From Monocercomonoides exilis PA203 (taxonomy: Eukaryota > Protista > Preaxostyla), in contig LSRY02000022.1 in the NCBI GenBank assembly GCA_001643675.2, forward strand, positions 434,001 to 498,000: DNA of 64,000 nucleotides, in the 5' to 3' direction. Under the pieces are notes generated by a model. It ran no database searches. It was not told where the DNA came from and saw only the letters and a list, made by a program, of their open reading frames with translations. Positions 1 through 64,000 of the stretch are shown piece by piece. A program made the position numbers and the translations under genes. Each line of letters begins with the position of its first letter. Position 1 is the stretch's first letter.

Positions 1-879
1 CTGCCTCCTTCGCCTCTGCTATCATCCGCGACTCTTCCAGCCGCCGCTGCCGCACTTTCCCTTTCAGCTTCGCCAGAAACCGCGTCGAGGTGATCAGCAC
101 ATTCTTCGCCTTCGGTGCAGCTTCAGGCTTTGCCTCTTCCTCCCCATTTTCTGCTCCTTCAGCGTCGTCTTTCTCGGCAGCATCGCTAGCAAGTTCTTCT
201 TCTTCTTCCCAATCGGAAGACTCCCATTCTGGTTTATCACCACTTTCTTTTTGAGATTCTTCTTTACTCTTTCGTTTGACTTGGTGCTTCAAACTTGAAA
301 TAAAATGAAATGTTGTAATTGTGGTGTTTTCAGTGCTTGATGAAATGTCCTCAGTATCTCCACTTTTTTGTCGCTCGTCTTCACTTTGGATCTGAGAAAT
401 TCCTTGTTTTGCCTTTTCTGCTTGAGATTTAAGTTGATCATAAAAACATGATGAAAAAGGAGATTTTGATTCAATAATAATATCAATGTTTGGCTCAGGT
501 GAAGTATCAACAACAAAAGAAAAACGTGAAATTGATCCTTCGGAATCCTAAAGATTTTTCAATAATTTCACAAATTATAAAAAATTAACATACTAAAGAT
601 TTAAATGTTAAAATCTTGTTGAGTGATAAATATCGTGAAGTCATAAGTTCAATTGGGCACAAGAAAAAGAGATGTTCTTTTGTTAGCAAAATATCATAAT
701 CATTTTTCTTCTCAATTGAACTTAAATAATTCGAAGGTTAATCTCAAATAGTTCAAAAACAACAAAAAGGCAAACGAATACGCAACAGTTTCAGCAAGAG
801 AACTTATGATATCTTCTTTTGGTGTTGAACGAAGAACTTTAAGCTTCTCGTTGAACACAACACCTTTTAGATTTTCCAT
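1..879 (-). CDS. 5' part of a multi-exon protein-coding gene of unknown function, truncated by the window edge
   Basis: ATG at 879 gives MENLKGVVFNEKLKVLRSTPKEDIISSLAETV; two short GT-AG introns (about 781-723 and 592-550); a third exon stays open from about 549 to base 1 (DFRRINFTFSFVV...KPEWESSDWEEEEE...RQRRLEESRMIAEAKEA). Intron borders are approximate. Confidence 0.6.
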
Positions 880-1170
880 TTGATCGAAGTATAATTATTC
901 ATTTTCAACTTTTTATTTGGGACAGAATTTTTTGCTTTATGAATTTTGTTCCACACAATGCTTCCAAAGATTTTTTTCTTCTTTTTAATATTTCTATATT
1001 TTATTTTGCACGAGAATGATAAATTTGCAATTATTCGAATCAGAAATAGTTTGGAACAAATCATCGATTTTTTCATAAATGCAAGAATTCTGTCCCATTT
1101 TTTAAAAAAATCATAGCTGTATGCTTTTTTAAAATATATACAGCACTTTTGATTTGAAAATTTCATCAAA

Positions 1171-1194
1171 TATATATATATATATATATATATA
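1171..1194. repeat. (TA)12 microsatellite
   Basis: Directly visible perfect TA run. Confidence 0.95.
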
Positions 1195-1989
1195 ATTAAT
1201 TGTCGTCATTAAGTTAAATATTTGGGAGAAAATTTTTGAAAAATCACCACAGATCAAAAAAGAGAACCATAATTATTTATTGAGGAACTGTATCTTTTCA
1301 ACTTCAGCCTCTAAAGGCAAATTTTTGATAAAAAAGAACTTTATAAGTAAACCTCCTCGTCACCCCTCCAGTGACGAGCCTTTTTTTTAAAAGTGACTGA
1401 CAAATCAAAAATTTAAATTTCACTTTTTTTACACGAGAAAATATATTTATTATGATGGATAATTCATTTTTTATACACTGAAACATTATCAGTTTCATAA
1501 CATTATTTATGTTATTTGCTGACAAATTGATTTTCAAAAATTAACTTTTGAAAAATTTTCGTTATGGAAAAGTTGATGAATTTTTCAGATACGGACTTTT
1601 TAGATCGTCACTTTTTTGATCATTTGTCACTTTTTGATAATTCTGGCACAGCCCGTCACTGACGTCATTTTCAAGTAATTTGTCATTTTGGAAACTAACT
1701 GTTCTTGAATAATGTTGCAAAACCAAATAGATGAAAATGAATGCTTGACAGAATTAATTCGGTCAATCAAGGATCCAGATACAGTTAGCCCCATTTAACA
1801 TTTTTTTGGATGGTTTTGATCTCTTGATCTCTTTTGATATGTCTTTTTGTTAGGATTTATTATTCAGAAACACCATGATTGATTTAAATAAAGCAAAGTG
1901 CGAATTTATAAAACTAAAAAGAGTGAATGAATTTGAATTTTCACAATGTTTGATTTAACTTTCATTTTGTTTGTTAACTTTTTTAATTA

Positions 1990-4623
1990 ATGCCAAATTT
2001 TCCACAAGATTATCAGCATGCAACAGATAAGAATATGTATATGACGAAACTGAAATTTGAACAGGTTAATGGAAAACTTTTCATTTCATTCTCTCCAAAA
2101 TCAGTGACCATCTCTTCGGCAAAAGGAGTACATCGGCTTTTCATTTGTCATAATTCCAAAAATGGACAAAACTGTGCTGCAACTGGAAGAAAAGATTCGA
2201 AACTTATATATAGCCATATTTGTCCTATTTATCAATCTTCTTCAATTCTTGATTTTTTCTCTTATTCAAACCATTCAGTCAATTCAGAAACAAGAGTGAT
2301 TGCATCAATTTCTCGATCTGCAAACAACGCAAAATTTGAGTTACTCAACGATTTCCTCAAGGTTATCAAGCAGTGCAATATTTCATTTCTTTCGGCTGCC
2401 TCAAAGGAATTAAATAATTTCATCACTTCTCTCATTCATGCTTCACAATCAAACCCTGAATCGAAAAGAGAAGATATTTTTCCAGTTCTAAGTGAAAAGA
2501 AAATCGCTATAATGCTAAAAAAGCAAGAAATCTCACAAATGAGAAGGCTGCATGAATCAGTCGCAAATCAACCTGTTTTTGTTATTATGGACGGTGCAAT
2601 TATTGGAGGGAAAAAATACATGGCAATCTGAATTGTTCCATTATTTCCAAAATCAATTCCATTATTTTGGAAATTATTCAATGGATGTCAAACACAAGAT
2701 GATTTCTACAATTTATGCAGTTGAATAATTGTTGATCTTCATTCCGTTGGAGCAGTGGTTCGAGGCTTTTGTGTTGATGGACTTAAATCACAAATGATAA
2801 CATTGAACAAACTCTCAAGTCATGATCATAAAAATCCATTGGTTAAATCCATCATGGAAAAGGAACCAAAACCAATTGTCATATATTGTCTCAATCATCT
2901 TGTCAATCTTGTTATTGTTCATTCATTTTCAGAAAATTCAACACTATCGAAAGAAAAAAACATTCTGTTACATTTTTGTCAGGAAGCCCATTTATCTTCC
3001 AACCAAAAAAAACTTCATAAAAGATGCCCAACATTTGTAAGCACACGGTGGCTTGCTTTGTATCAAATATGTTTATTTATTCGAATGCATGCAAACACAA
3101 TTAAAGAGTTAGGCCTGTTGAATAATGAAGAACTAATATCAATTGCTTTAACGGAAATTCTCTTATTTCCGCTTCAAATCCTTCATTTATCATTTGAAAA
3201 AAATGAAGCAAAGCTGAGTGATGTTTTTCCAGATTTGATTTCTGCATTCACAGTTTATTATTCTCTCTTTTCAACAAATTTATTTCTTGAACAGAATTGG
3301 CATAACGCTTTGACAGACATTCTTGTTTTATTATTTAACTACACGCTTGCAGATAATCGAGGAAGTTTGTACGCTTTATCATATGTTCTAAAGCCAGTAG
3401 GAGCTGCAAATTTTCGAAACAGCAGTTTTATTTTGGATCCAAGAGTTGTGAAAACTATGAAGGGAAAAAAAGCACAAGAAAAAGGAGGTATTTCTTTTGA
3501 TAAAGCTGTTTTTCATTCATTTTCTATTTTTGAATCTTCTCCTTCTGCGGAATATCAATTATCTTCGAGTTTTTCTTCATCTGCCACATCAGCATGTGCA
3601 AGTGCAAGCATTTTGGAGGAACACATCCAGAGCTCATCCACAAACGATTTATCCGGCTCAATTTCTCCAGCTTCATTGCAATCTTCAGTTTCTTTATTGT
3701 CGGCGACTGCATTTAGCGAAACGATGCAAAACATCCAAAAAGAAAGGCTATACAAACAAAAAAATATTTTCTCAATGAATGATGAATTTGGTTTGATTCC
3801 TTTTGTTAATGATCAACAAAATTTCCAAAAAAGTTCAAATAATATTTTAATAGATTTATTGAAATACATTGAAACTCTTCGAACAAGCTCACAATCGATG
3901 GAGATGGAAAGCAGCACGGACGAATCAGACGAAGAGTATGATGAAGATCTGTTCGGATTGTTATGTGCAGAAAACGAAGCAATTGACGATGAATATATGG
4001 AAGATTTTGATGAAAGAAATCCAACGGATAATGTATATCATTCCAAAGAAGAAAAGAAGACAAATTTTGATGAACAACAGAAAAATGTCAATATTATGGA
4101 TGAGGAGGAAGAATGTTGTTGCTCAACAAATGATGATTTGCATGAACTGGAGGAGGAATATGTTGAAAATGATGATGTAATGTGCCTTGAAACATTTGGA
4201 TCAGTGAAAAGAATCCATTCACAAAATTTCGAACTGGAACAGAAAACGATGCTCGATATTTTTGATGCGGTGTTAGGAGATTGGCATGGGAGGATGGTCT
4301 GCAGCTTTAGGGAGACTTTTCAAAGTTTTATTGGTCAAGAAAAAGGAGAAATAATAGAAAATTGTTTGCTGTTGTTTCAGAGATCTTTGGAAAAAAAGGA
4401 AACTGAAAAATGTGTGATTGAAGATGATTCATTCATTTATTATTCCAATATGTTTCGAAAAAGCGATATTCACAAAATTTACTCATCATTTGCATACTGC
4501 CTAATCCAATCTCCTTATAGTGAATGTTTTTGTGAAAGATTATTTTCCAGGGCTCGAAGAATTGTGGGAGAAAGACGTCAGAGTTTGTCAATTGACACTT
4601 TGAACTGCTTGTTGCATATTTAA
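1990..4623 (+). pseudogene. hAT transposase interrupted by one in-frame TGA (2629-2631)
   Basis: ORFs 1990-2631 and 2755-4623 are in the same frame. Motifs: N-terminal C..C..HxC zinc-finger-like segment, IMDG (D1), CVDG (D2), CLNH (CxxH), STRW, SECFCERLFS (E and C-terminal dimerisation motif). Confidence 0.88.
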
Positions 4624-4699
4624 TAATATATTTAACTCCTTGTTCTTTTCATTTTCATTTCAGGTTTATCATTAACATGCGAATAAACATATATCTTCT

Positions 4700-7560
4700 C
4701 ATATTTTATTACCAAAATTGAAACATTCATTCATTCTTCAATCTCTGAGCATTTCTACACAAATAGTTTCTGGTGCATCAGCCGCTTCACTCCTTGCGCT
4801 TTCACTTCCTTCTTCTCGTTCCAACAGATCCATCTCCATTATCATCTGTGCAGCGGCTGTTGAATTCTTTAAGACAAGCTCACCTACCGAGTTATCGTTG
4901 CTTCAAGGAACAGATATTCATTTCTCTGCAACGTATTTATCAGAGTAGGAAGAAAAGACGGACGCAGATGAAGAAAAACACATTATTAGAAGCTGTGCGG
5001 GAGGAGGTGCTGTCATGGGAGAATACGATGCAGAAAGAAGGAAAAATACAAGTGGGTATTTTGAAGTTGCCAAAGAGCGACAAAATATCATAGAGGCATC
5101 TGTTAATCCAAACAAGATATGAAGATGAAAATGGAGGATCTTGCCATTCAAAATTTTTGGTTGAAGATTAGAAGAAGAAGAAGAAGACGAGGAGGAGGAG
5201 GAGGAGGAAAAAGAAAAAGAAGAAGAAGAAGAGATAGAAGAGATAGAAGAGGAAGAGGAAGAGGAGGAAGAGGAGGAAGAAGAGGAGGAAGAAGAAGAAA
5301 GAAGAAGAAGATGATGATGATGAAAGATGAAAGAAGAAGAAGTCATGATAATGCTTTCCAAAGTGGAATACGGCTTCATATTGTTGTTATGGTTTTTTTC
5401 CCCTTCTCAGTTAGCAGTGTTTGAGGTGATTCCAACAATAATCAATTAGACTTTATCTCCAAACAGAAACTTCTTTTGTTGCTGCGTCTTTGGATTGGAA
5501 CGAAAAGAGCTTGGAATCTCAAACAGATAGAACGCATCTGAAACATACAGATCTATCTAGAATTTCACTATTCTCATCAACTCTTCCACTTCTCTCCTCT
5601 TTTTTTAATTCCATTCTCAACTCATCTATTGAAGTATTCTTCGTATCTTTTCCTTTCTATTTCTATATCTTCTTCTTCAACTACATCTCCATTTCCTTCT
5701 TCATTTCACGAGCTTCTCTCCTCATTTCATCTGCTAGAAATGCCATCGCTACACCATGCGCCTCACTCGTCATCTGCACAAGCAGCTGCTCCGCAGACAA
5801 TGACCGCACGAACGGAAACCCCATGGCGAATTCAAATGGAAGAGAGCAGGAGGAGGAAAAGAAGTTAAAGAAGTTAAAGATACTAACTTACGTTCATTCT
5901 CGTTCTGTCTGCTGTTGATTGTTATTTCCGTTCATATTTTGATGTTCACTTTGTTTCTTCTAGATGACATTCTTTGTCATTTCCCTTTTTTTCTCATTCT
6001 CCTTCAAATCTCTTTCATCTCCTTCTCATTCCCCTTCCCCCTCTGTTTGGAACATCTGTTTCAGAAACTGTCTGTCTGTTTCGCGTATGTTGTTGAGTGA
6101 AGTTTGGCAAATGTCTCCAATAAGTTTAATCGGATCGGGCATGTCAAGTTCAGCGAGCGAGAGCAGAAAGAAGAACGAGGAACATATTTTGGCCTGTTGG
6201 GTTGTGACTTGCAAGAAAAGAATGAAAGAGGAGGGGAAAGAAGGGGAAGAAGAAAATAATAATGTTGTTCACGAATTTAAAGAAGAAGTATTATTTGGAT
6301 CCCTCACCGAATCAACCTCTTCCCTCTCTTTCTAATTTCTTTCTCTTTCAAAAGACTCAATGGATTTTTTCTGTGTGAAAAAGAAGTCAACAAACATCAC
6401 ATCAGTTACAATAGATGAGGCAGCGAAAATACATTCGCACAGAAGTGAGTGAAAAATAGGCAACATCTTCAGCAGGTTCTCCAGCTATGTCATTTCCTCT
6501 GAATAAAGCTCACTCAACCGAAGAGATTCAGAAATAGTGCAGTACGGATGGAACCTCAGCGCTTCCTGCATAAAAAAGGAGGAAGAAAAAGAGGAAAATT
6601 AGTTTTTTCTTCAAATTCTGTTTATTTTGTTTTCTTCTTCTTCGTCTTCTTCGTTTTCTTCGTCTTCTTCGTTTTATTCTTCTTCTTCTTCTTCTTCTTC
6701 TTATTCATATTCATATTCTTCTTCTTTTTTTTCGTCGTCGTCCTCGTCGTCGTCTTCGCCTTCTTCCTCTTCTTTTTCTTCTTTCCCTCCATCTCCTTCT
6801 CTCTTGCTTCCCCTTTGCCATACAGCTGCTCCTTCCTCTCTGAGCGACAGATGCATCAGCTTCTCAAACGGCTGCTTAGACACAAACACATTCGCTAGCC
6901 AGTATTTCAACCAGACAGAGCCAAAATAGTTGAATGCATTCTCTTCAATGAACTCACACGCCAGCTGCAGTTCGGCCTGAAGCAGCTCCACATCTGACAG
7001 CTCTGTGTCTCCGGCTGCTGCTTCTTTGAGATCTTCTTTGTTTTCTTCTTTGTCTTCTTCTTTCTCATTATTTTTCTCTTTCTCTTTGCCTTCTTCTCTT
7101 TGACATTTTTTGTCTGTTCATTTGCTTGTCTCAACTCCTTTGCCACATGCTGTGTAACAGAGTTGATTGAAGTCGTTCTGTTTTCCTTTCCCTCTGCCGT
7201 GTCAAAAAGGCTACTGTTCTCCTTCGACAATGAGGGATAGCAGTATAAAAGCACTCCCAGCATAAAGTTCTTCTTCGCCGGAAAAAGCGTCTCTGTCTGC
7301 AGCATCGCAAACACCCGCTTCACAGCCGGAGGCGGTGCCTCGTCCAAAATGCTTCCATCTTCCCACTTCGCAAAGAACACCGCTGCCCCGTCAGACACTA
7401 ACCACCCGAAACCTTCTATCCACGGCTCTGCCAGCGCAATCATGTCCTGATTTTAAAAATCATCTTCTGTGCCCTCTTTCGCAAAGTGTGCGGTGGCTCG
7501 CCCGAAGTCGATGCGGTCGCTGCCGATTCAGATGAAATGGTTCATTCAGAAGAACCGGTT
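4700..7560 (-). pseudogene. Degenerate host-like gene carried inside the hAT element
   Basis: Chain of minus-strand coding-like segments (6907-7443, 6701-6991, 6026-6214, about 5700-5850) separated by frameshifts, stops and poly-S/poly-E tracts; no family recognised; borders approximate. Confidence 0.5.
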
Positions 7561-9164
7561 GTGCTGTGTGCTGGCCAAATAGTCATTCTCTTCAGTTGCT
7601 TGAGAGAGTGAAGGTTACACTCCGGCTGTTTGTGTCGCAGTGAAAAATGAATCTACACCGCTTTTCTTCTCGCTCTCGCATAAATTTGAAATATGCTAGT
7701 TTTATCTTTTTCAAAACCGATCAAAATTTGGAAGATTTGTTCTCAATAAGTTGAAAATCAAAGGATCTGTTAATTGACATGGATTGATTGGCACAACATG
7801 GAGGAATGACTTCAAGCCAAGAATAAAATTATAAGCATGTTGGAACAAAGGCCATGTTTAAAAGAGTCGAACGCTCCAAATTCATCATAAAAAAAATGAA
7901 AAATAATAGATCATGATCATTATTTATTGTCAAAAAGGGATTATGCAAAAGATAAGATGCAAACGAAAAGGGGCCTCGGTGTTAATTGAGAAAGTGAATA
8001 CGTTAAATACTGGTGCGTTTTATATACGTAAAAAGATGATTTTTTAAAAGTTAGAAATTTTCATTCAGTTTATGTTTTTGAAAAAATGGAAATATTAACG
8101 CACATTCATGGAATTACAAATTTAATTTTGTTTCAAAAATGGTAAGATAATGTTATTTTCAATTCCATGCAAAAATGCCAATGTTCTAAATTGCTCAGAA
8201 TATCCTTAATCCAACTTTTTATTAATAACTTTTAAAACATTTAATTGATTAGAAGTTGGGGTCAACTTTACGTAATTTTATTAATAAAAGCACAAGGGAG
8301 CAAATGATATAACGATTTTTAACATTATACACAATTATCAAAAAAACTTAAAAAAAAAAGATGAAAGGAAATTTCTCAATTTTAAAATCAAATATCGAGG
8401 ATTTCCCAACAAAAATTGAATCAAATTTGATTTTTTGAAAAAAAGAAAACAATAATAACAAAAATAACAAAGAAAAAGAAAGGAAGAGAGACGAGGAAGA
8501 AAAAGAAGAGCAGAAATTCCAATTGAAATTTTTTTGCTTGTTTGACGAAGACCGAAGATGATGAAAAGCGCAGAAAGAAGAAAATAATTTTGAATAAGCC
8601 TTAGAAGAAAAAAGCGAAACCATTCATTTATGCATGTGTGTGATGCGGAGATTGAAGTGTAATGATCTTCAGTGGTTGCCTCGCTGTTAATGCTCTGCTG
8701 TGAATGTTGTTACAGCTGAAGAGACCATGGTTGCATCAAAGACGCACTTCACGAAGGTGCTGAGCACTTCATTTTCAAAGCAATGCCACCGCCCTGGCTT
8801 AAAAAAGTCGCCAATCGCAGAAGATGCATTATTCGATGGGGAGGAGGCTGAGTATGTTCTTCTGCAACATGAATGAATTTCGTTCTGAAAGATAGAAGGG
8901 TATAATTCAAGTGTACTGGTACCAATTGATCCGACCCAGTATTATTTTCCAAGGGTTATTTTTGATTTGGTTTTTTCTATTGATTGCAGTTTTAGGGTTA
9001 GGGTTAGCACTCGAAAATACTTGCTAGTGTTTTATTCAGCTATAGGGTTTGGGCGGAGTACTTCTTTTTAGGTTTTTGTCCAAAAATTTTAGGTTTTTCT
9101 TAGCAAAATTTTTTTAGGGTTAGGGTTGGCAATAAAAGAAAAATTAAAAATAGAACCCCATGGG

Positions 9165-9251
9165 GGTGCGATAATGGTCTAGTGGTTGGTTGATGTCCGA
9201 CCATTGTGCTAGGGTCTGGGTTCAATTCCCACTAGACCCTATTTATTTTTT
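9165..9251 (+). ncRNA. tRNA-like Pol III unit (copy 1), not a canonical tRNA
   Basis: Box A TGGTCTAGTGG (9175-9185), box B GGTTCAATTCC (9219-9229), downstream T-run (about 9246-9251); no proper acceptor stem; TTAGGG doublets upstream at about 8992-9003 and 9114-9125. Confidence 0.55.
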
Positions 9252-9930
9252 GCTAATTTTTTATTGAATTTTTGGTACCAGCTCTCTTGAATCTTACCGA
9301 TAGAAGAATGATAATTAAAAAATAATTGCAGTCAAAGAACTGAGAGGTAAAGAACTGAAATAAGATAATAATGGATAAAAATAAAATTGTGAAAGCAATT
9401 TTCACAATAATTGTATTCTGTTTACTGCTGAAGAAAAGTGGTGATGAAATAAAAAGAAGAAAAAGTTGAAAAAAGCCATGATCAGAGTATTGAAGATGTG
9501 TTTGAAAGCAGAAAATGAAAGATATCAAACAACAAAAGCAAAACAATAAAATGAAATAAAATGGATAGATAAAGAGATTGCAAATTCTTGATCAAACTTG
9601 CGAAAGTTTCAACTTCTATTTTCTAAGATAATGAATAATGACATCATGTTTTTCCACGATACAGATCTTTCAAAAAAAAATGTTTCTGTTCCCGTTGAAA
9701 CCCAGAATGTTTGAATATAATTTTCATATTTATTATTGAGGTGTGTAGCATTCCTTATTAGATCTATCAAAAATTAAAAGAATTTGTTGTTTTCCAGTGC
9801 CATAAGTCAGACAAAATACTTTTAAAATTTTAGAATGGTTCCATTTGAACATTTTTTCTTTTTTTTAACATTACCAAAAACAATACACAATTATAGAAAA
9901 TATAATCTAATAATTATTTAAAAAATTTTA

Positions 9931-9936
<6 letters not shown>

Positions 9937-9970
<34 letters not shown>
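9937..9970 (+). repeat. Poly(A) tract, 34 nt, just inside the right end of the hAT element
   Basis: Directly visible. Confidence 0.9.
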
Positions 9971-9977
<7 letters not shown>

Positions 9978-10399
9978 GTGACGAAGTGACTGACGAATGA
10001 TTTTGCTTATTAGGGTGACGCAGAGGTTTATTTATAAGAATACATAAAATAATTGAAAATGAATTTTTAAGCTTCGATATTTTTATTGTATTTTATGATC
10101 AGAAGAAATATTGTTCTTGTTGAAACTGACCATGAAAGAAGATATGAATTTTAGAAAAATTAGTTCACATAAAAATTATGAAGAACAAAGTATTTTTCCA
10201 AAGAGTGAAAACTGAATTTTGTTTCATATGATACAAATAATTTTTTATGTATTTTCAAGATTTCAGATGAATAGATTTTTTTGGCATCGAATGTTCAACC
10301 TCATCATTAGACATTAATAATGGTGAATCAGCTATGGTGACGGAATTTGCATTTCCCACCAAAAATCGACATCTCCACTTCATTTGCAAAGTTAGTCAA

Positions 10400-11560
10400 T
10401 CTGCATCACAAACGTGAGTGTAAGACCCAAATAGAATGCACATTCATCCATTATCATATTTTCATCGTATAATTCGAATTCAAACGTTTTGAAAGAATCT
10501 ATGTCTTAAGATCTTGAGATTTTTTCGTTCAAATATATTCTTTGACTATAAAAAGCAGCGAACAAAACAATAATTGTTCCTCTGACAATGATAGAGATGC
10601 AATTGAACTCAGTCGAGCGAAAACAGATAAACATAAATTGTGTGTTATTAATTCCTATTTCGATAATTGCCGATGTTATTGCTATGATAATGGTGACGGA
10701 GGCGCAATTATACATGGAATTGAACAGATCAAATAATAATTTCAAATTTTCTATTCTGCACGTTGAATTCAATGCTCATTAGAGGTGCAATTTGTTTTCA
10801 AATTAGTAGTTACAATTACAGAACACTGTTTAATTACTGTTTTTTTTATAATCTGTACATTGCATGGCCACGATATTGCTATCCATAATTCAACGTCAAA
10901 CAACATTGATTCCACCTTCAATTCCGCCAGCAAACTCCAAACACAGTCAGCTCAAATTTCAACTCAGCTGTTGATAAAAGCGAATGACTTTTTAATGAAG
11001 GTGGAAGAATTGGATTTGTTCATTCAACTGATTCGCACCCAGATGTCATTGATACATGCACATGTGGACTTGACAAAAGCTATCCGTGACGCACGATAGC
11101 TGTTGTTTGACTCAACTGATTTCAGGCTTTGAAACTGATATCGAAATACTCACAGGAACGATCACAGAAACCAAGAAAGTGGATTGTGGAATTAACACTT
11201 TCACAATATATGGCCAAAGGGATTTGAGTTCAACAGTTCAAATAGAATTCGAAGCATCTGGGTTGTCTCTATTTTCAGTTTCAACTAGTGCATTGACTAT
11301 CAGAGGTTTTATTTTTGTTCATGACCCGGTTCATCCGAATAACCGTGAGTCAAGGCTATTTGAGATTACTGGAGCAGGAGAGATGCATATAAGTGGACTG
11401 AACATATCTGTTGGGAGCGGACAATCATCAGAAACAGCATTTTCTACAGAGCTGATAAATGTTCAGAATGGGACGTTTCAAATGGAAAACATGAACTGGG
11501 CCAAAACATACTCGACTGCTTCCCAGATTTGCTTTCATCAACAAAAGAAATTTCATTGAT
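10400..11560 (+). pseudogene. Fragment of Pmp-like/beta-helix surface-protein family gene
   Basis: Frameshifted ORFs 10542-11559 with GGAI and CxT-type motifs; nucleotide similarity to 41700-42600. Confidence 0.55.
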
Positions 11561-11699
11561 GATTTCTGGCTATGCCTTTGATGGGAAAGAAAGAACAATT
11601 ATGAGTCATTTTATGGCAATCGGATTAGAAAGAAAAAGATGAACGCACAGAATCATTAGTCAAATTTGATAATAAATGAGAAGATACTCTTTCATTGCA

Positions 11700-14600
11700 T
11701 CTATTGGTTGGCATATCGAGTCTGATCGGAGTGTTCCTCGCGAAGAAGCCAGGAGCCTAGAAGAGCCAAATGCACAAAATCGGAAGACGGAGTTTCAGAA
11801 TGTGAAGCGGCAGTTCCAGCGCAGCGCAGAAGAAAACAGTTTCAACGAAAACCTCAATTCCTGCAAATAGAAAATTCCATACTCGTTGGAATGCTGGCAA
11901 AGATGACGGGCGAAGTAACACAAAACTTCACTGTTTTCATCCTCAAAGAATCCCATTTGTTCACAAGCACGCAATGCGAAAATGAAAACATTTCAATCGT
12001 CTTTTTCCAGTTGCACAACCTCCTCAATAACTGCGTCGTCATATTTCTCCTCTGCCTCAATTCCTGCTCCAAAACGCAAAAATTTCCCATCTGACTCCAA
12101 ACATCCATTTCATATTCTCGTTCATATTCGCTCCAAATTTTCTTCTCTTAACTCTCTTCCAGAATCGCATTGGTTTCCATTTGATTTTTTTCTTTCAGAT
12201 GAAATATTCGCCTTCAGCTGATTTGGAAAATATGGAGGAGTCACATACTACTCCTCCTTTTTCCTCTTCCTGTTCTTTCTCCTCCATCGCTGCAAGCTCC
12301 ACCAAAATCCACGCCATTTGGTGCAACTCTAACCACTCTAAATTCTTTGCCACAACCTATGACACAGCCTTCACCGGCAGTTTCAACCAGATCTCAACCC
12401 TTGCACCCACCTACACACACGAAAAAACCGGCTCACTGTCGTCCAGCTCCGGTTCAACAGCGCAAAGTGATGATTCACCTTCTTCACAACTGCTCTGTTC
12501 TCAGACACATCCAGATGCGCTCATCGGGAAGCAGCATCGTACACATCCGGCAACTGCTGGCACAGCGCAAAGAAGTCGTTGCGCTGGAACACCTCAAGCA
12601 CAGACGAAAATGATAGAAAACAACACACAAACGACCGTTACACTTTCAGACAGACCGGCAGCTGCTGCACTGGATATGTCTGGACTTCGCGCAAGAAGAA
12701 GAAATTCAAACTTAAAGTCTGCGATGCACATGATAACGAAGGGGACTCAGTTGATGTTTCTCAACTGCGCATCTCATCTTGCTGCACTTTTATCTACTAC
12801 TTCCGCTTCGCTGTTTCTTCCCCTCATAAGTTCATCAAAGATTCAAGAAACATAAACATTTCGGCCTCCCCTTTCTCCGGATGCATCCCCTCAATCTCCG
12901 CAAAATGTTTCAAGGTCCTCTTGCGCAACTTCCCTTCATGCACCGTGTAGATGCATTTCTTGCAAATCCGAAACAAAGCCATCAGGAAGTTCTCGCTCTC
13001 CTCCATCGACTGCTGAGACAGCATTTCTCAATTCTTCAATGGGTTGAAGAACAGGAAGAGCGAAAGCTCGTCTCCAGTGAACTCCTCCCCCACAAACTTC
13101 CCAAACAGCAACATTTGCACAAAGTCCTTCGGGAACAGCTCCACATCGTAGATCATCGCTCATCGTGCAGCCTTGCTCTTCTTCTCCTCTGAGTTCTTTT
13201 CCGTAAAACACATGAACACAAAGTTCACAAACTCCCGCACACACATCTCTGCCCCGGCCAGGGTCTGTCTCGGTCTTATCTCAGTAAATCCCCCGAATCT
13301 TCTGAATCTTTCTCGCAAGCAACAATTGCCGCACTATCTTAAGCAATTTCAGCAGACGCTGCATCGACACAGATCACAGCTACGCGGGAGGCATGTATAG
13401 AACATTCGCCGTTTCATACGCAACCTGCCCCAGAAACCCAAACGCTTTACTCATCATCCGCTCCATCGCCGTCGGCACCTCCAGCAAAGATTCACCACCT
13501 GTTCCAGACAACCCTGCCCCGTTTACGATCGACAAATTCACAGACCACTCCGATTCCTCAAAGTCTCAATCAGTCTTCCGCATAAGAAGCAAAAACAGCT
13601 GCTGCACAACATTCGTCTTCACTTCCCCTTTCTTTTCACCTGTTGGAACTGCAGTTGATATCCATTCTTCCCACTCTCTTTTCGGATCTCAGTGTGGAAA
13701 CAGATAATCTTACACAGCGTACTCGTATTTCTTTCTTCTGCCATTTCACACTCCTCTGCCCCGTATCTCCGATCCCACCAAAGCTCCCTCATTCCATCTT
13801 CTCTTTCAGCTACTTCGCATTCTCAGTCAGATGCTCTTCTGTCTCTTCATGTATGGTCTTCATTTTCTTCTGCTTATCTTTTTATTCTTGAATCGTTTGA
13901 TTTTTCCAGTCAAAAAGGATATCCCCACTTTCACAGCAAACACCTTCAAGTTCTGGTCTCACCAAAGCATCACAACACCGTTGTCACCGATGTTCACTAC
14001 AAACTTCCACTGTTTCTGTTCACACAGTCCAAATAGAATAATCAACGAAAGCGAAGATGGTACCATCCTGCGAAACAGAGAGACAAGCAAAGAAAACGTG
14101 GCAAAATGATTCCCCTTCACAGCCGACGACATCTCATTTTTTCCGTTCACATTCCTGCACTGTATTTCTTTGTCTGGCGCTTCTTCTCCTTCTCAATCTT
14201 TCCACCAATCAACTCCACCTTCTCCTTCATCTCCACCAGCTGCTCCTGCAGCTCCATAGCCTCATTCACCTCTGCGCTGTGCTTTTCTCTCAGCTCCAGA
14301 TTCTTCATCTGATTCGTCCGGATAATCTTGTCTATCTCCTCCAGCTTCTCTATCTGTCCTTCAATCCGCTTCACTTCATTCACCCATTATTCTCCTTCTT
14401 CTTCATCTGCTCCTTATCCTTTTCCTATTTCTTCTTTTCTTTTCCATTCTCTTCCTATTTCTTCCTTGTATTTTGCCATCGTTACAGCTGCTGGAGACAG
14501 AACCGCATCCTCCATCCTCAACCTCGCCTTCTTCATCGCCTTCTTCTCGGCTTCTTCCTCGCATAGCATACTCCTATCCCACGCCCAATCACCTCATCAT

Positions 14601-15030
14601 CAATCTTTATTATGAAACGCATCGGCTGCAGTGATAAAAACTCCATCAACACAATCGCACACGGAAACGGCGAATAGATAAACAGATCATAGATCTACGG
14701 CAACGCATTCACATCTGCTGCTGCAAAGATCCGCTTGCTCCCCGACTTCGTGTCCACCGACGCTGCAAGAGACGGAAGCGGGGCCACCAGCGGAACCGAA
14801 AGCATCACTAAAAGAGCCTCATCGGAGGCACACACCACTCCCATGCAGCACCGCCGTTCGCACCACAACATATCCCGGCAGCGCCAGCGGTTACAGCAGC
14901 AGCTGCAGCGACAGCGGCATGTGCCACCAATACACCCCAGCCACATCAGGCACCAAAATTCGCAGTCACCTTTCGATGTCGTCCATTGCTGCTGCCGACA
15001 GGTTTTATGCAGCCACAGCTGATGTATTGG
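11700..15030 (-). pseudogene. Large degenerate gene of an unidentified multicopy family
   Basis: GC-richer coding-like sequence with many stops and frameshifts on the minus strand, E/K coiled-coil segment at 14147-14383; 14640-15000 is paralogous to 48620-48960. Borders approximate. Confidence 0.5.
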
Positions 15031-16473
15031 ACGAATCAATATCCGGCACATATTATGATAAATACTTATCCCCTTCTTCTTCTTTAATAGGGATATCGGT
15101 AAGGGAAGATTTGAATAAGTGATAGGTGTGCTGCTCTTATTAAAGAAAACAATGAAAGTTAAAACAAACGAAGCAAATTGCAGTTTGATGTATGGTAACA
15201 GTTTAAAATACACTTAGTATTCATTTTCATTCCTTTATTGTCTCATTTTCAAAAATAAATAAAAACTAAAAATAAAGATTATTAATTGTGTTATTTTTTG
15301 CTTGAATGCATTTCAATCATAAATTCTTTAAAGTTGAAATAATAATAAGTTTTTAACAAATTGTCAAAGTGCACTTTTTGCTATATTAATAGCCTCAAAG
15401 TTGAAAAATAAAAATAATTAAAATTTCAAAATCAACAGATATGAAGCTAATAAAAAATATATTCATTTGCTCAATGAGGTTATATTGATTAATATCGTTG
15501 CTGTTCAAATGAAAGATTTGAAAAAATCGTTGTGTTGAAAAAGATAAAAGGAAAAACTTAAAATTTACGTATTTCACTTAAACAACAAAAATAAACAATA
15601 AAATACTTCAAGTTATGTGTTCATCGGTTTGTGTCAACAAATATTATTGCAAATAATAAAACGTCAAACTCTTCCATAGAGAAAAAAAGAGTGCATAAAT
15701 TATTTAATAAATTATTACGGTTTACAAATATATCGTCCTAACTTTTTGTGGGATAGATCAGGATAAAAAAAAGTGATTTTTCAAAAATTTTCACCCATTT
15801 ATGTGCTCAAAAATTGTAATTGTATTGTAAATTCGAATTATTATTGGTTGATATCTGAAACTTAAGAACTCTGAGACTTTATTTCATTTTTTGAACAATG
15901 ATTTTAGGCATACACTATTAGTTTCAAATTTTGTTTTTCATTCTTGAAAAGTTGAAAAATTTATTAAACGAAACAATCGTTTTTAGATGAAAATTTGAAA
16001 TTCAACAAGCATCAATCTATTTATCTGAATATTATTGAATTTTTCATGGAAACTTTAAAGATTTTAAATTGTTTGAAAAGTTTTTGTTTAAAAGTTTTCT
16101 TTTTTTAATTGCTTTTACGAAAGAGCAATTCAGCTTCTTCCTTTAAAGCTATAACTTTTTTTGGCAAATTCGCGTTATATCGGACATCGAAAAATTGATT
16201 TTATTGTTGATAGAAATGTTTATCAATCAAATATATTCATGTTTCGGTGATTCAAATAGCGCGGAAGTTAGTCAAAATCAGGTTTTTAATTTTTCTTTTT
16301 TCAAAAAATTATAATTGTGGGTCAATGAAAAAAGTCGAAAAATCGAAAAAATTGACACAGTTATTATTCACCCTCTCGTTCTGATAAATCTGCACAATCG
16401 GACAATCCCAAGCCATCACTTTTCGGAATAATTAAACTTATGTGATAATAAAAAAATTAATAAATTAAAAATG

Positions 16474-16560
16474 AAAAAAAAGTACTTGGTGGGATTCGAA
16501 CCATAGACCATTCCATTAACACAAGAAAAATCCTAACCATACAATCAGTGCTTCACACTG
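16474..16560 (-). ncRNA. tRNA-like Pol III unit (copy 2)
   Basis: Minus strand reads AGCACTGATTGTATGGTTAGG...TTGTG...GGTCTATGGTTCGAATCCCACCAAGTAC then a T-run; perfect box B at 16491-16502, degenerate box A; TTAGGG repeats upstream on the minus strand (about 16595-16656). Confidence 0.5.
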
Positions 16561-16707
16561 AAAGATTCTATTCAAAAATTTTCTTTTATTTTTAACCCTA
16601 ACCCTAAAACAAAACAAACCCTAAAAAGTTGATTCAAATGCAAACCCTAACCCTAAAGCCACAGTTGAAACGAAAATTGATAGAGAAATGAAAAAAAAAT
16701 ATATATA

Positions 16708-19245
16708 CAGTCAGTGCCAAAGCCGATCCTTGGTGCGAAACCCGATCCTTTAAAATATGCTAATATCGAAAATTTTGAAAATAAATTCTCATCAACGCAT
16801 TTCAAAAAATAAAAACATGATAAATTAACACAATAATCATCATTAATCTATGTTTAGCAATTATGAAATCACAAGTCAATGAAATGATTGATGAAATAGA
16901 AAAGAACGAATATTTTCATTTTAAATTATCATATAAGGAAAAAATGAGATCATATTTGAGTTATTGAAAGAAATTGACACAAAAAACGATGATTAATATC
17001 AAAAAATGCAAAATGTTTTCATTAAAAGCATTTATCAAAATTATCAATTTGATCATGACCCATATAACATGAGCAACAAAACATATCTCTCTCCTCTTCA
17101 ACTTCATCGCGAACTTGCATCCAGCAAATATCGTTCCATTCCTTCAACAACGAAAAAATATTTGCAATTCGAAATGATTATTCACTGAAATGGCAAACTG
17201 CGGTGAATGAAAAACTTATATCCAAAGGAGCTTGGTTCAGGGAAATCAAAGCACAAAAGGAAGGAAGGGATGTTTGAGTTGATGGGCATCCTTTAACCAT
17301 CAATTCACGACAGCTCGAAACAATAGAAAATCAAGTTCTTGTGAAGTTGTCGGAACAGGAAACTGTTAGAGTGCATGACGTTCAAAACATGGTTTGATTC
17401 GTTTTTGACTTTTTTTTTTATATATACATTATTATGAGTGCGTGGATATTCTCGAAAAGGATTCTACAGATGAAAACGAGCCAAGAAAAATAAACGAAAA
17501 ATATGCATACAAGTTGCTAAAAAGAAGTGAAATTATTCATGCTGCAATTTCAAGGCCAACTGACATTTCAAAAATTGCGGCTCAATCGCCAGAGAATGTC
17601 AGACAATGGTTTGAAGAATTGTCTGAGGATATTAGCAGGAATAACATTGATTCATCGAGTATATTTAATTTTGATGAAACCTCATTGAATTTGAATGAAA
17701 GTTCAAGCAAACTAATTGTTTGCCTGAAAAATCAAATTCCTCCGTCTTCTCCAGCTCCTCCGAAAGTGCCAAATTCAACGTTGTGCTTATGTGTATGTGC
17801 GGATGGATCCTCTCCAAGAAAATTTCTTCTTTGGCCGACAAAACGTTTACCCGAAGAATTTTCTAAACTTACGTCTTTCGATATTGAAGTTCTTCCTTCA
17901 TCATCTGGATGGATTACAAAAGAGATTTTCAGGAGCATCATGATCAACAGCTGGATTCCCTGGATCGTGTTCAAAGTTAAGCCAACCACTACACATAAAG
18001 CCCTGTTCTTGATGGATAATCATATTTCTCATGCAGATGATTCTGTTTCAAGATCGGCTGAGGAACACAACATAATAATAATATTCTTTCCTCCCAACAT
18101 GACTCATCTTTTACAGCCATGTGATTCATGCATCTTCTCTCGTTTGAAAACAACGCTTTATAACAAGTTCCAAATTCCTTCTCCGTTTTCAATCCATTCA
18201 TACTGAGCATCACTTGCGGACACTCTCCCTGAAGCAGTAGCTGCAGCAACAATGCCTTCCACAATCAAATCAGCTTTCATTAAAAGTGGAGTTTGGCCTG
18301 TTGCTGCCGCCCCAGTTTTGGAACGCATATCTGGATCACCAATACAGAATCTCAAATGCAATTCTGAAACTTCTGTTTCATCCCGAGATTGGAGAGAAGA
18401 GTTGTTTGGGAAATATTCTCCTCAAAGCGACAAACAATTATCTTCTTCACAACCTTCAAAGCATTCATCTGTGAAAGATTCTGCAATAACAAAAGAACCG
18501 ACAACATTGATCGTTAATCACAGAAAATTTTCGACCGACGAAAATTCCACTGAAGGAAAAACATCAAAAGAAGCTAATGAGATGGATGAATCTGAGCTAA
18601 TGAAACAAATTGAAGCAACAAAAGAGCATTTACATTTTCTTCAAAAGCAGCTTGAGAAAATTGGAAAACCAACTTCATCTTCTTCTGAAAAGAAACGAAA
18701 GAATAAACATAGTCGACAAGAACTTAATGAATTGATGAATTTAGAACCTGCAAAGGAAAAAAAGGCTTCGAGAAAAAATGCAAAGAGAATGATTGAAATA
18801 CTTAAAGACGATGAAAAAGAAGTGAAATCAACTTCAAAAAATGAAAACAGAGATTTCGATCACCCTCCCAGAGAAATTTCTCCTTCATTTAATTCGAAAG
18901 AGAAACGCATTAGAGAAACATACTACTCAAAATTCAACTGCAGAATAAAACTCTAGCCTTCACATTATTTTGAAGAACAAACTAGAAGTTTTCTATTTGA
19001 AGAATTGCTTCATATCGATTATTTTTAACCATTCCAATAATAAAACAAAAACAAAATGTATTTTCTTTGTTTATTATTTCATTTGAAAATGACTAAATAT
19101 GTTGCCAAATACCTGGTTCCAAAGAATAGTTAAACACATTTTGTTTTTTGTTGAAGAAATATTAAACAACTTCGAAAAATGATCGCATTCTCTCTCTCTC
19201 TTTTGGTTCGGGTTTCGCACCAAGGATCGGCTTTGGCACCGACTG
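16708..19245 (+). mobile_element. pogo-like (Tc1/mariner superfamily) transposon, 2538 bp
   Basis: 38-bp TIRs CAGTC[A/G]GTGCCAAAGCCGATCCTTGGTGCGAAACCCGA (16708-16745, 19208-19245; 1 mismatch) with TA on both sides; DDE_1 transposase inside. Confidence 0.93.
17069..18956 (+). pseudogene. pogo/DDE_1 transposase (DD35D), disrupted
   Basis: FNFDET, SSGWIT, LMDNH, HLLQPCD with 35 residues between D2 and D3; in-frame TGA at 18204-18206 followed by 18252-18956 in the same frame; more stops in the N-terminal exon; probable intron after about 17391. Confidence 0.88.
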
Positions 19246-19804
19246 TAATAGGTTTATTAAACTATTCCGTAAACTGTTCAAGTGAACACTCTTCATTAAA
19301 AATGCATAAATTCAATAAAAAACTGAAATTTTCATTTGTCTTGAAAAAGCTATTTTTGGACTTTATCTTTTTTTCGTTAACCCTAATCGGGAATTGACCC
19401 AAAATTGTAATATTTTCGAAACATTTTTTATTTTTGACAAAACGTTTTCCGCGCCTTAAAACTATTTTTAAAATGAATAAGATACACATTTAGGTATATC
19501 AGACGCAAAAAAACTGGAATTTTCGTTGTCCAATATAACGCGATTATGCCCTTTTTTTTCTTTTTCCATTTGAACGATCGTCAGGTGGGTAGGAATTATG
19601 TGCATAATGAATTTTGTTCCACGGAATACTTACAAATATTTTTTTCAACTTTTAAATAATTTTCTTTATTTTATTTTGCACAAGAATATATGAATATTAA
19701 TAATTCAATAACAAAAAAATTAAGAATTAAAGGTCTATTTTTCATATTTGCGAAAATTTTTGAGGCAGATTTAAAGTTTAACCCATTAGATATTATCAAA
19801 AGAG

Positions 19805-20912
19805 ATGGATCGTGAACAGTTACGTCACAAAAAAAAGGAAGTTGAGTCACACCTGAAAGTTTTATCAACTCCTGTGAAAAATGACGCTCCGACGAATTGG
19901 GCGTTGAGATGGATTACCGGACTTATTGCTGGACCTCTGTTTCTTTTTTCTTCTGTTTATGCTCCTTATCTCTTTGTTGTGCTTGCTTTGATTCTATGTA
20001 TTGTGGCCTATCTTGAATGGGATAATTTTATCCTTTGTTTGTTCCCTGAAGATCTTGAGAAACATCAAATTTTAAGAGTATTTTATGTAATTATCGGAAT
20101 CACACTTCCGCTTGCGGCTATTTTTACTGGTAGTTTTCATCCAGTTGCAGCAATGCTAATGGTGGCATTTTTTGCCTTGATATCATTTCATATCATTTTA
20201 GCTATGTTCACAAAGGTTTGTATTGCTTCTTAAAAATATAACACAAATTATAATGATTTTCAGCAAGATAGACTTTCTTCTGCAGGCTATAACCATTTCG
20301 CAAACCATCTTGTTGGAATCTTATGGATTGGAATGGGTGTATCATGCTTGATTTTACTTGTGAAAAAGCAGCCTGCGTTTGCTTTTCTTGGACTTGTGGT
20401 TTGCCTTTTTTTATTTTTCAAAAAATTTTTTACGAACTTTTTGAAGATTGGAATATTGTCGGACACTTGCGCAATGTTTGTTGGGAGATCGATTGGAAAG
20501 CACAAGATTTTTGTTGCGCTGAGCCCAAAGAAAACATGGGAAGGATTTTTCGGTGGAGTATTTGGATCAGGTCTATTTCTACATCTTTATAATCTATTTT
20601 TAATTTTAACGTTTTCTAAAACTAGTGATTTTATATTTTCTTGTTGTTTATTCATTTAGAGACAAATGGAGTGCAGCAGTTAATATATCTTGGCAGCCTC
20701 TTGCGGTTGTTTGCATTTTAGCTGGATTTGTGGGGCAGTTCGGAGATCTTGCACAAAGCTACTTTAAGCGCATTGCAATGATTAAAGATAGTGGAGTGTT
20801 TTTTCCTGGGCATGGAGGCGTTCTTGACAGAGTGTGTGGACATTTATGCATTGCTCAATTTTTGTATTTTGCAACACAGTTTCCGGTAATAAAGGAGCAA
20901 TGTGGCAATTAA
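19805..20912 (+). CDS. cdsA: Phosphatidate cytidylyltransferase (CDP-diacylglycerol synthase)
   Basis: [53 protein letters not shown] motifs; multiple TM segments; GT-AG introns 20216-20263, 20399-20446, 20571-20625 join one frame. Confidence 0.93.
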
Positions 20913-22026
20913 AAATTTAGTACTTGAATTTTTATCGAATTGATTGTCTATTTATATTATTGTTTAAGTTTTTTTATCAACTTCACAGAATTAGAATTCT
21001 GTGATAAAGACTTTGGGTGGCTTTCAGATGTTTATGTTTTTTCTAAAAATAATTTAATCTCGATAAGTTAAAGTTGTAATCTCTGATAACTTTCTAACTT
21101 ATTAAACATCACTTATTCAAGAAAAATTTGGAAAAATAAAAAATTACTGTTTCAATTTATCTAGCCCATGAGTTATATTTAACGAAAGTTTTTTTGAATT
21201 TGAATTTTGCATTTGAAATGGTTTCGTGAAAAGGGTGTGTATTCGAATATGCTTGTATCTGTTTTTCCTCATAGAGGAGTTTTGACAAAAATTAATCTTG
21301 AAAAGTTATGAAAATTTCTTTTGAGTTTTTTTACAAGAGTTTTCGAAGAGTTTGTTTTCGAAACAAAAGAATAAAAGTTGATAGAGTTATTTGTTGTGCA
21401 GCAATGATAAGGGCATTTAAGCAATCGCTTGATTTGTGAATTTTTCCTGTTTCTTGTACTCAAAAGCTTATCTTTCACTTCACAATATTGTATTATCTTA
21501 CGAAACCAATGTTGCTTCAATAAAACAAAAATTTTCAATCCCTTTCTGGTGAAAAAGAATTTTGGTAAGAGTGGACTCAACCGACACCCTAAAATTAACA
21601 TGCATAATCATCTTTCCAACATATTTAATAATAAATATTAAATATGTTCAAATTTTATTTGGAAAAATAACTAAATTCAAATATTAAAAATCATCTTCTT
21701 TCTTATCATTAATTAACAAAAAAATAGGATTTTTCAGGTAAACCCTAACTTTTTTACCTTTTCGTAACCCTAGCAAATAAAACGCGAAAACAACAAGTCA
21801 TATAACACTAAAAAATCTTCAATTCAGAGCTTGTTTAAGAAAAGAAATAACATAAACTTAAATATAATGGGCGTGATCAAAATAGGTGTCGATTGATACC
21901 ACTTTTTCCAGAATTTTTAATGAAATTCATGTGCTTGCATTTTTCATATTTGTTTAAAAAAATACTTCTCCTGAGCTTTACCGGAAAAAATCTAAAAAAC
22001 GTTATGAAATCTTTCGAGAATAAATA

Positions 22027-23026
22027 CACCAAAAATAATTCAAAGTCGAAAAACTTTCAAACGAAATCGAAAATTATTATTCAAAGTCGGAAAACTTTCA
22101 TTCAAAGTCGAAAGTTTTCATTCGAAGTCGGAAAACTTTCATTCAAAGTCGAAAGTTTTCATTCGAAGTCGAAAAAGTTTCATTCAAAGTCGAAAATTAT
22201 TATTCAAAGTCGAAAAAGTTGCAAACGAAATCGAAAAATTTTCAATCGAAATCGAAAAACTTTCAATCGAAATCGAAAATTTCACAAAAAAATTACCGTT
22301 TAATAAAAAGTATTCCACAATAGAATAATAATATTCTTTTGTTTTCGGAAATATTATCTGCAATGTTTGCGTTGCTGATTTCTGCAAATTTTGAAGATTT
22401 CGAACCAAAATAAACTCAATTATAAACAATAAACAAAAGTTATTACATTTGTTGCCTTTTATTAGAAATAAGTTTTTTGATATGAAAAACGCGAAATTAG
22501 AGAGCCAATATTGCGTGCATCATTCTTCATTAATTGAGAAAAAACATAAATAAATAAATTTTGCCAATCTTTTGTAAAGCAGTGTTCTTTCAATTGAAAT
22601 AAGATCAAAATGTGTCAGTATTTCTCTCATATTTATAAATTTTGTAATTGGACAAAAGAAAGCAAAGAAAAATTTCGGAAAAAACATGAAAAATCATTAT
22701 AATAACAAATATCATTGATATTTTAACAATCACAATGTTTGTTTAACTTTTATTGATTTTTGTCATCTTTTTGAAAATTCGAAGTTTTTCGAACTTTCGA
22801 CTTTGCTTGAAAGTTTTTCGATTTCGATTGAAAATTTTTCGATTTCGTTTGCAACTTTTTCGACTTTGAATAATAATTTTCGACTTTGAATGAAACTTTT
22901 TCGACTTCGAATGAAAACTTTCGACTTTGAATGAAAGTTTTCCAACTTTGAATAATAATTTTCGATTTCGTTTGAAAGTTTTTCGACTTTGGTTGAAAGT
23001 TTTTCGATTTTGAATAATTTTTGGTG
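22027..23026. mobile_element. 1000-bp foldback-type non-autonomous element with modular inverted arms
   Basis: CACCAAAAA...TTTTTGGTG termini; arms of about 250 bp built of about 20-bp TTCAAAGTCGAAAA-type units in inverted orientation; TAAATA directly repeated on both flanks (22021-22026, 23027-23032). Confidence 0.8.
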
Positions 23027-23744
23027 TAAATATTCTTACTGTGAAAATGAAGAAAACACCAAACTCAACAAAAATAACAAAAGAAATACATAAACATCAA
23101 TAATATAGTGATTACAAACAAAATTAATAATCAAAAATTGTGTGTCATTGTTTATGAACGAGTCAAAAACAGAAAATGAAAAGCAAAATAAAACAAAATA
23201 AAATCATACAGTCAATAAAAAACAATAGTGCATTTTTCATATTAAAAACAAATTAATATGCTCCAATAAAAAATCTGAAAACAAAAATGCATCAAAATCT
23301 GAATTGGCAGACCGAATCTGGCTTCAACAAAACAACTTGAAAAAAGAATTATAATCTATATTAATTCAAAAAATTGAAAAATGTTGCAGTCAAACCCGCA
23401 TGAAAAAGAAATAATGATAATGCTTCTTTAAAAATCCATACAAAAATAATGTGAACTTTTTCTTCAAAGATTGAAGATCAATTTATATGTTTCTTCATCA
23501 CCATCACCACCATCATCAACAGCAATAACAACATTGTAATCTTTTCCATATGAATTTGATTTGGCTTTTTGATTATTCAAGCCGTAAAGGTTGAATCCTT
23601 TCATCTTTGAAAAAGGTTTAACTGGAAATAAAAAAACTGTCAAGTCAAAAGCAAAATTTGTTTTGCTTCCTCTGATAAAATTTTGCACACTCAATCGTCC
23701 ATTGTTTCAAGTTGTTCACAACTCCTCTCAAGTCATTGAAACAA

Positions 23745-26700
23745 TTATTTCGAATATTCTTCTTTTTCAATCGTTCCATCAAATGACTCCACCATTCCCG
23801 ATGAACTGGGCTCATCACCTGATGGAAGACAATGCTCGCAACAAGCAATCTCCCTCATCTCCACCTTTGGCTCATTCACAATTTGAATAACAATGTCTCC
23901 ACTTCCATCGTCTTTATCTCCCAAAGCTTCCCTCACTGGATGGAACCCATTCGCAACTTCCTCTCTTTTCCCCATTTCCTCTACAGCCATCTCTTCTCCT
24001 TTTTGCTACATCCTCTCGCTTCTGTTTCTCTCTGCCTGTTTTTGTGCATTTTCATCGCAATCCCAAAAGCCACTCCGAAGATCACCCCAACAACAGAACA
24101 CTCTCTGTCTTCACCACTTTTCTCTTCTTGTTGTTCGACCATGAGCTCATATCCTCATTCAAACTCAGAACTCCCCTCACCCATATCTGCATCTCCCAAG
24201 TGTTGAAAATTAATTCCAGCTGCGACTTCGACACTTCAATCGCAAACTCATTTTCATTCACATATGACAGCATCCCAAATGATGGAAAAATCACTTGCTC
24301 CTTCTTGCTCCCACCCAACACGCTTAGCAAAAACATCTCATACGAAACCGCACATGGAACCAGATTCCCACCAGCAAATGAAACTCTTATCTTGTCTCCT
24401 TCTTCTTTTCGCATCCTACTCAAAACATATGGTCGGCAGAACACATGCACTATCTCCACAAACTCCCCAACCACCTCTTCTCTCCCATCACTCACATCCT
24501 GCGCATCCCAATCCACCACCCCGCTCAGCGTGCGCCCATGGTTCTGGATCCACAGCTCAACATATTCTCCTTCTCCACCCCTTTCTTCATTTCTCCTTCC
24601 TGTCTCCTCTGAAACAGACTCAATCACCATCGTCCGATATTCACACTCAATGTTCCAACAAACTGATCCATATTTCTCATCCTCCGCATTGTTTCTCATA
24701 AATAAAACATCTCTCACAATCACTTCCCCCTCAATCACCCCAACCGCTCCAACTGAGCAATTCTCAAACCTTGTCGACTCAATCACCCCACTGCACTTTC
24801 GCAGCGCAACAACAGACCCCCAAATCGACAGCTCTTGTGCCCATCTCCCTGCCCTTCTGCACCATTCACCCCTCCCTCAACACCCTTTCTCCCGCTAACC
24901 CTGCAGTTAAATATCTGCACAATGCTGTTCACTGCTTTCACCACAATCCCCTCTCCTCCATCATCTTGCTCAATGCACAGCTCCGAATCACCAATCGAAA
25001 CGTTTGACCATTCAAAACTCATCAGCGATCCACCCCCACTCTTCGCCACATTCCTCAAATTCATGTTTGAGATTGTTGTGTTCTGCTTTTCCTTTGCAGA
25101 CCACGTTTGTCAAATGATAGACTGCTCCACCTTCATGTTTGCAACTTCCACATCGCTCATCCACACCTCGCACTCCTGCACCACTTTCACAAGTGAAGAT
25201 GTCTCATGCCCTTTCCCACCACTCGATGTGATAAAAACATCCTTCACTACAAGTCTTCCGCTTCCTCCCTCCAAAATAACAACATATGGTGAAGAAATTC
25301 TTGTTAAGTTTTCGTCTATCCCCAATGACAACAATGTGAGATTCTGGCTTGTTGCTCTGAACAAAGTCAGTGAAGTCACTCCAGGCGATCCTGTTCCAAT
25401 TGCGCTTCTCTTTTTCCCTTTTCCAACAATCCGCACATCCTTCATTCTAATGTTGATCGTCAAAGTTTCAAATGAATGCTTCCCATCCAGCAGTTCGATC
25501 GTCGAATTTATATACAGCTGGTTCTTCTCAATCGCAACTCCAATTGTTCTGCATGGCGCAAATCCCTCTATTCCACACTTCTCATTTCTGTCGTCCACAC
25601 TCACCCCCACAAGTCGATGCTCAATCACCTCTTTCAGCCACCTCTTCTTTTCAGTGCATTGAAATGCCCAACCATATCCGGATGAATTATATTTGTACAA
25701 AATTCTCTGATCATCTTCATTTGTTGTGTAGCTCTCGCAAAACTGATTATTTGTTGTCAGAAAAAGATTGGATCGATCTTGAAAAAACACTTCATTGCCA
25801 TACGGAACGGATTTTGTTTTGCAGTTGCATTCAAGAAGATACAAAAAATAACTATAATATGTGTCACTTGGTGCATGATATTGTTCCGAATAAAAGTATA
25901 GACCTCCATTATGCGAGTGTGCCGAGCATGTGTCAAACAGAAAGCTTCTCATTTGAAATAGATAAGGAATTTTTGTACAAAACACTGCGCCACAACAAGA
26001 ACCAGAAACTGATCATAAAGAAAAATTACAATCATACAAGCATTCATCATCTTCTCCTCCCTTTTTACCCCCTGGGAATCTTGATTCATCAAACCAAAAT
26101 CATTAATCTGAAGTCCTCCTCCTGCTCCGCTTCCTTCACAATTCTGAAAGTTGCATCAGCTAATCCAGCTGCATGAATAAATTCAATTAGCATACATTCC
26201 TCCTCCATAGCAAGTATGTGCGATACAAGCGTTGAATGTGTTGTTCTCAATCTTGATGGTATTGATCGAATAGCACAAAATTCCTCCCCCTGCATAACAT
26301 GCAAAGCAATCATTGAGCAAACAATTAGTAACCGCAAATTTCAGATATCCTTTATTATACTTACAGATATCACCTCTACTGGATATATCGTCTGGCCACG
26401 AATCATTCGTTCAAGTCATCTTGGATCCGTTCCATTCACATCAAGCAAACGTGTTTTCTCCACTGTTTGATATTCTCCGTCTCGTTGTCCTCAATGTGTT
26501 CTGTTCGCTTCCTGTGACATTAACATTTCGTATGCGACAACATCCGACAAATGAAGTGTTTGAGACTGTCAAAGATGCCAAGGGGTTGTTGAGGGAAGGA
26601 ACAATCCCTCCATCATATGCATCACAGACTGATGAAAATGAGCATCCATCCATCAGAGTGCTACTGTCACAACCCGGAATTGACGCGATCGACCCACAAG

Positions 26701-27490
26701 GAGGAATAGATGACCCATTAAAGAAATTCAAATCTATGGTAGAAACACTCTCAGCAAAGAGAGACGATAAAAACGGTTTCGAAGGGATAACAAACAATGA
26801 AAAGCACGATGAACAAATAGAAATATGGCTAAATCAAGATAAATCGGATTTCGATACCTTGGAAGGTTCAGTTGAAAATAGTCGTGGAAATTGTGAATTC
26901 ATTGAATTTGACGAAATAAGAGTAATGTTTAGTAAAACTCCACAACTTTCAGCCAAATCCAGCGGATGCACTCCGTTTTCCTCGTTTATTCTGCAACAGC
27001 ATATCGTCACGTTGCTCCCATCATTTGCACAGGCTATCCATTTTCCTTCGTCTGCCTTCATTTCCAGCTCTCTCCACTCCACTGACAAATTCTTTACCAC
27101 AATAAAGCCTTCCAGCAAACTGCCCTCCACATGCATACCGTTTCCTGTAGTGCTCAGCGCATTTGATGAACTGTATGCTCTTTTATCCTCAAAATAAATT
27201 TCATTTTCATCCAAATCATATCCTTCGACAGATTCTTTCTTCGCTCCTTTCATCTCGGATCTTCCAGACTTGTCGCGATCGCGCTCAGAAAACGTTTCGA
27301 ACAGTGGTTTCTTGTCTTTGTTACCTTCTCAACTGCACTTCGCTTCGGAGCTATCATTTGCACAAAACACTCTGCCATTTTCGATACTAATTGTTCCAGT
27401 CATAATTTTTTCAGCAGACGCAACGCCAACAGATTCAGAATGCAATTTCCAAAGCAAAAAGCTAACGATAAACATAGGGGATATCATGGG
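23745..27490 (-). pseudogene. Pmp-like/beta-helix family gene, frameshifted
   Basis: Colinear minus ORFs 26834-27253, 26441-26797 (CSFSSVCDAYDGGIVPSLNNP), 25110-25985 (CGIEGFAPCRTI), 24783-25064, 24082-24786 ending in a TM-like segment. Confidence 0.7.
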
Positions 27491-27517
27491 AGTACAATTG
27501 TGAGTCTTTTATAGAAA

Positions 27518-27866
27518 GGTCCAATCCCAATAGATGGACATAATCCTAGATTGTTATTTTTCGGGTTATTATATTTTTATAAAAATAAACCCTTAAAACC
27601 AAAATAAACCTAATGAAACGGCATTTTATAAACATGAACAAATATTCTTGTCCTTCAGTTGCACTTTTGTCAACTCAAGCCCTAAAATATTTTCTTTTTA
27701 AAGATCACTTAATTGAAAAACATCAAAAAATACTTAACAAAGTATTTATAAGGGCAATATACAATATATTAAGCAGTTTACATACAAATTCTTAATTCAC
27801 AATTATTTTGTTTTTCCAAGAAAATTTTATTTATTTAGAGTAATGTCCACCCATTGGGAAAGTTCC
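27518..27866. mobile_element. Old GG-terminated MITE (tentative)
   Basis: GGTCCAATCCCAATAGATGGACATAATCCTA versus reverse complement GGAACTTTCCCAATGGGTGGACATTACTCTA; flanks match only 5/8. Confidence 0.35.
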
Positions 27867-28949
27867 AATAACAATATCTTTTCAAGCTTCTGTTTTGGTT
27901 ATGATCAAAAAAATTCGATAATAATAACTTTTTTCTTTATCAATACAGCAATGTTAAGAGAAAGGAATTGTCAATTTGTATCTTTAACAGTAAACTTTAT
28001 TTGAAAATATCATCAAGTTTTAAAATTTTATTTTCATTTTAAAAATAAAAAATTAAAAATTCAAACAAAAAAATTTATTAACAAATAGATTCAATGCAGA
28101 TTGGATCACATAATTCAAAATGATTAAATAATTTAATATTATGGGGGTTATTTAAAATTACCTCTGTTTATTTGAATTGACTGGCTTATTTTAAAAATAC
28201 ACATGCGATTTTGAATTAAATGTTCAAAACATGGAAATAGATAACATTAAATGATTTAAATAAAAGATTGATATAAATTACTATTGGTAATCTTGATTCT
28301 CTATTAACAAAAATTTTGATCTTTCAATAATCAACTTCGAAAAAATAGAATAATTCAATAATTCGTTAAAAACGTTATTCAAGCTAATACAATCGAAAAC
28401 GTGAGTTGTATAATGCGAGTGTGAATAATTATTGCATTTAAAATTCATTTTTCACAATATACAAATCATAAAAGCTTCTGAAAACTTTTAGTTTATTTCT
28501 TCGCAATTGAGAGGTATTACTGAAAACTGTTTCACAAACAACAACTTCTGTGCCATTTTGTTCAGCACTCATTAGGTAATTTCTGCTTTTTTCGATTTAA
28601 GCAACAGAAATTTACAAACAATATTGTTTTTCATTTTTCGCCTAGTTGATAAACAATACCTTCAATCATTTACGTGAAATATATAAAAAACTGAATGAAA
28701 AAGGTATGTGTGGTTATTTTTCAAGATTTCGTTTTGAGTATGAAACATTTCAATTTTTAACAAATTTAACTTTTTCGATATTCATCTAATTATTTATCCG
28801 ATTTCACATTTTTCTTACAGTTCCAAATTCTATAAACATTTTTCCTTTGGATATCCCACATTTATAACACTCTCTATCCTCAGGATTACTCCTAAGTGCA
28901 AAAAGAATTTCGACGATCTCATCTATTTATTATCTCTCGTCTAAATTAA

Positions 28950-30915
28950 CAGATTTCTATTCCTGCACGCTCAAACCATCATCAACAGTTCTGTCTTCCT
29001 TCAATTTTACAGCTCCGACACTTTTTTCACTGCCTTCAGCATCTCTTTCTTCCGCCAAACACAATCTTCAGCAAATAATCCTGTGGAAAACGAAGGATCA
29101 GAAAATAAAAGAGAAACGCCAGGAAGATTCACTTCATTTGGACTGGACAGCAACAAATTTGAATGGTGCACGTGGTTAAATACAAATGACGGAAATGATT
29201 GATGTGGAGCACTTAAAGTTATTTGCGCAAATGCGAATCTCACAATCACTTCCTACTCATTTTTCAATTGCTCAACCAGTGATCATGGAGGAGCGTTGCG
29301 TTGCGATAACCTGCTGAAAATTGACATTATAAAATCCAACTTCTCGAATTGTTCAGCTGCTCATGGAGGAGCAACTTGCATAGCTTGGCCACAATCAAAT
29401 TCTGTTTGGGCATTCTCAGAAAATAGAGTTGAAAATTGTTCAATAACAAATTGGTGTGGAACTGGTTGGTATTTTTACATGGGAAGTACACCAACAAGTG
29501 CTCAATTCCTGTTCACCAAATGCAAGTGCATTTCAAATACTGGCGGAAATGCAGCAGGTTCTATCACTTTTTATTATCCTCCAAATAATAAACCATATCA
29601 GTTTCTAATTAATGACTGTCGATTTATTAATAACAAAATAAATCCTTCTTCCACTAATGGAGGGGCTGCATTATGTTTCACAAATACTTATTCCTGGATG
29701 AATGGGAAAAAATTCATAACACTCTGTTTCTTCGATGGAAACACTACAACAAATGGAAGAGGAAATGATGTCTTATTCAATGAAAGCAGCATCACCCTAT
29801 CTCCTTTTGAGAACTGTGGATCAGCAACCCCAACAAAAAGAGTGTGGAATCAAGGAACGGTTGATAGCGATGTGTTCAATGGCTGGCTCCCCCTCATTGC
29901 CCAGAACAAAATCGTTACCAACAATGGAACTAATTCTGATGCCTGTGGCAGGCCCCAACAGATCCCATGCGCCACCATCGAGTATGCCCTCGCTGGCTTC
30001 ATTTCTCTCCTCCAAGACGCTTCTCTCACCCTCCTCACCTCAACATTGGTTCCAACTCAAACACTCACTTTCAGCGCTGTTGATACAAAAATCACTGGAA
30101 ATGGCACAACTGCCACCACCATCGCCTCCAGTGGCATTCCTCTAACACCATCTTCTTCTTCTTCTTCCTCTTCACCAGATCCATCTGCCTCTTCTGCCCT
30201 CTTCCAACAGACCCAGGGCTCCCTCACAGTCTCTGCCCTCGCCATCGCCCACAACTCCACAAACACCATCACCCCCATCCTCTTCCACCTCTCCAATGAC
30301 TCCGCTTCCCTCAACCTCAACACAACCACCATCACCGGAACAACCCCATCTTCATCATCAATCACAAACCCCCTCTTCTTCCTCACTGCTGGATCTCTCG
30401 CCCTCAACCACACAGCAATCACCAGTCTCGCCCTCAACAGCCAAAGCATCTTCCACCTCACCTCCCTAACCGTTCCCCTCACCCTCAACTCCTCCAGCAT
30501 CACCGATATCACCTCCACAGCCACCCCCGCAAGCTGTGTCCTCTCCTCCACCACCTCCCCTGCCCTCTCCCTCTCCCTCACCAACTGCACCATCAACAAC
30601 ATCAACTCAGAACAGTTGAGCCAACAAACTGCCACCAATGGCGGGTGCATCTCATTCGGCTCATCTGCCTCTGCCAACTCGTTTTCAGTGAGGAACTCCA
30701 CCTTCTCCAGCTATTATGTGAGCGAAAGTTTAATGGAGATCGAGAAAATGAAGGAGGAAAAAATTACAGAGAATGTGGAATGCTTCAAAAAACAGATGCA
30801 AAGGCGAAAGGAAGAAAATGAACTTCTTTACAAAGAAGTTGGCATTAGAAAATTTACGGGAATGTTGTATGAAAATGAAGAGAGAAATGATAACGAAAGT
30901 AAAGAAGATGCGTGA
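28950..30915 (+). pseudogene. Pmp-like beta-helix gene fragment with chimeric E/K-rich 3' end
   Basis: ORF 29296-30915 with repeated GGA and FxxN motifs and CGRPQQIPCATI; in-frame stop upstream near 29200; abrupt compositional switch near 30725. Confidence 0.65.
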
Positions 30916-32749
30916 AGTGATAAGAAAGAGAGAGGCTTAATAAAAGAAAAAGAGAAAGATCATTTTGAAATTACGAGATTACGACAAAAGAGATAGCGTG
31001 ATTGAAAAAATGAAAGGAAATAAGGAAAATGAAAAATGAAAAGGAAATAGACCTACGATTCTGCAACTTTTACATCACTATCCAATGAAAATATGATATT
31101 ATATTCTGTATAATAGAACACCAGAATGAAACAAATTTATTAATCAGAATTTAACAGAATATCGTTGTTTTCTTTTTTTATTTTAGTAAAAACGATAAAA
31201 ATTATCTTCAAAGTGAATCATTCTTCACTTAAAATTCAAAACAAATAACATTTTCACTTTATTTACAAATTATTTATTTAACATTTATTTAATTTATGCA
31301 TATTTACTCGCTAACGTAGAATTATCAAGATTTCATTAATGAAATCGTAAAAAAGGTTTGCTTTTTCTTTTATTTCCACTTTATTTTTGTAAGTGTATTT
31401 TGATTGTTTTATTTTCCTTTCCCACAATTATTATTAATTTAAATGATCTTTTCTAATTTAAAATCTCTTGTTGATTTTTAATTTTTGGCCTTTAATTTGA
31501 ATTAAGTGGTCTTTATTCAAATTAACATAGGTTTATTAAAAATACCTCCATTAATTCAAATTTCCCAATTTTATCTGCATTGTATCTAATATATGGGTAA
31601 TTATTTATGACATCATTATATTTTTAACAATAATTTTTGTTCGAATATTTCCCTTTTGTATCAATGAAAAAGCACAGAAAAAATAAATGACGGTATAATC
31701 CGAAGATATCGTCATCCTCAGATCTTGATGAAATTTTGTCTGTAACTCATCAATGCATTGTACATTAATGTTACACTATTGTCGCATGTCGGAAGTTAAT
31801 GGTTTTAGAATAATAAATTTTTTAGCAATTTTTATGATCTAAAAAATGAATAGGAAAAAAATTTTTAGAGTGATATAATTTCATCAATTATACATGAAAA
31901 ATGTCATATTTAATAAAAACGATGTGAAACAATAATCAACAATAATTTTAAAAATTCTTGAAAGAAAAAATTTAATTTTCCTTTATAAAGAAATAAATTT
32001 TTTAAATATTGACTTCACATTTATTTGTGATTTTTATAAATTAACACTAAAGATAAATCATTCAATAAATTATAAAATTCAAGATGCAGATGAATTAATT
32101 TAGATATTCCTTTCTTTTGAAAAACTTAATCTCAAAAATAAAAAAATAAATTTTGATCAAAACCCATGAAACAAAAAAAACGGCATAGGTGTAGATCGTA
32201 CCACTTTCAGTTTGTATTTTTTCAAAATATAAATATTAATGCGTTAATCTACATAATTTAACAAAGCGATCCAAGGAGGGAAATTTCGAAATTCAATCAT
32301 GAAAATTTTCACAAAAATTCGATTTTTTGCAACCCATAATATTTTCATTAAGATCACAAAGAATTAAAAACTCAATTTCCTGGCTTTACAAAGTTCAGTA
32401 CAACTTCACAATGCAATATTCAAAGAGGATATAATATTTTTATTTGTTGAACAATCGAATTTTACATATATTGTTTATTATGAAGTTATTTTATTTAAAG
32501 TCAATGTTTTTACTGAACACAAATTAACGCACAATTGCGGATATTACAAACGATGCAGTGACAGATATAACAACATTTTAAGATGTCTTTTTTTTTTATT
32601 TTTAAATTGTTATCGATGTTAATAAGATAATTGTTGGAATATTTTCTATCTTCCTTTTTTTCCATGATTAATCTCAGATGCATTTGAAAGATTTATAAGA
32701 CACAAGTTTTGAAAGAGTTAAGTTTTCAAGGAAAGAAGAGAGTGGGCAC

Positions 32750-33560
32750 CGAAAATTCATTAATGGAGAGAATATGAAGAAGCTTAATGATCTGAAATCA
32801 TAGGAGTTTGATTAGAGAAATGGATTGATCAGAAAGGACAAAAGAATGAGAGGCGAAGACAAAGAAGAAGAAATGACTTGTAGGAGGAAAACTTTGAAGA
32901 AACCTTCACACCAGATGAAAGGTTAAAAAGCTGTTTGACTGAGGTTGGGATATGCAGTGGAGCTAGGGCTTACTGAAGGGATGAGAAGGCACGGAGCATT
33001 AAACAAAATCGTCAAAGTTCATTAGAACTTCATTATCGAACAAGGTTTGCTGAAGCGTTGGAAGAAAAAGAAAAAGAAGAAAGAAAGAAATGAATTGGCA
33101 TGAAAAAGTGAAGATTTTAACGATGTGCAAATTAAATGGATTGTTTCATATTTGCGAGAGATGTATCGACCTTCAGCTATATTACTAGCATCACCTATAT
33201 GTTCATTTTGAAGATGATGGTTGTAAGGTTGTGCGTTTCCGAGCAGCAACAGCAAAAAAAGAAGATGAAAGTTTTGAGAGAGAAAGACGAAAAGAAAGGA
33301 AGAAGGGAGTTAAATTGAAGCAGGGATGAGATTTTTCAATACAAGTGATATAAGAAGAGGATATGATGGAAAAGCTCATTTTATGTGGAGCAGCTGCTGA
33401 AGTTGACAGAGCGTTCAAGTTGAGACGGGGAAAGTTGGCTGTTGGAAAAAAGAGGAAAAGAAAACAAATGATGAACATTGAGTATTACGGAGATTATCGA
33501 GTGAAAGAACGAAAAGAAGGAAGAGAAGAGTGGAGGCGAAACAAAGAGACTACTTAAAAA
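32750..33560 (+). pseudogene. Highly degenerate fragment, possibly of the family at 58200-59659
   Basis: Purine-rich coding-like sequence with many stops; ITEII-like segment near 33480. Confidence 0.35.
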
Positions 33561-34110
33561 TGCGTGATGGGAATGGAGAGGGATATCTTAGTATGCTTTT
33601 TTTCAAAAAATCTTAACTTTTTTCAAAGGAATTTCAAACATAGCTTCTCGATTTTCCATTTTTTTCTCATTCAAATTGTTTATTTCTATTTTCTTTCATC
33701 TTCTTTTTCGTTCATTGCTATTTGGGGTTAATTGTTGTTTGTGAAAAATTATTATTTTCCTGTTTTTAACAAAGTATTCACAACAAGTTCTATTATGGTA
33801 ATGCATTACTGCTTTATTTTGGCATTTCAAAGCTGCTGATGTTGGCTGACGCACTTAAAAAAGAAACGAGTGCAATTAAGTTAAAGCTTTCACAAATAAA
33901 AAACAATATATTCAATTATTCATCATTTTAAAAGTATTTAAAAATAAAATATAAAATATTACAAACGAATAAATAGAGCATACAAATAATTTTAAAAAAT
34001 CACAAAGCTGGTTCAAAAAATTGCTTCTGCCCAGATCACGAATTATGTATCACTATCTACGTGTGTGATTCGATATTTGTACTGTAGAGCTTGAATTGAC
34101 TTTTTTTTCT

Positions 34111-36480
34111 TCAATAGCAATTATTAGAAACTGTAGCGGAGTGGGCACGAATGTCAATTCCAATATTAGATTCACCTTTAGACTTAGGATTATCCCTTAT
34201 TTTTGCAAACAAAAATATTGTAACTTCACCACGTATCACAAACACGCTCGGCGACAGATTTCTTGCGAATTGTGATCGATCCTCCATGCCCAACACCCAA
34301 CTGCCCTCTTGTCACACTCAACAGCTCGACAGTTGATGATAGAAAAGAAATTACTCCTGTTCCAATCGTATCCTTATCTTGACCTGTCCCAACAATTTAA
34401 ATCTTCTTTTCTCCAATCTCAATTGTTGTTGCCTCACTTTTGTGATCCTATTCTATCAGCGTGATTGCCAAGCTTATTTGTACCTCACACATCTCGAACG
34501 CCTTCTTCACTGTCAGACATGGACTTGATTCATTTGCCCCACACAGCGGAGATGAATTATTTCCATTCACTGAAACATATATCGTCTTGTCTTTCAGCCA
34601 ATCCTTCTTTTCCATGTGCTGATATGTCCAAGCACTTGCATTTGCATAATTATATCCGTAGCACACTCTCTTGTCATCTGTATTTGTGGTGTAACATTCA
34701 TAGAATGGATTATTGGATGATAAAAAGACGCTGTAGTAATCATGATACATTACATCATGGCCGTAAGAGGGGTTGTAAGAACATTTGCACTCGTAGAAAA
34801 AAGGAAATAGCAATAGATTCTATCATTTGGGGTTGTTGGTCTGTTCGGATTTAAATGAAATCCTCCGCCATATGATGATGCATTGCATGAAATGAACTGA
34901 ATGCTCCTCATTTTGAATTGTGTCTCAGGAACAGTTTTACAAAACATACCTCCGCCATAATTGTTTGTAACCGAACATGATGTGAAGAAGCAGTCAAACA
35001 CACATGCACTCTCCCCTTCTCCATTTTCTATTGGAATGCATCCTGGTTGTGAAACAAAAAAATTATTAAGATGTGGTCCTCCTCCGTCAATGTTTGCAAT
35101 GCAATTCTGGAATTTACATCCGCTGATACGAACACATGATGAAATCAAATAAGCATTAATTCCTCTACCACAATAACTTTGAGAAACACAAGAATTGAAT
35201 GAATTGATCTCAATATTAATTGAACTGATTGAACGACACATGATTCCGCCACCACCATAAAATGCCGCACATCCATTAAAAGAACAGTGAGCGACCGATA
35301 TTGTTCCATCCCCTTTGCTGTACATGTAAATTGCTCCACCATTGGAAGTACCGTCCGTGGCAGAATTATTTGTTCCCGTTGTTTTCGACCCATTCCATTC
35401 ACACCTAGTGAATGAATTAGCTCCATTTTCTGTTTCATTTTGTCTCCCTGGAGTCAACTTTCCATCAGCAGTTCCTTCACATTCAACATCCCTTTTCCGA
35501 CAACACCATACAAAGTATGTGTTTGAAACAATTAAGGAAGCCAAGGGGTTTTTAAGGGAAGTGGCAAGACCTCCATCATATGCGTCGCAAACTGATGAAA
35601 ATGAGCAGCTGCTCATCATGCATGTGGTTTGGATTGACATTGTGGTTGAAGGCGAGCATACATCATTTGCTGTTGAAATGTTGAAAAACGTTAGATGTTA
35701 GAGGGATACAAAAGGGATGGAAGGTGATGAGTAAAATCCGTAAACAGAGGAGAAATGAAATTCATTCACAAAAATTCTTCATATTCATTCTCCCCCTTCC
35801 CCATGCTTCTTAGCGCCATGCAAAAAAATATCCTAATGTAGCTGTATCCATTTTTTTGCTTCTTCTGCTGCTGCCTCCGAAAAGATTTTTGCAAAAGACA
35901 TTCACAAAAATATGGGTGATTCTTTTTGAAAAGTCACAAATGTTTAATTTTCAAATAAATCAAAAGTTTCATATTTTACTCAAATTTCTGTTAACATGCA
36001 CCAAACTTTCCAAATATGGAATCCATTATTGGATAATGCTACGTCATGCATTCAAGTGAAGTTACGTGAATGTTAACAGAAATTTGAGTAAAATATGAAA
36101 CTTTTGATTTATTTGAAAATTAAACATTTGTGACTTTTCAAAAAGAATCACCCATATCTTTCCTCATTCTCCTCAATTTTTTCCGTCTGGCTCATTCTGC
36201 CAAACGCTCTTCTGCTGCTGTTTTCTCCCAATTTTTTCCTGAAATGCTCATAAAAACAGCAGTGTTTCCATGTCCTATGTTTCATGCTCCCCCGGTGCTT
36301 TTGGCGACACCTGATCGCATCACACATCAATCAAATTAAAAATTAAAATATACAAAATAAAAATGGAACATGAAGAAAATGAACAAACAAAAATAAAATA
36401 CCTCCACAAATCTTGATTTCCCCTCACTCCCCTCGTGACCTGTTTGCCTCTCTCCAAATGGCTTTCCCCCGCATCATCGA
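34111..36480 (-). pseudogene. Pmp-like/beta-helix gene fragment inside the Pack element
   Basis: ORFs 34750-35640 (CSFSSVCDAYDGG, NGGAIY) and 34448-34813 (CGANESSPCLTV); paralogous to 25110-26797; interrupted by a MITE. Confidence 0.72.
35914..36153. mobile_element. 240-bp hairpin MITE
   Basis: Perfect 84-bp inverted arms GGGTGATTC...GAATCACCC around a 72-bp spacer; ATAT on both flanks (AT or ATAT TSD). Confidence 0.8.
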
Positions 36481-37325
36481 TTCCAAGTGCAGCACTATTC
36501 CTTCATCTTCAAATTCAATCCAACTTAAAAATTTGTAAAAATAGCATTAAAAAAATTAAAAATCAACTTAAAATTATCATTACACATTTCATATGTTTAA
36601 CTCAGCTACTGCTTCGGAGGTATTATTGTAATATTACTCTTTAATTATCCAAAACGGATATATCGCGTATTTATTGAATTTTTATTAAATAACTTCATAA
36701 TAAACAATATATGTAAAATTCGATTGTTCAACAAATAAAAATATTATATCCTCTTTGAATATTGCATTGTGAAGTTGTACTGAACTTTGTAAAGCCAGGA
36801 AATTGAGTTTTTAATTCTTTGTGATCTTAATGAAAATATTATGGGTTGCAAAAAATCGAATTTTTGTGAAAATTTTCATGATTGAATTTCGAAATTTCCC
36901 TCCTTGGATCGCTTTGTTAAATTATGTAGATTAACGCATTAATATTTATATTTTGAAAAAATACAAACTGAAAGTGGTACGATTTACACCTATGCCAAAA
37001 AATCGCTATTAATTGTGTGAATTTTTTTACCAGAAAAAAACACATTTCCGAAACACAAAACAAAGATATTCGTTCTTGGAATATGTTAACAAAATAAAAT
37101 AATTATGAATTAGTGTGTTTTGAAGATGACGATATCTTCGGATCATACCTAAATGACAAAAAGAAATATCTTCATTTTTATTTGAGTTTAATCATTAATT
37201 TTTAAAGCAGTTGCGAAATGATAAGCATTTGAATTCAAAATCACAATACAATGACAAAAAAACTTTGAAAGAATCAACACCCCCGGAAAAAATTATGAAT
37301 TCAAAAACAATAACCCAAATAAATA

Positions 37326-37430
37326 AATAAAATAAAATAAAATAAAATAAAATAAAATAAAATAAAATAAAATAAAATAAAATAAAATAAAATAAAATAA
37401 AATAAAATAAAATAAAATAAAATAAAATAA
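37326..37430. repeat. (AATAA)21 microsatellite
   Basis: Directly visible; explains the spurious FYFIL-repeat ORF 37195-37446. Confidence 0.95.
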
Positions 37431-37515
37431 AATTATATACAGTCAAAACCGGATATATTCACATCGGATTTTGCACGACACTTTGTGATTTTATCCGATT
37501 GTCATAATTTTCGAT

Positions 37516-40500
37516 TAACCCTTTGCGACAGACAGACATTTTTGGAACAACACGACAAGTCGACCGACATGCTGACAAAGTTTAAATTTTTCAATAATGA
37601 TAATAATATTTCAAATAATTTCGAAAAAATTAAATTCTTGACTTCTTTTGTTTAATGGATGAATATTCATTATTTTATATAGAAAGAAATTATTATTGAG
37701 TTTTCTTTTTCTGTAAGTTAATTTATTATGGAACATCGACAGATCTATGTCGAGATCAGTCTTTCAACAAAGATCAGTCGGTCAAAAAGATCGGATTGTC
37801 GATTTGATAGACTTCAAAACTGAAAGCTGTTGGCCTTTTGTGAGTTCGGATAAATCTCAAAAAACTTCGATTTGGCTGGATCTTTTGTTTGTCAACAATT
37901 TATTTTATTCATATTAAGAACCATTCCTTTTTTTATTCTATATTCGATTGCATTAAGCTGGAGGAAACAATTGTTGCAGCTGGATGATAATGAGAAAGAT
38001 ATTTGATGAAAGCGTTTTTAACAAGTTTGATATTTATTATTCGATTAGCATCATAATAAAATCATTTTAAAGCTCGCATTTTTAATTGTTTGAATTTATT
38101 TAAATCATTATTTCACAGCTTTTTAGGAAATAAATTTTTTTATGGATGCGAGCTACAATTTCTCGAGATTAATCAATATTTTGTTTGTAAAGAGCGCTTT
38201 TGAGCAAGGGAAAAGAAAATAGGATAAAGATCTTTATTCAAAATAACTTTGCAAATGCTTGCAATGACATGAAAAGTTCAAAATTTGCGACTTAAATAAA
38301 TGCAATTATTGAAGAAAGTTGAAAATTGGATTTTTCTGTTGATATTCAGTGTTTTTCTCTTTTTGTTTTTCTATTTGTGATTCTTTATTAATTGAGTTGA
38401 TTATTCAATGGATTTAGATTTTCAAGAACAATTAGAAAGGAAAAAGAAAAAGAGAAGAACGCCGCTTGTGAGTCACATGTATTGTAATTTTGATAATCGA
38501 GAAGATATGACGAGGAAAACAGAAAATGGTGGAAATATGGTAATCTGGCTATCAAATAAAATTTAAAGAGAAATTGTGAATAACAATGTTTGGATTCAGA
38601 TCTACGAACAAAAGAATTTGCTTGATTTTTCTGTTTGAAGTTCTTTGTTTTTAATTTGTAATTTTCCCTTGTGCAATTAAATGTCGTTTCTAAAGAAAAT
38701 TCGTCAGTTTCTCGAATACCATCTGTTCTTCAGCTAATTGCGTTGAAAGACTCAAACGAATGCAATTAACTCAAACTATTTTTTCATGGAATATGCCTTA
38801 CTTTAATTATTCATGATCTGTTTTTTGCGCACATCTTTTAAAGCCAATTTTCAAAGTGAGAAAAAATTACCAGAGAGCAGGTGCAAAATCTAATCAATCA
38901 TTTTCATTTTTGGAAGGAAAATAATCTTTCATTAAAGGAATAACAATTGTTAATTGTCACTCTTTTGATTCAACTGAACAATTTGTGATTATCTATGTTA
39001 TTCTTTCAAATCATTATTTTTTGATGTTTCCTTTTTGTTTTTTTCTAAAATAAAAAAAATTTAATAAAAGCATTATCATGTTGGGCATTCTATTTTGTAA
39101 AGATGAAGTCGAAAACAAAAAATTATAAACTTCTATGCGAACGATTCTACTGAAAACACCTTTTTTTTGATAGAAAGCTACATGACAGTCATTCAAATTT
39201 GAACTCAAAAGAAAAAGAAAATATATTCAATTAGGTTTGAAATTGACTAACGCTAATTTTAAAACAGAATGATTTCTGAATTTTCACATCCTTTCATCAC
39301 AAACAATTTTCTCCTTGTTGCGTTTTTAAAATTGTTTGCTTCCTTTCAAAAAAGGAAAAGCAATAATGTTTCTGAGATTTTTCTTTTCCATCAATTGACT
39401 TATCGATCAATAGTACCTGCTCAACCGCTTTCTTTTTGGTGTTAATATTCTATGAGAAAATCTATATCAGCGTTGGAAACATCATTATCACTTCTGGAAT
39501 GTTGATAAAAAACATTGGCTTCAATTCCATTAGCTTCATTAAATCATTTTGTTCTTGGCTCAAACACGACTTCATGCATTCAACAATGAATCCCTCAGAT
39601 CCACAATCAGCTTCTCATGTGGTGATGAGCAGTCCATGGCATCCACAAGATTCGACATGGATGAGGTGGTTGGACACAGATCCTCCCTTCGAACAAATGT
39701 TGAATCTGAATCAGTGGTGGATGTGGATGAGATGGATGGCGATGGAGTTCTCTTCCTTATCTCTTCTTCCTCCTTCTTATCAACCTTCTCCAGAGCCCAT
39801 TGAGGGATCTTGTCTGAATCTCTCCCTAAGATATATTCTGTCGATCCGCTCTCACTCAACAAATGCTCTGATGACTCGGAGTGTCCCAATCTCTTCTCAC
39901 ACACTCTCTTCTTTGTATTCTCTTCATTCTTCTTTTCCGTCTCCATCTCAGCCCTTCGCTACTGCTTTTCTGGCGACATCTCCATCTTCACTGTCTCAAA
40001 CACTTTTGCATCCTTTTTTACTGTTTAACTCTCAATAATTTTGTTCTTCTTATTTTTCATCTGCAATATTTTTCAAATCAAAGCGCCAAAACGAAGAAAA
40101 AATAAAGATAAATAAATAAAAAAAAATAGTTATTAACCTTTAGAAAACTTGGTTATTTTTGTCTTTCTTTGCTTATTTTCCTTTTATTCTATCAAATCCT
40201 GGAAATTGCTTGTATTTCAAAAATATAATGATAATCATCATTAAAAATGCTATCAAATGAATGAACGAAAACACAAATAATTCTCACAAACTTTAGCAAA
40301 CCTAATTCATGTTAATTCTATTTTCAATTTTTGAATTAATAACCGCTTATTGTGCAATGCATTAATAATATTAACATGCAAATGATTTAAGTTGTTCATG
40401 CATTGAAAAAATGTCATATTGAAATAAATCAATGCTGATTTGATAGCATTTCCTTGAATAGCATAAAACTCGTTGTTATCAATAAACAAAACGCTAAATC

Positions 40501-40818
40501 AATATATGTATATCAAATATTAATAAAACGTAATGTTAACAACATTTTATACATGAAGATTCATCAGTTAAACAATAAACATTTTGATCACACCCATAAT
40601 TATCTTGAATAATATTTATAATTATGTTTGTCAAGATCCTTGTTAAAATATGATTTTAAATAATCATTAAAATTTTAATTATTACTTTATTGGTTTTTGT
40701 TCAATCAAATTAAGATACATTAGCACACATTTATATGCTCAAAAAAAAAAACCATAGACACAAGTCATATTTTACGACCGACACAAGCTTCTCCTGTTTC
40801 ATGTGTCGCAAAGGTTTA
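37516..40818. mobile_element. Non-autonomous hAT element A (3.3 kb)
   Basis: TIR TAA[C/A]CCTTTGCGACA; perfect 8-bp TSD TTTTCGAT (37508-37515, 40819-40826); subterminal CGAC/GTCG arrays. Confidence 0.82.
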
Positions 40819-40962
40819 TTTTCGATGTGACTTTACATTGAAAAAAACAAAAATGAATTTAATTTAATTTAATTAATTTTGTTTCAATTTTTTCATTTTT
40901 GGAAATTCTTCACAAAAACACATTTTTTTCAATTGAAATAACAATTTTTTAGGTTTTGTAAT

Positions 40963-43900
40963 TAAGCCTCTGCGACACAAAAAATAAAAGTCATATTTGT
41001 CGGTCGAGCAGACAAGCTTGTGTCGAAAAGTTATTTTAAGTGAAAAAATTCATTTTTTTAATTAAATAGCATTTTTCACATTTTCAACGAATTTATCCAT
41101 GAAAATTTTTCTGTTTATTGTTTTTTTATGTATAATCAAAAATTATTTTGCTGAATGATAAATATTTTGTCATATGTGTGAATGAATATTTAATAATATG
41201 TTTCGATCAATTTGAAAACTGATTTCCTTAATGTTTTTTTTATTTTTATAAACAATTATTCTTTCTACGGGAAAGACATTTGAAACGCATCACATCTCTA
41301 TTATTTGTAATTTAGACATCAAAGGTATTTATTCAATTTCACATTATATTATTAACTGGTTTGATTTTACACAGCCTTGCACAAATGATGACTATTTCTT
41401 TAAATTTGAAATATGAATTGAATAATGTTTTAAAAAACAGAGCGAATGGACACAACAAAAAACCAATCGTTTTCAATGCACGAATATGTTGATTGCACAG
41501 CTCCACAAGCAGGTGCTCCTAATGTGCATGACAATGAAAATTCAACCATCACTTTCGAAAATCAGTCATTTTCAATATGCAATACTTCGACAAGAAGTGG
41601 AACAATATATGCTGAAAATCGCTGTGCATTGATCTTCATTCTTCATTCATCAGATGTGCTGTGGCAGCTTTTTTTTGAGGGGTCGGAGGAATTGCAGCAC
41701 AGAATATCCCCTTTCAATCAATAATAGATGGACAGTTTCAAAGAAATTGCTCATCGAAAAATGACGGAAAGGCAGACGAACTCCTTCAAACAATAACTCA
41801 AAGGCAAAAACATGTTTCATTAATTCGCATTTCGATAAATGTCGATGCAATTGAACAGTTGATGAGGCAGGGGGAGCATTTCAACGTTGAAATCCAATTG
41901 GCAAAGTTATTATATCAAACTGTATATTCTGCGGTTGCTATTCAATGTGCGGAGGAGGTGCGGTAAGCAAATAAATGCATTCAAACAATTTGGAAGTTTT
42001 GTTTAATTACTGTTTTTTCCATAATAATATTGCTTAAAAGACGGACATAATATTTTTTCGCATAAATTAGCATAAAACAGCAATGATCAAAGTTGTTATT
42101 CAATTAGGGAAACTGAAACCATAATCAGTTTGGATTATTCAATAGTCGTGGGCAAAAGAAAATACTTAAAAACGATTTTGGAATTATAAAATTAGTTTCT
42201 TCAGCTGATTCTAAACCCAAAGGAGTAGACGCATGTACATGTGGGCTTGATTAAAGCTCCATGCTGCACCATCAGCCATTGTTTGACTCCTCTTATTCCT
42301 AATTAATTGACGGATATCGAGATATTCTCACGAAAAATTACAGAGACAAAAGCGCGGGCTGTGGCAACTCGTCCTTCACGACATACGGCCCAAGCGATTT
42401 GACAACAACAGTCCAAACAAAATTTGAAAAATCAGGCTTATCTCTATCTTCCTTCTCAACAGGCACATTAACTGTTTGCGATCTAGTTGTTGTGATCAAC
42501 TCGTCGAATGAAAATAATCGTGGATCAAAGATTTTTTGAGATTATGGGAGCAGGAAAGCTGAGGATAAGCCCGCTGAACATATCTGCTGGAAGTGAACAA
42601 ACGAAGAATGCAACTTGACCAAGGCTTTTTGTGATTTTCAAAAAATTAATTCGAAATTTCATGAATGAATCAAGTAATTTCTATTGGGAAAAGAAAGAAG
42701 TTGAAGCATCCATATAGAAACGAGCTGAGCCAGATGTCTGCTGATGATACACTCTCTTCATACCTACCACCTGGTGCGGCGATGCAGATTCGTGTGCTCC
42801 ACATGTATAGCCCTGGGACAGAGCAGAGGCAGAAAGCGCAGAATCAGAGAACGGAGCACGCACATGCAAAGCATCAGTGCTTGCACGGAGCGAAAGGAGG
42901 CAGTTTGCTAACGTTCCTCCAATGTTTAAAAGAAGAAAACTTTACATCCACAAGAACAAGATGAATACACTTGCTACTCCCACTCGTCCACAAGCACACA
43001 ATACATAACTATAAACACTCCAATCATCCCTTTCGCTTGGCACACTCGTACGATAACACAAGTCGCATTCCGCAGATCAATTAACGGTACACTTTCCTCC
43101 GGCACAACTGCCCCAATCGCAACAAACTCGTCCATCGTCTCTCTCTGCCTGTTCGAGTTCAAATGCGACAATGCCCCTCCGATACCAAACATCCACCCCC
43201 ACCCCCGCCCCATTCTCTTCTCCTCTCTCTCCTCCCATACATCCTCTCCCCGACAAACGTTATGTTCATCATCTTATCCTGCAGAAGTCATCCCTACCGC
43301 AACAGACTTCTTCACAATCCTCCAACTCCATACACAGTTCTTCCAGCTCTACCGACATAATCATAACTTCCAAAAAGTCCTTGAAGTTCACGTTTAAGTT
43401 CCGATTTTTTAGTGGCTCATAACTTGGATTCAATAAAATTGTTTGAAATATTCTCAACATCTTTCACTTGTTTCTTTAATTTTGTACCAACAATAATACT
43501 CTTTTCTTCCTTTCATCAAAACACACATTTTTAAATAAAAGCCATGTTATCAATTTTTTCTCCGTGTTCATATTGCAACTTTGTTTATTTTCATATGATG
43601 TGCAAGAAATTATTAAAGATCTCGTGAGCACTTCAACTGATTGCGAAATAAAATCGATAGACAAATAATCAAATTCCATTTGAGCAAATTAATTTTTCGA
43701 AGAAATTAATGACATGTTTTGTCAAAAAAATGAAAATGAACTCAAATACACTTACTCATCTCATGCAAGAAGAAAAGCAACAATTTTGCGTTGCTAAAAA
43801 AAAGGTTTAAAAGAAGCAAAGTATTTTTTTGATAACTTTGTTGGATCAAATAGAGAGTTTTGCGGATTTGAAGATGAGATTAGATATTGAAGTTTTTAAT

Positions 43901-44276
43901 GCCTCAATATCAAAAAGGAATTGGCAATCAAACAAAAATTGTCATTTTTTTTTTTTTCTGCAATTCGACAGATCTTTGTCAAACGACTGATCTTTGTCGT
44001 TCGACTGATCTCGACAAAGATCAGTCGATAACCCATTAAAAAAATAAGAATTTTTGAAAAAAAGGGGAATTTTTGATTTATCAAATTTATATAAATTTAT
44101 TAATATTAATCGGCAAAAAAAAAAAAAATAAAGATTAAAATTCTATTTCGTTTTTTTCTGAAAAAATATGAAAATAAAAATTAATACGTTTTTTATAACT
44201 TACAAATTAAACTCATATGAATTGTCGGTCGACTTGTCGAGTTGTCCAAAAAATGTCGGTCGGTCGCAGAGGCTTA
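40963..44276. mobile_element. Non-autonomous hAT element B (3.3 kb), opposite orientation to A
   Basis: Perfect TIR TAAGCCTCTGCGAC; left flank TTTGTAAT (40955-40962) recurs at 44280-44287 after 3 extra bases; its right end is the reverse complement of the left end of element A over about 55 bp. Confidence 0.78.
41446..42600 (+). pseudogene. Pmp-like gene fragment captured in hAT element B
   Basis: Degenerate GGA/FxxN-type coding; colinear similarity to 10500-11450. Confidence 0.55.
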
Positions 44277-45715
44277 CAATTTGTAATGTTATTCAGATTT
44301 ATTAAAACACAATATCGAAAAAAAATTTTTTTTGATCGAAAAGTCGATTTTTCAATGAAAAATCCACCCATAATGAAATGAAAAGCGATTATGTATATTT
44401 AGCCCTGTGATTATATGTGGTGAAAAATGAATGAAAAATAGGCCAAAAATGTCAGTGCATGATTAAATGTGACGACTAACGAATGTGATTGAATTCAATG
44501 TGATAGCATCCGATTTAAACTGTAAAATAAAATCAAAAAATACGGTGATTTATAAACATGAACATTCTCATACACCGGATTTTTTTTGTGAATAACGTTC
44601 TGTGTCAAGAAAGTGAGTACAACATATGTTGTATTAACAAATAAAAAGTTGAGTTTTATTCAAGACTGTCATTTTGATCTTTTCGACAAATGCATCATAA
44701 TTCGACAGACAAATTTCATGAAGAAAACATTAATCGTAGTGGATTAATCACCATGAATAAATATGAATATGGAAAAAAAATTGAATGAAAAATTATATAT
44801 CAAAATAAATTATAAAAAACAAAAAATAAAAATACTTGGTGTAAAGAGTGGTAAATGAAAAACTTTCGGATTCATTAAAAATTATCATTTATTTGACAAA
44901 TTCTTTTAATAGATCTGTCAAATCTGATCAGAAAAAATATCATTTCATATTTGATGTTTCAAATTTTTCCAATATGTTAGATCTCAATATTTCACAAATC
45001 TATTGCATTATTCCCGAAAAATAAGACAAATATTAGAAAAACATGAAATTTAAACATTTTCGACTTTTCAAACAAAATATAGCAGTTCATTTCTGCTAGA
45101 TGAAATTATCACTTTATTTCAAATATTTGTTGAAGTGTTTTGATCCTTTTCACATTGAATACTTCAACATTAAAGACAAATGAAAAAAAAAAAAGATTTG
45201 TTTTGATTTCTTTTTTTCTTTTTTTAGAAGTCGCCTTTTGATTTTTCTCACAAATTGTCAAAAAAAAAACTTTCTGGAAAATGAAAGGTTATCAGAAAAA
45301 GAAATACAAATTAAATTTCGATTATTATTCTCCAGCTTTTTCTATTTGTTTGAAGAATTTATCTCGATTTCATATTTCAATTTTTGATTGATTCTAAGTT
45401 TCTATTCTCTTCTTTTTTTGTTTTGTGTTGTTAATCATGAAATTAAATTTGAGAAAGTTTCAAATGACTCACTTCGAAAATCTATTATAAAAACCAACAA
45501 TTATTTTTATTAATGAAGAAAGAATGAAATCAATTTTATCTGAAGTGTGAAAAGTTCAATTTGATTGATCAAAAGTTGATTCAAAAAGAAGGCATGATAA
45601 CTGATTCAAAATTTGAAAAAAGCGAAGAATAGAAAAATATGAGATATACAAAAGACTATTGAATCATCCAAAACGTTGCAAATGTTTTCTGTTCAAAAAA
45701 AAAGAAAATTTGATT

Positions 45716-47089
45716 TCAAATTTTCATCCATTTTGGTGGATCAGTTTCCACTGTTCTTTTCCACATCTTTTCCATCGTCCAACCTAGTACATTTTTTTGT
45801 GAATTAGAATGCCTCATCCACATTGGAGGTTCTGTTTTGACTTTCTCAATCCAGTGCATAGCCATTGTCGTTCCCACCAAATCACAAAGTGTGTTGTCAT
45901 GTCTCATCCAGACTGGCGGTTCAGTTTTGTTTTCAGTTATCCACCACATGGCATCCGTTTTTCCTTCTTTATCTCCAAGTGTATTGTCATATTTCATCCA
46001 TTCTGGTGGTTCTTCATTGACATTTTTAATCCATATCCTGGTCAATGTATTTCCTTCTTTATCCGCAAGCGAGGCACTGTGCCTCATCCATTCAGGTGGC
46101 TCTGTCTCCACTTCTTCAATCCAGTGCATCGCCATCGTCTTTCCATCTTTGTCACAAAGTGTGCTTCTGTGTCTCATCCACTTTGGTGGCTCTTCCTTTT
46201 TCTCGATGATATGGCGCATGGCTGCTGTTTTTCCATTTTCATCACACAGTGAATAGTCGAGACTCAACCAGCTTGGTGGCTCGCCCTCCGCAAACATTTT
46301 CCAGTAATCTACCATCATCCTCCCACCTTTATCAGTGAATGTTGCTTCATGCCTCATCCACTCAGGTGGCTCGGTATTAACATTTGCAATCCAGTGCATT
46401 GCCATTGTTTTCCCATCTTTTCCACCAAGCGTGATATCGTGCCTCATCCATTCTGGTGGCTCGGTATTAACTTTTTCAATCCAATACATGGCCATTGTCT
46501 TCCCAAACTTATTTCTTTGTGTAATATCGTGCCTCATCCACTCCGGAGGTTCTTTTTTAACATTTTTTATCCAGTGCATGGCCATTGTTATCCCATATTT
46601 GTTGCTAAGAGTATTGCCATGTCTCATCCACTCCGGAGGTTCTGTATTCAAATTTTTTATCCAGTGCATGGCCGTTGTGTTTCCATCCTTGTCTGATAGC
46701 GTCACACCATGCCTCATCCATTCCGGTGGATCTGTTTTAGCTACCGATATCCACAACATGGCCATTGTCCATCCTGCATTGTCTTTGAGTGTAATGCTAT
46801 GTCGCATCCATTCAGGAGGGTCTGAATTAACATAAATTATCCACCACATGGCCATTGTCCATCCAAAGTCATTTGCCAACGTGTTGCTATGCCTCATCCA
46901 TATCGGAGGCTCTGTCTTGACATGATAAATCCACCACATGGCCATTGTATCTCCAAAGCTGTCGGTGAGTGTCACGTCATGTCTCAATTTTTTTGGTGGT
47001 TCGGTCTTCTCTTCTTCAATCCATTCCATTGCTTCTGTTTTATCTTTTGCATTTTCGATATTTTTTAATCCATAATATACGTTTCCCAT
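45716..47089 (-). CDS. 457-aa tandem-repeat protein: 37-aa N-cap plus 14 x 30-aa Trp/Met-rich repeats
   Basis: Intact intronless ORF; consensus xxTLxDKxGxTMAMHWIxxVxTEPPEWMRH; 37+14x30=457 with no indels. Confidence 0.88.
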   Translation of the reverse strand: MGNVYYGLKNIENAKDKTEAMEWIEEEKTEPPKKLRHDVTLTDSFGDTMAMWWIYHVKTEPPIWMRHSNTLANDFGWTMAMWWIIYVNSDPPEWMRHSITLKDNAGWTMAMLWISVAKTDPPEWMRHGVTLSDKDGNTTAMHWIKNLNTEPPEWMRHGNTLSNKYGITMAMHWIKNVKKEPPEWMRHDITQRNKFGKTMAMYWIEKVNTEPPEWMRHDITLGGKDGKTMAMHWIANVNTEPPEWMRHEATFTDKGGRMMVDYWKMFAEGEPPSWLSLDYSLCDENGKTAAMRHIIEKKEEPPKWMRHRSTLCDKDGKTMAMHWIEEVETEPPEWMRHSASLADKEGNTLTRIWIKNVNEEPPEWMKYDNTLGDKEGKTDAMWWITENKTEPPVWMRHDNTLCDLVGTTMAMHWIEKVKTEPPMWMRHSNSQKNVLGWTMEKMWKRTVETDPPKWMKI

Positions 47090-48599
47090 TTTGCTCGCGT
47101 TTTGAATTTGTATGAAACAAGTGAGAAATTCAGAACAATGTTTTTGAAATTATTTAATCGATCTGTGAAGAACAAAAAATATATTTTGGGCGCTAACGAA
47201 GTTTTTTGAAAATAAGGGTTCCTCAATCGATTTTCAATGTTAAAGTAACTTTTTAAAATTAATTATATGTTTTTCGATATCTTTATTAATAATTTTTGAA
47301 TTTATATTCAACCATGAATAATTTGGATTTATTGAAAGATTTTGATTTATCCAAAGCATGACACACAATTTAAGTGTTGAAATTCAACCAATTTGTTGCT
47401 CGAATTTTCAGTATTCAGCAGCACACACATCTTGGAAACAGATTTTTGATTATATGAAAACACACTTCCTTTTGCTGAGATTGATGAGTTATTGTCTTAA
47501 CTCTGAGTTGCATGGATGAATTGCATCGATTGACAGGATAGAGATGTTTCAGCAAGAATTTTCACACTTTCAGAGATGTCATTTTTCGAATTGGATGACA
47601 CAGGAACCGTTGGACTTCCATTTTTGATAAAAAACGATTTGACGTGTGTGCGTTTTGTTTCCCCACAAACTTGTTGACATTTCGAATTTTTTTTCCTTCT
47701 AAAAATACAGAAATATGGCAAATAATAATTTGTTGAACAGGAAATGCATTTCAGACAGAATGATGGAAAAGGCATGTTTTCATTTTGTTGCAATTATTGA
47801 ATGGGAAAAAATGAGCAAGTTTGGAATTTTCAAAACAATTGATGAAATTGAAAATACGAACCAAATAGGCTTTCAATTCGTTGGATTATATCAAAAGGGA
47901 AATAACTTATTCTCAGATTGCATTTGGAGCAAATGTTGGAGAAATGTACCTCAGAGATTTTTGAGAAGGAAAGTGGCTGTCATCATCAACAAAGGCTTGG
48001 CATTTTCATCAAACAAGAGGAGATAAGACATCCAAAACAAGCAAAACAGAATGACCTTTTTATTTCACAAATAAGTGGTTTCTCTTGCAATTGAAAGGAA
48101 ATTCATCTTTTCAATGGAAAAGCCATTTGCCAGCCAAAGTTGTTTCAGGTGTCAAAATCAGCGCGAAACAAAAAAAAAAGCAACATCAACGAAGCATTCA
48201 ACAATATGTCTGTTGGCAAACTGACAGGTCAAAGAGCATCTTTCATTTTTATTTCTTTTTATTAAAGTCTGCCAATTGAGAAAGAAAGGCGATTTTTGTT
48301 TCGAGATTATCTTCAATGTCATCGCAAACATCAGTGAAGAAAAAAAAAAATAGAGATTGTCAAATTCTCTGTCTTCCTCTTCATTCTTCATTCTCTTATG
48401 GACAAGGTCATGATTTCTCTCCACTTCTTCAAATTTGTGAATGAATTATTGACCTTTGAGCATCGATTGTTGAAGATCACAAATCAGCCACATTTCAGTC
48501 AACTCATTTCATTTTCATTCATCTGCTCTTCTTCTCCTTCTTCATCATCTTCATCTTCATCTTCATCTTCATTATCAGCTCCAGCAATTGACCCTTCGG

Positions 48600-49670
48600 A
48601 TATCTTGGCGGCATCATGCACAACGGAAGGAGCGATGGACTACATCGAGAGGCGGCTGGAGTGTATGAAAATCACAGATAGTTGTTACTGAAGGAGCAAC
48701 ATACGCTGCGGGGATATGTTGTGGCTCGGGGTGCGGTGCTGTATGGGGGTGTTGCGTGTGCATACGATGTGGCGCTTTCTGCGATGCTTTTGGTTCCGCT
48801 GGTAGCTCAACTTCCATAACCAACAGCTTTTGTGCGTACGAAGTCGGGGAGCAAGCAGGTCTTTTATGAGGAGAATGTGAATGCGTTCCAGTCGATCTAC
48901 GATCTGTTTAACCCGTCGCTGCAGACATGGCGATCGCAGCAGTCGAGGAGTGTGGTGAAGCTTAACAATGAAGCGATGTGAAGAGGTGTTGCGGTGTTCG
49001 ATGTGGGGAATATCGTAGAGAAGGCGCTGAATGATGCGGTTCTAAGGTTGGAAGATATGGTCTGTCTCCAGCAGCGATTTGCGCTGGCTTTGCTGGAGGA
49101 GCGGGAAGAGGAAGAGGAAGGAGAAAGGGGAGGCAAAGAGGGAGAAGAAAAGTGAGAAGAAGATGGAGGGAGAGAGGGAGGTGATGGGAATGAGGAGAAA
49201 GGCGGGTATCCGACAACGTACAGAGAGTTTGTGGAGAGAATCAAAGAGAACCAGGGGAAGCTGGAAGAAGCGATGGCACCGCTGGTTGTGGAGGCGCTTT
49301 GGCTGAGTGGGCTGAGGTTTATCAAGGCGGGTCAGGAGGCAGAGGCGAGCGCAGACATGTAGCATTCGATGGAACTTGATGTGTGCAGTTCTTCTCCATC
49401 TGATGGCATTCAATAGGAGAACAGAAGAGCAGAAGAAGAAGCAGCAGATGGGTCTTTGACATAACTTTTGATGAAAATGCAGGTGGAGTTGGGGCAAAAA
49501 AATGTTGAGTAGTGGCTTAATTCTACAAAAGATTTGGCAGCGAACGATGAACCCGTTAGAGCAATCGATGAAGTCTAAAGAGATGGCTAAAAGGTTTTTG
49601 CGAAATGAAAAGAATGGGAAGAAGAAGAGGAGGAGGAAGAAGAAGAAAAAAAATAAACCACTATGTTGAT
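48600..49670 (+). pseudogene. Truncated paralog of the 11700-15030 gene
   Basis: Encodes LLVPLVAQLP...TKSGSKQVF...NVNA..SIYDLF, matching LSVPLVAPLP...TKSGSKRIF...DVNA..IYDLF at 14680-14810 (minus); stops and frameshifts. Confidence 0.6.
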
Positions 49671-49989
49671 AAACCTGTCCAGACGTTAGAAAAATGTCGG
49701 TATGTAGCAGAGGTCTATAAAACATAATTAAAATGAATCTTCACGTGAAATTTTACAAGAGAAGTTGAAATTGAAAAAAATCGTATTTATTTTTAACCAA
49801 TGTTTGTAAGATTTTCAAAAAATTATAATAATAAAAAAATTTTTTTAAAATATAGAAGTTTAGAAAAGTGTTTCCAATATATTTGTTTTTGCTGAAGCTG
49901 CATATAATGCTAATATTTATATGCAATTCTTTAAAAATATTATCATTATTTTTTGAATAAATAATATTATTCAAAAAAGATCAAGTTTT

Positions 49990-52900
49990 ATGTCTTCTGC
50001 TTTTGTATGTTTTTGTGTGAACTATGAACATACATGTTTTGGAGAAGATGTTTACATATGTGGGTCAGAAGAGATTTTAGGAGAATGGAACCCTTCAAAT
50101 GCAATTAGGTTACAATGCAAAGATTTTATTTGGTTTGCATTTTTGACAATTCCATTGAGAACGAATATCGAATACAAAGTTTGCTTTTATATATTTGAAC
50201 GTGTAAAATTGTGTATTGCTTTTAAAATTTAATGAAAAATCACACATATTTTTGATATTGATGAAAACGTTATTTGTGAAAACGAAACAAAATAATGTTA
50301 TTCTTAATTGCATTATTATTTTGAATATTTTTTCAGTACTTTTTCAAAAGTGGAGATTATATTCGATGGGAAGAAAGAAGTCATTTCCGTTCATTTGACG
50401 TTGCTCCAGGCGAAATAGTTGAGGTACGTGATTTGTGGCACGACAGAGCTAACTTTACTGAAGATATATCATCAACGTCTCTGATTCAAGACGTTTGCAT
50501 GCATCGTGAAAAGTCAGATGAATTTCCTAAAGTTGAAAAACCAGATGATGAAAAAGTTTCAGTTGTTTTTGAAATTCCAGTACCATTAATTTCACCACAA
50601 GAAAGCATCCATTTGATTGGTGCATCAAAAAAGAATAAATTCTGGAATCTTGCGGGAGCTCAAAAACTTTTTGAAGCTGAAGCTCCATTTTTCAAATGTA
50701 TTCGTTCTTTTGATTTTGACGAACTACCGGTTCAATACAAGTTCGTTCTTACACACAACTTGGGATGGGAATGCGAGAACATCGAAACAGGACCGAACAG
50801 TGAATGCGGCAAGCCGATGCCAATCGATTTAAATTTGCCAGACGCTGTTGTTTGGACGTTCCAAGAAGGCAAAGCTAAAGCAGTTCACTTCACCGATGCA
50901 ATAGCTTCTCACATGTGCCAGAGCCCAACAGCAGGGCATGCCCAGATCATCTTCATTGAATCGCCCTCATTTCGCTATCCAAACGAGCCCCACTTCCGTG
51001 CTGCGGGCGTGGCGATCCCTGTGTTTGCTCTGAGGTCAAAGCAATCACTTGGCGTTGGAGAATTCGCAGACCTGCCGCTTCTGGCGAAGTGGTGCCAGAT
51101 GGCTGGGCTGCGGGTGGTTCAGCTGCTTCCTGTCACAGACACAGCAGTCAACGGTGTCAGCTGGATGGACTCGGATCCGTTCTCTTCTGTTTCTTCCTTT
51201 GCGCTGCACCCAATCTACATCAACATCGACTCCTTGCAGCCACTCCCTGCTGACATCGCAGCTGATCTCCCAACACAGCGCGAAAAACTCAACACACCCA
51301 AATTAGACTACGAAGCAACACTGAAGCTGAAGCTGAGCTATTTGGAGCGCATCTTCGACCTCCACCTCACACACGACGGCGGGTTTGAGAGAGATGAAGA
51401 GTTCATCCAGTTTCAAAAGGACTCTGCATACTGGATGCCTTCGTATGCTGTATTCAAAACGCTCTCCAGCCAGAACGGGACGACAAACTGGCAGGGCTGG
51501 CCAGAAGAGCTGAGCGACGCCTGCAATGTGGAGAAGATTGTGGCTGAAATGACGCAGCCAGCACATTGCTTGTATCGCGAAGTGCTGTTCCACATGTGGG
51601 TGCAGTTCCATTTGGACCGCCAATTCAGAGAAGCAAGCCGGAGATGTGCGTGTGAGTTGCACGTTGGGCTGAAGGGAGACATTCCCGTAGGCTGTGAGCT
51701 GCGCTCTGCAGACACGTGGTACTTCCGCAAGTACTTCAGACTCGACATGCGGGTTGGCTCGCGGCCAGACGCTGCTTCTGCGCCAGAGGGACAGAACTGG
51801 GGCATCCCTGCATTCAACTGGGAGAACATCCTGGCAGACAACTTTGAGTGGTGGGGCAAGAGACTGAAAGCAATGGAGCGGTTCTTCCACGCCTGCCAAG
51901 TGGATCAGCTGCTGTCGTATTGCCGCAGTTGGCTCATCCCGCGTGAGAGTCTTTCTGCTCTCCACGGACGGTTTGTGCCTGGAAGACTGGTGAGTGAAGG
52001 AGAGCTTGTGAAGAGATCGGGGCTGAAGGATTTGTATGGCAGGCTGACGCTGCCTGTGATCACGAAGGGGCTGGTGGAGCAGGTGTTTGGGAAGAACAAT
52101 GGGGGAGAAGGAGAAGGAGAAGAGGAAGAAGAAGGGGAAGAAGAAATAGAACAGATAATCAGGACATTTTTGGAGCCAGCAGAGGAAAGTGCAGATTCTG
52201 ACTATGTGTTTCGGGAGGAGTTCAACACAGAGAGGAAGATTGCAGACTATTTGATCGAGCAGCTTGGGATTAACGACGAGTCTGGGGAAGAAGAGCTGGC
52301 AGCTCTGGACTCCTTTCTGAGGAAGATGCATGTGCTGACCAACAGTGTGTGTCTGTATGCCTTTGACGAAGGAGAAGAGGTGAGCTATGCGCCCCGCTTC
52401 AATGTGGCGAGCACAGTTTCCTGGAAGATGCTGGGGGCAGACTGGCAAGATGCGCTTTTGCAGCTGGAGAGGGAGTATTTCAGTGAGTGGGGGTGGCATG
52501 GAGAATTGTTTGAAAAATCTGCGTGGACGAAGCTGGGGAAGATGAAAGAGGCGACAAGGATGTTGTTGTGTGGGGATGATGTAGGGCTGGCGGTGGATGA
52601 TAATTGCGGAGGGGGGTTTTCTTCTTCTTCTTTTCTCCGCAGAATTATGCACTCTCTCCACATTTTGGGTCTTCGTGTGCAGAGAGTGACGGGCAATCCA
52701 TCGGAGAATTATTTCCACCCGAAAAATTACTCCGAAGATGTGATTGCTGCCACATCCACACATGATATGCCTCCATTACGTGCATGGTGGCAAATAACTC
52801 CTCCTCCTACATCTTCATCTTCATCTTCATCTTCACCTTCTTTGTCTTTTTTGAAATATAATTATGATTATGATTCTTCTATTTCTTCTTTTTCTTCTCC

Positions 52901-53378
52901 TCCTCCTCCTCCTTCTTCTTCATTTTCCTCTTCAACTTTCCCTCAATCTGAAGATAAAGATAAAGACGAATTCACAGAAGAAAAAGAAAAAGAAGAAAAA
53001 GAAGAAAACCTGCCTCTTTCTCCTCAATTTCAAATCGAGAGCTGCATAAGAGACAGATTCTGGTACAACACCCTCTGCAACTCATCGCCTCGCCCTTCTT
53101 CTCTTCCGAGCGATCAATTAGAGCGAATTATTGACATGCACATGTTTTCTCCTGCGATGATAGCGATTTTCTTGTATCAGGATATTGTTGCTATTTTGCC
53201 GGATGATGAAGTTTATCACAAAGACCCATGGGACGAGGTGATCAATAACCCGGACAGCAAAAAACACTATTGGCAGTACAGGATGCCCTGCTTTATCGAA
53301 AGACTGATGGAAAAATCAGTTCTAATTGAGAGAATAAAAGGGAAAGTTGTTCATTCAGGAAGATTACGGATTCATTAA
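49990..53378 (+). CDS. DPE2: DPE2-type 4-alpha-glucanotransferase (CBM20 domains + GH77), about 1076 aa
   Basis: Intron 50179-50336 joins the CBM20 motif IEYK|YFFKSGDYIRWE; second CBM20-like region; AGVAIPVFALRS, GVGEFADL, QLLPVTDT, SSFALHPIY, LKGDIPVG, GQNWGIP, STHDMPPLRAWW, HYWQYRM. Confidence 0.93.
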
Positions 53379-53716
53379 TTATAATTCTTTATAACCAAAA
53401 AATAATTTTTTATTTTGAGAAAAGCTTTTTTAATATTCATATTTTTACATTTATGTGTCAAGAAGATATTTCTTTTATTATTTGTTTTTTATGAAATAAA
53501 AAATGGATGTTTACAAATGGATTCATCTTTCACAATGTGAGTATAATTTTTATTTAAATCAAAGAATGCATTGAATCTCATAATTCATCTTCAATACATT
53601 TGAAAAAAGTTTTTCAGATAAATTATTTGCCAATGTTTTATTTTGTCAATGAAAACACTCTATTTGGAGAAATGAATTTTTTGTGTTGTCGAGAAACCTT
53701 TATTAATTAATGTATT

Positions 53717-56700
53717 ATGATGATCAGTGATATTCCTCCAAATTTTCCATGGTCATCACAAGATAGAGCATCAAAACGTTTTCAAACATTTGAAGATGGA
53801 CCAGTGTGTAATTTAGGTGAAGTTAACGTCGGTTCAGTTGCAGTGGAGTTGAGAAATGATGAAAGAATAGAAATGCTTCAAAAACGACGTAGATTAGTGG
53901 AAGATAAGGAAGAAAAATCACTATCAAAAAACAAATCTTTTTTAATGCTGGTAGAAATGTTAAAATCTCCGGATATGCGCGTTGTTCTCGAGAGTCTTGA
54001 TGAATTAGTTTCATTTGCCTCACACTGTATTCATTGTTTATTCGAATTTGCGTTTAAAAATATGTATAAAACTTTTCATTTTCATTTTTAGCATCATTCT
54101 CGAAACGTAAACTCGATGAACTTATTCGACTGGATGTTATTTCTTCAGTTTCTAATTTTTTGACTCTTGATAGCGATCCTCTAATTCAGGCATGATTTTT
54201 TTTTATTTTTTATGACTTGAAGTATTTATTCTCTTTTATTGCAGTTCAGGGCAGAATGGTTTTTATGCAATGCAGGTTTTATAAAAATTTTTTTAATCCA
54301 AAGATGAATTTTTCAAATTAATCAACACTTCATTACAAATTTAAAAATTTTAGCTGCAAAAGAAGGGGTCGCAAAAACCTTATGCTATCATAATCTGATT
54401 CCTCTATTTGTTAGGAACATGTTTTCTCCTTCTGTATCTGTTCAAATCCAAGCAATCTGGAGCCTAACCAATTGTTTCGAAGACAGTGATGGAGATGACG
54501 AAGAAGATGATTCTTCAGACGAAGACGAAAGCAGCGAAGACGTCAACAGCAACAGCTTTGAAGTCTCAAAGAAGGAAAAAGAAGCCACAAAAATGGACAG
54601 AGAAGAAAGAGAAGAAAATGACAGTTCTTTGCAAATTCCTGCTCATAAGGGAACAATTGGTTTTTTCATTGCAAACGATGTGGACGTTCATCTTTCAGTG
54701 CTTTTGGCGAAATTAGCAGAAAATCCGGATTCCTATGCAACTCACTTTGGCAGTGAAAATTCATCTCAAACCAAAAATTTACTGCCTTTTGAAACAGTTT
54801 ACCACAATTTGCCATACATTTCATCTAATTCCATTTCAAAAGATGAATTTTCTAATTCTTCTTTGAATTCTTCTTCATCTTCTTCTTCTTTCAATTCAAC
54901 TCCCACTTCACTTTTCGCTGCACCTTCTTCATTTCCTTCTTCTTCTTCTTCTTCTCCTCCTTTTTCTTCTCTTGCACCTTCACAAGTTTCTCAATCTTCC
55001 ATATCATCATCATCATCATCATCTTCTTCTTCTTCTTCTTCTTCTTCTTCCTCCTTCTCCTTCTCCTTCCTCTACCCTCCTCTCCCTCCCCATTCACCCT
55101 CTTTCCTCTCCTTCCAGCCTTCAGATTCTCCTTCCACACTCATTTCAGCTGCCACTCATCTTCTCAATGACTTCTTGAAATCTCAGCCATTTCTCAATGC
55201 AAAAGCAACAGAAGTGAACATGAATGAACTGAAGATGAAGAAGATGGAGGGGAAAATGGAAATGAAAGATGATAATAGTTTCTATAGCTATCCTTCTCCT
55301 TATATTTCTCCTCCTCCTCTCCTTCCTTCTTTTGGCACTTCACAAAATTTATTTCCCTCTCCTCCTTCATCTTCAATCATATCATCAACGCCTTCTTCAT
55401 CTTCCACTTCTTTAATCATTTCATCCTCATCTCCTTCTTTATCTTCTTCTCCTCCTCTTACACCCCTCTTCTCTTCTTCTTCCTCCTCTTCATCCTCTTC
55501 ATCCTCCTCCAATTTCACCATTCTTCATCGTCTTTCTTCAACCATCCCTTCTCTCTGCACTATTCTTCGTGTCTGCATCGACCCCACACTTCTCAGAAAC
55601 ACCTTGAAATGCCTCGTCGCCTTCGCTGAGAGGAAGATGGAGACGATCGAAGTGTGTGAATGTGAGAGTTGATGAATGTGAATGAATCTGAATAAATGAA
55701 TGAATGATACATATTTACATTCATATATATATTTATTATGAGATGAGAAATGGAGAAACGTGGTTATGTCAAATATAGCTTTAATCACAGTTACAATTAA
55801 AATTTTATGAGTTTATAGTTTTTTTCATCTCTTTTATTTTTTATTTATTTATTTTATGAATTAAATTTTTTTCTCTTTATTTTAACACCACCGCCAGATC
55901 CTCTGCCGCTACAACGTCCCCTCTCTCCTCGTGTCCCGCGCCTCCTCCACCCTCCACTCAGCCATCTTCGAGAGCTGCGTCACCCTCCTCTCCAGCTTCA
56001 CCTCCACACAGGAGGACTCACACACAGACGCTGTTATCAAGGCAGGAGGCGTGAAAATCTTCCAAATCGCACTGAATCCGACAGCTCGGCCGTTTGACAG
56101 GCAACCTCCTGGTTTCATCTTGAAACAGGCTTCGGATTGTTATGAAAGAGAGGCAAAGAAGAAGGGAGGAGAAGGAGGAGGAGGAAGTGGTGGTGGTGGT
56201 GGGTATGTGAGATTGAGGAATATGAATGATGAAGAATTCCAATCTTCTTCTTCTTCTTCCATTTCTTCTTCATATCCATCCACCCCTTTCCCTTCCTCCT
56301 TCACTTTATCCTCCTTCCCCAAGCCGAAACCTTCCACCCTCGCTTTGTTCCGCAGGCATGCCTTCGAGCGAGCGCTTTTGGGTGTCAGCAACATCACCGG
56401 CGGAACCAACGAGCAGACAGAATCCGTCTTGAACACCTCGATCGTGCCCTTTTTGCTGAAGCAGCTGCTTTCCCCCTCATTTTCAGCGAACTATGTGCAC
56501 GAGACGATCATCACGCTGATGAATATCTCGTGTGGCCCTCTTTCGCACAAACGAGTGTTGATGAAGTGGAAGGCGCATGTGAATGTGTGTGCGATGCTGG
56601 CGAGGAGGAAGAGCAGGCTGATGCTGAAGACGACGCTGATGGCGGTGACGTTTCTGGAGAGGATGATGGCGGCGGGGGAGAAGGAGGCAAGGAGGAGGAG

Positions 56701-57391
56701 GAGGGAGAGGAGGAATGGGAGGGGGAGAGGAGGAGGAGAAAGAGGAGGAGAAATGGAAGATAATGATAAAGAAGAAAAAGACGAAGAAGAATATGATGAT
56801 AGCAATGAAGAAGAAGAAGATGATGATGACGAAGACGAAGATTCAGAGCTGAGGAAGGAGCTTTTGCTGGACAACGAGGTGCTGGTTGATCTGGAAACAG
56901 AAGAGTTGTATTATGAAGTGCAGAATGTGGGGATGTCAGCAACAGACACTCTGAATAGGATGAGCACAGGAAGAAAGGAGAAGGAAGGGCAAGTTGTGGC
57001 ACTGTTGGGGAAAATCAACAAAGTGTGTGTTCGGATCATGAATGATTATGTCACTCCCTTTGATGAGGTGGCGAGCGAGATGGTGGAAGTGGATGAAGAG
57101 TATGTGGCGATGATGAAGGCGATGGAGGAGGAAGAAAGGAGGCAGCAGCAGCAGCAGCTGAGGGCGCAGATGAGCGAGAGGAGGAAGATGGAGCAGAGGA
57201 GGAGGAAAGGGAGAGAAGGGAGTTTGATGAAGATGACGATGAACATGAACATGAACATGAAGATGAGGATGAGGATGATGATGGGGATGGATGTGGATGA
57301 GATGATGATGGAGGGAGAAGGAGAAGGAGAAGGAGGAGAACGAGAAAAAGGAGAAGGAGGAGGAGGAAGGATGGATGCGGAATACGGTTGA
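53717..57391 (+). CDS. Divergent importin-alpha-like ARM-repeat protein with long low-complexity inserts
   Basis: IBB-like AVELRNDERIEMLQKRRR; spliced PLIQFRAEWFLCNAA, QIQAIWSLTN, GVSNITGGTNEQT; introns 54027-54091, 54190-54244 (GC-AG), 54276-54353, 55652-55897. Start codon uncertain. Confidence 0.8.
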
Positions 57392-58206
57392 GATGATTGC
57401 ATCAAATGTGGATGAAGGAGAGAAAGAGAAAGAGAAAAGGAAAGAGAGAGAATAATTATGAAACATGGAATTCGGATATTTCAACAACATTTTGAGATTG
57501 TTGAAAAAATAAAAAGATTCTTTTTTCCCTTCAAAAATCCATCAAAATATTTGGTTTGAGAAGATTGTTCAATGAATTTGTTTCAGCTTTTCTTTCAGTG
57601 GGGAAAAAAATGTTTTTGCAGAAAAGAATTTCTATAAAAGGATTCTTTCCTAATAATTTGTGGTTAGGTGATTACTGCTTGTAATTTTGTGAAACATTGA
57701 GAGAAATGCTTAAAATTTGAATGCTGCATTGCTTGAGTAATGATGCATTTTTTGCAATGTTTCTCAATAATTATTTTTAAATATATAAATTTGTTTTTCT
57801 TCTCAATTATTTATTTTTTTAATTAAAATGCACTTTTCTTTCTTCGGAGCAATAACATATCTTTTGTAATATTCTTGAACGTATACACAACGTTTTGATG
57901 CATTCAATAGATAGTTAAAGTTCTGAAAAGAATCTTTTTTTGAAAGAAAAAGATTGGAAATGTTTTTATAATAAGATTGATCACAAGAGAGAAAAAAGGA
58001 TTTGTTTGATCTTCCGGCGTAAGCACATTAAGAGAACTTTGCCTATCCTTTTTCTATCAATAAGAAATTTTGAACAAACAAATTCGATTGATTTGTGGTT
58101 TTTCTCACAATACTTATCGATTAATAAAGATGTTTGTATTTGCTGATTATCTTATTTATCAAAACTTTTGTGCTTTCAAAAACATTCAGAATGTATAATA
58201 AACTGA

Positions 58207-59659
58207 ATGAGTGCAGCTGACAATGAAATTCAAAAAAAGATCCGTCGAGAAAATTTCACAAGTTTGACTTTCTTTTAGGAATTGGTAATTCATGAATGGA
58301 AAAACATTTCATTGCAGAATTACTCCTCGAGCTTTCAAATCTCACAGAAGAAGAGCAAAAACAGAAAATAGGGGAAATGAATGGATTGTTGGACGAGATG
58401 AATGAAAAAGAAATGGAATTTGTTTTGAAAATAGCTCCGTTGAACATTGTGAGCAAAATGATTGGAGATCACGAAATGCGAAAAGAAAACGCAGTGATGT
58501 TGTTGAAGCACATTGACCGATGCAAAATGAAGAATGATTTTGTGATATCGTATTTTGATAGATCTTTGTTGAACAGAAGATTGAAGATGATAATTATTGA
58601 GGAAGATCGGAAAAAAGAAGGGAAGAACGAAAAGCTTCTGAATGACCTGTGCGAATGCTATCAGACGTTGAGAAATAAGGTTGACTTTGTTTCAGACGAG
58701 TTAGTTGCAATTATCGTGCATTGCCTTTTAAGAGTCGCTTCAAACAAAGAAGAAAGCGAGGAAACTCGAGAAGAAGTGGAAATGGCTTTGGTGGCTTTGA
58801 ATAATAATAGAGAAAATCTGGTGTGATTTATTTATTTTTTAGATTTATTTTGAATCTTATCGATTTTTGCACTAATCTTTGAAAGAGAATGAAAAAAGAA
58901 GTGTATTTGAATGATATCACAGAAATCATCAAACATCATCAAAAGCATCACAAACTGACACGGCTTGCGTATCAGTCTGCTTGGCAGTTTTTGATGTTCA
59001 GAATTATGAATGAAAGTCAATTGGAGCATTTGATAGTGAATGAGCTGCATTTTGTGAGAGAAGCCACAAGAGAATAAAGGAGTTGATGAAATGTGTTGAT
59101 AGGAAGAGGAAAGAAGAGGAAAACAGAGGGAAAGAGACGAAAGAAGTGAAAGAGATGAAGGTATTATCAAGGTGGGTTTTAGCGGTGAGAGAGTATTTTT
59201 GGCATTTCCAATTGTGGAATGATGAAAATATTGGGTTAATTCGTAGCCTTGTCAAGCTGTGCAAGGCAACAAGAGAGGATGATAGAGAAACATTTGGGAA
59301 ATGCTTGATACTATTTCAAACGATGATGTCACTCAAAACAATGAGAGTTGATGACTTGCTGAAAGGAGGCATTTTTGAGTTATTTTTGGAAGAGATTCAA
59401 CGGCCTACGTTGAATGAGGATATTATATGCAAATGTTTGGGATTCTTCATGGCAGTTTCGGGAAGAATGAAAGGAAAGCAAAAAAATAAAATTGATGGGG
59501 AAAAATGGAATGAGACAAAAAAAAGCAATTTTTGACAAGTTAGAAGAAGAAGGATATGAAGATGCAATCATAAGCTTTCTTCAAGACCTGGAGAACGTTA
59601 ATGAAGCACACTCACAAAAGATATCCGGAAAGGCAACAGATTATTTTGTGAATGTTTGA
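58207..59659 (+). pseudogene. Helical E/K/L-rich protein of a probable multicopy family, disrupted
   Basis: Consecutive ORFs 58296-58826, 58889-59077, 59083-59535 broken by stops and frameshifts; ARM/HEAT-like amphipathic pattern; no function recognised. Confidence 0.55.
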
Positions 59660-60351
59660 GGAAATGAAATGCACTTCGATTTGTATCTCACAAATATAAT
59701 AATTTTTTTTTGTTTTTTCATTGATTAATGCTTCGATACAACTTTGAAAATGTTTTTTTATAAAACAGAAAATTGTCAAAACTAATTTGATGTTTATCAG
59801 ATTATTGTAAATGTTAGAGGAAATGAATATTCTTGATTTTGTTTCTCAAATTTAATATTTTTCATTTTTTAAATTTCATTTAATTATTTTGTAATTTTGC
59901 GAGATGGATAAATTTGAATGTTATTGTTGCTCAAAACTTTTTTTAAAAAGTGCTCACTTAAAAAACAGCAACACGACGATAATGAAACAAATTAGAAAAG
60001 ATTCAAATTCCATTAAAAATGTTTGAAGTGCTTGTGAAATACTAAAATTGTCCAGAGTTAATTTCAATAAATTCAGAAAAATAAGAAAATAACATCTTCA
60101 AACAAAATTAGGTAATGATGTGCTCAAAAACCCGAACATTTGCAAAAACCCGCACTCTTAGGATTTTTGGAAACATAATAAAATTTTGGTGTTAAGAAAA
60201 AGTTTTTTTTAAATAAACACTTCAAAATATAAATGAATTTTTAATAAGAATAAAAATGCATTTATTATGATGGGAGTTATTCCATATTAAATTTTCAAAA
60301 AGCTAAAAATACTGCAGAAATCAGTCAATTGTTGATATTCAAATTATTCAA

Positions 60352-62883
60352 ATGCAAAAAGTGAAGACAGAAAATATGAACAATTCCAGAAAAGAATATT
60401 TTCGAAGAAACAGAGCAAATCGAATGGAATCTCGCGGTGAGATATCTGGTATTAATGGAAGGCCACGATATTTAACGAAGGAAGAAGAAGAGAAGCTTGT
60501 TCAAATTATATTAAATTGGCACAATATTTTGAAGCAGCCATCAATTAATGACATTCCTTTTTTAGTATGATTTTTTTATTTTGAAATTTGAAACTTATTT
60601 TCCAATAAAGGCAAGACAAATTCGAATCGAAAGATCTCCGGCCTCGACTGAATATATCGAAACACCAAGTCTGAGATGGGTTTACGATTTTTTATCAAGG
60701 CAAAAACAATTGTGCATGATAAATCCAGTTCGACTTGATCATGCACGCTTGAGAGCATCGTTAAAAGCAAATATACAGTCTTTTCTTTCTCATTTGCGAA
60801 CTTTGATGCTGAAGAAAAAATATCATCCTTCGTTAATATTACAATTGGACGAAACAAGTTGTCAGTCCAACGGTCGTCATCATAATAAAAGAATTGCAAA
60901 TGAGAAATGCATATACTTGCCATGTTTGGAAACTCCTCCTCTTCGTCATTTAACTCTTTTATTTATTGTGAGAGCTGATGGATATCATCTCCCCACTCAT
61001 CTTCTTTTAAGTTCAAAATATGAAAAAGAAATAAACGAACAATGGAATGACGAATCGTTCGTATTGCATTCAACTCAAAAAGGATGGATGACAAAAGAGC
61101 TATTTGAAAAAATAACGTTAGAACATGTTCTTCCTTTCATTCAAAAGCAAAGAAAAGTTGTTGAAAGAATTCAACAATATCAATATGAAATATTCCAAAA
61201 AAATCTTGTGAATTGAAAACGAAAGAAAGAAGGTTGGAAATATGCGATCAGAAAATGAAAAAGAATGAAACAAGTGAAAAAACAACACAACAAAATTTTC
61301 AAGACGAAGACGATCATGAATCAATAGCATTGCATTCATCAGCTGGATCAGAACTATTTCCAATAGATAACTCAGATTCACCGACAAAATCCCAGCGATC
61401 CAAAGATCAGTGCGATAATGAAAATAGTCACAAGGAATCCATTTGTATTGACAAACTGGAACTTTCAGATACAATATCTTCAGAAGGAGATCGAATTCAA
61501 GCGTTGCAGCAACTGCACCAATCCGCATCTGGCCGTTCAAAAGAATCTTCAGAGTGTGAAAATTCTTTTCGAAACAAAAAGAGTTTTCAAATACCATCAA
61601 ATGGATTTCCTAAAGTTGATGTTGATGAAATTACTAACTTTCGTGATGAAACTTATTTAAGTTCTTCTGAAGAAAGAATGTTTCTAATTGAAGAAGATGA
61701 TAATAGAGATTGGTGGATAAAGAATGACACTCAGATGCAAAAAGCAAACTTTACGAAAAAAGAAATTACTCAATACGAAAAAATATCCGAAGAAAAAATA
61801 AGCAATTCATCACTCTCTGCTTTAATAATTCTTGACGGACACTCTTCAAGACAAAATATCCAGCTGTGGCAAAAGTTTTCTGAAGAAAACGTGGATGTCG
61901 TTGTGCTACCAGCACACACATCCCATATCCTTCAGCCACTTGATCTCGGACCTAATGCAGCACTAAAAAAGCAATTGAAATATGTTCGAAATGAACCAAG
62001 TGTGAGAAAAATGAAAACAGAATTTTTACCTTTTGTCCAAGCAATCGCAGATTGCTCTTATTATGCGATGGCCCCAAGAATAACACGGCATGGGTTCTAC
62101 GAAGCTGGAATAACGTCTTCTCGAATATCTCACGTACTGAGGCGCACTTTGGATTACTTGCCTTTCGGTGTAAAACCGGCTAGACAGACGAACCGATGGT
62201 CTATCTCTGGAAAACTAATAACATCAACAGCAGTTCTAAAAGAATGGCAAGCTTTTGAAGAGAAAAAGTCTATTTGTGATGATGAAAGAGTTGAGAATGT
62301 TCACATAACAAATATTAATCAAAAAACGATTAAAAATAAAAAGGAAAGACCTTCATCTTCAAAAATAACTTCTTCTGATTCCAAGCTTTCAAACCTTACT
62401 GCTAATGAGAATACTGGTGACAATACTGACACTGACGATATCTTATGTTCAACAGATTTCGAATCAGATCCAACTGATTCACAAGAAGGGGAAGAAAATA
62501 TTTTGGTCGTTCGTGTTTTCAGAAGAAAAAACAAACAGAAAAGACTGATTCTGTGCCGGTCAGATCATTTGGATGAACCTGATGGTCGAAAACAAGTGAC
62601 TGATTTATCGAGTTCCTCTAATTATTCTGAAGATGAATCTTCAGAGACTGATCATCATTCCGACAGATTAAATAAATCGAAAGAAAAGAGAAAAAAAGAT
62701 CTTGACAGCAGTGAATACATAGAAGATGATCTTTCATCAAGCAACGAAGAAGAAGATTCGGATGAAAAAAAATTGTCCAAAAAATATTCCATGAGATCGG
62801 AAAAATGTTTGCCCAAAAGATTATCTGAGCATTATGTTCTTTTCACGGATTCTGATGAAAGTGAGTACAATCCAAAGAAATGA
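60352..62883 (+). mobile_element. Second pogo/DDE_1 (DD35D) transposase gene with an intron and one frameshift
   Basis: Exon 60352-60564 (GRPRYLT), intron 60565-60610, then LQLDET, KGWMTK, ILDGHSS, LPAHTSHILQPLD; frameshift near 61200; TIR-like doublet CAAAAACCCG at about 60124-60151; no right TIR seen in the window. Confidence 0.85.
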
Positions 62884-64000
62884 TTTGTGAGAAATAAACA
62901 ATCGAAAAAAGTTGAAAAACATATCAAACCTTTTTAATCTATTCATATCATATATTAATTATTCAAGAAATTACAATTCAATTTGATTGTCAAGCATTTT
63001 GTTAATGGCGTTTTTTCCAACAAGTTTTCACAATTCTTGATAAAGAATCAGGATGACTCTATTTTCATTAAAAAACAAGCATAAGCATTTTTAATGAAAA
63101 GAAACAATAATTTTCAGAAAAAAGAAAAAATTAAAAACATTTTTGAAAAAAGATAAACAAAAGAAAAAAACAATTTATTTCATTTTCAAATTTAAAAATG
63201 AATCGCATAATAGAAAAGGCACCAAAGTTTCAGACAAAGAAATTAAGTGATCAACAAACCTGCGAAAATAAAAATAAACTTTTTTCATTTTAAAACTTGT
63301 AGGAATAAATTTACTATCAATGGTCGTTCCATTGTCTATGAAAAGAACAAAATATTGTTTTATTGATATCAAAATAAAAATAAAACACAAAGAACAAACC
63401 ACATAAAGGTAATTCTTTAAATAATGCGAACTTGTGAACAGTTTTTAACAATACTTACCGACGAAAAAAAGTTAGAAACTGCATTTCCTGAATTCATAAA
63501 AAGTCTTTCATGGAAATTGGAACACATTGCGTTTTCAAATCATTTGAAATCGAAAATTTTGATTGAAATTGAACAAAATGTAGAATTGAACATCCTCCGT
63601 GAAAATCTTTCTAATAATATATCTAGTGGACAAACCTCTTAATAATTATTGAATTGTTTAACTATTTCTTCAAAGTTGAATAATTTGTGAAACATTGTTG
63701 GATTGAAAAAATTTTATAATGGGTTTGGAACCCATTATTTTGATAGAAAACAATGTGATGATCGTTATTATGATAAATCTGCAAATTCGTTTCCATTTGA
63801 AGAAATAATACAATAATGGTGTTCTTTTGAATCTCATTTATTTCATCTACTGACTTTTTTCATTTTTTTTTCATTTTAATAAGAAAATCAGATAAATGTT
63901 AATATTTTCCGATTTTTTCATGTTATAGAAGTTATTTTCAATGTTTTGCTGTAAGAATGTGTTTATGTTTTTAGTTAATTCTTTGTCACTTTATTATTTG

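What the first reader, a model, noticed from the sequence alone, without database searches (positions are those of the whole stretch)
16474..16660. Second, diverged copy of the same cassette inside an unrelated GG-terminated element
Seen on the minus strand: TTTAGGGTTAGGGTT-AAAAATAAAAGAAAATTTTTGAATAGAA, then a unit ending GGTCTATGGTTCGAATCCCAC and a T-run. Copy 1 reads TTTAGGGTTAGGGTT-GGCAATAAAAGAAAAATTAAAAATAGAA...GGTCTGGGTTCAATTCCCAC. Upstream motif, spacing, box B and terminator are conserved while the middle of the RNA differs. Upstream sequence is not copied by retroposition, which argues against a simple SINE. The cassette makes up much of an approximately 850-bp non-autonomous element. 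Inference: a module with conserved scaffold and variable core shared across transposon superfamilies. This is my best candidate for an undescribed system here.
Basis: partly seen in the sequence, partly recalled or inferred. Interest (0 to 1): 0.8.

Follow-up and report, generated by a model that had tools for sequence, protein, structure and literature searches.

The report
Merlin transposon's tRNA-like tail module
The second "cassette" is real, but it is the inherited tail end of one group of cut-and-paste (Merlin) transposons in the protist Monocercomonoides exilis: telomere-type TTAGGG motifs, an A-rich signal and a decayed tRNA-like RNA polymerase III unit, not a module traded between unrelated transposons.

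Summary
The quoted strings are at window 16474-16660 (minus strand) and match copy 1 at 8991-9251; chance expectation is about 0.

Both copies lie in Merlin-type elements with GGYAWNAT termini and 8-bp target duplications. Copy 1 is a 400-bp MITE. Its 1,482-bp autonomous form encodes a DDE_Tnp_IS1595 (Merlin) transposase, not hAT, and carries the cassette between the stop codon and the 3' end. Copy 2 is an 852-bp MITE (16163-16705 plus 19248-19550) split by a nested pogo-like transposon.

Homology between families runs about 200 bp collinearly, so the cassette is shared by descent. A sequence model finds about 42 copies in the genome. Between lineages the TTAGGG dimer, AATAAAAGA, AAATAGAA and box B blocks stay 83% identical, against 50% for the rest.

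Genuine tRNA genes lack this upstream context. In family 1, pogo-like transposons that land 2-7 nt upstream of real tRNA genes also land at the unit's 5' edge, so it is treated as a Pol III gene. For copy 2's family there is no such evidence, and no RNA contigs cover it.

This scan reached the same reading earlier on other DNA (s1-464073).

The parts
16163..16705 (-). 3' part of the 852-bp family-2 Merlin-type MITE. It holds the cassette and the 3' TIR (16163-16189 reads GGCAAATTCGCGTTATATCGGACATCG on the plus strand).
   Evidence: BLAST to 11 other copies at 73-95% identity. Sharp 3' boundary in the alignment. TSD AAAAAAAG at 16155-16162.
19248..19550 (-). 5' part of the same family-2 MITE, with the 5' TIR GGCATAATCGCGTTATATTGGACAACG at 19524-19550. 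The matching TSD AAAAAAAG is at 19551-19558.
   Evidence: 95% identity over 305 bp to the 5' part of L019; sequence read; TSD checked.
16708..19245 (+). Nested pogo-like (DDE_1) DNA transposon that splits the MITE. It has 40-bp TIRs (CAGTCAGTGCCAAAGCCGATCC...) and a TA duplication at 16706-16707 and 19246-19247.
   Evidence: Inverted 40-bp match 16706-16745 / 19247-19208. ORF 17442-18206 hits Pfam DDE_1 at 6e-16. Junctions.
16643..16657 (-). Distal telomere-type dimer TTTAGGGTTAGGGTT.
   Evidence: The position is conserved in families 1, 2 and 3.
16615..16623 (-). Middle TAGGGTTTG motif.
   Evidence: aligned block CTTTTTAGGGTTTTG in all lineages.
16594..16608 (-). Proximal dimer TTTAGGGTTAGGGTT. 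This is the most conserved block between lineages (97%).
16579..16590 (-). AATAAAAGAAAA, containing a canonical AATAAA. It may be the poly(A) signal of the ancestral transposase mRNA, an upstream A-rich Pol III element, or both.
   Evidence: 85% conserved between lineages. M. exilis poly(A) signals are AAUAAA/AAAUAA, 20-30 nt before the cleavage site (PMC8767320).
16566..16573 (-). GAATAGAA block just upstream of the unit. It lies where genuine tRNA genes have their A-rich box.
   Evidence: 78% conserved between lineages. tRNA upstream profile is A-rich at -21..-17.
16482..16560 (-). Degenerate tRNA-like unit. It has an A-box-like stretch GTATGGTTAGGA (16531-16542) and a perfect box B GGTTCGAATCC (16492-16502).
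   Evidence: Not accepted by ARAGORN or Rfam. Fold is no better than shuffles, z = 0.13.
16474..16481 (-). T8 run, a Pol III-type terminator.
   Evidence: an oligo-T is present in most copies.
8899..9298 (+). Copy 1: a 400-bp family-1 Merlin MITE (TIR GGTATAATTCAAGTGTACTGGTACC, TSD GATAGAAG) carrying the better-preserved cassette. A box TGGTCTAGTGG is at 9175-9185, box B at 9219-9229 and the oligo-T runs to 9251.
   Evidence: The autonomous form is L002/L003.

Best explanation
The feature is the conserved 3'-terminal module of a small clade of Merlin (IS1016/IS1595-like) cut-and-paste transposons of Monocercomonoides exilis. Their short non-autonomous derivatives (MITEs) keep it. In the autonomous element the order is: TIR, transposase gene, a stretch with TAGGGTT motifs ending in a TTAGGGTTAGGG dimer, an AATAAA-containing A-rich block, a tRNA-derived Pol III-type unit (A box, B box, oligo-T), TIR.

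Shown: copy 1 and copy 2 resemble each other because their host elements descend from a common Merlin ancestor. The blocks that stay conserved between lineages are control-type motifs, while the body of the unit drifts.

Shown for family 1 only: the cell's Pol III-directed targeting treats the unit as a tRNA gene. Two different pogo-like transposon families that normally insert 2-7 nt upstream of real tRNA genes have inserted at the equivalent position of the unit.

Inferred: masters of the lineage are selected to keep a TFIIIC/TFIIIB-bound site and a site for a telomere-repeat-binding factor. AATAAA probably serves as the transposase mRNA's poly(A) signal, with cleavage falling at the unit's start.

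The copy in this finding (family 2) is an old, decayed member with a weak A box and no significant fold. It is probably inert.
For: Host elements.
- Family 1 is a 400-bp MITE with an 8-bp TSD.
- Its 1,482-bp autonomous form (L002, L003 and the C8 copy) has the same TIRs, the TSD TAATTTTC and an ORF hitting DDE_Tnp_IS1595 at 1e-23. The cassette lies between the stop codon and the 3' TIR.
- Family 2 is 852 bp with 8-bp TSDs in L019, L020 and the window.
- TIRs of families 1, 2 and 3 and of a Merlin contig from another sample (L094) share the GGYAWNAT...GGA pattern.
- The three families align collinearly over about 200 bp, including three TAGGGTT positions upstream of the unit.

Copy number and conservation.
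- Model R1 finds 45 hits, about 42 copies, in the genome. The pattern search gives 27 hits against 0 in the control.
- Between lineages the motif blocks are 83% identical and the rest 50% (permutation p about 0.005). The TTAGGG dimer is 97% identical.

Pol III recognition.
- Three family-1 copies are split by nested TAG...CTA transposons. Two are split at CCCCAT|GGGGG (window 9161/9162) and one 12 bp further in.
- One of those transposon families is pogo/Tc5 (DDE_1 plus HTH_Tnp_Tc5). Five of its roughly 17 copies abut ARAGORN-called tRNA genes at 2-7 nt.

Context.
- Genuine tRNA genes lack the TTAGGG dimer and AATAAAAG upstream, 0 of 27.
- The species' poly(A) signals are AAUAAA/AAAUAA, 20-30 nt before cleavage (PMC8767320).
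Against: - No autonomous partner was found for family 2. Its Merlin assignment rests on TIRs, TSDs and homology to family 1. blastx of the element found nothing.
- There is no expression evidence. Four metatranscriptome runs give zero contig depth over 15600-16599 while neighbouring genes are covered. Contigs and library type are poor at catching RNAs of about 80 nt.
- Among the 12 family-2 copies recovered, three carry nested insertions (L026, L028, L029), and none is at the unit's 5' edge. All family-2 and family-3 hits of the model are unsplit at that position.
- Within family 2 the cassette is no better conserved than the rest of the element: 0.73-0.94 against 0.81 overall.
- The motif blocks for the between-lineage test were chosen after seeing the alignment.
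- A 40%-identical Merlin from another sample (L094) shows no cassette.
- The one U6 gene found shows no TAGGGTT 50-110 nt before ACAGAGA, so TTAGGG is not shown to be a general Pol III upstream element.
Confidence: 0.75

Rival explanations
1. Passive relic. A tRNA gene, or a fragment of one, was captured once by an ancestral Merlin element and has been carried along without any role. The conserved blocks reflect shared ancestry, low-complexity sequence and post hoc block choice.
For: No progenitor tRNA stands out among 13 isoacceptors; best scores fall within the range of shuffles. Copies decay evenly within family 2. No RNA contigs cover the unit. There are only about 42 copies against at least 150, and up to 575 candidate, Merlin transposase matches.
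Against: Lineages whose unit bodies are only about 50% identical keep the TTAGGG dimer at 97% and box B at 70% in the same register. Family 1 is still recognised by tRNA-gene-targeting transposons. The 3' hairpin shows some compensatory change between families 1 and 3: 69% of cells paired against 42-52% in slid controls.
Confidence: 0.2
2. The cassette is a small-RNA expression module with a fixed promoter and terminator scaffold and an exchangeable, guide-like core. It is shared horizontally among unrelated transposon superfamilies.
For: The scaffold is conserved and the middle is diverged. The upstream context differs from that of genuine tRNA genes.
Against: All hosts examined are of one superfamily with related TIRs and 8-bp TSDs. 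The middles are alignable and diverge gradually rather than being swapped. Genome searches with both cassettes returned only family members, with no antisense targets. Copy 2 has no significant fold.
Confidence: 0.04
3. mRNA 3'-end module. The whole stretch serves the Pol II transposase transcript. The TAGGGTT/U-rich region is the 3' UTR and AATAAA is the poly(A) signal. The tRNA-like hairpin plus oligo-T acts as a processing site (RNase P/Z, as in MALAT1-mascRNA) or as a roadblock that stops read-through. This can coexist with Pol III binding.
For: In the autonomous element the stretch begins about 130 bp after the stop codon. AATAAA lies 20-30 nt before the unit's start, which is the spacing reported for M. 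exilis cleavage sites, and it has U-rich flanks. Families 1 and 3 keep a 12-bp acceptor/T-arm-like hairpin.
Against: No transcript ends were observed. Family 3 has GATAAA instead of AATAAA. An RNase P substrate would need a better preserved acceptor/T-arm than family 2 has. Targeting by Pol III-directed transposons points to DNA-level Pol III factors.
Confidence: 0.25

Closest known systems
Merlin DNA transposons and their MITEs (IS1016/IS1595-related; Feschotte 2004, from my own knowledge)
   Same: TIRs begin with GG. TSDs are 8 bp. The autonomous copy is compact at 1.5 kb and encodes a DDE_Tnp_IS1595 transposase. Short deletion derivatives have amplified to about ten copies each.
   Different: It carries an internal tRNA-like Pol III-type unit preceded by telomere-type TTAGGG dimers. 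I found no description of such a Merlin in the paper library. A Merlin relative from another sample lacks it.
tRNA-derived SINEs
   Same: Internal A-box and B-box-like motifs, a decayed tRNA-like body and an oligo-T.
   Different: It moves as DNA: it has TIRs, a fixed 8-bp TSD, about 150 bp of copied upstream sequence and an autonomous transposase-encoding form. It has no LINE-type tail.
Pol III-gene-targeted mobile elements: Ty3, Ty1, Dictyostelium TRE5-A and DGLT-A (PMC5911963, PMC6101501); Dada DNA transposons that insert into small-RNA genes (from my own knowledge)
   Same: The pogo-like elements that hit the family-1 unit sit a few nucleotides upstream of tRNA genes, near the expected Pol III start. 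This resembles Ty3.
   Different: They are cut-and-paste DDE_1/pogo transposons with a 2-bp duplication that is not restricted to TA at these sites. They are not retrotransposons. They insert upstream of the gene, not inside it as Dada does.
Chromatin barrier elements of yeast: tDNA/TFIIIC sites and Tbf1-bound TTAGGG sites (from my own knowledge)
   Same: The two best conserved parts of the module are a TTAGGG dimer and a B-box-bearing tDNA-like unit.
   Different: No binding or barrier activity was tested here. The resemblance is by motif only.

Membership tests
Genuine tRNA gene | Cloverleaf recognised by tRNA finders or a covariance model | tested here: not met
   ARAGORN finds 0 genes in the window. 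Rfam gives no tRNA hit at the gathering score or at E<=10 over 8000-18000. Genuine tRNA genes of this genome score 58-71 bits.
Genuine tRNA gene | The species' own upstream signature: A-rich at -21..-17, T-rich at -14..-6, AA at -2/-1 | tested here: inconclusive
   Profile built from 27 contexts. The cassette has an A-rich block at the matching distance in family 1 but lacks the T-rich and CAA-like parts.
Pol III type-2 transcription unit | A box TRGCNNAGTGG and B box GGTTCGANTCC 30-60 bp apart, followed by an oligo-T | tested here: met
   Family 1: TGGTCTAGTGG (10 of 11), GGTTCAATTCC (10 of 11), 43 bp apart, oligo-T follows. Copy 2: box B 11 of 11 and a T8 run, but the A box is weak (GTATGGTTAGGA).
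Pol III type-2 transcription unit | Evidence of transcription or factor occupancy | tested here: inconclusive
   Family 1 has an indirect proxy: it is hit by tRNA-gene-targeting transposons at the equivalent of -8. Copy 2 has no such insertion and no RNA contigs.
Merlin superfamily (family 1, copy 1) | GG-initiated TIRs, 8-9 bp TSD, IS1595-type DDE transposase in the autonomous form | tested here: met
   TIR and TSD GATAGAAG / TAATTTTC. Pfam DDE_Tnp_IS1595 at 1.1e-23. Homologues are named ISXO2-like transposases.
Merlin superfamily (family 2, this finding) | GG-initiated TIRs and 8-9 bp TSD | tested here: met
   TIR GGCATAATCGCG... with TSD AAAAAAAG in the window. 8-bp TSDs in L019 and L020. 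The TIR resembles that of Merlin contig L094.
Merlin superfamily (family 2, this finding) | An autonomous partner encoding the Merlin transposase | tested here: inconclusive
   None was found among the loci held. Further genome DNA could not be fetched.
   The autonomous form encodes Merlin, not hAT. The termini start GGTATAAT. Only the 8-bp TSD fits.
tRNA-derived SINE | Retroposition hallmarks: no TIRs, upstream sequence not copied, LINE-like or A-rich tail | tested here: not met
   TIRs, a fixed 8-bp TSD and copied upstream sequence are present in all copies.

The most novel reading that the evidence does not exclude
A Merlin lineage carries a compound protein-landing module: a telomere-repeat dimer for a TTAGGG-binding Myb factor, plus a TFIIIC/TFIIIB-bound tDNA-like unit. 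The module would act as a chromatin barrier or Pol II terminator that shields the transposon or its neighbours. As a side effect, it makes these elements landing pads for the genome's tRNA-gene-targeting pogo transposons.
Probability: 0.15. Interest if true: 0.7.

Novelty: new variant of a known kind. Interest (0 to 1): 0.4.

Why it matters
Merlin elements and MITEs are ordinary. A DNA-transposon lineage that keeps a Pol III-type tRNA-like unit and a telomere-repeat dimer through family divergence is unusual. It is also treated as a tRNA gene by other transposons. If the unit really binds Pol III factors, it would be a natural case of a transposon carrying its own tDNA-type element. It would also be a handle on Pol III-directed integration by cut-and-paste transposons, which the reviews read here describe only for retrotransposons. 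For genome annotation, it moves part of the 35% "unclassified" repeats of M. exilis into Merlin and pogo families. The specific claim of a new system shared across superfamilies does not hold.

Tried and rejected
- tRNA or known-RNA identity: ARAGORN and Rfam gave nothing relevant.
- Progenitor tRNA: local alignment to 13 isoacceptors was not above shuffles.
- Guide or antisense targets: genome searches with both cassettes returned only family members.
- Extra constraint within family 2: none.
- Fold: copy 2 z = 0.13 and L010 z = 0.15. Only families 1 and 3 fold well, z = -2.9 and -3.7.
- Expression: RNA contigs of four runs gave zero depth over 15600-16599.
- TTAGGG as a general snRNA or Pol III upstream element: no TAGGGTT 50-110 nt before ACAGAGA of U6. 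This is weak, because the U6 motif itself was not verified.
- Cassette outside this genome: 0 hits in metagenome contigs. A Merlin relative from another sample (L094) has no cassette.
- My interim reading that the window copy is 5'-truncated was wrong. The 5' part lies at 19248-19550, beyond a nested element.
- Coding remnants in family 2 by blastx: none.

Full report
**1. Observation**

The parts, with coordinates checked, are:
- distal TTTAGGGTTAGGGTT at 16643-16657
- TAGGGTTTG at 16615-16623
- proximal TTTAGGGTTAGGGTT at 16594-16608
- AATAAAAGAAAA at 16579-16590
- GAATAGAA at 16566-16573
- a 79-nt unit at 16482-16560 ending in GGTCTATGGTTCGAATCCCACCAAGTAC
- a T8 run at 16474-16481

Copy 1 (8991-9251, plus strand) has the same order. 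The 15-mer occurs four times in the window against 0.00 expected. The box-B 14-mer occurs twice against 0.05 expected.

**2. Organism**

The window is contig C17:434001-498000 of an 82.3-Mb, 101-contig assembly. Homologues of a transposase from this genome are named Monocercomonoides exilis. The assembly statistics match the published Nanopore assembly of strain PA203: 101 contigs and an N50 of 1,379,369, which is the length of C17 (PMC8767320). That paper leaves 35% of the genome as unclassified repeats and does not mention tRNA genes, Merlin or MITEs.

**3. What carries the two copies**

Copy 1 lies in a 400-bp element at 8899-9298. It has the TIRs GGTATAATTCAAGTGTACTGGTACC and the 8-bp duplication GATAGAAG, and other copies are 95-98% identical.

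Three loci (L002, L003 and the C8 locus) hold a 1,482-bp form with the same ends and the duplication TAATTTTC. Its ORF hits Pfam DDE_Tnp_IS1595 at 1.1e-23. The ORF has one in-frame TAA that may lie in a short intron. The cassette sits between the stop codon and the 3' TIR. Copy 1 is therefore in a Merlin MITE, not a hAT element.

Copy 2 belongs to a family whose full length is 852 bp, with TIRs GGCATAATCGCGTTATATCGGACAACG and 8-bp duplications. I first read the window copy as 5'-truncated. That was wrong. Its first 303 bp are at 19248-19550, 95% identical to L019. The duplication AAAAAAAG flanks 16163 and 19550. A 2.54-kb pogo-like transposon (16708-19245, 40-bp TIRs, TA duplication, DDE_1 ORF) is nested between the two parts.

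A third family (L015-L017) has the same layout and ends in GGCAAGAATGCAC....

**4. Shared by descent, not exchanged**

The TIRs of the three families, and of a Merlin contig from an unrelated sample, follow one pattern, and all have 8-bp duplications. Consensus sequences of the families align collinearly for about 200 bp. The alignment includes three TAGGGTT positions well upstream of the unit. In families 1 and 3 the same 47-bp distance separates the oligo-T from the element end.

The middles are alignable and drift gradually. A sequence-only covariance model of the cassette finds 45 hits, about 42 copies, in the genome. A strict pattern gives 27 hits against 0 in the reversed control.

This genome has at least 150 Merlin transposase matches, with 575 candidates at first look, so the cassette marks a subset of them.

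**5. Is it a tRNA gene with the usual context?**

No.
- ARAGORN and Rfam reject all units.
- No progenitor tRNA stands out.
- Of 27 distinct upstream contexts of genuine tRNA genes, none has the TTAGGG dimer within 250 bp or AATAAAAG within 80 bp.
- Genuine tRNA genes have their own signature instead: A-rich at -21..-17, T-rich at -14..-6 and AA at -2/-1.

Only the A-rich box at a similar distance is shared.

**6. What is conserved**

Within family 2 the cassette decays like the rest of the element, as expected for dead copies.

Between lineages the picture differs:

| Block | Identity between lineages |
|---|---|
| TTAGGG dimer | 97% |
| AATAAAAGA | 85% |
| AAATAGAA | 78% |
| box B | 70% |
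| body of the unit | 47-58% |

Overall this is 83% against 50%, permutation p about 0.005. The blocks were chosen after seeing the alignment.

Families 1 and 3 fold significantly, z = -2.9 and -3.7. Both share a 12-bp acceptor/T-arm-like hairpin with some compensatory changes: 69% of cells are paired against 42-52% when slid, and 7-8 of 500 shuffles reach the observed values. Copy 2 does not fold better than shuffles, z = 0.13.

**7. Evidence that the unit is seen as a Pol III gene**

Three family-1 copies are interrupted by other transposons with TAG...CTA ends. Two different families inserted at exactly CCCCAT|GGGGG (window 9161/9162). That is 8 nt before the position that corresponds to tRNA +1, counting back from the A box. 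A third insertion lies 12 bp further in.

One of these families encodes a pogo/Tc5 transposase (DDE_1 plus HTH_Tnp_Tc5). Of its roughly 17 copies, five abut ARAGORN-called tRNA genes (Val-CAC, Val-AAC, Thr, Glu, Asp) at 2-7 nt. Others abut tRNA-like units or sit inside further elements of this kind. The other family's ends directly precede tRNA-Gln and tRNA-Arg genes.

This is indirect but specific evidence that Pol III factors occupy the family-1 unit. Family 2 shows no such insertion. The three nested insertions seen among its 12 recovered copies lie elsewhere, and all its model hits are unsplit at that position.

**8. Expression**

Four metatranscriptome runs that contain this organism's RNA cover the neighbouring genes (11000-15100). 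They give zero contig depth over 15600-16599. Contigs from such libraries are poor at catching 80-nt RNAs, so this is weak negative evidence.

**9. The A-rich block**

The species' poly(A) signals are AAUAAA and AAAUAA, 20-30 nt upstream of the cleavage site, with U-rich flanks (PMC8767320). In the autonomous element the TAGGGTT stretch begins about 130 bp after the stop codon. AATAAA lies 20-30 nt before the unit's first base.

A likely reading is that this block ends the transposase mRNA and that the Pol III-type unit lies just beyond the cleavage site. This is inference; no transcript ends were seen.

**10. Comparison with known systems, and verdict**

The element meets the Merlin definition: fully for family 1, and by TIR and TSD for family 2. 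It fails the definitions of a tRNA gene, a SINE and hAT.

It works like a Pol III type-2 unit by motif, and for family 1 by the targeting proxy. The two best conserved parts, a TTAGGG dimer and a B-box tDNA-like unit, are both classical barrier-type protein landing sites in yeast (my own knowledge). That gives a testable but unproven function.

Paper searches found no Merlin with such a module. The Pol III-targeting literature retrieved concerns retrotransposons, and the one review read describes no DNA transposon that targets Pol III genes.

The same reading was reached earlier in this scan on another piece of the genome (s1-464073). This finding adds the cross-family comparison.

Verdict: the copy is real. 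It is an ordinary mobile element of a known superfamily with an unusual conserved tail. The claim of a cross-superfamily "system" is not supported.

Noticed in passing
L064-L093 (e.g. L071 = C25:1080634-1083656; L088 = C16:377065-380087); also L047, L050/L051, L057/L058: Pogo/Tc5-type cut-and-paste transposons sit 2-7 nt upstream of genuine tRNA genes (Val, Thr, Glu, Asp, Gln, Arg). Their TIRs read TAGTCGGGGTGGAAACCCGAGCC or TAGAACTT... Their 2-bp duplications are not restricted to TA (AT, GA, GG, TC). They pile up inside each other. This looks like Pol III-directed targeting by DNA transposons.
   Followed up: partly
window 16708-19245: A 2.54-kb pogo-like element related to the tRNA-targeting group (DDE_1 ORFs at 17442-18206 and 18252-18956, 40-bp TIRs) is nested in the family-2 MITE with a TA duplication. 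It lies about 145 bp upstream of the tRNA-like unit.
   Followed up: partly
L031-L060 (30 tRNA loci): Genuine tRNA genes share a strong upstream signature: A-rich at -21..-17, T-rich at -14..-6 and CAA/AA at -5..-1. This suggests upstream promoter elements for Pol III in this oxymonad.
   Followed up: partly
L081 (C30:365680-368702), just outside a pogo-like end: Another non-canonical tRNA-like unit (box B GGTTCGAAACC, then about 17 T) abuts a tRNA-targeting transposon end. ARAGORN does not call it.
   Followed up: no
L073/L074 (C44:649181-652873): Both outward flanks of one pogo-like element begin with the same 42 nt of a tRNA-like 5' half. This suggests an inverted duplication or two head-to-head insertions at one intron-bearing tRNA gene.
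   Followed up: no
G000:C13:1514915-1515057 (+) and C13:1520588-1520730 (-): Two cassette copies lie in inverted orientation 5.7 kb apart. They may form a composite or foldback arrangement.
   Followed up: no
L002 (rc 544-546 of the locus, element position 326-328); the same in L003: The family-1 Merlin transposase ORF has a single in-frame TAA between the zinc-finger-like N-terminus and the DDE domain, in otherwise near-identical copies. It could be a short intron or a shared defect.
   Followed up: no
window 50433-53378 (+): An intron-free 981-aa ORF with a split Glyco_hydro_77 domain (4-alpha-glucanotransferase, DPE2-like; Pfam 1e-92).
   Followed up: no
window 61213-62883 (+): A further DDE_1 (pogo-like) transposase ORF of 556 aa.
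   Followed up: no
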